Program-made: the position numbers and the translations under genes
Shown here: one piece after another, positions 1 through 12,544 of the stretch
Layout: each line of letters starts with the position of its first letter
Position numbering within the stretch: position 1 is the first letter of the stretch
Source: a virus
Length of the DNA stretch: 12,544 nucleotides
Reading direction: 5' to 3' (one strand)
Virus genome (UHGV): UHGV-0329897
The notes under the pieces: model-generated
What the model was told of the DNA's origin: nothing
The model's database searches: none
The model's input: the letters and a program-made list of their open reading frames with translations, nothing else

Positions 1-2
1 AG

Positions 3-83
3 GTTGCAGAGGCTATGGCCCTGGTACGAGCGCTGAACAAAATGACGAAAGCAGGTATGCCTGAAAGCGTGCGTATTGCCTGA
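3..83 (+). CDS. 3' end of an unidentified ORF entering from the left window edge (ends ...KAGMPESVRIA, TGA at 81-83)
   Basis: Open frame from position 3 to the TGA at 81-83 with no internal stop. It converges on the truncated gam. No family recognised; too short to judge. Confidence 0.25.
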   Translation, partial: VAEAMALVRALNKMTKAGMPESVRIA

Positions 84-108
84 AAACACAACCCGCTACG
101 GGGGAGAC

Positions 109-282
109 TTACCCGAAATCTGATTTATTCAACAAAGCCTCCTGAATGTAATAAGCGTTCATGGCTGAACTCCTGAAATAGCTGTGAAAATATCGCCCGC
201 GAAATGCCGGGCTGATTAGGAAAACAGGAAAGGGGGTTAGTGAATGCTTTTGCTTGATCTCAGTTTCAGTATTAATATCCAT
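109..282 (-). pseudogene. gam: Truncated gam: first 47 codons of lambda Gam, then 10 unrelated codons and a stop
   Basis: Minus-strand translation from the ATG at 282 gives [47 protein letters not shown], matching the lambda Gam N-terminus as I recall it. It then diverges ([10 protein letters not shown], stop at 109-111) instead of continuing DRLEAQSW... The start overlaps the kil 3' end as in lambda. Confidence 0.6.
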
Positions 283-380
283 TTTTTATAAGCGTCGACG
301 GCCTCACGAAACATCTTTTCATCGCCAATAAAAGTGGCGATAGTGAATTTAGTCTGGATAGCCATAAGTGTTTGATCCAT
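237..380 (-). CDS. kil: Kil (host cell-division inhibitor), 47 aa
   Basis: Internal ATG at 380 of the 89-aa track ORF gives [47 protein letters not shown]. Lambda-like position overlapping the 3' end of cIII. Confidence 0.8.
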
Positions 381-513
381 TTTTTGGGACTCCTGGCTGA
401 TTAAGTATGTCGATAAGGCGTTTCCATCCGTCACGTAATTTACGGGTGATTCGTTCAAGTAAAGATTCGGAAGGGCAGCCAGCAACAGGCCACCCTGCAA
501 TGGCATATTGCAT
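349..513 (-). CDS. cIII: CIII (protects CII from FtsH), 54 aa
   Basis: Hand translation from the ATG at 513 (minus): [54 protein letters not shown], stop at 349-351. Absent from the ORF track because it is under 60 aa. Confidence 0.85.
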   Translation of the reverse strand: MQYAIAGWPVAGCPSESLLERITRKLRDGWKRLIDILNQPGVPKNGSNTYGYPD

Positions 514-585
514 GGTGTGCTCCTTATTTATACATAACGAAAAACGCCTCGAGTGAAGCGTTATTGGTATGCGGTAACGCCGCGC

Positions 586-954
586 TCAGGCGGCTTTGAT
601 AGTCATATCATCTGAATCAAATATTCCTGATGTATCGATATCGGTAATTCTTATTCCTTCGCTACCATCCATTGGAGGCCATCCTTCCTGACCATTTCCA
701 TCATTCCAGTCGAACTCACACACAACACCATATGCATTTAAGTCGCTTGAAATTGCTATAAGCAGAGCATGTTGCGCCAGCATGATTAATACAGCATTTA
801 ATACAGAGCCGTGTTTATTGAGTCGGTATTCAGAGTCTGACCAGAAATTATTAATCTGGTGAAGTTTTTCCTCTGTCATTACGTCATGGTCGATTTCAAT
901 TTCTATTGATGCTTTCCAGTCGTAATCAATGATGTATTTTTTGATGTTTGACAT
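586..954 (-). CDS. ea10: Ea10-like protein of the pL operon (122 aa)
   Basis: 122-aa minus-strand ORF with ATG at 954, lying between cIII and ral as ea10 does in lambda and of the same length. Identity is by position and size rather than remembered sequence. Confidence 0.65.
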   Translation of the reverse strand: MSNIKKYIIDYDWKASIEIEIDHDVMTEEKLHQINNFWSDSEYRLNKHGSVLNAVLIMLAQHALLIAISSDLNAYGVVCEFDWNDGNGQEGWPPMDGSEGIRITDIDTSGIFDSDDMTIKAA

Positions 955-974
955 CTGTTCATATCCTCATAGAT

Positions 975-1000
975 AAAAAATCGCCCTCACACTGGAGGGC
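975..1000 (-). terminator. Putative intrinsic terminator in the pL operon between ral and ea10
   Basis: 6-bp GC stem gccctc/gagggc (983-1000) followed on the minus strand by a T6 run (A-run 975-980 on the plus strand). Confidence 0.4.
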
Positions 1001-1157
1001 AAAGAAGATTTCCAATAATCAGAACAAGTCGGCTCCTGTTTAGTTACGAGCGACATTGCTCCGTGTATTCACTCGTTGGAATGAATACACAGTGCAGTGT
1101 TTATTCTGTTATTTATGCCAAAAATAAAGGCCACTATCAGGCAGCTTTGTTGTTCTG

Positions 1158-1337
1158 TTAACCAAGTTCTCTGGCAATCATTGCCGTCGTTCGTATTGCC
1201 CATTTATCGACATATTTCCCATCTTCCATTACAGGAAACATTTCTTCAGGCTTAACCATGCATTCCGATTGCAGCTTGCATCCATTGCATCGCTTGAATT
1301 GTCCACACCATTGATTCTTATCAATAGTCGTAGTCAT
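1158..1337 (-). CDS. ral: Ral (restriction alleviation), 59 aa, C-terminally shortened relative to lambda Ral
   Basis: Hand translation from the ATG at 1337 (minus): MTTTIDKNQWCGQFKRCNGCKLQSECMVKPEEMFPVMEDGKYVDKWAIRTTAMIARELG then TAA. The frame would continue QNNKAA to a TGA if that TAA were a sense codon. Confidence 0.7.
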   Translation of the reverse strand: MTTTIDKNQWCGQFKRCNGCKLQSECMVKPEEMFPVMEDGKYVDKWAIRTTAMIARELG

Positions 1338-1407
1338 ACGGATAGTCCTGGTACTGTTCCATTACATCCTGCGGATGCTCTTCGAACTCTTCAAATTCTT
1401 CTTCCAT
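1321..1407 (-). CDS. Small acidic ORF (28 aa, MEEEFEEFEEHPQDVMEQYQDYPYDYDY) immediately upstream of ral
   Basis: ATG at 1407 (minus); the stop overlaps the ral start region. It sits where lambda has a small ORF upstream of ral. Short, so low confidence. Confidence 0.3.
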   Translation of the reverse strand: MEEEFEEFEEHPQDVMEQYQDYPYDYDY

Positions 1408-1531
1408 ATATCACCTTAAATAGTGGATTGCGGTAGTAAAGATTGTGCCTGTCTTTTAACCACATCAGGCTCGGTGGTTCTCGTGTACCCCTACAGCGAG
1501 AAATCGGATAAACTATTACAACCCCTACAGT

Positions 1532-2086
1532 TTGATGAGTATAGAAATGGATCCACTCGTTATTCTCGGACGAGTGTTCAGTAATGAACCTCTGGAGAGA
1601 ACCATGTATATGATCGTTATCTGGGTTGGACTTCTGCTTTTAAGCCCAGATAACTGGCCTGAATATGTTAATGAGAGAATCGGTATTCCTCATGTGTGGC
1701 ATGTTTTCGTCTTTGCTCTTGCATTTTCGCTAGCAATTAATGTGCATCGATTATCAGCTATTGCCAGCGCCAGATATAAGCGATTTAAGCTAAGAAAACG
1801 CATTAAGATGCAAAACGATAAAGTGCGATCGGTAATTCAAAACCTTACAGAAGAGCAATCTATGGTTTTGTGCGCAGCCCTTAATGAAGGCAGGAAGTAT
1901 GTGGTTACATCAAAACAATTCCCATACATTAGTGAGTTGATTGAGCTTGGTGTGTTGAACAAAACTTTTTCCCGATGGAACGGGAAGCATATATTATTCC
2001 CTATTGAGGATATTTACTGGACTGAATTAGTTGCCAGCTATGATCCATATAATATTGAGATAAAGCCAAGGCCAATATCTAAGTAA
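1532..2086 (+). CDS. sieB: SieB superinfection exclusion protein (184 aa)
   Basis: 184-aa plus-strand ORF converging on N (stops at 2084-2086 and 2087-2089), the lambda arrangement. Hydrophobic N-terminal region (MIVIWVGLLLL..., VFVFALAFSLAI) as expected for SieB. Confidence 0.8.
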   Translation: MMSIEMDPLVILGRVFSNEPLERTMYMIVIWVGLLLLSPDNWPEYVNERIGIPHVWHVFVFALAFSLAINVHRLSAIASARYKRFKLRKRIKMQNDKVRSVIQNLTEEQSMVLCAALNEGRKYVVTSKQFPYISELIELGVLNKTFSRWNGKHILFPIEDIYWTELVASYDPYNIEIKPRPISK

Positions 2087-2410
2087 CTAGGTAAGAGGAA
2101 TCGATTTTCCCTTAATTTTCTGGCGTCCACTGCATGTTATGCCGCGTTCGCCAGGCTTGCTGTACCATGTGCGCTGATTCTTGCGCTCAATACGTTGCAG
2201 GTTGCTTTCAATCTGTTCGTGGTATTCAGCCAGCACTGTAAGGTCTATCGGATTCAGTGCGCTTTCTACTCGTGATTTCGGTTTGCGATTCAGCGAGAGA
2301 ATAGGGCGGTTAACTGGTTTTGCGCTTACCCCAACCAACAGGGGATTTGCTGCTTTCCATTGAGCCTGTTTCTCTGCGCGACGTTCGCGGCGGCGTGTTT
2401 GTGCATCCAT
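2087..2410 (-). CDS. N: N transcription antitermination protein (107 aa)
   Basis: Internal ATG at 2410 of the track ORF gives MDAQTRRRERRAEKQAQWKAANPLLVGVSAKPVNRPILSLNRKPKSRVESALNPIDLTVLAEYH..., including the arginine-rich boxB-binding N-terminus. The upstream extension in the track is leader sequence. Confidence 0.9.
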   Translation of the reverse strand: MDAQTRRRERRAEKQAQWKAANPLLVGVSAKPVNRPILSLNRKPKSRVESALNPIDLTVLAEYHEQIESNLQRIERKNQRTWYSKPGERGITCSGRQKIKGKSIPLT

Positions 2411-2520
2411 CTGGATTCTCCTGTCAGTTAGCTTTGAGTAACGCGCCGTGATGCTTATCCCCACGGTTGCTGTCTTGCAGCTGCATTTCGCGCTACTCAA
2501 AGCTTTCTGCTTTGAATGCT

Positions 2521-2551
2521 GCCCTTCTTCAGGGCTAAATTTTTAAGAGCC
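2521..2551 (-). promoter_or_regulatory. nutL (boxA + boxB) in the N leader
   Basis: Minus strand reads GCTCTTAAAAATTTAGCCCTGAAGAAGGGC: a boxA-like GCTCTTA followed by the boxB hairpin GCCCTGAAGAAGGGC (plus-strand 2521-2535). Confidence 0.75.
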
Positions 2552-2584
2552 TCACCTTCAATGGTGGTTAGTGCGTCCTGCTGA

Positions 2585-2654
2585 CGAGCTAAGTATCACC
2601 GCTAGTGGTATTTGTGTCAACACCGCTAGAGATATTTTATCACCGCAAATGGTT
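2585..2654 (-). promoter_or_regulatory. pL promoter with operators oL1 (2594-2610), oL2 (2618-2634), oL3 (2638-2654)
   Basis: Three 17-bp lambda-type operator sites (tatcaccgctagtggta, caacaccgctagagata, tatcaccgcaaatggtt). On the minus strand the -35 TTGACA (2615-2620) and -10 GATACT (2592-2597) direct transcription towards N. Confidence 0.8.
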
Positions 2655-2809
2655 ATCTGTATGTTTTTTATATGGATTTATTTTTTCGAGTGAGTGTATT
2701 GCCTCGGCGATGTAAGGAGAGATCAGAATTGCGTTGTTTAGTGAGTTGTATCTATTTATTTTCCAATAAATACAATTGGTTATGTGTTTTTAGGTGGGGC
2801 GATCGTGAG

Positions 2810-2839
2810 GCAAAGAAAACCCGGCGCTGAGGCCGGGTT
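2810..2839 (-). terminator. Intrinsic terminator closing the cI-adjacent cargo operon (tIMM-like position)
   Basis: Perfect 8-bp stem aacccggc/gccgggtt (2818-2839) with a 6-nt loop, starting 3 nt after the stop of the 250-aa ORF and followed on the minus strand by TTTCTTTG. Confidence 0.6.
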
Positions 2840-2842
2840 GTA

Positions 2843-3595
2843 TTATGCTGCAAGTCTCTTAATCCAAGTCTCTCTTTTGGAGAATGGTAGAACTTGGCTT
2901 GATTCATGGAAGAGTAAGGAGAGTTGTTGCATTTGATCACCAATTGCTTCGCTGTCTATAACAACAAATCTGTTGTTATACTCCTCACTTGAAGCTTTAA
3001 GATCAATTAGTTTCCCAAGCAATGAGTAAGCACTATTCCAGCTTCCTCCGTGTTTCACGCTTGATGTAAAAACGTATTTAGGTATGTCGGTTTTTATTGT
3101 TACAGGGACGGTAATTTGATGTCCACTCAAGCCATATACGTTTTCACGAAGAGAAAGTGCCTCTCTAAGCTCTGTGTGATATAGATAATCAATAACCATA
3201 CTTTCAAACTTTTCAGCTTGAACTGGCTGATACCAGTCTAACGACAAAGTTGATGCGAGTATACCAGCTCTAATTATGTTCGATGTAATCGCACCGACAT
3301 CCTTTTCTGTTGCCCAAGCAATGATTTCTCCTCGAGCATTGAGTTCTGCGCCTTCTTTAAGCAGTAATTGTCGTATCTCATCAAGTCGTTTTTTGGTAAG
3401 CGAGATCCCTCTTGCCTCCATATTCATTAAGGCATCGCATCTGTCACTAACTAAATACCTACCATTGACTTCACGGATAAAGGCACCGACATGCTCTCCA
3501 TCATCACAGTAAGTGAATGGACTGATAATTCTCAAGGTCTTGCCTATTGGATGGCATTCGAAACCTAGTTGTGAGATCACTGTTGAGCACATCAT
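2843..3595 (-). CDS. Hypothetical protein (250 aa), distal gene of the cI-adjacent cargo operon; no family recognised
   Basis: Long minus-strand ORF starting ATG ATG at 3595/3592; its start overlaps the upstream gene's stop (ATGA). Immediately followed by a terminator. No obvious transmembrane segment or catalytic motif that I can name. Confidence 0.7.
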   Translation of the reverse strand: MMCSTVISQLGFECHPIGKTLRIISPFTYCDDGEHVGAFIREVNGRYLVSDRCDALMNMEARGISLTKKRLDEIRQLLLKEGAELNARGEIIAWATEKDVGAITSNIIRAGILASTLSLDWYQPVQAEKFESMVIDYLYHTELREALSLRENVYGLSGHQITVPVTIKTDIPKYVFTSSVKHGGSWNSAYSLLGKLIDLKASSEEYNNRFVVIDSEAIGDQMQQLSLLFHESSQVLPFSKRETWIKRLAA

Positions 3596-4149
3596 ATTCC
3601 AAACCCCATTTGCCCCGACTCATCTTCAAGCGGTAAAGGTATTCTCCCAGAGTAAGTTATGTTCAGATGTTTACAGAAGTAATTCCAATACCCTACCAGG
3701 TCATCTGGGTTTATGTCATCTTCGATTGGAAACGCTATTCTATCACTATAGTATCCAGCTTCTTCATAGTATACATGGTAATGAGCACCGTAAATGATAT
3801 CTTGGTACTTCGGATGATCGACCTTGTAACTATTCGTGTGTTTGTCAAAGTGATAGGTATCTACCGCGAAAACCCTCTTGTTATGATAGAAAGCAATAAT
3901 ATTTATTTTAGGGTAAGAAATCGGGTCATCAGGTTCTGAATCCTGATCTGGTTTCCATTTCAGTTCAAACTTTAGCCCTTGTATAGGTATACAATCCTCA
4001 TCCAAGGGGATGATATGAGCTTGTAGCCACATATCAGAGCGACTTGGTTTCTGTTTCCATTTAACGCCAGAAAAGTTAACTATTTTTTTACAATAAAGTA
4101 CTTTATCAACTTCTACTTGGCTTGGCTGATAATCATCTATTTTTGCCAA
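3592..4149 (-). CDS. Hypothetical acidic, aromatic-rich protein (185 aa), proximal gene of the cI-adjacent cargo operon; no family recognised
   Basis: Minus-strand ORF beginning 39 nt downstream of the cI stop. The codon at 4149-4147 is TTG (track prints M) preceded by AGGGCGG 7 nt upstream; the first in-frame ATG is codon 40. Contains acidic clusters (PDQDSEPDDP, EDDINPDD, LEDESGQ). Confidence 0.65.
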   Translation of the reverse strand: MAKIDDYQPSQVEVDKVLYCKKIVNFSGVKWKQKPSRSDMWLQAHIIPLDEDCIPIQGLKFELKWKPDQDSEPDDPISYPKINIIAFYHNKRVFAVDTYHFDKHTNSYKVDHPKYQDIIYGAHYHVYYEEAGYYSDRIAFPIEDDINPDDLVGYWNYFCKHLNITYSGRIPLPLEDESGQMGFGI

Positions 4150-4188
4150 TGTTTACCGCCCTGTAAATTGTAGATAAAAGTGGTTTCA

Positions 4189-4905
<717 letters not shown>

Positions 4906-4912
4906 TTAAATC

Positions 4913-4990
4913 TATCACCGCAAGGGATAAATATCTAACACCGTGCGTGTTGACTATTTTACCTCTAGCGGTGATAATAATTGCATGTAC
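4913..4990. promoter_or_regulatory. Right operator and divergent promoters: oR3 (4913-4929), oR2 (4936-4952), oR1 (4960-4976), pR (-35 TTGACT 4950-4955, -10 GATAAT 4973-4978), pRM on the opposite strand
   Basis: Three 17-bp operator sites (tatcaccgcaagggata, taacaccgtgcgtgttg, tacctctagcggtgata) between the cI and cro starts; strong SD AGGAGG before the cro ATG. Confidence 0.85.
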
Positions 4991-4993
4991 TAA

Positions 4994-5203
<210 letters not shown>

Positions 5204-5210
5204 ATAACAC

Positions 5211-5242
5211 CGCTCTTACACATCACAGCCCTGAAAAAGGGC
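5211..5242 (+). promoter_or_regulatory. nutR (boxA CGCTCTTACA 5211-5220; boxB GCCCTGAAAAAGGGC 5228-5242)
   Basis: Canonical boxA followed by the boxB hairpin, just downstream of cro. Confidence 0.8.
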
Positions 5243-5254
5243 ATCCAATTAAAC

Positions 5255-5286
5255 CACACCTATGGTGTATGCATTTATTTGCATAC
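5255..5286 (+). terminator. tR1 region (Rho-dependent terminator zone) with a 7-bp palindrome
   Basis: Position between nutR and cII; palindrome gtatgca/tgcatac at 5267-5286. A Rho-dependent site cannot be proven from sequence alone. Confidence 0.4.
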
Positions 5287-5299
5287 ATTCAATCAATTG

Positions 5300-5350
5300 T
5301 TATCTAAGGAAATACTTACATATGGTTCGTGCAAACAAACGCAACGAGGC
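5300..5350 (-). promoter_or_regulatory. pRE region with CII-binding direct repeat TTGC-N6-TTGC
   Basis: Minus strand reads TTGCGTTTGTTTGC (plus-strand 5331-5344) overlapping the cII start codon region, the lambda pRE -35 arrangement. Confidence 0.55.
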
Positions 5351-5615
5351 ACTACGAATCGAGAGTGCGTTGCTTAACAAAATCGCAATGCTTGGAACTG
5401 AGAAGACAGCGGAAGCTGTGGGAGTTGATAAGTCGCAGATCAGCAGGTGGAAGAGAGACTGGATTCCCAAGTTCTCAATGCTGCTTGCTGTTCTTGAATG
5501 GGGGGTCGTTGACGACGACATGGCTCGATTGGCGCGACAAGTTGCTGCGATTCTCACCAATAAAAAACGCCCGGCGGCAACCGAGCGTTCTGAACAAATT
5601 CAGATGGAGTTCTGA
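5322..5615 (+). CDS. cII: CII transcriptional activator (97 aa)
   Basis: ATG at 5322 gives MVRANKRNEALRIESALLNKIAMLGTEKTAEAVGVDKSQISRWKRDWIPKFSMLLAVLEWGVVDDDMARLARQVAAILTNKKRPAATERSEQIQMEF. The track ORF begins at an upstream alternative start. Confidence 0.95.
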   Translation: MVRANKRNEALRIESALLNKIAMLGTEKTAEAVGVDKSQISRWKRDWIPKFSMLLAVLEWGVVDDDMARLARQVAAILTNKKRPAATERSEQIQMEF

Positions 5616-5637
5616 GGTAATTACTGGATCTATCAAC
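5561..5637 (-). ncRNA. oop: oop antisense RNA (about 77 nt) with its t0 terminator
   Basis: Minus strand from 5637 reads GTTGATAGATCCAGTAATGACCTCAGAACTCCATCTGGATTTGTTCAGAACGCTCGGTTGCCGCCGGGCGTTTTTTAT, the sequence I know as lambda oop/t0: GC hairpin plus T6 tract, antisense to the cII 3' end. Confidence 0.75.
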
Positions 5638-5647
5638 AGGAGTCATT

Positions 5648-6547
5648 ATGACAAATACAGCAAAAATACTCAACTTCGGCAGAGGTAACTTTGCCGGACA
5701 GGAGCGTAATGTGGCAGATCTCGATGATGGTTACGCCAGACTATCAAATATGCTGCTTGAGGCTTATTCGGGCGCAGATCTGACCAAGCGACAGTTTAAA
5801 GTGCTGCTTGCCATTCTGCGTAAAACCTATGGGTGGAATAAACCAATGGACAGAATCACCGATTCTCAACTTAGCGAGATTACAAAGTTACCTGTCAAAC
5901 GGTGCAATGAAGCCAAGTTAGAACTCGTCAGAATGAATATTATCAAGCAGCAAGGCGGCATGTTTGGACCAAATAAAAACATCTCAGAATGGTGTATCCC
6001 TCAAAACGAGGGAAAATCCCCTAAAACGAGGGATAAAACATCCCTCAAATTGGGGGATTGCTATCCCTCAAAACAGGGGGACACAAAAGACACTATTACA
6101 AAAGAAAAAAGAAAAGATTATTCGTCCGAGAATTCTGGCGAATCCTCTGACCAGCCAGAAAACGACCTTTCTGTGGTGAAACCGGATGCTGCAATTCAGA
6201 GCGGCAGCAAGTGGGGGACAGCAGAAGACCTGACCGCCGCAGAGTGGATGTTTGACATGGTGAAGACCATCGCGCCATCAGCCAGAAAACCGAATTTTGC
6301 AGGGTGGGCTAACGATATCCGCCTGATGCGTGAACGTGACGGACGTAACCACCGCGACATGTGCGTGCTGTTCCGCTGGGCATGCCAGGACAACTTCTGG
6401 TCCGGTAACGTGCTTAGCCCGGCCAAACTCCGCGACAAGTGGACCCAGCTCGAAATCAACCGTAACAAGCAACAGGCAGTCGTGACAGCCAGCAAACCAA
6501 AACTCGACCTGACAAACACAGACTGGATTTACGGGGTGGATCTATGA
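5648..6547 (+). CDS. O: Replication initiator O (299 aa)
   Basis: Lambda-type O translation (MTNTAKILNFGRGNFAGQERNVADLDDGYARLSNMLLEAY...), with the origin iterons embedded in the coding sequence. Confidence 0.95.
   Translation: MTNTAKILNFGRGNFAGQERNVADLDDGYARLSNMLLEAYSGADLTKRQFKVLLAILRKTYGWNKPMDRITDSQLSEITKLPVKRCNEAKLELVRMNIIKQQGGMFGPNKNISEWCIPQNEGKSPKTRDKTSLKLGDCYPSKQGDTKDTITKEKRKDYSSENSGESSDQPENDLSVVKPDAAIQSGSKWGTAEDLTAAEWMFDMVKTIAPSARKPNFAGWANDIRLMRERDGRNHRDMCVLFRWACQDNFWSGNVLSPAKLRDKWTQLEINRNKQQAVVTASKPKLDLTNTDWIYGVDL
5996..6130. repeat. ori-lambda: four about 18-bp iterons (5997-6014, 6017-6033, 6041-6057, 6064-6081) followed by an AT-rich unwinding region
   Basis: Direct repeats tccctcaaaacgagggaaa / tcccctaaaacgaggga / tccctcaaattggggga / tccctcaaaacaggggga, then acaaaagaaaaaagaaaagattatt. 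Confidence 0.9.
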
Positions 6548-7245
6548 AAAACATCGCCGCACAGATGGTTAACTTTGACCGTGAGCAGATGCGCCGGATC
6601 GCCAACAACATGCCGGAACAGTACGACGAAAAGCCGCAGGTACAGCAGGTAGCGCAGATCATCAACGGTGTGTTCAGCCAGTTACTGGCAACTTTCCCGG
6701 CGAGCCTGGCTAACCGTGACCAGAACGAAGTGAACGAAATCCGTCGCCAGTGGGTTCTGGCTTTTCGGGAAAACGGGATCACCACGATGGAACAGGTTAA
6801 CGCAGGAATGCGCGTAGCCCGTCGGCAGAATCGACCATTTCTGCCATCACCCGGGCAGTTTGTTGCATGGTGCCTGGAAGAAGCATCCGTTATCGCCGGA
6901 CTGCCAAACGTCAGCGAGCTGGTTGATATGGTTTACGAGTATTGCCGGAAGCGAGGCCTGTATCCGGATGCGGAGTCTTATCCGTGGAAATCAAACGCGC
7001 ACTACTGGCTGGTTACCAACCTGTATCAGAACATGCGGGCCAATGCGCTTACTGATGCGGAATTACGGCGCAAGGCTGCCGATGAACTGACCTGTATGAC
7101 AGCGCGAATTAACCGTGGTGAGGCGATCCCTGAACCAGTAAAACAACTTCCTGTCATGGGCGGTAGACCTCTAAATCGTGCACAGGCTCTGGCGAAGATC
7201 GCAGAACTCAAAGCTAAGTTCGGACTGAAAGGAGCAAGTGTATGA
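6544..7245 (+). CDS. P: Replication protein P (DnaB helicase loader), 233 aa
   Basis: Lambda-type P translation (MKNIAAQMVNFDREQMRRIANNMPEQYDEKPQVQQVAQIINGVF...). Start overlaps the O stop (ATGA). Confidence 0.95.
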   Translation: MKNIAAQMVNFDREQMRRIANNMPEQYDEKPQVQQVAQIINGVFSQLLATFPASLANRDQNEVNEIRRQWVLAFRENGITTMEQVNAGMRVARRQNRPFLPSPGQFVAWCLEEASVIAGLPNVSELVDMVYEYCRKRGLYPDAESYPWKSNAHYWLVTNLYQNMRANALTDAELRRKAADELTCMTARINRGEAIPEPVKQLPVMGGRPLNRAQALAKIAELKAKFGLKGASV

Positions 7246-7532
7246 CGGGCAAAGAGGCAATTATTCATTACCTGGGGACGCATAATAGCTTCTGTGCGCC
7301 GGACGTTGCCGCGCTAACAGGCGCAACAGTAACCAGCATAAATCAGGCCGCGGCTAAAATGGCACGGGCAGGTCTTCTGGTTATCGAAGGTAAGGTCTGG
7401 CGAACGGTGTATTACCGGTTTGCTACCAAGGAAGAACGGGAAGGAAAGATGAGCACGAACCTGATTTTTAAGGAGTGTCGCCAGAGTGCCGCGATGAAAC
7501 GGGTATTGGCGGTATATGGAGTTAAAAGATGA
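7242..7532 (+). CDS. ren: Ren (96 aa)
   Basis: MTGKEAIIHYLGTHNSFCAPDVAALTGATVTSINQAAAKMARAGLLVIEGKVWRTVYYRF... in the lambda position after P; start overlaps the P stop. Confidence 0.9.
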   Translation: MTGKEAIIHYLGTHNSFCAPDVAALTGATVTSINQAAAKMARAGLLVIEGKVWRTVYYRFATKEEREGKMSTNLIFKECRQSAAMKRVLAVYGVKR

Positions 7533-7557
7533 CCATCTACATCACTGAGCTAATAAC

Positions 7558-7590
7558 AGGCCTGCTGGTAATCGCAGGCCTTTTTATTTG
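7558..7590 (+). terminator. tR2 intrinsic terminator
   Basis: Hairpin aggcctgc-tggtaatc-gcaggcct followed by TTTTTATTTGG, matching the lambda tR2 sequence as I recall it. Confidence 0.8.
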
Positions 7591-7605
7591 GGGGAGAGGG
7601 AAGTC

Positions 7606-8046
7606 ATGAAAAAACTAACCTTTGAAATTCGATCTCCAGCACATCAGCAGAACGCCATTCAAGCTATCCAGCAAATCCTTCCAGACCCAACCAAACCAAT
7701 CGTAGTAACCATTCAGGAACGCAACCGCAGCTTAGACCAGAATCGAAAGCTTTGGGCTTGCCTTGGTGACGTCTCTCGTCAGGTTGAATGGCATGGTCGC
7801 TGGCTGGATGCAGAAAGCTGGAAGTGCGTTTTTACAGCAGCATTAAAGCAGCAGGACGTTGTTCCTAACCTTGCCGGGAATGGCTTTGTGGTAATAGGCC
7901 AGTCAACCAGCAGGATGCGTGTAAGCGAATTTGCGGAGCTATTAGAGCTTATACAGGCATTCGGTACAGAGCGTGGCGTTAAGTGGTCAGACGAAGCGCG
8001 ACTAGCTCTCGAATGGAAAGCGCGATGGGGAGATCGGGCTGCATGA
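7606..8046 (+). CDS. ninB: NinB (Orf-family recombination mediator), 146 aa
   Basis: ATG at 7606 with SD GAGGGAAG gives MKKLTFEIRSPAHQQNAIQAIQQILPDPTKPIVVTIQERNRSLDQNRKLWACLGD... The track start at 7588 is a TTG. Confidence 0.9.
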   Translation: MKKLTFEIRSPAHQQNAIQAIQQILPDPTKPIVVTIQERNRSLDQNRKLWACLGDVSRQVEWHGRWLDAESWKCVFTAALKQQDVVPNLAGNGFVVIGQSTSRMRVSEFAELLELIQAFGTERGVKWSDEARLALEWKARWGDRAA

Positions 8047-8570
8047 CTATCAAATCAAATACGCCAGCACACGACAAGGACTGCTGGCAAACGCCGCTTT
8101 GGCTTTTTGATGCACTGGATATTGAGTTTGGATTCTGGCTGGATTCGGCAGCGAGCGACAAAAATGCTCTGTGCGCTCACTGGTTAACTGAGGCCGACGA
8201 CGCGCTAAATTCTGAGTGGATAAGCCACGGTGCAATCTGGAATAACCCACCGTACAGCAATATCAGGCCGTGGGTGGAAAAAGCCGCTGAGCAGTGCATA
8301 CAACAGCGACAGACGGTAGTGATGCTTGTGCCAGAGGATATGTCTGTCGGATGGTTCAGCAAGGCTCTGGAGAGTATTGACGAAGTTCGCATCATCACTG
8401 ATGGACGGATTAATTTTATCGAACCATCGACAGGGCTGGAGAAGAAGGGAAACAGCAAAGGTTCCATGCTGCTGATTTGGCGACCGTTCATCAGTCCTCG
8501 ACGGATGTTTACTACCGTATCCAAAGCGGCATTGATGGCGATCGGGCAGGGCGTCAGGAGGGCTGCATGA
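8043..8570 (+). CDS. Phage orphan DNA N6-adenine methyltransferase (phage T1 Dam-like family), 175 aa
   Basis: ATG at 8043 overlaps the ninB stop (ATGA). Contains the N-terminal DxxCWQTP motif and the NPPY catalytic motif (WNNPPYSN), occupying the slot where lambda has ninC. No adjacent restriction endonuclease gene. Confidence 0.8.
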
Positions 8571-8743
8571 GACGACAGCGGCGAAGTTTCACCGACATCA
8601 TCTGCGAAAACTGCAAATACCTTCCAACGAAACGCTCCAGAAATAAACGCAAGCCAATCCCAAAAGAATCTGACGTAAAAACCTTCAACTACACGGCTCA
8701 CCTGTGGGATATCCGGTGGCTAAGACATCGTGCGAGGAAATGA
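8567..8743 (+). CDS. ninE: NinE (58 aa)
   Basis: ATG at 8567 overlaps the methyltransferase stop; translation [58 protein letters not shown]. The track ORF starts at an upstream alternative codon. Confidence 0.8.
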
Positions 8744-9087
8744 CAATGGATTATTCACAGTTAAGTGATTTTGAAATTAACCGAATGGTAGGAGACATAA
8801 TTTTTAAAGGCCTTTGGGCATGTAAGCCTGAAACATCAGGGAATAACACCAACAAATGGTATTACGGAAATGCCGATGTAAGTCTTGAGCCATTAAACCC
8901 TTTGCCTGACTACTGCAATGATCCGAGCGCTTCATGGCCGATTATTGAGAAATACAGGATTTCTATCTTAGACCAGTTAACTGAATGGTGTGTGGATGCA
9001 AAAGGCGTAAGCCCAATATTTGATACCAGACCTCTCCGCGCCGCCATGATTGTCTTTCTCCTGATGCAGGAGGCCAATAATGCTTAG
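8740..9087 (+). CDS. Hypothetical nin-region protein (115 aa), function unknown
   Basis: ATG at 8740 overlaps the ninE stop (ATGA), with a second ATG at 8746 and GAGGAAA upstream. Translation [36 protein letters not shown]...; no motif I can assign. Confidence 0.6.
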
Positions 9088-9274
9088 CCCATCTCAATCC
9101 CTTCAATACCTGAAAGGAAGCATAGAGCGGGCTTCAATGTGCACAGAGTGGATTCTATCTAGGTTTAGCGCATACAGAAGATTGCCGGTAAAGGGCATGC
9201 CAAGCAAGTCGATGCTGCATATGCAAAAGAATGCGCGCTGGAAGGTATGGCGAGAACACAGGTTATCTGGCTGA
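9080..9274 (+). CDS. NinF-like N-terminus (about 18 codons) running out of frame into ybcO-like 3' sequence; likely a chimeric product
   Basis: Strong SD AGGAGG 7 nt before the ATG at 9080. The first residues [18 protein letters not shown] resemble NinF; the remainder is R/K/W/H-rich, as expected for wrong-frame translation of the ybcO-like remnant. Confidence 0.4.
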
Positions 9275-9297
9275 AAGAGGGGGTTATTAAGGCGTGA
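9169..9297 (+). pseudogene. 3' remnant of a ybcO-like gene (rusA-upstream gene) lacking a start codon
   Basis: This frame reads [42 protein letters not shown] and stops overlapping the rusA GTG start (GTGA), but has stops at 9160 and 9166 and no start codon. The C-terminus matches my recollection of DLP12 YbcO. Confidence 0.4.
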
Positions 9298-9656
9298 ATA
9301 CCTACAGCATCACATTACCCTGGCCTCCGAGCAATAATCGCTATTACCGCCATAATCGCGGGCGCACGCACGTCAGCGCAGAGGGGCAGGCATACCGCGA
9401 TAACGTCGCCCGAATCATTAAAAACGCAATGCTGGATATCGGCCTGGCTATGCCTGTGAAAATCCGCATTGAGTGCCACATGCCGGATCGCCGTCGCCGT
9501 GACCTGGATAATCTGCAAAAAGCCGCTTTTGACGCACTCACTAAAGCAGGTTTCTGGCTGGATGATGCTCAGGTCGTTGATTACCGCGTTGTGAAGATGC
9601 CTGTTACCAAAGGTGGGAGGCTGGAACTGACCATCACCGAAATGGGGAATGAATGA
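9294..9656 (+). CDS. rusA: RusA Holliday-junction resolvase (120 aa)
   Basis: GTG start at 9294; [120 protein letters not shown] matches RusA of prophage DLP12 as I recall it. Confidence 0.95.
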
Positions 9657-9793
9657 TGTTTGAGTTTAATATGGCAGAACTTCTTCGCCACCGCTGGGGG
9701 CGTCTGCGCTTATATCGTTTCCCCGGTTCTGTTTTGACCGATTACCGAATACTGAAGAATTACGCCAAAACCCTGACAGGAGCAGGAGTATGA
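9653..9793 (+). CDS. ylcG: YlcG-like small protein (46 aa)
   Basis: ATGATG at 9653 overlaps the rusA stop; hand translation [46 protein letters not shown], stop 9791-9793. Below the ORF-track size cutoff. Confidence 0.7.
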
Positions 9794-9878
9794 AGTCAGA
9801 GATAACAATCAACTAATACTGTTTTGTTGATTTTTGCTTGTAATTGGCGTTCTGGTCTGATTTTTGTGGAGTAAGTTG

Positions 9879-10262
9879 ATGCGTGATATTCAGATGGTTC
9901 TTGAGCGTTGGGGAGCGTGGGCGGCTAATAATCATGAAGATGTGACCTGGTCGTCCATTGCCGCCGGTTTTAAGGGATTAATTACTTCAAAAGTAAAATC
10001 TCGCCCGCAATGTTGTGACGATGACGCGATGATTATTTGCGGGTGCATGGCCCGTCTGAAAAAGAACAACAGCGATTTGCACGATTTATTAGTAGATTAT
10101 TATGTAGTCGGTATGACATTCATGTCACTGGCAGGTAAGCATTGCTGCTCTGATGGTTATATCGGGAAAAGGTTACAGAAGGCTGAGGGCATAATTGAAG
10201 GGATGTTAATGGCATTAGATATCCGGTTAGAGATGGATATCGTTGTTAATAACTCTAATTAA
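9879..10262 (+). CDS. quuD: Q-type late-gene antiterminator QuuD (127 aa)
   Basis: ATG at 9879 gives [71 protein letters not shown]..., matching DLP12 QuuD as I recall it. The track ORF starts at an upstream GTG. Confidence 0.85.
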
Positions 10263-10450
10263 TATGCCAATTGTTTACTAAAAATTATTAAAAATGGGGC
10301 GTTGCAACGCCCCCAAAAATAAAGGGTAATATATAACAGAAGGTTTATATAGTTAGAAGCAAGGTTGTGCTCCTAAAGGAAGTGGCTTGAGGGAGCCACT
10401 TATATGTTGGGGAGGCAAAGCCTCCCGCAACATATCTTTTAGTAATCAAA
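10263..10450. promoter_or_regulatory. Late regulatory region downstream of Q (expected PR'/qut) with convergent hairpin terminators
   Basis: Hairpins at 10296-10313 (ggggcgttg/caacgcccc, U-tract on the minus strand), 10380-10401 (aagtggct/agccactt) and 10402-10435 (about 15-bp bulged stem followed by CTTTT on the plus strand). They lie between the convergent quuD and nmpC stops. Exact PR' hexamers not assigned. Confidence 0.45.
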
Positions 10451-11533
10451 TTAGAACTGGTAAACCATACCTACAGCAACGATATCATCGGTAGCAACGC
10501 CAGATGCTTTCGTGAAATCGCTCTTATCAATCAGGTTGATTTTGTAATCAACAAAAGTGGACATATTTTTGTTGAAGTAATAGGTTGCACCTACATCAAT
10601 ATATTCAACCAGGTCCTGATCACCCCACGCACCCAAGTCTTTTCCTTTAGATTGCAGGTAAGCAACGGACGGACGCAGACCGAAGTCGAACTGATATTGT
10701 GCAACTACTTCGAAGTTTTGTGCTTTGTTGGCAATATGGTTATTACCAAAAACAGTCATGTTCTGGGTTTCAGAATAGGTGGTAGCCAGATAGATGTTGT
10801 TCGCATCATATTTCAGACCAGCTGCCCATACTTCAGCATTTTGACCAGATGCATTCAGGCTGTTGTTACCGTAGATAACCTGATTATTAGTGCGGTCAGA
10901 TTTAGCATAGGTTGCACCTACACCGAATCCTTCATACTCATAAGTAGTGGAGAAACCGAAACCATCACCATTAGCTTCAGTTACGTCAGTGCGGTCATTT
11001 TTACCCTGATACTGAGCAGCAAAGTTCAGACCATCAACCAGACCAAAGAAGTCGTTGTTACGATAAGTTGCAACACCAGTGGTGCGACCAGTCATGAACA
11101 CATCTGTTTGGGTCCAGGTATCGCCACCGAATTCTGGCAGAACGTCAGTCCACGCACCGATGTCGTATGCTACACCGTAGTTACGGCCGTAATCGATTGA
11201 GCCGTAGTCACCGAATTTCAGGCCTGCAAATGCAAGACGGGTTTTGTCTTTGGAGGAACCTTGAGATTCAGCGCGGTTGCCTTTGAATTCATATTCCCAC
11301 TGACCGAAACCAGTCAGTTGATCGTTGATTTGGGTTTCACCTTTGAAGCCAAGACGGGCATAAGTAGTATCACCATCATCTGCATCATTAGAGGAGAAGT
11401 AGTGCTTAGCATTAACTTTCCCGTACAGATCCAGCTTGTTACTGTCTTTATTATAAATTTCAGCTGCCTGAGCAGACATCGCCATCAGTACTGATGCAGC
11501 TACAGCAGAAATTGCCACTGTTAATTTTTTCAT
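10451..11533 (-). CDS. nmpC: Outer-membrane general porin, NmpC/OmpD-type (360-aa precursor)
   Basis: ATG at 11533 with SD AAGGG; signal peptide [23 protein letters not shown] then AEIYNKD...; C-terminal beta-barrel signature ending ...VAVGMVYQF. Uninterrupted reading frame. The track start at 11593 is an upstream alternative start. Confidence 0.9.
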
Positions 11534-11960
11534 CGTGAGCCCTTTTTTTGAACTATTATTAAAAAATGATGTCACTGCGCGATAAATATTCATCTAATCA
11601 ATGTGATTATTTCAAGATGTAAGTTTTGGTTTCTCATTTGATTTGTGAAGTAGATCTCTATTTTTATCTGAACTTTTTCTATCGAATCCTATTCATGGCT
11701 CTTGGCTGAATAAAAATAAATCTATTAGCCAATTTATATTAATGGCTGTTATTTATAAGTGCTCTATAATTTGAAGGTTCAATTTAAATCGGCTAAAAAT
11801 AACGCTGGAAATTATTTGTTGGTTATTTGTTGAGATTTTCTTATGTATTTGTAGTGGTGTTTTCAATACTCGGTAGCATTCTCGCAAATATCATTTAGTG
11901 GTTTACGTACGTAAAAAATTGGTTATGCTGTTAAGAGTGGTTACTTCGTCACACAGCTTA

Positions 11961-11985
11961 AACCCGCCACTGAGCGGGTTTTTTG
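11961..11985 (+). terminator. Orphan intrinsic terminator in the nmpC upstream region
   Basis: 7-bp stem aacccgc/gcgggtt with a 6-nt loop followed by T6 on the plus strand; no plus-strand ORF precedes it. Confidence 0.45.
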
Positions 11986-12106
11986 TACCTGTAAACTTGG
12001 TGCAGTACAGTAAACACGCTGGTGGTCGTGAATACTGACTTTTTATCTTGCTGGCTTTTTAGACAAGAGTTATTGGTATGTCATGTTAACCAGAAGGGAA
12101 AAAGAC

Positions 12107-12304
12107 ATGCTAAAACAGCAAGATATGACCGAAACCGCCAGAGTGGTGTTTAATGAATTGAGCGTCACCGAACCGGCGACTGTCGGGGAAATTGCGCAGA
12201 ATACTTACCTTTCACGTGAACGCTGCCAGTTAATACTGACTCAGCTTGTTATGGCGGGTCTGGCAGATTATCAGTTCGGTTGTTACAGACGCCTTCAGCC
12301 CTGA
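12107..12304 (+). CDS. Small putative winged-helix DNA-binding protein (65 aa; alternative start at 12083 gives 73 aa)
   Basis: ATG at 12107 preceded by AAGGGA at 7-nt spacing. The pattern ...ATVGEIAQNTYLSRERCQLILTQLVMAGLADY resembles wHTH regulators of the IclR/MarR/TrmB type. Stop is embedded in a terminator hairpin. Confidence 0.5.
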   Translation: MLKQQDMTETARVVFNELSVTEPATVGEIAQNTYLSRERCQLILTQLVMAGLADYQFGCYRRLQP

Positions 12305-12316
12305 AGGCTTTTTTAT
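12291..12316 (+). terminator. Intrinsic terminator after the small wHTH ORF
   Basis: Stem gccttca/tgaaggc with loop gccc, followed by TTTTTTATTT. Confidence 0.55.
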
Positions 12317-12454
12317 TTGTGGTAATGGGCGGCTGGTGGGTGTTAGCGGCACCTGCCAGCCATCTGCTCATGCGTTGGGGTCACAAGCAAACCTCAGGCC
12401 CATCTGCTTTGCGCAAAAGCAGAATGAGCCTATCAGAGACAGGCTTAATGATCC

Positions 12455-12544
12455 ATGCTTAATACTGTAAAAATATCCAGTTGTGAGTTAATCAACGCCG
12501 ACTGCCTGGAATTTATCCGGTCGTTACCCGAAAATTCTGTTGAC
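12455..12544 (+). CDS. 5' end (30 codons) of a DNA methyltransferase (N6-adenine/N4-cytosine class), truncated by the window edge
   Basis: ATG at 12455; MLNTVKISSCELINADCLEFIRSLPENSVD is the typical N-terminus of PF01555-type methyltransferases, which usually continues ...LIxTDPPY. The rest lies outside the window. Confidence 0.5.
   Translation, partial: MLNTVKISSCELINADCLEFIRSLPENSVD

Follow-up and report, generated by a model that had tools for sequence, protein, structure and literature searches.

An IS903 insertion in the gam gene of a lambda-immunity prophage

IS903 and gam in lambdoid phages

The disruption of prophage genes by insertion sequences (IS) is routine, and one of the elements known from phages is IS903 (IS903B), a member of the IS903 group of the IS5 family that has been found in HK022 and P7. 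In HK022, the 1,057-bp element is annotated at positions 26601-27657 of NC_002166 and is located in the early-left (pL) operon, with erf and abc2 downstream of it, where it adjoins (HK022 locus L001, 1583-2751) a sequence that is 95.5% identical to positions 973-1084, the ea10-ral spacer, of the window analysed here, by which we mean the whole stretch of 12,544 nucleotides of the virus genome UHGV-0329897. An IS5-family element in the pL operon is also carried by a lambdoid prophage of E. coli PK8277 (NZ_CP080133; L004, 4767-5735), although this insertion is independent of the one described below, is intergenic between cIII and ea10, lies about 400 bp away and leaves gam, bet and exo intact.

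The element at the left edge of the window has the same inverted repeats, DDE transposase and 9-bp duplication as the IS903/IS903B elements of HK022 and P7. Its complete copy, which is seen in a near-identical contig (L015, see below), matches the IS903 of HK022 at 1,057 of 1,057 positions, and both copies lie in the early-left operon of a lambdoid phage. However, the target differs, being a sequence like the ea10-ral spacer in HK022 and codon 48 of gam here, and the orientation of the HK022 element relative to pL transcription is opposite to that in this prophage. The same IS is thus observed in the same operon of two lambdoid phages, at different sites.

Gam is an inhibitor of RecBCD, and its GamS core forms a dimeric DNA mimic. 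The lambda protein NP_040618 corresponds to an ORF of 138 codons, of which residues 41-138 make up the active form, GamS (PMC5218532); the Gam structures 2UUZ, 2UV1 and 5MBV cover residues 40/41-138, and the Pfam family PF06064 covers residues 41-138. How Red, Gam and RecBCD contribute to the growth of lambda has been summarised (PMC12315714), and the gam null mutants of lambda (gam- red+) offer a direct comparison with the prophage, since they affect the same gene, with the same expected loss, and the neighbouring genes kil, bet and exo are as in lambda. In contrast to these mutants, which carry laboratory point, amber or deletion mutations, the prophage carries a natural IS lesion with a possible polar effect on bet and exo, and it has lambda-type cI, N, O and P genes but no rexAB. 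Mechanistically, the locus holds nothing new; the insertion of IS903 into gam is an ordinary event.

The junction between bases 139 and 140

The lambdoid homology of the window begins exactly at base 140, which puts the junction between bases 139 and 140. From this point, positions 140-939 align without gaps to lambda from position 33090, with six mismatches in 800 nt, and the 47 residues encoded by the gam fragment are identical to residues 1-47 of NP_040618; to the left of base 140, the alignment finds nothing that the window shares with lambda. In megablast searches of phage and E. coli records, with either positions 1-1000 or the whole window as the query, all matches likewise start at base 140. 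An earlier, sequence-only reading of this DNA had described gam as truncated after codon 47 at about positions 140-145, and the breakpoint is real, with 47 residues identical to lambda followed by ten residues and a stop, but the alignment to lambda, which that reading had itself proposed, makes it sharper. It was also right that a plus-strand frame converges on the gam ORF and that the DNA past the junction has no relationship to lambda; the function of Gam must be lost. The features of the region are collected in Table 1.

Table 1. Features of the window and their coordinates (IS, insertion sequence; L015, the near-identical contig)
Feature	Position	Strand	Description
Right-hand 139 bp of IS903	1..139	+	Element positions 919-1057; 139/139 identical to HK022 IS903
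IS903 transposase C-terminus	3..83	+	Last 26 codons and stop, VAEAMALVRALNKMTKAGMPESVRIA-stop; identical to HK022 NP_037691
Hybrid ORF	109..282	-	57 aa: 47 gam codons and a 10-codon tail, then stop; ATG start
IS903 18-bp terminal inverted repeat, GGCTTTGTTGAATAAATC	122..139	-	Exact match; outer end of the element
Target-site duplication copy, TCCTGAATG	140..148		9 bp; second copy past the IS, outside the window; flanks both IS ends in L015
gam 5' fragment	140..282	-	143 nt, codons 1-47 and 2 nt of the long ORF; aligned to lambda 33090-33232
GamS start codon, Met41	162..160	-	Only 7 GamS codons left (residues 41-47)
kil, intact	237..380	-	Last pL-operon gene before the insertion that is undisturbed
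N antiterminator	2087..2410	-	107-aa ORF, PF11438 in L015; intact
nutL boxB, GCCCTGAAGAAGGGC	2521-2535	-	Exact match; intact
rexA/rexB position of lambda (cI-N interval)	2843-4149	-	Two genes, 185 aa and 250 aa
OmpC-like porin gene	10451-11593	-	PF00267/PF13609; 360-380 aa, depending on the start; downstream of Q, on the opposite strand
Chi sites, GCTGGTGG	12018-12025, 12332-12339	+ (both)	Right-hand mosaic segment

The DNA to the left of the junction is the end of an IS903 element, and its 139 bases equal the last 139 bases of the IS903 of HK022 with 0 mismatches. In the phage collection, positions 1-139 match IS903 with E = 6e-67, at 100% for HK022 and 99.3% for P7, and the transposase gene of the P7-like phage SJ46 is also a 99.3% match. 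Among the E. coli genomes, where the corresponding value is E = 8e-66, these bases alone match at 4,787 places, spread over 1,372 of 5,426 genomes, with IS903 at up to 46 places per genome; about one quarter of the places are plasmid-borne, and their annotation is that of an IS5-family or IS903B transposase. The 18-bp inverted repeat, which each of the HK022 and L015 copies has at either end, occurs a single time in the window against 0.01 occurrences expected by chance. The converging frame, which ends in ...KAGMPESVRIA-stop and had been taken for part of a replacement gene, is the C-terminus of the IS903 transposase, whose full-length form in L015 contains the DDE transposase domains PF13737 (137 bits) and PF01609 (115 bits). 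The element is identified as IS903 by its terminal repeat, its sequence, its DDE transposase and also, as seen in L015, by its length and the 9-bp duplication. What had been described as a recombination breakpoint is instead the outer end of IS903, at a junction that arose by transposition and duplicated 9 bp of the target. For annotation, the consequence is that positions 1-139 represent the end of a mobile element.

The junction also accounts for the short ORF that begins with the gam start codon. Codon 48 of this hybrid ORF, GAG (Glu), straddles the junction, with GA coming from gam and G from IS903, and the other nine of the ten tail codons, together with the stop, come from the inverted repeat of IS903 read on the opposite strand. 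An exact-protein look-up of the 57-aa product found no gene on record, and the ORF is a pseudogene product, namely gam interrupted by IS903. Upstream of the insertion, the operon is undisturbed: the 47-aa product of kil is identical to a protein that occurs in 24,233 blocks of the collection and is annotated as Kil in relatives, and the genes that lie upstream of kil are undisturbed as well.

The same right junction is found in two further assemblies, the ENA metagenome scaffold L016, which is 100% identical to the window over positions 87-12544, and L017, a Logan assembly of SRR1118457, which covers positions 112-12433 with one mismatch. Both contigs stop inside the IS repeat; short-read assemblies often break or are mis-joined at such repeats. 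Among other loci, the gam site is uninterrupted in 23 of the 23 fetched that cover this part of the gene, and gam (98 aa), bet and exo are intact in all 20 places listed as matches to the 250-aa immunity-region protein or to Kil. The ten relatives listed for the 250-aa protein all have intact gam, bet and exo, and none has an IS there. A 36-nt pattern for the right junction had no match in the GTDB species representatives, IMG/VR or the JGI metagenomes, no BLAST match of the region crossed the junction in complete E. coli genomes, plasmids or phages, and a flexible pattern for the left junction, allowing a duplication of 0-20 bp, had no match in genome contigs. When a synthetic left junction was searched for in the complete E. 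coli genomes, it was likewise absent, and the only match was the different IS5-family insertion of PK8277. Since the same junction occurs in independent assemblies and the site is uninterrupted in all other fetched loci that cover it, the IS903 allele of gam is real, private to one lineage and recent, and it is not a natural short Gam.

The left side of the element

The window opens inside IS903, 918 bp short of the left IS end, and the duplication and the bet and exo genes were seen via L015 (GCA_900450395.1, contig UGFK01000002.1, 4.46 Mb). This contig was found through an exact look-up of the cI protein of the window, which was chosen because, of the mere ten differences between the window and its nearest relative, L010, one base lies in cI. 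The reverse complement of L015 differs from positions 1-12544 by a single mismatch, at base 2591. This base (A in the window, G in UGFK01000002.1) lies in the pL-nutL leader, upstream of N, and L016 shares the base of the window.

In L015, the complete IS903 is flanked on both sides by the duplicated target, and when the IS and one copy of TCCTGAATG are removed, the remaining sequence is identical at 600 of 600 positions to the uninterrupted site of L010 (GCA_012321205.1), the closest relative, which is 99.916% identical to the window over positions 140-11983. The restored site contains the 138-codon gam. The duplication matched what had been predicted beforehand for a simple insertion, and a length of 9 bp is the signature of typical IS903B transposition (PMC13618097). 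Past the IS lies the 3' part of gam, directly followed by bet, whose product is a RecT-type annealase of 261 aa that agrees with lambda Bet at 261/261 positions, and by exo, which encodes a YqaJ-type exonuclease of 226 aa with 222/226 residues as in lambda. Neither gene has internal stops, and beyond exo there are the usual DUF1317, DUF1382, TraR-family and Ea22-family genes.

These data bear on most of what the sequence-only reading had supposed about the left side. It had held bet and exo to be absent or replaced, but both are intact past the 1,057-bp IS in a contig with one mismatch in 12,544 nt, and where it had considered a different recombination module, L015 has lambda-type bet and exo and no alternative module. 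The leftward extension by which it had hoped to name the converging gene leads, in L015, to a complete IS903 transposase and not to a replacement gene. As evidence that would speak against itself, it had named a natural short Gam variant with intact bet and exo further to the left; of this, the intact bet and exo are found, whereas the short Gam is a mutant allele.

The locus is best explained by transposition of IS903 into gam of a lambda-immunity prophage, as a simple insertion with the rest of gam and bet and exo beyond it, to which we assign a probability of roughly 0.93. The 1,057-bp element (IS5 family, DDE transposase) would have jumped into the prophage gam after nt 143 of the long ORF, inside codon Asp48, with its transposase gene oriented against pL transcription, and translation of gam would run into the terminal inverted repeat of the IS, gaining ten extra residues before a stop. 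For the window's own IS, the predicted left junction is GAGCCTCAAGACGATCCTGAATG/GGCTTTGTTGAATAAATCG, 1,057 bp from base 139. To the left of the window, another 918 bases of IS903 would be expected, ending in GATTTATTCAACAAAGCC (the reverse complement of the inverted repeat), and beyond the left IS end TCCTGAATG should be followed by ...CTCAAGACGA (gam codons 48 onward), bet and exo.

It is hardly probable that an IS903-mediated rearrangement, whether a deletion, an inversion or a recombination between IS903 copies, and possibly involving a composite of the Tn903 type, has displaced the 3' part of gam together with bet and exo in the genome from which the window comes. The left IS end does lie outside the window, the many IS903 copies of E. 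coli genomes provide substrates, and the difference at base 2591 means that the window may belong to another isolate of the lineage; however, L015 has a single complete IS, a perfect duplication and a precisely restorable target, and the same junction in L016 and L017 points to one clonal allele. The composite transposon Tn903 was considered as a candidate of its own and rejected, as L015 shows a single IS.

The recombination breakpoint of the sequence-only reading, with the Red module deleted or replaced by unrelated DNA or by another recombination module, is very improbable indeed. Although lambda homology ends abruptly at base 140, with unrelated DNA and a converging ORF to the left, this DNA is an exact IS903 terminus, identical over 139 of 139 bases and ending on the inverted repeat, and L015 continues after 1,057 bp and the duplication with the rest of gam, bet and exo. 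Lambdoid phages are mosaic, and a true joint of this type does exist at 11983/11984 in the window.

A natural short Gam variant or an assembly chimera from repeat collapse has a negligible probability, because the 57-codon ORF, in spite of its ATG start, encodes after the hybrid first codon of its tail an IS inverted repeat, has no Gam domain and yields a product that is not on record, while every relative among the matches listed has a full-length gam, and because, unlike in a chimera, the IS lies complete and between matching duplications in a 4.46-Mb contig, even though IS repeats often break or mis-join assemblies and L016 and L017 end in the repeat.

The true mosaic joint is located just past the terminator of the porin gene, and the segment behind it runs to position 12544. 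In the closest relatives (L002, L005, L009, L010 and L012), the joint is followed by holin and lysozyme genes; in the window, L015, L016 and L017, it is followed by a 65-aa ORF (12107-12304, plus strand) and then by the start of an N6/N4 DNA methyltransferase gene (at about 12456), a module otherwise seen after Q in prophages of the DicB/YdaT type. A second IS was also considered for the right end and rejected, as positions 11984-12544 are an ordinary lambdoid mosaic segment with no second inverted repeat. The OmpC-like porin is a typical lambdoid 'moron'.

Gam, Red and the growth of the phage

Of the 98 residues that make up active GamS, only 7 lie in front of the insertion, and Gam is therefore inactivated. 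The complete GamS core of a functional Gam is absent. The hybrid ORF has no Pfam match at E<=1, whereas the ORF of 138 aa, once restored, reaches 210 bits against PF06064 over residues 41-138. From the structural and family data, the prophage is predicted to be null for Gam.

The consequences for bet and exo depend on transcription from pL. After induction, N-antiterminated pL transcription would read through the IS, so that Bet, Exo, Xis and Int would still be made. A consensus scan for terminators detected a single weak candidate within the IS in the direction of pL transcription, and the count for the whole region does not exceed that of shuffled sequence. HK022, a plaque-forming phage, has the identical IS903 in its own early-left operon. 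Since N and nutL are intact, terminators are not in excess and HK022 offers this precedent, N and nutL are expected to carry pL transcription across the IS, and Red expression would survive the insertion. Convergent transcription from the transposase promoter could lower the expression of bet and exo. The resulting phage would resemble a gam- red+ mutant of lambda, which is viable but whose linear and rolling-circle DNA is exposed to RecBCD. As long as the prophage stays repressed, the insertion is probably neutral.

A defective or domesticated prophage, as the sequence-only reading had suggested, is not what L015 indicates. Its lysis genes are of normal length, and so are the first packaging genes, with 181 aa for Nu1, 641 aa for gpA and 68 aa for gpW; the start of the portal gene is also contained in the locus. 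The normal lengths speak against gross decay among these genes. A different state is seen in L002 (E. coli CUPS03, NZ_CP180690), the closest prophage in the complete-genome collection, in which the genes for the large terminase subunit and the major capsid protein are annotated at 22693-24885 as adjoining partial pseudogenes, which implies a deletion of head genes and thus a defective prophage.

Two other features of the window may be relevant to phage growth and defence. The two Chi sites are a marginal excess, as at least two arise in 12 of 200 shuffles, but they could matter for a gam-null phage that is exposed to RecBCD. Of the two genes at the position of rexA and rexB, the 185-aa product has no Pfam match and the 250-aa product has a weak match to DUF1828; the latter protein occurs in 185 blocks of the collection, with the same context in all ten places listed. 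The two genes may form a putative exclusion or defence cassette.

An adaptive reading of the gam knock-out, as an escape from defences that are triggered by RecBCD inhibition or that target phages carrying an inhibitor, is improbable, and its support consists of nothing beyond the presence of the allele in three assemblies (L015, L016 and L017). P2 Old exclusion and retron-type RecBCD guards are defences of this kind. Gabija has likewise been proposed to target phages that carry RecBCD inhibitors (PMC12407980). If the insertion were adaptive, the intact Red system and the Chi sites at 12018 and 12332 might sustain recombination-dependent growth.

The main value of the analysis is a correction, in that an apparent module-swap breakpoint turns out to be a routine IS hit, with bet and exo still present. 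The prophage adds one more natural case to the lambdoid prophages that are null for gam, and as a wild gam- red+ phage it may possibly be of use in probing defences that sense the inhibition of RecBCD.

Follow-up and report, generated by a model that had tools for sequence, protein, structure and literature searches.

In phage lambda, the slot between the repressor gene cI and the left operators oL holds the gene pair rexA-rexB, of which rexB encodes a multi-pass membrane protein. The slot has been called a mosaic hotspot and also houses the abortive-infection gene bstA; in prophage BTP1, this gene comes immediately after that of the repressor, is expressed in lysogeny and shows conserved synteny across hosts (PMC8585504). 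BstA works as a single protein and comes with a DNA-based self-immunity element. Other lambda-immunity phages carry rexAB, NYN-domain genes or other cargo between cI and N. At the protein level, two further two-gene systems invite comparison. PDC-M24, listed in the 2023 database PADLOC, is a computational candidate only; it was absent from the candidates tested in a cold-seep study and was not found by name in the literature searched. DS-6 (HipAD), a validated system, pairs a HipA-like kinase with a DUF3037-DUF1829 protein and has been interpreted as toxin-antitoxin-like.

Here we analyzed a two-gene cassette, A-B, in a 12,544-nt stretch of the virus genome UHGV-0329897 (the window; Table 1). 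Like RexAB, it comprises two genes on the strand of cI, follows the cI stop codon and uses the same terminator before oL, thus sharing the slot to the nucleotide; A-B is presumed to be expressed together with the repressor in lysogens. Unlike RexAB, it shows no sequence similarity to those proteins, has unrelated domains and encodes two soluble proteins. With BstA it shares the position behind a prophage repressor but no homology, and a search of the cassette for a BstA-like self-immunity element or repeats gave only short, probably chance matches.

Table 1 Features of the A-B cassette and its flanks in the window
Feature	Position	Strand	Basis
cI repressor, lambda immunity, 237 aa	4189..4902	-	ORF; Pfam Peptidase_S24 (E 3e-29) and HTH_3
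cI-A spacer, 39 nt, with Shine-Dalgarno-like GGGCGG stretch	4150..4188	-	
Gene A, 185 aa, TTG start	3592..4149	-	
Gene B, 250 aa	2843..3595	-	
Intrinsic terminator, hairpin AACCCGGC/GCCGGGTT, T-rich tail TTCTTTGCCT	2818..2839	-	Terminator scan
oR3-oR2-oR1 operators with pRM/pR	4913..4976	.	Constant-offset homology to lambda
oL1, oL2, oL3 operators	2594..2653	.	Three TATCACCGC-type 16-mers, spacing 24 and 20 nt

Alignment to lambda gave 97.8% DNA identity from cI to P. Homology runs out at the stop codon of cI on one flank and at the rexB stop and terminator on the other, and no DNA homology to lambda rexAB was found across 2840-4187. By nucleotide alignment, this segment is therefore an exact replacement of rexA-rexB between conserved lambda flanks, which places the pair, at nucleotide resolution, in the slot that the original prediction had named. 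The gene layout of that prediction was also borne out by the coordinates and sequence, from the lambda-type cI and the 39-nt gap to the two ORFs coupled by an ATGA overlap between the stop codon of A and the start codon of B. The predicted GC hairpin with its U-tract is likewise present: it begins 3 nt past the stop codon of B, forms eight perfect pairs (six G-C) around a 6-nt loop, and is common to lambda at the rexB end (tIMM position), within an 88%-identical block reaching the rexB stop. Operator oL3 had been expected directly after it and instead lies at 2638-2653, ~164 nt beyond. The oL operators fall within a block homologous to lambda oL and form the left boundary landmark of the slot, outside the cassette. 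GC content of the cassette was 39.3%, as compared to a window value of 44.8%, 45.4% in cI and 50.6% in N, in agreement with the AT richness noted earlier.

The oR operators were placed by a gapless alignment of window positions 4188-6700 to positions 3130-5642 of the lambda locus L010 (offset +1058), using the lambda annotation of oR3 (3855-3871), oR2 (3878-3894) and oR1 (3902-3918). The gene directly upstream of the cassette, cI, is its presumed transcriptional driver, and the oR/pRM region is presumed to be the promoter region of a cI-A-B transcript, with its use in the prophage deduced from lambda. A minus-strand terminator scan of the cI-A spacer found no terminator-like site, and promoter-like sites within the cassette did not exceed the number expected by chance. 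The only hit of an Rfam scan of the window was the known lambda cIII thermoregulator, outside the cassette.

Each of 90 related loci contained both genes intact, side by side and overlapping; the original prediction had named frameshifts in homologues as a sign against it. Ratios of dN/dS were 0.04-0.15 for A and 0.014-0.04 for B. This combination of intactness and purifying selection identifies A and B as real genes and not a chance ORF pair, with A diverging faster than B. A weak start codon of A is a family feature, GTG or TTG being used in 32 of 33 distinct upstream contexts. In the window, an in-frame TAA lies two codons upstream of the TTG. The first in-frame ATG comes only after residue 39, and the stretch before it (residues 1-39) is conserved.

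With few exceptions among the 90 loci, the pair sits behind diverse prophage repressors. Among 39 distinct upstream neighbors (mean column identity 21%), 36 contain HTH_3 and 33 Peptidase_S24, and the repressors range from S24-cleavable cI types to short Rac-type HTH proteins. Their immunity types are unrelated, and the hosts extend from E. coli to Aeromonas plus one Pseudomonas phage; the same arrangement recurs in Aeromonas, Thorsellia, a Klebsiella Rac-like prophage and the Pseudomonas phage. In every context read, the conserved partner of the pair was the repressor position and not a defense island. Carriage of the cassette is common: of 5,426 complete E. coli genomes, 241 have it at >99% identity, among them that of the reference strain ATCC 25922 (Seattle 1946), and it also occurs in phage records such as the Stx1a-converting phage Stx1_121427, PhiR57_1 and PhiR63_2. 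It is missing from many same-immunity lambdoid phages, which carry other cargo. A third homologue search, with an alignment of distant relatives, returned mostly the same close set and two short metagenome contigs, while a distant B relative used as query had no match in a plasmid collection. Representative clusters of the B family numbered 232.

The original prediction could place neither protein in a named family. For B, profile searches now give a clear assignment. It matched Pfam DUF1828 with 33.5 bits (gathering cut-off 22), as did all 25 members of the B family, and PADLOC PDC-M24B almost over its full length (E 5.8e-10; residues 2-248 on positions 4-253 of the 256-position profile). Of 66 distant B relatives, 50 also matched PDC-M24B, with E values down to 8.8e-55. 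B is a divergent member of this family. The N-terminal DUF1828 domain (~residues 1-120) has a type III secretion system (T3SS)-chaperone/YbjN-like fold, as in SicP, CesT, AmyR and DUF2170. Unlike in those proteins, it is fused to a nuclease-fold domain, carries Asp32 and Asp51 conserved across the family and has no secretion system nearby. The C-terminal DUF1829 domain (~residues 125-250) adopts a PD-(D/E)xK fold with the alpha-beta-beta-beta-alpha-beta core present; in the DefensePredictor supplement, HHpred places DUF1829, of clan PDDEXK, at residues 155-241 (98.8%). Among nuclease folds, it comes nearest to restriction enzymes such as NgoMIV and Cfr10I, and sequence identity to NgoMIV/Cfr10I/PspGI/EcoRII-type endonucleases and the Can2 nuclease domain is 6-12%. 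Their strand-2 Asp and strand-3 Lys are missing from B, which has neither a methyltransferase partner nor a CARF domain. The canonical catalytic motif is missing, with no Asp at the start of strand 2, where 50 of 66 sequences have His at position 159, and no (D/E)xK on strand 3 (173-178), which has no conserved acidic residue or lysine. Conserved polar positions are S157, H159, K195, D198, K/R200, R209 and E/D214. From sequence conservation, D198 (acidic in 66 of 66) and E/D214 (59 of 66), together with K195, K/R200 and R209, could form a putative non-canonical site.

Protein A is soluble and beta-rich, and its assignment is less firm. It scored 22 bits against Pfam DUF6978, under the gathering threshold of 29.6 and confined to the C-terminal third, with similar sub-threshold matches in 16 of 18 relatives. 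The match to PDC-M24A was weak (E 4.8e-4) and covered only 60 residues (104-163); six other A-like proteins had no match to this profile at E 0.01. No solved fold matched A, and fold comparison yielded no lead to function. Nine residues are invariant in the family (R92, D97, H104, N106, H123, H125, F158, P173 and Q180), those of catalytic type remaining so even where identity falls to 19%. Conservation extends to the C-terminal tail, which was modeled with low confidence. Of the composition described for A in the original prediction, the Tyr richness stands (16 of 185 residues) and the strong acidity does not; with a pI of 5.27 and a net charge of about -9, we rejected the suggested role as an acidic sensor or nucleic-acid mimic.

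Several searches covering both proteins were negative. Profile searches against PDB sequences gave no significant match and those against NCBIfam nothing. Rex models matched neither protein in PADLOC, Pfam or NCBIfam, and the same three collections revealed no toxin, antitoxin or HTH/RHH domain. Kyte-Doolittle means over 19 residues peaked at 0.45 for A and 1.19 for B, versus 1.73 for a SieB-like protein of the same window, indicating no membrane helix in either; the earlier statement that the proteins resemble neither RexA nor RexB and lack membrane helices thus holds. The literature searched contained nothing on function for DUF1828, DUF6978, PDC-M24, the two WP accessions given below or the carrier phages.

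With PDC-M24 the pair shares the match of B to the second component, gene order and protein sizes; it differs as a divergent branch in which the first component is matched by A only weakly. The DefensePredictor supplement marks proteins identical to A and B (WP_000968518.1 and WP_001062368.1) as "predicted novel defense gene", with log-odds of 5.64 and 4.90. They appear only in Tables S5 and S10 and are absent from Tables S6-S8, and the pair is not among the 94 cloned and tested units or the validated systems DS-1 to DS-45. The novelty implied by the original prediction is therefore not supported: the family was already in a 2023 database and the exact proteins in a published prediction list. 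The defense inference itself agrees with both of these independent predictors.

Taken together, the best explanation is that A-B is a lysogen-expressed two-protein anti-phage module, forming a divergent branch of the candidate family PDC-M24 that is linked to repressors. We regard this defense role as moderately probable. It is favored by the exact rexAB replacement, the invariable A-B adjacency, the repressor linkage, the constraint on both genes, the PDC-M24 matches and the DefensePredictor listing. Counting against it are the validation rate of DefensePredictor candidates with similar scores (10 of 26) and the weak or, for the other A-like proteins, missing match to PDC-M24A.

For the division of labor, we tentatively prefer a model in which A is a toxic, low-abundance effector restrained by B. 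In this scheme, a single transcript running from the repressor promoter to the shared terminator would cover cI, A and B, A being made at a low level from its conserved weak start and B by translational coupling at the overlap. The chaperone-like DUF1828 domain of B would hold A in a complex, perhaps by the conserved, flexible C-terminal tail. The invariant R-D-HxN-HxH cluster of A would be an active or metal-binding site of an enzyme-like effector, released or activated once the DUF1829 domain of B has bound DNA or a phage cue during infection. The infection would then abort, or phage nucleic acid would come under attack, an outcome analogous to that of RexAB although the proteins are soluble and unrelated. 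The weak start and invariant catalytic-type residues of A argue for this assignment, as do the lack of a canonical D...(D/E)xK on strands 2 and 3 of B and the precedent of DS-6, whose first gene encodes the essential kinase effector. DS-6 has the same order of an enzyme followed by a protein that begins with a partner domain and ends in DUF1829. It differs in having a kinase where A is an unclassified His-cluster protein, in the DUF3037 that takes the place of DUF1828, and in being validated, the A-B pair being known as a prediction only. That fold comparison gave no functional lead for A speaks against the model.

The roles may instead be reversed, with B as a non-canonical PD-(D/E)xK nuclease kept inactive by its own chaperone-like domain and A as a sensor or activator that recognizes a phage component. 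PD-(D/E)xK domains in defense systems are usually the effectors, and 13 validated DefensePredictor systems use them. The HHpred placement of B, its conserved polar set and its proximity to NgoMIV and Cfr10I point in the same direction; in the NgoMIV/Cfr10I group, an acidic residue is supplied by the helix after strand 3. The faster evolution of A also suits a sensor better than an effector. This arrangement would have to work despite His at position 159 and the missing strand-3 (D/E)xK, and it leaves the invariant cluster and conserved weak start of A unexplained. We consider it rather unlikely.

Two readings dispense with a primary anti-phage role. Repressor linkage across unrelated immunity types, with the repressor position and not a defense island as constant partner in the contexts read, would also suit a lysogeny function of the phage itself, such as modulation of induction or establishment, DNA processing in the lysis-lysogeny decision or countering of host defenses; in lambda, pRE too transcribes the slot region while lysogeny is being established. 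The diversity of repressor types makes a direct biochemical link improbable, and shared expression explains the linkage equally well. Moreover, the same-immunity phages that lack the cassette show that it is dispensable for lysogeny, and two defense predictors flag the pair, so that we judge such a function improbable. Lower still we rate a toxin-antitoxin-like addiction module that stabilizes the prophage. The two-gene operon with its 4-nt overlap and weak first start, as well as the interpretation of DS-6, would fit, but neither protein has a recognizable antitoxin DNA-binding domain or belongs to a known toxin family, no promoter of its own exceeded chance and an integrated prophage gains little from addiction. 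Because toxin-antitoxin and abortive-infection roles often coincide, this possibility is not fully separable from the defense readings.

Extending the preferred model, in which A is the effector, we offer as a speculative proposal that A founds a new enzyme family of unsolved fold, with the R-D-HxN-HxH site serving a toxic abortive-infection effector, and that B is a reusable adaptor combining a partner-binding N-terminal domain with a DUF1829 sensor, the same logic as in HipAD. If true, an effector joined to a DUF1829 adaptor would represent a general design of repressor-linked prophage immunity with a new biochemical activity. If the pair is a defense system, it would influence how susceptible clinical and reference strains are to phages and how lambdoid prophages compete with one another. 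Given the unsolved fold of A and the nuclease-fold adaptor, validation would probably reveal new biochemistry beyond a copy of a known system.

The coordinates of cI, the spacer, the two ORFs, their ATGA overlap and the hairpin bear out the two-gene layout of the original prediction. The window belongs to a lambda-like prophage and comprises its immunity and early region. We term the 185-aa and 250-aa genes A and B. The hairpin begins 3 nt past the B stop, and oL3, predicted to follow it immediately, lies farther away. As also predicted, the cassette is more AT-rich than its surroundings (39.3% GC; cI has 45.4% and the window as a whole 44.8%). We consider the TTG start of A secure, since an in-frame TAA lies two codons upstream and residues 1–39, preceding the earliest in-frame ATG (codon 40), are nonetheless conserved.

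Features of the cassette, its flanks and other cargo in the window
Feature	Position	Strand	Description
Lambda_thermo	468-526	-	cIII thermoregulator RNA element; sole Rfam match in the window (88.5 bits)
SieB-like gene	1532-2086	+	superinfection exclusion; hydrophobic segment; just 39.1% GC
oL1-oL3	2594-2653		~164 nt beyond terminator
Terminator hairpin	2839-2818	-	AACCCGGC/GCCGGGTT; 8-bp stem, 6/8 pairs G-C, 6-nt loop, T-rich tail
ORF B	2843-3595	-	250 aa; ATG overlaps A stop as ATGA
ORF A	3592-4149	-	185 aa; TTG start
cI-A spacer	39 nt between cI and A	-	
cI	4189-4902	-	237 aa; HTH_3 + Peptidase_S24
195-aa ORF	7983-8570	+	overlaps ninB end
Porin gene	10451-11593	-	OmpC/NmpC type; late-regulatory region

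Alignment to lambda placed the cassette in the proposed rexA–rexB slot. Positions 4188–6700 align gaplessly with lambda from the cI stop through P (97.8%), and positions 2498–2839, a block containing the terminator, align with nutL/oL to the rexB stop at 88%. Because the flanking matches end at these two stops, the 1,348 bp at 2840–4187 are an exact substitute for the rexB–rexA segment. In other phages sharing these flanks, the slot is filled by rexAB, an NYN-domain gene or further genes without names, and the cI-to-N interval is a recognised hotspot of mosaicism, where lambda has rexAB and BTP1 has bstA, an abortive-infection gene (Owen et al., PMC8585504). The SieB-like gene, within a block 99% identical to lambda ral–sieB–N, represents a second AT-rich exclusion moron adjoining the cassette. 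The porin gene, after which comes a highly AT-rich stretch (27% GC; flank 11551–11850), is likely lysogenic-conversion cargo; the related ATCC 25922 prophage has a homologue annotated 'porin OmpC'.

The cassette occurs at >99% identity in 241 of 5,426 complete E. coli genomes, ATCC 25922 included, with one copy each, as well as in phages ev207, ev017, PhiR57_1, PhiR63_2 and an Stx1a phage; protein relatives extend to Salmonella, Yersinia, Klebsiella, Photorhabdus, Aeromonas and Thorsellia. A and B were intact, adjacent and overlapping in 90/90 loci (ATGA in 69, 13 nt in 21), at identities down to 36% (A) and 47% (B). For pairs with unsaturated dS, dN/dS was 0.04–0.15 for A and 0.014–0.04 for B. 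The gene 5′ of A encodes a prophage repressor in nearly all loci, including short Rac-type repressors; of the 39 distinct proteins encoded there (mean column identity 21%), HTH_3 is present in 36 and Peptidase_S24 in 33. The sole clear exception is a DUF3024 protein, encoded by the ORF chosen just 5′ of A in an IMG/VR contig (L051:383–724). Copies of the cassette with 99% identity follow no fewer than three different alleles of cI, and lambda-type cI also precedes a 51%-identical cassette allele. In IMG/VR contigs L086–L090, a second allele (3462–4768; B ~51%, A ~40% identity to the window proteins; 13-nt overlap, not ATGA) directly follows lambda-type cI, and at least two alleles, deeply diverged from each other, thus occur with a single immunity type.

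More distantly, Pseudomonas phage VB_PaD_phPA-G encodes a B relative (29.5% identity) 3′ of a CI-like repressor, and an A-like ORF lies ahead of this B relative with a 4-nt overlap as in the window. This ORF (L095:2986–3504, PP083311.1 ~14515–15033), absent from the GenBank annotation, begins MAKQK, terminates GQMGFDV and lies within a 670-bp 'empty' gap 3′ of the repressor. Two metagenome contigs encode B relatives of ~22–24% identity, both with A-like ORFs upstream. A and B are real genes that travel as a pair behind repressors. In the cassette-bearing ATCC 25922 prophage, the early-left region is broken by two frameshifted copies of ISEc52 (L011:1783–2952 and 6418–7587); this prophage may be defective, with cI–A–B still intact.

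The original prediction assigned neither protein to a family; at least for B this does not stand. Pfam identified DUF1828 above threshold at residues 26–110 of B, and HHpred analysis of an identical protein gave DUF1828 at 25–114 (99.5%) and DUF1829, clan PDDEXK, at 155–241 (98.8%; DeWeirdt, Mahoney and Laub, Science 2026, PMC13092281). The AlphaFold model has two domains (pLDDT 86). A profile search of 1.84 billion representatives yielded 232 B-family clusters, almost all of ~250 aa with end-to-end matches, and PADLOC PDC-M24B matched 50 of 66 aligned members (E down to 8.8e-55). Conserved across these 66 sequences are D32, G33, D51 (66/66), G63, G89 and F130 in the N-domain and linker, and G155, S157, G158, H159 (50/66), P164, W186, Y190, G194, K195, D198 (acidic in 66/66), K/R200, R209 and E/D214 in the C-domain. 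The canonical strand-2 Asp and strand-3 (D/E)xK are absent from the C-domain in this alignment, suggesting that this domain is a nuclease of non-canonical type or else a derivative that binds DNA. Should B act on DNA, the 195-aa ORF, whose homologue in the ATCC 25922 prophage is annotated phage N-6-adenine methyltransferase, could bear on self versus non-self.

A shows weak similarity at residues 104–164 to DUF6978 (22 bits, below the cut-off of 29.6) and PDC-M24A (E 4.8e-4, sub-threshold). Its model is beta-rich with two helices (pLDDT 82, pTM 0.80), and a fold search of BFVD returned one match, an uncharacterised siphovirus protein. Fourteen A-like sequences (to 19% identity) retain R92, D97, H104, N106, H123, H125, F158, P173, Q180 and an HxH(x3–4)E pattern; the C-terminal tail (173–185) is conserved, with low model confidence. 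Of 33 distinct upstream contexts, 32 have GTG or TTG as the start codon of A. With a pI of 5.27, A is mildly rather than strongly acidic, and a nucleic-acid mimic role was rejected on this value. Membrane segments are absent from both proteins, matching the predicted lack of RexB-like helices.

Described as uncharacterised, the candidate has already been catalogued by two computational resources. PADLOC-DB 2.0 (2023) contains PDC-M24 as a candidate system, a name not found in the searched literature and not among the PADLOC candidates tested in one study. DeWeirdt et al. list B (WP_000968518.1, log-odds 5.64) and A (WP_001062368.1, 4.90), which share an operon in an ECOR genome and each carry the label 'Predicted novel defense gene' (PMC13092281). 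Both are absent from the table of 94 cloned units, from which we computed a validation rate of 10/26 for units scoring 3.6–7.6.

The layout, shared terminator, conserved overlap, weak start of A, repressor linkage, domain folds and conserved residues are read from sequence and models; we infer that cI, A and B are co-transcribed from pRM in lysogens. Defence is a reasonable inference, and an overall anti-phage role for A–B seems somewhat probable. In the split that we tentatively favour, A would act as a low-abundance, enzyme-like effector held by the chaperone-like domain of B, whose DUF1829 domain would sense an infection cue. This division draws on the conserved weak start codon and catalytic-type invariant residues of A, the lack of a canonical nuclease motif in B and the parallel architecture of DS-6/HipAD, in which a kinase essential for defence comes first and a DUF3037–DUF1829 protein second (PMC13092281). 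The fold of B, usually an effector in defence, its conserved charged residues and the faster divergence of A would instead fit the main alternative, B as a non-canonical nuclease effector with A as sensor, which we regard as rather unlikely. A lysogeny-related or counter-defence function serving the phage itself appears improbable, and toxin–antitoxin addiction more improbable still.

Two units in Table S6 of PMC13092281 bear on how frequently cargo of this slot scores as defence: DS-34 (unit CITO), a phage CI repressor with one downstream gene, was validated, and an NYN-domain gene (unit NYND), similar to that carried in the cassette slot by phage ev099, did not validate when tested. For the cassette, interest centres on whether A and B function and on the role of A.

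Follow-up and report, generated by a model that had tools for sequence, protein, structure and literature searches.

The window analysed here, a stretch of 12,544 nucleotides, derives from a lambdoid prophage and forms its immunity-to-Q segment; the nin region encodes an orphan DNA N6-adenine methyltransferase of the T1 Dam family. Judged by homology, the enzymatic identity of the protein is secure. We consider it very likely that it works as a stand-alone GATC-methylating enzyme, expressed from pR with the help of N, that boosts the methylation of replicating phage DNA. The gene is already known and catalogued and ranks with the most frequent accessory genes in lambdoid and Stx prophages. The finding is ordinary because the gene is long known and extremely common, and its discovery value is small: standard pipelines name the gene correctly, and the window adds no new handle. 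Its interest for phage-host epigenetics and Stx-prophage biology is moderate and lies in the presence of a second GATC methylase, under strong purifying selection, in phages of a Dam-positive host.

The sole Pfam match of the protein is PF05869 ("Dam"; E = 1.8e-64; score 216.9 bits, cut-off 28.1; match to profile positions 1-167 of 169); the same search gave no match to MT-A70 or, at E <= 0.01, to PF02086. The NCBIfam equivalog TIGR01712 ("phage N-6-adenine-methyltransferase") is matched over its full length (3.3e-79, 264.2 bits against a cut-off of 97.05, positions 1-165 of 165); PHROG 111 (phrog_111, "DNA methyltransferase") is matched at 2e-87. The preliminary description had assigned the protein to the T1 Dam family of N6-adenine methyltransferases, and the PF05869 and TIGR01712 profiles, both above their cut-offs, bear this out together with 34% identity to T1 Dam and 173 of 175 residues shared with VT2-Sakai Dam. 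It had also described a 175-residue frame coupled to ninB and ninE and carrying DxxCWQTP and NPPY motifs, all of which we recovered (Table 1).

Table 1. Features of the window that bear on the methyltransferase gene and its expression
Feature	Position	Strand	Basis
N gene (lambda N)	2087..2410	-	gene/family identification
pR-like promoter, TTGACT-17-GATAAT	4950..4978	+	promoter scan; region 97.7% identical to lambda
nutR boxB GCCCTGAAAAAGGGC, exact; site that N requires to drive read-through into the nin region	5228..5242	+	sequence match
tR2-like intrinsic terminator between ren and ninB; 8-bp stem with 6 GC pairs, then TTTTTATTT	7558..7589	+	terminator scan
ninB (orf), recombination mediator; upstream translationally coupled gene	7606..8046	+	PF05772, 9e-55
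Left border GGGCTGCATGA; contains ninB stop and methyltransferase start	8036..8046	+	exact repeat
Orphan DNA N6-adenine methyltransferase CDS, 175 aa	8043..8570	+	ORF; PF05869 and TIGR01712 profiles; M.EcoVT2Dam / HK97 gp62 allele
DKDCWQTP codons (aa 11-18), conserved N-terminal motif	8073..8096	+	alignment; counterparts RDLWSTP in T1 Dam, DLWSTP in M.Phi93DAM
WLDSA codons (aa 32-36), on predicted strand beta-1	8136..8150	+	alignment, structure prediction
NPPY codons (aa 68-71), catalytic motif IV, right after predicted strand 64-68	8244..8255	+	alignment, structure prediction
Right border, second exact GGGCTGCATGA; contains methyltransferase stop and ninE start	8560..8570	+	exact repeat
ninE, downstream translationally coupled gene	8567..8743	+	PF05322, 4e-43

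The reading frame comprises 176 codons including the stop (528 bp) and is joined to its neighbours by ATGA overlaps on both sides: its ATG (8043-8045) shares bases with the ninB stop TGA (8044-8046), and its own stop TGA (8568-8570) shares bases with the ninE ATG (8567-8569). An alternative in-frame GTG at 7983 would give a protein of 195 residues. The start at ATG 8043 is common to all homologues and falls where the homology to lambda stops. An antisense frame of 174 codons (8177..8701, minus strand) has no family match, and we take it to have arisen by chance opposite a conserved gene.

The alignment set consisted of the protein and 27 Enterobacterales homologues with 58-83% identity to it. 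Residues N68, P69, P70, Y71, S72, T17, P18, L33, D34 and A36 are invariant in this alignment, as are about 40 further positions, and D13 and W15 are conserved in at least 90% of the sequences. Damage to the NPPY region, named beforehand as the finding that would contradict the assignment, was looked for by alignment, and NPPY proved intact and invariant; it also aligns with the NPPY of T1 Dam and of M.Phi93DAM. DKDCWQTP resembles, and may correspond to, motif X of the gamma-class methyltransferases, and WLDSA is probably a degenerate motif-I (SAM-binding) region, so that the order W-x-TP, LD-AA, NPPY (motifs X, I, IV) reads as gamma-like. The protein has the Class I (Rossmann-type) SAM-methyltransferase fold of the N6-adenine kind and is a bare, minimal catalytic core that lacks a separate target-recognition domain. 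The structure model has pLDDT below 50 at residues 37-52, which limits what it shows of cofactor binding. The low pN/pS values indicate that the gene is under purifying selection: it differs from the VT2-Sakai allele by 8 synonymous and 2 non-synonymous changes (pN/pS 0.07), and the value against an Edwardsiella homologue is 0.26.

At the DNA level, the gene is 98-99.6% identical to annotated dam or methyltransferase genes in 244 phage records, including SfI, mEp043, mEp213, HK97 (98.5% to gene 62), VT2-Sakai and many Stx1 and Stx2 phages. It also occurs in 1566 of 5426 complete E. coli genomes, more than a quarter, and the PGAP name given to it there is "phage N-6-adenine-methyltransferase". 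In sequence the protein is 100% identical to its mEp043 counterpart, and it differs from VT2-Sakai Dam only by I60V and I112V, both conservative. VT2-Sakai Dam (M.EcoVT2Dam; also in Phi24B, Min27 and 933W-type phages), HK97 gp62, mEp043 and SfI dam are therefore the same gene as the one in the window, with the same length of 528 bp and the same ninB-dam-ninE order in the M.EcoVT2Dam group. The prophage around it differs: it combines lambda immunity with a DLP12-like Q-porin late region, where the VT2-Sakai type has stx. The nearest relative was reportedly cloned and characterised in 2001. Several public gene calls of 209-240 residues (P0001, P0005, P0011, P0013 and P0023) join the methyltransferase to NinE, CII, RusA or NinB domains; their likeliest origin is a frameshift at an ATGA overlap or an artefact of a mosaic junction, and not a real fusion.

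T1 Dam (M.EcoT1Dam), the prototype of PF05869, is GATC-specific. It aligns with residues 5-147 of the window protein at 34% identity over 158 residues (E 1e-26) and shares with it W-x-TP, LD-AAS and NPPYS; both match PF05869 and both are orphan phage enzymes. T1 Dam is longer (237 residues): it has about 45 additional residues at the N terminus and, past the region that aligns to residue 109, an insertion of 14 residues. It comes from a virulent siphovirus, whereas the gene described here sits in a temperate nin region. A second characterised relative, M.Phi93DAM of the lactococcal 936-type phage Phi93, is a PF05869 member (6e-34) with 33% identity to the window protein. It is shorter (140 residues), lacks the C-terminal beta-hairpin and helix, retains NPPY as the sole classical motif recognised, and is encoded in the packaging module of a virulent phage of a Gram-positive host without Dam. 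In contrast, the alpha-class enzymes E. coli Dam and T4 Dam (PF02086) show only fold-level likeness to the window protein, with 8-10% identity in structural alignment; their SAM motif is N-terminal, their recognition domain central and their DPPY C-terminal, whereas NPPY lies in the N-terminal half of the window protein. The two groups look like a case of convergence on GATC and not of orthology. Hia5, a non-specific adenine methyltransferase, was also considered as a T1 Dam family member and was dropped, as T1, HP1 and VT2 Dam do not appear in the Hia5 paper.

For the window enzyme, GATC specificity is a safe inference, predicted from its 99% identity to M.EcoVT2Dam, an enzyme described in PMC6602927, with reference to Radlinska & Bujnicki 2001 (PMID 11720311), as "known to target 5'-GATC-3'". 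Within the family, SMRT sequencing together with DpnI and DpnII digestion established that M.Phi93DAM methylates GATC, and the enzyme shields DNA from DpnII (PMC4190342). It is very improbable that the substrate is something other than plain duplex GATC, such as relaxed sequence contexts, single-stranded DNA, replication intermediates or even RNA, or that the enzyme depends on a partner such as NinB. Such a reading would draw on the small size of the protein (175 residues, a bare catalytic core with no target-recognition domain), on the translational coupling of the gene to that of the ssDNA-binding NinB, and on M.EcoPA8orf6770P, an annotated GATC DNA methyltransferase that needed a partner and preferred 16S rRNA (PMC10810198). 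Like the window gene, M.EcoPA8orf6770P and M.EcoGV are prophage-borne in similar phages and annotated as GATC adenine methyltransferases. However, they are MT-A70-type enzymes with a DPPW motif, a position at the phage left end, a need for a partner and a preference for 16S rRNA (PMC10810198), whereas the window protein has NPPY and belongs to PF05869. We rejected the link to RNA methylation on these grounds (MT-A70 with DPPW, left end, dependence on the partner PNB-2), and an RNA substrate for the window enzyme is unlikely. The 99%-identical VT2 Dam and the smaller M.Phi93DAM methylate GATC when expressed alone (PMC6602927; PMC4190342). Nor is a partnership with NinB obligate, because the homologues in Yersinia, Providencia and Edwardsiella lack a ninB neighbour.

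The preliminary description had the gene sitting where lambda has ninC, and alignment to lambda places it there, in fact in place of both ninC and ninD. Identity to lambda (97.7% by BLAST) begins at 4862, stops exactly with the final base of ninB (8046) and resumes at 8574 inside ninE; lambda carries ninC and ninD between these two genes, and the methyltransferase gene is therefore a precise cassette that replaces them. It is a nin-region module in its whole setting, lying between ninB and ninE, downstream of pR/nutR and the tR2-type terminator, with ATGA overlaps. The 11-bp direct repeat GGGCTGCATGA borders the cassette on both sides; with at most one mismatch allowed, the window contains 3 matches where 0.23 are expected. 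Because the repeat lies at both borders, ninB and the methyltransferase gene both end in R-A-A-stop, and homologues in other genera finish alike, in ..A-A-stop with an ATGA or GTGA overlap. Lambda bears GCTGCATGA, with the same core, where ninB meets ninC and where ninC meets ninD. This fits the conserved junctions that separate interchangeable nin modules in lambdoid phages, and the repeat is likely a recombination linker for the swapping of such modules.

The gene had been called an orphan with no neighbouring endonuclease, and its surroundings agree. No restriction endonuclease gene lies near it: the genes downstream are ninE, ninX, a 64-residue frame, rusA, ylcG and Q, and the sole nuclease nearby is the junction resolvase RusA. 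The full gene order of the window is sieB, N, a two-gene cassette, cI, cro, cII, O, P, ren, ninB, methyltransferase, ninE, ninX, rusA, ylcG, Q and porin. No nuclease gene lies beside the homologues in Yersinia, Providencia and Edwardsiella prophages either; there the homologues occur within strings of early genes. That the gene might nevertheless supply the modification function in a restriction-modification or other defence system, and thus be a defence gene, is extremely improbable and, as we see it, close to refuted. PADLOC type II methyltransferase models match the protein weakly (4e-7 and 1e-5), but its best PADLOC models are those for orphan methyltransferases (oMTase, 3.7e-19), and neither the window nor the relatives have an adjacent nuclease gene. 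The same prophage does carry, in the rex slot, a cassette that matches the PADLOC candidate PDC-M24; its genes, however, lie on the other strand at a distance of 4 kb, within the lysogenic operon, have no nuclease family match, and turn up in 7 phage records only, whereas the methyltransferase is in 244. We considered the pair as the cognate nuclease and rejected it, as it has no nuclease or other informative match.

The preliminary description had it expressed in the early-right operon from pR; pR is indeed upstream, and the promoter scan found no other promoter-like site on the plus strand upstream of the gene. The claim needs refinement, as transcription must pass tR1 and the tR2-like terminator (7558-7581, then a T run). 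With nutR boxB and this terminator between pR and the gene, the gene should be an N-dependent, delayed-early one, and it should be silent in the lysogen. In line with this, Phi24B carries the same gene (100% identical to that of VT2-Sakai), and its expression there changed significantly when norfloxacin was used for induction; of the five CMAT genes tested, four, apparently including dam, had patterns that were associated with the lytic cycle (PMC3342100).

On the mechanism that we favour, the gene would be off under cI repression and, on induction or infection, would be transcribed from pR; only N-modified polymerase would get past tR1 and the tR2-like terminator to reach it, and the protein would be made by translational coupling within ninB-dam-ninE. 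NPPY would hold the flipped-out adenine while the methyl group of SAM is passed to N6 of the A in GATC. Replication of phage DNA would outpace the few host Dam molecules, and the phage enzyme would supply extra methylation capacity, so that packaged genomes would leave the cell fully methylated at GATC. Lambda DNA from lytic growth is under-methylated. Full methylation would protect the DNA from MboI/DpnII-type restriction in the next host and would avoid the effects of hemi-methylated or unmethylated GATC, namely MutH nicking and SeqA binding.

Candidate biological roles are the completion of GATC methylation in progeny, anti-restriction, and the modulation of lysogeny. By analogy, an anti-restriction role, which the preliminary description had put forward, is plausible, and protection from DpnII-type restriction has a direct experimental precedent inside the PF05869 family in M.Phi93DAM (PMC4190342). 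Protection from GATC cutters looks partly redundant, because the E. coli host already methylates GATC with its own Dam, and full GATC methylation would sensitise phage DNA to methyl-dependent (DpnI-type) enzymes. It seems very improbable that this minimal enzyme, strongly expressed in lytic growth, also methylates non-GATC or single-stranded sites and blunts a wider set of restriction defences or of defences that sense methylation state; if true, this would explain why the gene persists in more than one in four E. coli genomes despite a Dam-positive host.

The same GATC enzyme could instead be under selection for regulation, supplementing host Dam so as to govern the expression of phage or host genes, the stability of lysogeny or spontaneous induction, and might act through low-level expression in the lysogen or early after induction. 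We regard this as the less likely reading. The Phi24B Dam was detected as an antigen expressed in lysogen cultures, and the Phi24B authors propose that it supplements host Dam in the upkeep of lysogeny (PMC3342100); they cite a need for host Dam in stable 933W lysogeny. PamA, a Dam-like, GATC-methylating protein with NPPY from an S. aureus prophage, rewires host gene expression (PMC12435837). The moderate depletion of GATC in the window (37 against 56 expected) would fit a regulatory role as well. However, the S. aureus host of PamA is not known to have a Dam of its own, whereas E. coli already methylates GATC. The position of the gene behind a cI-repressed promoter and two terminators also argues against a regulatory role, as does the qPCR work on Phi24B that links the gene to the lytic cycle (PMC3342100).

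Over the whole window, GATC occurs 37 times against 56 expected from trinucleotides (ratio 0.66, moderately depleted); of the 4-bp palindromes, CTAG and GTAC alone are depleted more strongly. A single GATC lies inside the methyltransferase gene, at 8540.

When the window was compared with complete E. coli genomes, the best matches covered only 84% of it; the prophage is therefore a mosaic that is absent as such from the genome collection. In the Providencia prophages L008, L009 and L010, whose homologue is 63-65% identical, a Lar-type restriction-alleviation protein is encoded a few genes downstream (about 5440-5630) and a second methyltransferase, of the N6_N4 type, follows the Q gene (about 7890-8534), which points to several anti-restriction functions clustered in one early region.

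Directly downstream of cI, in the slot that lambda fills with rexA and rexB, the window has two overlapping genes of unknown function (2843..3595 and 3592..4149, both minus strand). They encode 250 residues with a DUF1828 domain and 185 residues with a weak DUF6978 match, and both fall into PHROGs of unknown function. The pair matches the PADLOC candidate defence system PDC-M24 (M24B 9e-10, M24A 5e-4) and is found at 99.7% identity in only 7 phage records (among them ev017, ev207, an Stx1a phage, PhiR57_1 and PhiR63_2). The pair has the look of a candidate defence cassette encoded by the prophage, and its interest probably exceeds that of the methyltransferase.

The 64-residue frame between ninX and rusA (9080..9274, plus strand) has no Pfam or PHROG match. 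In the closest annotated genome, the matching stretch is called a truncated DUF1364 pseudogene, so the frame is probably what is left of a nin gene that was deleted. The Q antiterminator gene (9864..10262) has just downstream of it, on the opposite strand, a full-length porin gene of the OmpC/NmpC/Lc type (10451..11593, minus strand; Porin_1, 3.7e-153). This site is a position for morons of the lysogenic-conversion type, and a related prophage has the same Q-porin arrangement, with the lysis genes essD/rrrD downstream of the porin.

Follow-up and report, generated by a model that had tools for sequence, protein, structure and literature searches.

What occupies the interval between ninX and rusA in this lambdoid genome, and how did it come to be there? 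The window (the whole stretch of DNA that was analysed, 12,544 nt of UHGV virus genome UHGV-0329897) carries the lambdoid genes O, P, ren, ninB, a Dam-type methyltransferase gene, ninE, and ninX, then the interval in question, followed by rusA, ylcG, and an 82-type Q gene (quuD), with a porin gene on the opposite strand downstream of quuD. An earlier note had proposed that recombination here joined a lambda-like ninF to a DLP12-like ybcO-rusA block, leaving a hybrid or a pseudogene. Alignment with ninF and with the gene upstream of rusA, as that note suggested, placed the boundaries at 9142/9143 and at about 9207/9208, and positions 9080 to 9297 accordingly read as a three-part mosaic scar in which a piece of ninF, an orphan segment (here called X), and a remnant of ybcO precede an intact rusA (Table 1). 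We put the probability at about 0.85 that this scar was left by two non-homologous joins, one after the other, in the nin region, which is dispensable, with a hybrid open reading frame (ORF) that would be functionless and a RusA protein that would still be made.

Table 1. Features of the ninX-rusA interval and breakpoint sites in the window (window positions; in breakpoint sites a slash marks the break)
Feature	Position	Strand	Basis or remark
ninX (DUF2591), intact, P22-type ninX-ninF left module	8746..9087	+	Pfam PF10765, E 3e-16; PGAP NinX family (L001)
Ribosome-binding site AGGAGG, ninF-native, inside the ninX 3' end	9068..9073	+	Read from sequence
64-aa hybrid ORF (ninF codons 1-21, X, out-of-frame ybcO tail)	9080..9274	+	ATG start
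ninF-derived segment, codons 1-21	9080..9142	+	P22 DNA homology ends at 9142
Orphan segment X, 65 nt	9143..9207	.	Unrelated to ninF, ybcO, or any protein family
Recurrent deletion breakpoint (hub), CCGGTA/AAGGGC	9190..9191	.	Seven partners
ybcO (DUF1364, putative His-Me/HNH nuclease) 3' remnant, codons 68-96 and stop, startless	9208..9297	+	
GAGGGGG, likely rusA ribosome-binding site, 10 nt before the GTG	9277..9283	+	Read from sequence
rusA, intact Holliday-junction resolvase gene	9294..9656	+	NCBIfam NF007305; Pfam PF05866
Hub in P codon 33, CAGGTA/CAGCAG	6642/6643		Seven partners
Hub, CGATTA/CCGAAT	9744/9745		Four partners
Hub, CGGTTA/ACTGG	2312/2313		Two partners
Single-use TA sites	1254, 1487, 6314, 6684, 7015, 7025, 7922, 9018, 9165, 9265		

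The left-hand part points to a P22-type parent. Residues 1 to 21 of P22 NinF match 9080 to 9142 at 16 of 21 positions (tblastn, E 5e-7), which bears out the description of a NinF-like start behind a strong Shine-Dalgarno sequence: the 64-aa ORF has its AGGAGG 6 nt ahead of the ATG, and between this ATG and the ninX stop there is an 8-nt overlap like that in ninX/ninF of P22. In the DNA alignment, the end of P22 ninX and the start of ninF agree with 9040 to 9142 at 93 of 103 nt (90%), homology ends at 9142, and many P22-like phages show 85 to 90% identity over 9075 to 9142. The parent is P22-type (ninX-ninF-ninG) rather than lambda-like, as had been supposed; lambda NinF as annotated starts VIDQNRSYEQ, and its match to the window is limited to 9114 to 9142. 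Relative to the P22 nin region (ninE-ninX-ninF-ninG), the window keeps the ninX 3' end, the ribosome-binding site, ninF codons 1 to 21, and the position of the ORF after ninX with an overlapping start, whereas it lacks NinF residues 22 to 58, which include the CxxC...CxxCC part, and ninG. No further remnants of ninF, ninG, or ybcO (including its 5' part) were found in the window.

The right-hand parent had been named correctly. From 9208 rightwards the window is 99 to 100% identical to the DLP12/phage 82 module of Escherichia coli K-12 (ybcN-ninE-ybcO-rusA-ylcG-quuD), with YlcG and QuuD in the same order and a porin gene downstream, like nmpC in K-12. Residues 68 to 96 of K-12 YbcO match 9208 to 9294 at 28 of 29 positions (tblastn, E 2e-15), the 3' DNA of DLP12 ybcO differs at three positions within the first 11 nt from 9208 and is identical thereafter through rusA, and in about 3000 genomes DLP12-type ybcO DNA is 99 to 100% identical from 9208 or 9214 rightwards. 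In contrast to DLP12, the window contains only codons 68 to 96 of ybcO, without the N-terminal Cys/His-rich two thirds of the protein, and the ninE-ybcO part upstream is replaced by dam-ninE-ninX-ninF'-X. The remnant covers positions 62 to 92 of 92 in Pfam profile PF07102 at 18.2 bits, below the gathering cutoff of 29.9, and in a 100%-identical locus (L001) PGAP annotates 9208 to 9297 as a DUF1364 pseudogene ("incomplete; missing N-terminus"). The earlier note had taken a second frame over 9169 to 9297 for a startless ybcO-like tail with stops upstream and a GTGA overlap with rusA. Frame 3 is indeed open from 9169 to 9297, with upstream stops, no usable start, and a TGA that overlaps the rusA GTG at 9294; the likeness to ybcO holds for 9208 to 9297, and 9169 to 9207 is unrelated DNA, open by chance.

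The proposed hybrid or pseudogene outcome is thus seen in a ninF 5' end and a ybcO 3' remnant that stand in different frames, the latter called a pseudogene by PGAP, and recombination did join non-homologous modules, at two junctions rather than one and with X between them. Homology is lost abruptly at 9142 for the P22-type parent and at 9208 for the DLP12-type parent, and both parents are identifiable elsewhere. Searches of 8600 to 9900 turned up neither a terminator-like or promoter-like site nor any Rfam family. Elsewhere in the window, Rfam Lambda_thermo (the cIII thermoregulator) matches 468 to 526 on the minus strand at 88.5 bits, in keeping with a lambda-like pL operon.

The start context of rusA is preserved, as had been claimed. 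The 39 nt upstream of its GTG, and positions 9255 to 9300, are identical to those in K-12; RusA matches NF007305 over residues 1 to 120 of 120 with 279.3 bits (cutoff, 200), and one RusA accession, WP_001099712.1, is shared by the window-identical locus L001 and K-12. The TGA of the hybrid ORF (9272 to 9274) lies 20 nt upstream of the rusA start; in DLP12 the ybcO stop overlaps that start. Judging from this layout, RusA is probably translated directly or by re-initiation after the hybrid ORF stop.

Segment X belongs to neither parent. A diverged part of ninF or ybcO was considered and rejected, as X shows no similarity in any frame to residues 22 to 58 of P22 or lambda NinF or to residues 1 to 67 of YbcO. 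In sensitive blastn searches, X was found elsewhere only after a truncated ninF in the Stx1 phages SH2026Stx1 and AU6Stx1 and in about 250 Shiga toxin-producing E. coli (STEC) genomes, at about 87 to 90% identity, with the Stx1-type match spanning 9114 to 9214 (L004, the SH2026Stx1 copy: 2001 to 2101). There it lies in unannotated DNA after ninE and is again preceded by ninF codons of about 12 to 21. Between the window and the Stx copy, 16 of the 105 aligned nt (9114 to 9218) differ, giving 8 to 10 amino-acid changes per frame in all six frames; with no frame showing conservative substitutions in this comparison and no family match, a remnant of some other protein gene was likewise rejected. 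These Stx1 phages thus have the same joint of ninF (codons of about 12 to 21) to X, and X in full (about 87% identity), in a different setting, without ninX or the ninF start and without ybcO-rusA on the right. In SH2026Stx1 (L004, 1960 to 2480), ninE is followed by a ninF fragment that lacks the first 11 or so codons, by X, by AT-rich unannotated DNA, and by a large reverse-strand hypothetical gene, an arrangement that reads as a second, independent use of the ninF/X scar as a module boundary.

The hybrid ORF is probably translated, since it retains ninF's own ribosome-binding site and coupled start. Ribosomes finishing ninX would most likely start at the ninF ATG and read on through 21 codons of ninF, 22 of X, and 21 of ybcO out of frame, up to the stop at 9274, producing a basic 64-aa peptide, while the ybcO frame itself would be untranslatable. 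Might this peptide be a real, selected small protein, a NinF-derived variant useful to the phage lineage? The strong ribosome-binding site and the start coupled to ninX would fit such a role, as would the intactness of the ORF in 575 genomes, in viable phages, and in 64 of 64 ungapped IMG/VR and reference loci, where no stop codon interrupts it. RefSeq phage records call it "protein ninF" (ev207, ev099) or "hypothetical protein." The former name comes from similarity at the N terminus only. The ORF matches the NinF family profile phrog_672 (PHROG) at positions 1 to 22 of 58 (E 0.003), compared with 1 to 57 of 58 (E 2.7e-37) for intact P22 NinF, and no Pfam or NCBIfam domain was found in it. 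Of the cysteine cluster C21-x2-C24...C36-x2-C39-C40 of P22 and lambda NinF, only C21 is kept, and the sequence after residue 21 is unrelated, its last third being out-of-frame ybcO.

Polymorphism does not favor a selected protein either. In 43 haplotypes, obtained from the 64 ungapped loci, synonymous and nonsynonymous variants number 6 and 12 in the hybrid ORF and 4 and 8 in the ybcO frame of the same DNA, compared with 34 and 24 in rusA and 12 and 12 in ninX. The substitutions that separate the window and Stx copies of X change amino acids in every frame. The protein database contains many ORF variants with differing C termini, produced by frameshifts into the ybcO frame, IS interruptions, and deletion fusions, so that several truncated or fused versions occur naturally. 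One database entry, P0016, ends in DVYKRQ, the translation of a Nextera adaptor and thus an artefact in a public protein set; four others, P0017 to P0020, are complete ybcO genes in which frameshifts lead into the out-of-frame tail of the hybrid ORF. Given no sign of protein-level constraint and no family match beyond residue 22, the hybrid ORF is most likely accidental and its product without function; a selected protein seems to us quite improbable. That the ORF is conserved in related phages, which the earlier note had named as a point against its own reading, is true as identity by descent, without a signature of selection; the companion point, that the alternative-frame similarity might be coincidental, is contradicted by the tblastn matches.

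A weak point for selection is the invariance of X, which has no variable site in the 43 haplotypes, whereas its flanks of 55 to 67 nt have 8 to 10 each. The search pattern, however, fixed 25 nt (9191 to 9215), including 17 nt of X (9191 to 9207); the other 48 nt should have yielded only about two singletons, and flank variation seems to be imported, so that the invariance is weak evidence of constraint. Most of the flanking variants are common to many haplotypes, as if they had been imported from homologous alleles of ninF and ybcO-rusA; X has no such alleles. The invariance of X is probably due to this absence of homologous alleles for exchange. In the same haplotypes, ylcG (9653 to 9793), within which hub 9744/9745 lies, has 6 synonymous, 16 nonsynonymous, and one nonsense variant, counts that suggest that the protein of this small annotated gene is under little constraint.

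Far from being peculiar to one genome, the scar is fixed in a lineage that is widespread and counts plaque-forming phages among its members. The ninX-scar-rusA stretch is present at 98 to 100% identity in 575 of 5426 complete E. coli genomes, in 27 deposited phage records (among them ev207, ev017, mEp332, 2G7b, 1H12, and the PhiR phages obtained by induction of ECOR strains), and in no fewer than 80 IMG/VR contigs; the intact ybcO-rusA arrangement is found in about 3000 further genomes. An assembly or sequencing artefact, or a recent private mutation, can practically be discounted when 575 independently assembled genomes, 27 phages of several laboratories, and 80 or more IMG/VR contigs all have the identical junction. 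The same identity among these genomes, viable lambdoid phages, and contigs marks the scar as an old, fixed junction.

We therefore return to the two joins. In the first, a P22-type ninF would have been broken after codon 21 and attached to the unrelated DNA of X; since the ninF/X joint is common to Stx1-type phages, it is the older one and predates the split of the lineages. In the second, confined to the lineage of the window, X would have been attached to the final 29 codons of a ybcO of the DLP12/phage-82 type, importing the ybcO'-rusA-ylcG-Q(82-type) late-control module. As rusA keeps its own purine-rich ribosome-binding site and GTG, the resulting phage would make RusA while having lost NinF, NinG, and YbcO, and the dispensability of these lost genes would explain why many prophages and viable phages carry the arrangement unchanged.

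In most respects this is a typical novel joint of lambdoid phages. Abrupt homology boundaries, joints in dispensable genes, and free exchange of the flanking modules are all seen here, and the sole unusual point is an exact, reused TA breakpoint (see below). Lambdoid mosaicism reportedly arises, in the model of Hendrix and Casjens, by illegitimate recombination followed by selection. Red-mediated homeologous exchange has also been described in lambdoid phage mosaicism (PMC2327257). Other boundaries in our data include two of the homology type. The Dam-type methyltransferase gene (7983 to 8570) is precisely absent in some relatives (L059, L075, and L077), and the boundary between its presence and absence, 8046/8559, has 12 shared nt (CAGGGCGGCATGAG-type ninB-stop/ninE-start). 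In the pL operon region, a 340-nt segment (1105/1446), the second of these and a common indel, is replaced by AGTA in at least ten related loci (L012 to L014, L027, L045, L057, L067, L078, and L094 among them). Downstream of the porin gene, the alignments of L007, L015, L018, L020 to L022, L036, and L108 all end at 11983, which indicates a shared mosaic boundary there.

The unusual point concerns a position inside X. A protein search returned proteins that fuse the part of the hybrid ORF encoded after 9190 to the first 33 or 47 residues of lambda P, and further fusions of this part to a cro fragment plus P residues 34 to 47 or to 61 residues of 434-type Cro. The contigs that encode them carry large prophage deletions whose right end is always 9190/9191, with joints reading ...GCCGCAGGTA/AAGGGC, ...CAGCCAGTTA/AAGGGC, and ...GGTTTGGTTA/AAGGGC; at the same place the window reads ...TTGCCGGTA/AAGGGC. 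An unbiased scan of IMG/VR and metagenomes, using a right-hand anchor with a non-window base 40 nt upstream, yielded four contigs, three from IMG/VR and one from a metagenome. In three of these the break falls precisely at 9190/9191, with three further partners, and the fourth breaks at another TA, 9165/9166. The partners of 9190/9191 are P codon 33, P codon 47, codon 61 of 434-type cro, window position 1487, two unrelated DNAs, and window position 9745. The last of these comes from a prophage that keeps the left side (CCGGTA/CCGAAT), a deletion of 9191 to 9744 that removes rusA; the segment 9191 to 9744 has no inverted termini, only TA is common to its two ends, and it contains rusA and ylcG and no transposase. 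A left-anchored scan of IMG/VR for rightward deletions from 9190 gave no matches, and neither did a scan of genome contigs. As common alleles, the cro/X and P/X joints were rejected, being absent from the 5426 complete genomes or present once.

When all retrieved loci were aligned to the window and the surroundings of two more reused sites were scanned as well, the catalogue came to 19 distinct deletion joints inside prophages, ascertainment having begun at the scar. All 19 lie exactly at TA, with no N within 150 nt (unrelated contigs L006 to L008, L012 to L023, L026, L036, L041, L049, and L107 to L109), although TA makes up only 6.0% of the dinucleotides in the window. Counted conservatively, with joints that share a site treated as one observation, the 12 joints for which both parents are readable in the window reduce to four unconnected site groups, and the excess of TA has a P value of about 1e-5. 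One fixed end with many partners is seen at 9190/9191, at 6642/6643, and at 9744/9745, and all three pairings of 6642, 9190, and 9744 with each other were found. The sites share the context G-K-TA-M-C, which is loosely dyad-symmetric and often has CCG or CNGG close by. The homology-type boundaries in the same data (8046/8559 and 1105/1446) are not TA joints. Nearly all the TA-joint deletions remove O, P, or the N-cro region, a loss that is expected from selection for prophage inactivation; such selection does not explain the nucleotide-exact reuse of sites. An IS21-family element (TGTCACGAACGGTGCAATAGTGATCC...; IstA start MVTFETVMEIK) has inserted independently twice inside the scar, after 9193 (L024) and after about 9227 (L025), 34 nt apart, and both contigs end in the IS.

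What could produce such joints? One possibility, which we offer tentatively, is that 9190/9191 is a DNA site cut or strand-exchanged by a TA-specific activity and that rejoining between such sites gives rise to prophage-inactivating deletions. The enzyme would be a nuclease, or a transposase-like or serine-recombinase-like protein, from the host, the prophage, or a co-resident element; it might act as a recombinase or as a nuclease that leaves TA overhangs and is assisted by a ligase, and the scar would hold the most used site. The seven partners at exactly 9190/9191, three of the four unbiased non-reference contexts breaking there, 19 of 19 joints at so infrequent a dinucleotide, the further exact hubs at 6642/6643, 9744/9745, and 2312/2313, and the hub-to-hub joints all favor it. 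So does the shared G-K-TA-M-C context, which would suit a dimeric TA-cutting enzyme or imperfect microhomology among a few favored repeats. Phage lambda nin5, also a nin-region deletion that the phage tolerates, offers a contrast: its endpoints fall in a 10-bp direct repeat, CACGAACCTG, whereas the prophage deletions described here share between TA and GGTA only and reuse exact hubs.

Against such an activity, the sites fit none of the enzymes with which they were compared, and 9190/9191 itself lacks inverted repeats, target duplications, and any recombinase gene. Cleavage by E. coli topoisomerase I needs C at -4 (PMC9352719), and this fits two sites only. Quinolone-poisoned gyrase reportedly tends to cut before G (PMC6379681), and the TA sites do not match scission at such a position. 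Judged by site preferences as generally given, the sequences likewise do not support secondary sites of lambda Int, Hin/Gin-type invertases, or integrons, targets of IS630/mariner or IS200/IS605 elements, restriction sites of BstEII, RsaI, or HpaI, or RusA, RuvC, Chi-like sequences, or a type I-E CRISPR PAM. The crossover at an integron secondary site would be G/TT, and RusA cuts 5' of CC. Adjacent deletion mediated by an IS was rejected too, as no IS is left at any joint. Furthermore, each deletion allele is rare (0 or 1 in 5426 complete genomes), the survey of joints started from the scar locus, and the hubs share an imperfect GCCG...TA repeat, so that ordinary microhomology joining at a few favored repeats could explain part of the pattern. 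A literature search returned no description of TA-anchored prophage deletions. On balance, it is conceivable but doubtful that a TA-specific break-and-rejoin activity, rather than random illegitimate events, made these prophage-inactivating deletions, joining the left half of one site (2312, 6642, 9190, 9744, or a weaker site of the form G-K-TA-M-C) to the right half of another.

The scar itself is ordinary and has already been flagged as a pseudogene by automatic annotation. Its own importance is small: it is a clean, datable example of the swapping of late-control modules inside dispensable nin genes. It also means that the "protein ninF" annotated in several RefSeq phage genomes would be the product of a chimeric pseudogene and that, in about one in ten complete E. 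coli genomes, this arrangement provides a phage-borne rusA with an unaltered start region. The TA joints could be of greater consequence: if prophage-inactivating deletions do reuse exact TA sites, a specific molecular mechanism would lie behind prophage decay and domestication, and it could be sought by genetic means.

Follow-up and report, generated by a model that had tools for sequence, protein, structure and literature searches.

The window analysed here is a stretch of 12,544 nucleotides of the virus genome UHGV-0329897, in which a porin gene lies on the minus strand between the gene for a late antiterminator Q and a block resembling the late promoter pR′. The features of this locus, read along the window, are the following.

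9879 to 10262, plus strand: quuD, late-gene antiterminator Q of the Q21/933W family (Pfam PF06530, E 3.5e-53)
10284 to 10450, minus strand: IpeX RNA region, the 3′ UTR of the porin mRNA (167 nt), with five predicted hairpins, the last being the terminator
10296 to 10313, minus strand: hairpin GGGGCGTTGCAACGCCCC of an intrinsic terminator, with a T run extending to 10284 (terminator scan)
10451 to 11533, minus strand: porin coding sequence, 360 codons plus a TAA stop (10451-10453), mature protein of 337 residues
11465 to 11533, minus strand: signal peptide of 23 residues, with cleavage before AEIYNK (from PDB chain starts and the OmpC/OmpF alignment)
11534 to 11900, no strand: AT-rich divergent control region (28% GC) between the porin start codon and the pR′-like promoter
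11540 to 11544, minus strand: Shine-Dalgarno sequence AAGGG, 6 nt 5′ of the ATG, as read from the sequence
11586 to 11615, minus strand: candidate porin promoter, TTGAAA (11615-11610), an 18-nt spacer and GAATAT (11591-11586)
11902 to 11929, plus strand: pR′-like late promoter, −35 TTTACG (11902-11907), a 16-nt spacer and −10 TATGCT (11924-11929)
11963 to 11984, plus strand: promoter-proximal hairpin, CCCGC-N6-GCGGG then T6, homologue of the first terminator after pR′ in phage phi24B

The neighbours of this cassette on one side are cIII, N, cI, cro, cII, O, P, the nin genes, rusA and Q, and on the other side lie the pR′-like element and a methylase. The initial annotation had described the porin as an opposite-strand gene convergent with quuD and lying between Q and the downstream late region. 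The convergence is confirmed (quuD at 9879-10262 on the plus strand, the porin on the minus strand), and the position is borne out and can be sharpened to the interval between Q and the pR′-like element at 11902-11984. Judged by sequence matching, the cassette separates Q from the promoter and hairpin corresponding to its family.

The listed open reading frame at 10451 to 11593 on the minus strand encodes 380 amino acids from its first ATG, and 360 amino acids from the MKKLTV start at 11533. The latter is taken as the true start, because the mature porin alignment begins next to an AQA motif, a Shine-Dalgarno sequence is present and the upstream ATG at 11593 falls within the candidate −10 hexamer. 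Mature porin chains with solved structures in the PDB align from query residue 24, directly 3′ of the AQA cleavage motif, and the resulting N-terminus AEIYNK fits the AE(I/V)YNK that follows the signal peptide in the porin family. The AAGGG sequence is mostly kept across five diverged loci, reading AAGGA in E. albertii. The locus had been proposed to encode an uninterrupted 360-residue porin precursor with a signal peptide and its own Shine-Dalgarno sequence; the reading frame, the Porin_1 match and the mature start at residue 24 agree with the former, and the latter is found at 11544-11540.

The protein spans the whole Pfam profile Porin_1 (PF00267; 1-337 of 337, E 3.1e-153, 510.6 bits against a cut-off of 23.7). 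It also passes the NCBIfam model NF007841 'porin OmpC' (518.1 bits against a curated cut-off of 484), but this is a subfamily model and not an equivalog, so that the score does not make the window gene ompC itself; the NCBIfam equivalog cut-offs for PhoE (506 versus 599 bits) and OmpF (484 versus 583) are not reached. K39, R60, R99, R158, D124 and E134 occupy invariant columns in an alignment with K-12 OmpC and OmpF, and we take them to be the equivalents of the constriction residues K16, R42, R82, R132, D113 and E117 in OmpF numbering. The PEFGG motif of loop 3 (P133-G137) is likewise invariant, and the C-terminus, VYQF, ends in the aromatic Phe shared with OmpC and OmpF. By these matches the general-porin barrel is complete, with all pore-constriction residues in place, and the gene is judged to be real and probably functional.

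Full-length homology to the solved structures of OmpC, OmpF, PhoE and OmpK37 (E 1e-120 to 1e-137) and a shared 16-strand barrel family connect the window porin with the OmpC/OmpF-type general porins. Nevertheless, it is only 62-63% identical to OmpC and OmpF and is prophage-borne, and it is closer to NmpC (90%) and to the OmpD clade (79-80%). These identities assign the gene to the NmpC/Lc/OmpD clade, in keeping with the NmpC/OmpD type given in the initial annotation. OmpD, the major porin of Salmonella, and the orthologous porins of Citrobacter and Enterobacter belong to the same length class and show the same loop pattern, but they are chromosomal and, unlike the window copy, lack the IpeX 3′ UTR, the quuD neighbour and the pR′-like element.

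The nearest described locus is nmpC in the DLP12 (qsr′) prophage of K-12, which shares with the window the order rusA, ylcG, quuD, opposite-strand porin, AT-rich region and pR′-like element. The two porins are identical over residues 1-147 and 90% identical overall when IS5 is removed from the K-12 gene, and the 3′ UTR is the same. NmpC has 365 residues compared to 360 in the window porin, and the loops L4 (181-190), L5 (219-231), L6 (263-267) and L8 differ. The K-12 copy had been cited as a pseudogene interrupted by an insertion element, and nmpC of MG1655 is indeed split by IS5, 58 nt before the stop codon, whereas the window copy is intact. Downstream of the hairpin DLP12 continues with essD-rrrD-rzpD, whereas the window past 11984 holds a small ORF and a DNA methyltransferase. 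A further relative is Lc ('protein 2') of the lambdoid phage PA-2, which is likewise phage-borne and, according to summaries in reviews, is expressed in the lysogen from an IpeX-carrying transcript that lowers OmpC. Under the name 'outer membrane porin protein LC', the exact window protein also appears in one public source. Lc presumably falls in the 365-residue class of K-12 NmpC, and the window porin would then represent the other length class. Details on the PA-2 Lc porin and on the IpeX-carrying transcript are reportedly to be found in Blasband et al. 1986 and Castillo-Keller et al. 2006.

Directly 3′ of the porin stop codon lies the IpeX region, which ends at the only terminator. The initial annotation had overlooked this 3′ UTR, the known route by which such a cassette acts on OmpC and OmpF. 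Its identification is based on a four-sequence alignment with 98% mean column identity, including the K-12 DLP12 stretch from the nmpC stop codon to quuD, and on its length: from the stop codon to the end of the T run it measures 167 nt, the same as the published IpeX. Review accounts describe IpeX as a 167-nt RNA of DLP12 made within the porin transcript and as lowering host OmpC and OmpF post-transcriptionally; simple base pairing with ompC is not reported in those accounts. The region folds strongly (MFE −61.8 kcal/mol, z −8.3, with 0 of 200 shuffles as good), and the E. albertii sequence carries one compensatory change in hairpin 1, from C:G to U:A. On the plus strand the terminator hairpin lacks a T run, and a consensus promoter scan of the IpeX region gave no promoter-like site. 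Rfam holds no family for IpeX, and only the lambda cIII thermoregulator scored above threshold in the window; sub-threshold matches near 11950-12090 (STnc130, Trp leader, P9) owe their scores to the terminator hairpin and are probably due to chance. The svsR small RNA of a 2025 preprint, which is prophage-encoded and limits phage infection, lies within cI and acts on lamB, and is unrelated to the porin cassette.

Upstream of the gene, the AT-rich region noted earlier is evident (28% GC over 11525-11900). Its porin-proximal 130 nt are conserved and positions 11700-11900 are variable. The TTGAAA and GAATAT hexamers of the candidate porin promoter do not vary among the window, K-12, NRG 857C, PK8566 and E. 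albertii, and from this promoter the transcript would be expected to start near 11579 and to end near 10284. A sigma-70 consensus scan returned no promoter on either strand of 11534-11930, so that homology and conservation are the basis for assigning both the porin promoter and pR′. A CRP-like site at 11644-11659 (TGTGA-N6-TCTCT), about 72 bp upstream of the guessed transcription start, was not accepted, as the window contains three two-mismatch matches compared to 6.3 expected by chance; it is kept as a weak lead only because the block is conserved in part.

The pR′-like promoter is directed away from the porin and forms the most conserved non-coding block of the locus (pi 0.016). The quuD product is 78% identical to Q of the Stx phage phi24B, with homologous loci being annotated as quuD, and an identity of about 78% is also seen between the promoter and hairpin block and the stretch directly 3′ of Q in Stx phages such as phi24B and 933W. 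Both these phages share with the window the −35 TTTACG and the conserved TAAGAGTGGTTAC...AACCCGCC...GCGGGTTTTTT, and the annotation of phi24B gives the equivalent stretch as a putative late promoter with qut and terminator. The window counterpart of this phi24B pR′ region spans 11902-11984, and matching with most relatives ends at 11983, marking a mosaic breakpoint at 11983/11984. In the Stx phages, however, this promoter block overlaps the end of Q, whereas the window has about 1.65 kb of reverse-strand cargo (porin and IpeX) in between. The flanks of the cassette are thus adjacent when it is absent, as in phi24B and related Stx phages, and this arrangement, along with the cassette's own terminator (10313-10284, minus strand), agrees with the earlier description of the porin as a moron.

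Since Q and the porin gene converge, antisense late transcription through the porin was considered. It was discarded, because the promoter homologue that matches this Q lies beyond the porin and its promoter. A MAFFT alignment had also suggested a relic of pR′ after the quuD stop (10270-10300), which would have formed a direct repeat flanking the cassette; this was rejected as AT-rich chance similarity, as the local alignment scored 14 compared to a shuffled mean of 14.3, with 1,230 of 2,000 shuffles as good.

Cassettes of this kind are common. Of 5,426 complete E. coli genomes, about 2,460 (~45%) carry the same locus and 2,509 the IpeX region, and copies in the complete genomes number roughly 2,900. 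The locus is also present in cultured temperate phages, and this allele is carried by phage PhiR34_1, among others; the identical porin protein is encoded by at least 1,000 public contigs. Earlier work has described the gene, where it lies in prophages, the IS5-inactivated K-12 copy and the IpeX tail, so that the window itself adds little. Among about 200 IMG/VR and reference loci, 188 read intact from the MKKLTV start; the K-12 copy with IS5 and three loci with a 1-nt deletion are disrupted, and seven others are cut by the end of the locus. Across 67 distinct alleles the pN/pS of the barrel is 0.03-0.04, which argues against a chance ORF and shows that purifying selection on the barrel is strong in many prophages. 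Variation between the porin alleles is concentrated in the surface-loop segments L4-L8. The IpeX 3′ UTR travels only with phage-borne porins and is absent at chromosomal ompD loci in other genera.

The naming of these genes is of practical importance. RefSeq calls the window-type gene 'porin OmpC', and the IpeX region is unannotated in all 30 RefSeq examples listed among the 2,509 carrier genomes. Clinical E. coli studies can therefore overlook a second, prophage-borne porin whose unit also turns down OmpC and OmpF, which is of concern for work on porin loss, carbapenem resistance and phage receptors.

Most likely, the locus represents an nmpC/lc-type cassette for lysogenic conversion by porin swap, borne on a lambda-like prophage. 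It forms a self-contained transcription unit, with early and late phage transcription both running on the other strand. By analogy with its relatives, host RNA polymerase would transcribe the unit from its own promoter in the lysogen, more so at 37 °C, and the porin would be exported and assembled into trimeric outer-membrane pores, as work on Lc and NmpC suggests. The IpeX part of the transcript would then lower OmpC and OmpF after transcription, as in the published work on IpeX, and it is this effect that makes the unit a porin-swap cassette rather than a mere additional porin. With the host porins lowered, the phage porin would replace them instead of adding to them, and consequently the docking of phages and colicins would change, for example by exclusion of OmpC-dependent phages such as 434, T4 and PA-2-like phages, as would inward diffusion. 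The steps that concern lc/nmpC and ipeX draw on reviews and on general knowledge of these systems, and we infer them for the window by analogy. Self-exclusion would require that the prophage itself uses OmpC; OmpC is the receptor of PA-2, and no tail genes are present within the window.

Several other explanations were weighed against the porin-swap cassette. The RefSeq label could point to a non-phage gene, that is, a chromosomal ompC paralogue or an artefact of assembly or annotation, but the gene is flanked by lambdoid phage genes (cIII to Q) and by the pR′-like element with the methylase, 36 sequenced phage genomes contain the cassette with a coverage of at least 80%, and identity to K-12 OmpC is only 63%; the genomic context refutes this reading, whose probability is negligible. 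It is also unlikely that the porin is a quiescent passenger, intact but silenced in the lysogen, hitch-hiking and causing no ordinary phenotype. AT-rich upstream DNA is a typical target of H-NS, and silencing of the 28%-GC region would agree with the lack of a strong sigma-70 promoter in the scan. In addition, nmpC is named as one of two 'quiescent porin genes' of E. coli B in the title of a cited work, and no phage of the BASEL collection shows a growth phenotype on a K-12 nmpC knockout, although nmpC is already inactive in K-12. The low pN/pS over the 67 alleles, however, argues for selection on the protein, a decayed prophage remnant without Q and lysis genes still keeps the cassette and IpeX, and relatives are expressed: 10-fold above the local background in an LF82 lysogen and, at both the mRNA and the protein level, upon induction at 37 °C in CFT073.

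Induction at 37 °C, which is seen in K-12 MC4100 as well, and a reported link with heat resistance in strain AW1.7 fit a different possibility, namely that host physiology provides the selected benefit and that a changed phage receptor is a side effect. In the gut, a pore induced at 37 °C would alter permeability, antigenicity and tolerance of heat or stress, and the L4-L8 variation is as consistent with immune as with phage pressure. This explanation is possible, though not probable; it is compatible with the porin-swap cassette and does not exclude it, and exclusion fits equally well or better with the carriage by active temperate phages and with the link to IpeX, since OmpC, which IpeX removes, often serves as a phage receptor. 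Rather improbable is that the RNA is the payload, with IpeX being selected and the porin ORF serving mainly as its promoter and carrier transcript. The very strong fold of the IpeX region and its restriction to phage-borne copies would agree with this, as would its nucleotide diversity (pi 0.02 in the 3′ UTR versus 0.06-0.16 in the adjacent 3′ half of the coding sequence), but this comparison is biased, the loci having been chosen partly by an exact 43-nt IpeX match, and is of qualitative use only. Moreover, strong purifying selection acts on the ORF and hardly any copy is disrupted, which would be needless for a mere carrier.

A wider joint reading is tentatively put forward beside the porin-swap cassette, in which the Q-pR′ gap is a general reverse-strand cargo slot, its porin alleles recombine and the pR′ transcript is a regulatory RNA. 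The Q-to-pR′ gap of phages with a Q21/933W-type Q may be a general slot for reverse-strand cargo expressed in the lysogen. It is occupied by the porin and IpeX in the window, and by unrelated pairs of uncharacterised reverse-strand genes in phages SfIV and vB_EcoS-569R4. If the joint reading is true, phage or immune pressure would drive the exchange of porin alleles in the slot through recombination, with the N-terminal half and IpeX remaining fixed; the 360- and 365-residue allele classes differ in loops L4-L8, with high synonymous divergence. Furthermore, a regulatory role like that of StxS in the Stx phages could fall to the short RNA made constitutively from pR′, which is predicted to run from near 11936 to about 11984 in the uninduced lysogen. 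Independently of this, the finding that the cassette lies between Q and pR′ is useful anatomy for engineering or annotating such prophages.

The porin gene of the window is a complete, selected and probably autonomous transcription unit with an IpeX 3' UTR and an intrinsic terminator, oriented against phage transcription and inserted between the late antiterminator gene Q (quuD) and its matched, pR'-like late promoter. The protein matches Pfam Porin_1 from end to end (E 3e-153) and the closest solved structures, OmpK37, OmpC and OmpK36, over the full length (E 1e-137 to 1e-130). Judged by sequence, its porin fold is hardly in doubt. In the porin alignment there is no variation at any of the OmpF pore-constriction residues (K39, R60, R99, R158, D124 and E134 in window precursor numbering), in the loop 3 PEFGG turn or at the C-terminal Phe. 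The NCBIfam 'porin OmpC' subfamily model gives 518 bits (cut-off 484), and the protein stays under the cut-offs of both the PhoE and the OmpF equivalog models. For comparison, NmpC of the K-12 cryptic prophage DLP12 was rebuilt by taking out IS5 and its CTAA target duplication. The resulting 365-aa protein is 90% identical to the window porin, with residues 1-147 being identical and the differences clustering at 181-190, 219-231, 263-267 and in the C-terminal 60 residues. Identity amounts to 80% and 79% for the chromosomal porins of Salmonella enterica subsp. arizonae and Citrobacter werkmanii, respectively, compared to 63% for K-12 OmpC and 62% for K-12 OmpF. These values make the label 'NmpC/OmpD-type', proposed in the initial annotation, an accurate one. 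Its statement that the K-12 prophage nmpC is an insertion-interrupted pseudogene also holds, as the gene at the same locus of MG1655 is split by IS5.

Read from its first ATG, the minus-strand frame 10451..11593 in the ORF list encodes 380 aa, while the initial annotation had placed the start of an uninterrupted 360-aa precursor with a signal peptide at 11533. The latter start is the correct one, because solved porins, in their mature form, begin to align at query residue 24, AAGGG lies 6 nt upstream of this ATG and the alternative in-frame ATG 11593 falls within a candidate -10 hexamer. From ATG 11533, the precursor opens with a 23-residue segment followed by AEIYNK... The ribosome-binding site, AT-rich upstream region and convergence with quuD (9879-10262, plus strand) described earlier were all recovered.

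Features of the porin cassette (porin and IpeX 3' UTR)
11533 to 10451, minus strand: porin coding sequence, ATG at 11533, TAA stop 10451-10453, 360 residues
11544-11540, minus strand: Shine-Dalgarno sequence AAGGG, 6 nt upstream of ATG 11533
11525-11900: AT-rich upstream region, 28% GC
11615-11610 and 11591-11586, minus strand: candidate porin promoter, TTGAAA and GAATAT with 18 nt between, invariant in the five-copy alignment
11571-11578, minus strand: GCAGTGAC (GCAGTGGC in E. albertii), in the presumed porin 5' UTR
11514-11520, minus strand: CAGTGGC, porin codons 5-7
10450 down to 10284, minus strand: IpeX stretch, 167 nt, beginning after the porin stop codon and including the terminator T run
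10313-10284, minus strand: terminator closing the porin unit, a G+C-rich hairpin with a trailing T run

A consensus scan of the window gave no porin promoter. The TTGAAA/GAATAT pair is proposed as a candidate only; it is invariant among five diverged porin copies, E. albertii among them, as are the downstream GCAGTG and AATAGTTCAAAAAAAGG blocks. A CRP-like half-palindrome at 11644-11659 showed no excess over chance expectation.

The 3' UTR of the porin mRNA, overlooked in the initial annotation, matches the DNA that lies between the stop codon of nmpC and quuD in K-12 DLP12, with 98% mean column identity in a four-sequence alignment. According to reviews, IpeX is an RNA of 167 nt from DLP12 and the lambdoid phage PA-2; it is transcribed from the porin promoter within the porin mRNA and reduces OmpC and OmpF post-transcriptionally, with no obvious base pairing to ompC. 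The original IpeX paper, by Castillo-Keller, Vuong and Misra in 2006, reportedly agrees with this description. The predicted fold comprises five hairpins, the last being the terminator, with an MFE of -61.8 kcal/mol (shuffles -32.0 +/- 3.6; z -8.3). Changes in IpeX variants fall mostly within hairpin loops, and in hairpin 1 of the E. albertii copy (88% identity) a C:G pair is replaced by U:A through compensatory change. Of 5,426 complete E. coli genomes, 2,509 contain IpeX, with ≥90% identity in nearly every case; none of the 30 genome records listed annotates it, and Rfam holds no family for IpeX. Chromosomal ompD loci in Citrobacter, Enterobacter, Salmonella and others lack it, so IpeX belongs to the phage cassette and not to the porin clade. 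In E. coli NRG 857C, a remnant devoid of Q and lysis genes and flanked by ybcM and a host gene still holds the porin (99.2% identity to the window porin) and IpeX. Only the cassette seems to have been domesticated here, and its retention fits a benefit to the host. The decayed remnant spans 1978790-1983554, and the host gene there is a frameshifted yedK.

QuuD falls in Pfam PF06530, the Q21/933W family, and shares 78% identity with the Q protein of Stx phage phi24B. With window 11780-11990 as query, 11901-11989 proved ~78% identical to the DNA directly after Q in several hundred Stx phage records. The homologous DNA of phi24B is annotated with a putative late promoter, qut site and first terminator.

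Elements of the pR'-like region from the phi24B alignment
11902-11907, plus strand: pR'-like -35 TTTACG, 16-nt spacer to the -10
11924-11929, plus strand: pR'-like -10 TATGCT
within the pR'-like region, plus strand: conserved TAAGAGTGGTTAC block
11963-11984, plus strand: promoter-proximal hairpin CCCGC-N6-GCGGG, then T6

In phi24B the late promoter overlaps the end of Q, whereas ~1.65 kb separates the two in the window. This segment (roughly 10240-11897), placed between Q and its matched promoter, holds a Q C-terminal tail unlike that of phi24B, followed by the terminator and IpeX, the porin gene and the AT-rich region. The pR'-like block is the most conserved non-coding stretch of the locus (pi 0.016), and the candidate porin promoter and pR'-like promoter stand back to back. 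With the pR' homologue located beyond the porin, Q-dependent late transcription would begin there, without antisense reading through the gene. This agrees with the published use by the DLP12 lysis genes of a promoter region upstream of essD, controlled by a Q-type antiterminator. The sequence TGGTT(T)A occurs three times, at about 11899, 11920 and 11937, and could represent Q-binding subsites. In Stx phages, the constitutive, terminated pR' transcript yields the Hfq-binding small RNA StxS (PMC7547250); DLP12-type prophages may make a similar short RNA.

The phages SfIV (2933-4355) and vB_EcoS-569R4 (2152-3547) carry two uncharacterised minus-strand genes between Q and the same hairpin element, and the larger gene of each pair has no Pfam match. 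Since other reverse-strand gene pairs fill this slot, the Q-pR' gap looks like a recurrent site for reverse-strand cargo. Position 11983/11984, in the T run of the pR'-proximal hairpin, is a mosaic junction, because most relatives stop matching the window there. Past it, most relatives carry essD-rrrD-rzpD. The window, like E. coli strain 14EC001, continues with a 73-codon ORF that has a weak TrmB-like match (12083-12304), a terminator-like hairpin at 12291-12308 and a DNA methyltransferase gene beginning near 12455; 14EC001 goes on with lambda-type holin, endolysin and Rz.

Roughly 200 loci were gathered, 80 via the protein, 120 via an exact 43-nt 3' UTR match and a few from complete genomes. 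Full read-through from the MKKLTV start was found in 188 (22 distinct proteins); loci without it comprise seven truncated at the locus end, three in which the A6 run behind the start codon has lost 1 nt, and the K-12 IS5 copy. In the IMG/VR viral contigs L069 and L082 (= L120), A5 replaces A6 in ATGAAAAAATTA just after the ATG (equivalent to window 11525-11530), causing a frameshift that could be either an artefact of homopolymer sequencing or an off-switch. Further genomes brought the set to 67 distinct coding sequences in two length classes, 360 and 365 aa. Pooled over these alleles, pN/pS amounts to 0.03 in codons 1-150 and 0.04 in the remaining barrel, values free of loop-limit circularity, and 0.11-0.40 in five segments assigned to loops L4-L8, the limits of which were drawn from variation and indels and are partly circular. 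The barrel is under strong purifying selection. The first 150 residues hold just 9 of 65 variable protein positions, and the C-terminal half shows two to five times the synonymous divergence of the N-terminal half, a sign that the alleles are mosaics from recombination.

The window covers the early region of a lambda-like prophage: a cIII thermoregulator RNA (468-526, minus strand; full-length match to Rfam RF01804, 88.5 bits, gathering score 50); DUF2528, the superinfection-exclusion gene SieB (1532-2086, plus strand; PF14163, E 1e-29) and N; a two-gene insert at the rexAB position; cI-type repressor, cro, cII, O, P and ren; and NinB, Dam-type methylase, NinE, NinX, RusA, YlcG and QuuD. SieB gives this prophage a second exclusion function. 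The 1.9-kb quuD-porin-upstream stretch occurs in 2,459 of 5,426 complete E. coli genomes (≥80% coverage) and in 36 phage genome records, including the cultured temperate phages PhiR34_1, ev243 and mEp332. More than 60 IMG/VR viral contigs encode the identical 360-aa protein, as do at least 1,000 contigs of a large protein collection, where it goes by the names 'porin OmpD', 'porin OmpC' and 'outer membrane porin protein LC'. NmpC and Lc, the PA-2 porin, have been known since the 1970s-80s. The porin finding is correct but ordinary, the exact protein being widespread and all elements already described (NmpC/Lc, K-12 IS5 inactivation, IpeX in 2006, the Q21/933W pR' cassette). The additions are anatomical: the cassette includes IpeX and splits Q from pR', the porin comes in two length classes with loop mosaicism, and the same slot carries other reverse-strand cargo elsewhere.

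A porin relative in LF82 is expressed in the lysogen, 10-fold over local background; in CFT073 a relative is strongly induced at 37 °C as mRNA and protein, and the same thermoregulation is reported for K-12 MC4100. The 5' end of the envelope-stress RNA RybB, which we take to be GCCACUGC, is complementary to GCAGTGAC (11571-11578) and CAGTGGC (11514-11520). RybB targets nmpC mRNA (PMC3333887). By extension from relatives, host RNA polymerase would transcribe the porin unit in the lysogen and the exported porin would assemble as trimers. The IpeX portion of the transcript would lower OmpC and OmpF, so that the phage porin replaces the host porins, altering permeability and the availability of phage and colicin receptors. 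The PA-2 porin cassette is regarded as a self-exclusion device, and the window cassette would be one if OmpC is the receptor to which its own prophage adsorbs.

The prophage context excludes that the porin gene is chromosomal or an artefact. The gene might be a silenced passenger, in line with its AT-rich control region and the 'quiescent' state in E. coli B; this is possible but fits poorly with the selection data and the expression of relatives. A payload consisting of the IpeX RNA only is likewise a poor fit, with the ORF under purifying selection. A benefit to host physiology, through 37 °C induction, heat tolerance or antigenic change, may be the main selective force and is compatible with replacement of host porins by the phage porin.

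The two overlapping ORFs at 2843-4149 (minus strand), directly downstream of the cI-type repressor at the lambda rexAB position, encode 250 aa with DUF1828 and 185 aa that match DUF6978 weakly. The pair matches PDC-M24, a candidate defence system in PADLOC (part B, E 5.8e-10; part A, E 4.8e-4). Another gene occupies this position in the E. coli relatives closest to the window.

Follow-up and report, generated by a model that had tools for sequence, protein, structure and literature searches.

A probable late-operon module of a lambdoid prophage with an M.EcoGII-type adenine methyltransferase gene and a conserved structured leader

M.EcoGII is a beta-class DNA methyltransferase of 349 amino acids that is encoded on a prophage of Escherichia coli O104:H4, methylates adenine in any sequence context, stays unexpressed in the lysogen and damages the cell if overproduced; a close homologue is present in phage 1720a-02 (PMC5778455). 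It has been proposed in general terms that M.EcoGII-type enzymes help against restriction in vivo (PMC5778455, PMC12707154). The late DNA adenine-modifying function of Mu com-mom likewise stays silent in lysogens and is toxic when switched on early, and the same comparison between Mu mom and M.EcoGII-type genes has been made in a review (PMC12707154). The late leaders of lambdoid phages, among them the lambda 6S RNA and Stx-phage/Gifsy short transcripts such as IsrK, come from a pR'-tR' promoter/terminator unit that lies directly 3' of the Q gene and is read through after Q modification. In phage Mu, Com is a zinc-finger protein whose gene overlaps mom and which is needed for mom translation; Mom is an acyl-type modifier and not a SAM methyltransferase. 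Small DNA-binding proteins also precede the restriction-modification genes of C-protein Type II systems (C.PvuII, C.AhdI, C.Esp1396I), where the C-proteins, of the Xre/HTH_3 kind, bind C-boxes and time endonuclease expression.

Here we analysed a stretch of 12,544 nucleotides of virus genome UHGV-0329897 (the window), near whose right end a 65-aa ORF precedes a methyltransferase gene cut by the window end. Our preferred reading, to which we assign a probability of roughly 80%, is that this module is the late-operon head of an stx-less, Stx-phage-like lambdoid prophage and that the methyltransferase is an orphan with an anti-restriction role, dependent on Q and controlled by its leader. The original prediction had taken the region for the left edge of a restriction-modification or defence module.

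The methyltransferase gene and its place in the prophage

The methyltransferase gene begins with an ATG at 12455 on the plus strand, exactly 30 codons before the window ends (12455-12544), and these codons read MLNTVKISSCELINADCLEFIRSLPENSVD, the same 30 residues with which M.EcoGII begins. E. coli chromosomes were retrieved by an exact-protein look-up with the 65-aa product. Among them, the prophage L004 (GCA_900450395.1) was 99.99% identical to window positions 2107-12544 and thus supplied the sequence missing to the right of the window end (window coordinate = L004 coordinate + 2106). In this rightward extension, which had been proposed as a check of the original prediction, the ORF runs to 349 aa (L004 10349-11398). 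The motif TDPPYF occupies residues 34-39 of the L004 protein (DPPY 35-38), so that the window stops 4 residues before DPPY, and FFMGSGST occupies residues 309-316 (FxGxG 309-313). The protein therefore has the beta-class order, with DPPY near the N-terminus, a target-recognition domain (TRD) in the middle and the FxGxG SAM-binding motif near the C-terminus. The full-length L004 protein matched PF01555 with 152.7 bits against a gathering cut-off of 26.7 (E 1.9e-44), the window itself holding residues 1-30 only, and this bears out the earlier assignment of the cut ORF to the PF01555 N6A/N4C methyltransferases. The closest solved structures to the 349-aa protein were those of beta-class methyltransferases, e.g. 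RsrI, CcrM and MboIIA. As had also been proposed, the gene is the second methyltransferase gene of the prophage, the other being a PF05869 Dam-type gene at 8043-8570.

At least 344 of the 349 positions of the L004 protein are identical to M.EcoGII (EGT69837.1), the reference being the machine-read copy of that sequence in Table S1 of PMC11551740. Four of the at most five differences are evident transcription errors in the Table S1 copy, since HH for HI and RRR for RR recur in other rows of the table excerpt; Q243K is the sole difference that may be real. Owing to this near-identity, the window edge represents a copy of an already characterised enzyme, and the window methyltransferase would be expected, like its twin, to methylate adenine without sequence specificity. 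With M.EcoGII/M.EcoGI of E. coli O104:H4 C227-11 (REBASE; PMC5778455) the enzyme shares its length of 349 aa, the DPPY-TRD-FxGxG order, the prophage location and the orphan state, and nothing substantive differs from M.EcoGII. The discrete non-Dam methylation motif foreseen for the host is consequently not expected, because the twin is non-specific and silent in lysogens (PMC5778455). Among 5426 complete E. coli genomes, 2781 matched the module DNA, single genomes having up to 8 copies. The locus is thus an already known, very common gene; it encodes a well-characterised enzyme that is also sold as a reagent, and is therefore ordinary rather than a new defence system.

The window is part of a lambdoid prophage carrying cI, cro, cII, O, P, ninB, the PF05869 Dam-type methyltransferase gene, rusA, ylcG, Q and a porin gene, and its top phage match was phage 1720a-02. 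In L004, the methyltransferase gene is followed by three tRNAs, an STnc100 sRNA (139 bits) and a nanS-p-like gene of 617 aa (esterase), after which come the holin, DUF1327, endolysin and Rz genes and then the terminase gene. This E. coli lambdoid prophage has the layout of an Stx phage without stx; in phiP27, the equivalent gene pair (L23, L24) is followed by tRNAs and stx2e.

Gene order was compared over three sets: the loci L001-L010, 12 diverged loci from genomes (Escherichia albertii, Kluyvera, Salmonella, Citrobacter, Pseudocitrobacter, Buttiauxella, Klebsiella, Scandinavium and Phytobacter), and 80 viral contigs centred on the methyltransferase gene. Throughout these sets the order is Q, terminator, methyltransferase, holin, endolysin and Rz, with optional cargo after Q, an optional small ORF before the methyltransferase gene and optional tRNAs, stx or nanS-p behind it, and Q belongs to three unrelated types. 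The order is kept in L001-L010 and across about ten genera; in the relatives from other genera, the holin gene follows within about 80-220 nt 3' of the methyltransferase gene. In L004, the stretch from the methyltransferase gene to the lysis genes contains no ORF of endonuclease size, and no endonuclease was found in any of about 100 related loci. The cognate endonuclease that should adjoin the methyltransferase gene in a Type II restriction-modification system is hence missing, and the extension to the right revealed tRNAs, STnc100, the nanS-p-like gene and lysis genes in place of the predicted endonuclease or other defence gene.

These data bear on the possibility that the window ends at the left edge of a restriction-modification or defence module whose small controller would regulate both the methyltransferase and an endonuclease. 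PADLOC assigns the methyltransferase to its generic 'MTase_II' models, as such a module would have it, and the gene pair recalls the arrangement of C-protein systems, in which a small gene of DNA-binding type likewise lies upstream of the modification gene. Against it stand the lack of an endonuclease and the properties of the characterised twin M.EcoGII, which is a non-specific orphan (PMC5778455); the evidence from the small protein is given below. Since there is no endonuclease and since, in relatives from about ten genera, the gene directly adjoins the Q antiterminator/terminator region on one side and the holin gene on the other, we regard it as an orphan late-operon gene. It most likely serves to protect progeny phage DNA from restriction.

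The Q gene of the window, of the PF06530 type, lies at 9879-10262, and a reverse-oriented porin gene (nmpC/ompC-like) is placed between it and a promoter/terminator unit. A candidate pR'-like late promoter was located at 11902-11929 on the plus strand (TTTACG, a 16-nt spacer and TATGCT, followed by the conserved block GTTAAGAGTGGTTACTT). With 8 of 12 consensus positions matched it was not listed by the promoter scan, and it may tentatively be taken as the late promoter served by the PF06530-type Q. Homology to phages that have related Q genes with other inserted cargo starts at 11924-11928, and a sub-threshold isrK-like Rfam match covers 11907-11984. Downstream of it lies a tR'-like intrinsic terminator, 5' of the module (11960-11987, plus strand), an inverted repeat of the form AAACCCGC-cactga-GCGGGTTT with a T-run and a fold of -13.7 kcal/mol. 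An equivalent tR'-like terminator is present in all relatives, 3' of three different Q types. In relatives with a lambda-type Q, TAAATT...TAACGATGGG stands directly 5' of the shared module; comparison with the lambda sequence identified TAAATT as the lambda pR' -10 element and AACGATGGG as the pause element. We infer that 11902-11987 is a pR'/tR' unit that was pushed away from Q by the porin insertion. It resembles the lambdoid units in the TAAATT ... AACGATGGG of its relatives and in the weak isrK-like match, but differs from them in its separation from Q by the reverse-oriented porin gene and in being followed by the methyltransferase module instead of directly by lysis genes. A Chi sequence, GCTGGTGG, at 12018-12025 on the plus strand is one of only two in the window and is kept in close relatives only.

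The leader of the methyltransferase mRNA

Immediately in front of the methyltransferase gene, a structured leader of its mRNA of 137 nt (12318-12454, plus strand) forms two covarying helical domains, P1 and P2. P1 (12325-12371) has AUGGGC/GCUCAU as its lower stem; above it stands a hairpin of 13 bp with a Chi sequence (12332-12339) in its 5' arm. P2 (12378-12454) consists of a closing stem, GGGUCA-c-AAGC/GCUU-aa-UGAUCC, and an inner long hairpin with the apex CUGCUUU/AAAGCAG; its 3' arm, UGAUCC in the window and UGAUCU in most relatives, ends at position -1 of the AUG. The distance between the stop codon of the small ORF and the methyltransferase ATG is 150 nt in the window and 147-152 nt across relatives, and the gap of 138 nt given in the original prediction is correct when counted from the end of the terminator of the small ORF. 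Between genera, the leader core (129 nt; length 127-130 nt) shows 75-85% identity and so surpasses both flanking ORFs in conservation, their nucleotide identity between genera being 66-77% with saturated four-fold sites. Conserved single-stranded motifs of the leader are GUGRAAAUGGGCG, GCGAACCAAGGCCCA and GAGCCUAUCA.

RNAalifold analysis of 15 close leader sequences detected almost no covariation, and more distant methyltransferase loci were therefore gathered with the SUPREM ancestral sequence as bait. In these, the P1 helix persists although unrelated, mutually complementary sequences have replaced both arms (GCGTACATGATG/CATCGTGCACGC, GCAGAAGAGTG/CACTACTTCTGC, ACTGTAAAAGTG/CACTCATACAGT), and the P2 apex varies from AGCGCT to TGTGCACA, TACGCGTA or AACGTT, remaining palindromic throughout. 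A covariance model of the leader (R1; 148 positions, 38 pairs) gave 91 matches in 98 sources, one per locus, on the plus strand and adjoining the ATG; the window scored 128 bits. In the alignment fitted to this model, on which the covariation statistics were computed, 93.9% of cells were paired, double changes occurred in 16 of the 38 pairs, and the compensatory cells numbered 113; shuffles gave 26 ± 4, with none of 500 as high as 113, and slid controls gave 20-47. P1 is strongly supported; P2 has fewer compensatory pairs (4/9, 2/7 and 1/5). An alignment-free check agreed with the model: all 42 distinct P1-upper segments, comprising at least five unrelated arm sequences, gave hairpins of 8-13 bp (z -2.3 to -6.5). 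The window leader itself folds at -64.4 kcal/mol (z -4.1). Given the frequent G-U pairs, the leader structure is specific to the plus (sense) strand.

This strand preference, together with the pattern of substitution, also bears on whether the intergenic element might act as DNA and not as RNA, serving either as a recombination hotspot by way of Chi or as a palindrome bound by a protein. The Chi sequence in the 5' arm of P1 is invariant within the enterobacterial clade, a rearrangement junction falls exactly at it in four loci, and the P2b apex is always palindromic. However, other clades swap the Chi arm for unrelated sequences with compensating 3' arms, the G-U pairs would turn into A-C mismatches if the opposite strand were folded, and the element is always sense-oriented and adjoins the ATG. 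Moreover, the P2 palindrome alters its sequence yet keeps its symmetry, as would be expected of a structure more than of a site recognised by its sequence. We consider a function at the DNA level very unlikely and retain the reading as an RNA leader.

Other readings of the intergenic region were rejected as well. A protein-coding role, that of the ORFs of 60 and 74 aa included, is contradicted by indels and by the lack of a frame that is open in all sequences. The promoter scan found no sigma-70 promoter for the methyltransferase gene inside the region, and a candidate picked out by hand (TTGCGC, 16-nt spacer, TATCAG) is poor, its would-be -10 element not being kept in relatives. A search of L004 against Rfam 15 at E up to 1 returned no family for the leader; for the window, at E up to 10, the only overlap was the minus-strand Evf-2 lncRNA (E 8.5, 14.1 bits against a gathering cut-off of 40).

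No Shine-Dalgarno-like motif was found at -16 to -4 in 53 of 61 distinct leaders, the window leader being among those that lack it. For the start region (-13 to +3), the calculated unpaired probability was 0.33, compared to 0.44 with the upstream sequence shuffled, so that the predicted occlusion of the methyltransferase start would be real but modest. Region 12318-12454 is probably a cis-regulatory leader of the toxic methyltransferase. Whether it is, beyond this, an undescribed class of cis-regulatory RNA that gates the translation of a promiscuous, self-toxic DNA/RNA adenine methyltransferase is in our estimate an even bet, and the same odds apply to its having been overlooked in roughly half of the complete E. 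coli genomes. Its possible triggers would include a late factor of the phage, the winged-helix protein encoded next to it and a metabolite (SAM/SAH). In the M.EcoGII literature that we searched, such a structured leader is not mentioned, and we found the upstream small ORF and the late-operon placement undiscussed there.

The small ORF upstream of the leader

The small ORF extends from the ATG at 12107 to the stop codon at 12302-12304 (plus strand) and encodes 65 aa. As the original prediction stated, it has a Shine-Dalgarno-like run (AAGGG, 8 nt upstream) and its own intrinsic terminator (12291-12320, plus strand): a hairpin over the stop codon, GCCTTCAG/CTGAAGGC at 12291-12308, is followed by TTTTTTATTT, a U-run to 12320, and the hairpin arms covary across genera. 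A longer start of 73 aa at the in-frame ATG 12083 was discarded, as it is not conserved and relatives keep the 65-aa start. The exact protein belongs to a 1,869-member cluster. Between genera, the protein retains 75-87% amino acid identity while four-fold degenerate sites are saturated (2-10 of 21-23 identical), and judged by this conservation the ORF is a real gene beyond what chance would give.

The small protein matched PHROG 331 (unknown function; E 8e-38), and its family is narrow, with 62 cluster representatives among 1.84 billion proteins, all of the same family or fragments thereof. The best Pfam match was TrmB with 18.3 bits against a cut-off of 25.6 (E 0.002); MarR_2, DprA_WH, HTH_24, Rrf2 and Crp also remained below their cut-offs and NCBIfam Lrs14 reached 12 bits against 90, so that no winged-helix family of Pfam or NCBIfam was matched above its curated cut-off. 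The RefSeq name 'TrmB family transcriptional regulator' rests on such sub-threshold winged-helix evidence. The predicted fold is nevertheless winged-helix-like (H1-b1-H2-H3-wing), with SelB and Z-alpha domains among the fold matches, in agreement with the pattern that had been noticed in the sequence. Diverged homologues (39-68% identity) retain RCQL(I/L)LTQ(L/F)xxAGL, which from its conservation is probably the recognition helix. The small protein has no CxxC pair, only C40 and C59 being conserved, and no homology was found to lambda orf-64, which has the equivalent position.

In 91 of 97 sampled loci with room downstream, the methyltransferase gene starts 147-152 nt 3' of the small ORF, the six exceptions being deletions or rearrangements, and family searches saw the small protein at no other kind of locus. 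Conversely, the ORF is absent from 29 of 75 methyltransferase loci in which the leader is otherwise nearly identical. In these 29 loci the leader lies directly 3' of the tR'-like terminator, which takes the position of the 12291-12320 terminator, and no homologue of the small ORF was found within 2.5 kb. The small ORF is thus a linked accessory cassette and not an obligatory controller.

No operator conserved only in ORF-bearing loci was found, nor a palindromic C-box-like operator 5' of the small-ORF start, where the sole inverted repeats pair with the start and early codons of the ORF itself. In PADLOC the small protein had one marginal match, SWIM_XIII (E 0.0034). In contrast to C-protein systems, the module has no HTH_3 match, no endonuclease and no C-box-like operator; lacking an HTH_3 domain and an endonuclease to control, the small protein is not a C-protein. 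The predicted controller role is therefore contradicted by the domain searches, by the missing endonuclease and by the loci without the ORF. Together with the gene order, these results already largely refute the restriction-modification or defence reading, which we regard as extremely improbable.

The resemblance to Mu com-mom is closer, since in both loci a short ORF precedes the modification gene and the start region lies within RNA structure. The small winged-helix protein might accordingly act like Com, as an activator or repressor that binds the leader RNA or DNA and switches methyltransferase translation. The restriction of its family to this kind of locus in our searches, the near-constant distance of the ORF from the methyltransferase start, the position of that start within a helix and without a Shine-Dalgarno motif, and the RNA-binding ability of some winged-helix domains, SelB and Z-alpha being among the fold matches, would all suit such a role. 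It would also suit the shared biology of Mom and M.EcoGII, both silent in lysogens and toxic (PMC12707154). Yet in 29 of 75 loci near-identical leaders and methyltransferases occur with the ORF missing, and no operator-like sequence is kept only where the ORF is present. Furthermore, Com is a zinc-finger protein encoded in overlap with mom, whereas the protein here is winged-helix-like, without a Com-type zinc-finger motif, and is encoded 150 nt upstream with no translational overlap, and it is dispensable in many relatives. The small protein thus lacks the marks of a Com-type translational activator, and occlusion of the start by a hairpin is only partly supported. We judge a Com-like switch unlikely.

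The cassette could instead be an independent 'moron' with its own promoter in the lysogen, regulating host or prophage genes unrelated to the methyltransferase. It is flanked by terminators, has its own conserved 5' region and is present or absent as a unit, and its 5' region contains TTGCTG, a 17-nt spacer and TATTGG or TATCTG. These promoter-like hexamers are, however, poor, the -10 element lacks the key final T and the promoter scan found no promoter there. In addition, the start codon of the small ORF is sequestered in a hairpin (12044-12125, plus strand), in which GUAUGUC pairs with GACAUGC, the segment holding the start codon, and UAUCUUGCUG pairs with codons 4-6; this hairpin has a z-score of -3.3 and the same fold occurs in L001, L002, L010 and L093-L099. 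Because the family is also found only beside the leader and the methyltransferase gene, we hold an independent moron to be quite unlikely. We propose that the small winged-helix protein is a linked, dispensable nucleic-acid-binding accessory. Its role might lie in binding the leader, in binding DNA elsewhere or in handling the consequences of heavy m6A, but we rank these three roles below that plain description.

Proposed mechanism and meaning

According to the late-operon reading, the module would be ordered as a pR'-type promoter with tR'-like terminator (about 11902-11987), the small-ORF cassette (12044-12320), the leader (12318-12454) and the methyltransferase gene (from 12455 on). In the lysogen, transcripts would end at the terminators and the methyltransferase would not be made. 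After induction, Q-modified RNA polymerase would read through both terminators, so that the methyltransferase would be produced alongside the tRNAs and the lysis genes. Antitermination by Q through two terminators would then explain the published silence in lysogens. The enzyme would methylate adenines of the replicating phage DNA without sequence specificity, and progeny DNA would thereby be shielded from adenine-sensitive restriction systems of the next host. In the folded leader, the 3' helix arm covers the ribosome-binding region as far as the AUG; this fold most likely restrains translation of the methyltransferase or sets its timing, and the small winged-helix protein would be an accessory that is not required. 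Of this scheme, our analysis shows the gene identities and their order, the lack of an endonuclease, the terminators, the conserved and covarying leader and the facultative small ORF. The non-specific activity, the silence in lysogens and the toxicity are taken from published work on the twin enzyme (PMC5778455), whereas dependence on Q, the in vivo anti-restriction role, the translational control by the leader and any part of the small protein are our own inferences.

Our data place M.EcoGII-type genes as the first long gene of a presumably Q-dependent late operon in many enterobacterial lambdoid prophages, and this placement would offer a concrete explanation for the silence reported for lysogens. 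The conserved structured leader is the only potentially new item at the locus. If it controls translation, it would explain how phages handle a cell-damaging enzyme, and it could matter for the heterologous expression or engineering of M.EcoGII.

The methyltransferase genes and the structured leader

Because a Dam-type adenine methyltransferase gene (PF05869, 8043-8570) already lies in the nin region, the prophage has two methyltransferases, the M.EcoGII-type gene being the second. A Dam site, GATC at 12450-12453, stands directly 5' of the ATG of the latter gene, where it forms part of the closing helix of P2, one of the two helical domains of the leader RNA, and it is invariant across the 37 aligned full-length leaders. 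A shortened leader was found in one clade of M.EcoGII relatives (viral contigs L117, L119, L123-L126 and L131), whose enzymes share about 65% identity with M.EcoGII and whose small ORF is a diverged version of about 39-48% identity. These leaders retain P1, including GCTGGTG, and lack most of P2; they score only 25-29 bits with the covariance model.

Chi sequences and the hairpin at the small-ORF start

Chi (GCTGGTGG) occurs exactly twice in the 12.5-kb window, against 0.4 copies expected. Both copies, at 12018-12025 and 12332-12339, are on the plus strand, 314 nt apart and within the module. The second copy constitutes the 5' arm of P1 and is invariant in the enterobacterial clade, and in four viral contigs from which the methyltransferase has been lost (L028, L037, L039 and L090) a rearrangement junction is located directly 3' of it. 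Upstream in the module, a conserved hairpin predicted at 12044-12125 (z -3.3) would enclose both the ribosome-binding site of the small ORF and its start codon, pairing UAUCUUGCUG with codons 4-6 and GUAUGUC with GACAUGC. Relatives from E. coli, Kluyvera, Salmonella, Citrobacter and Klebsiella are predicted to fold in this way too.

Late-region surroundings and cargo

Just to the right of the window, as seen in the nearly identical E. coli prophage L004, the methyltransferase gene is followed by three tRNA genes (Met-CAT, Arg-TCG and Arg-TCT) and the STnc100 sRNA (L004 coordinates 11448-11966), the latter a full-length match of 139 bits, and then by a nanS-p-like gene encoding 617 amino acids. 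The layout of this late region is like that of Stx phages, although L004 is without stx. Within the presumed pR'-tR' short-transcript region (11907-12088), neither of the two Rfam matches reached threshold: isrK-like on the plus strand (11907-11984, 15.7 bits) and STnc130 on the minus strand (11952-12088, 29 bits versus a gathering score of 55). An insertion at 10263-11930, comprising a reverse-strand porin gene (nmpC/ompC-like) and its promoter region, separates the late antiterminator gene Q from the presumed unit of late promoter and terminator. At the corresponding spot, the Stx phage relative phiP27 carries a GIY-YIG nuclease and the related loci L008 and L009 a DUF6731 gene. The interval between Q and the presumed late promoter looks like a site where cargo inserts repeatedly without disrupting late transcription.
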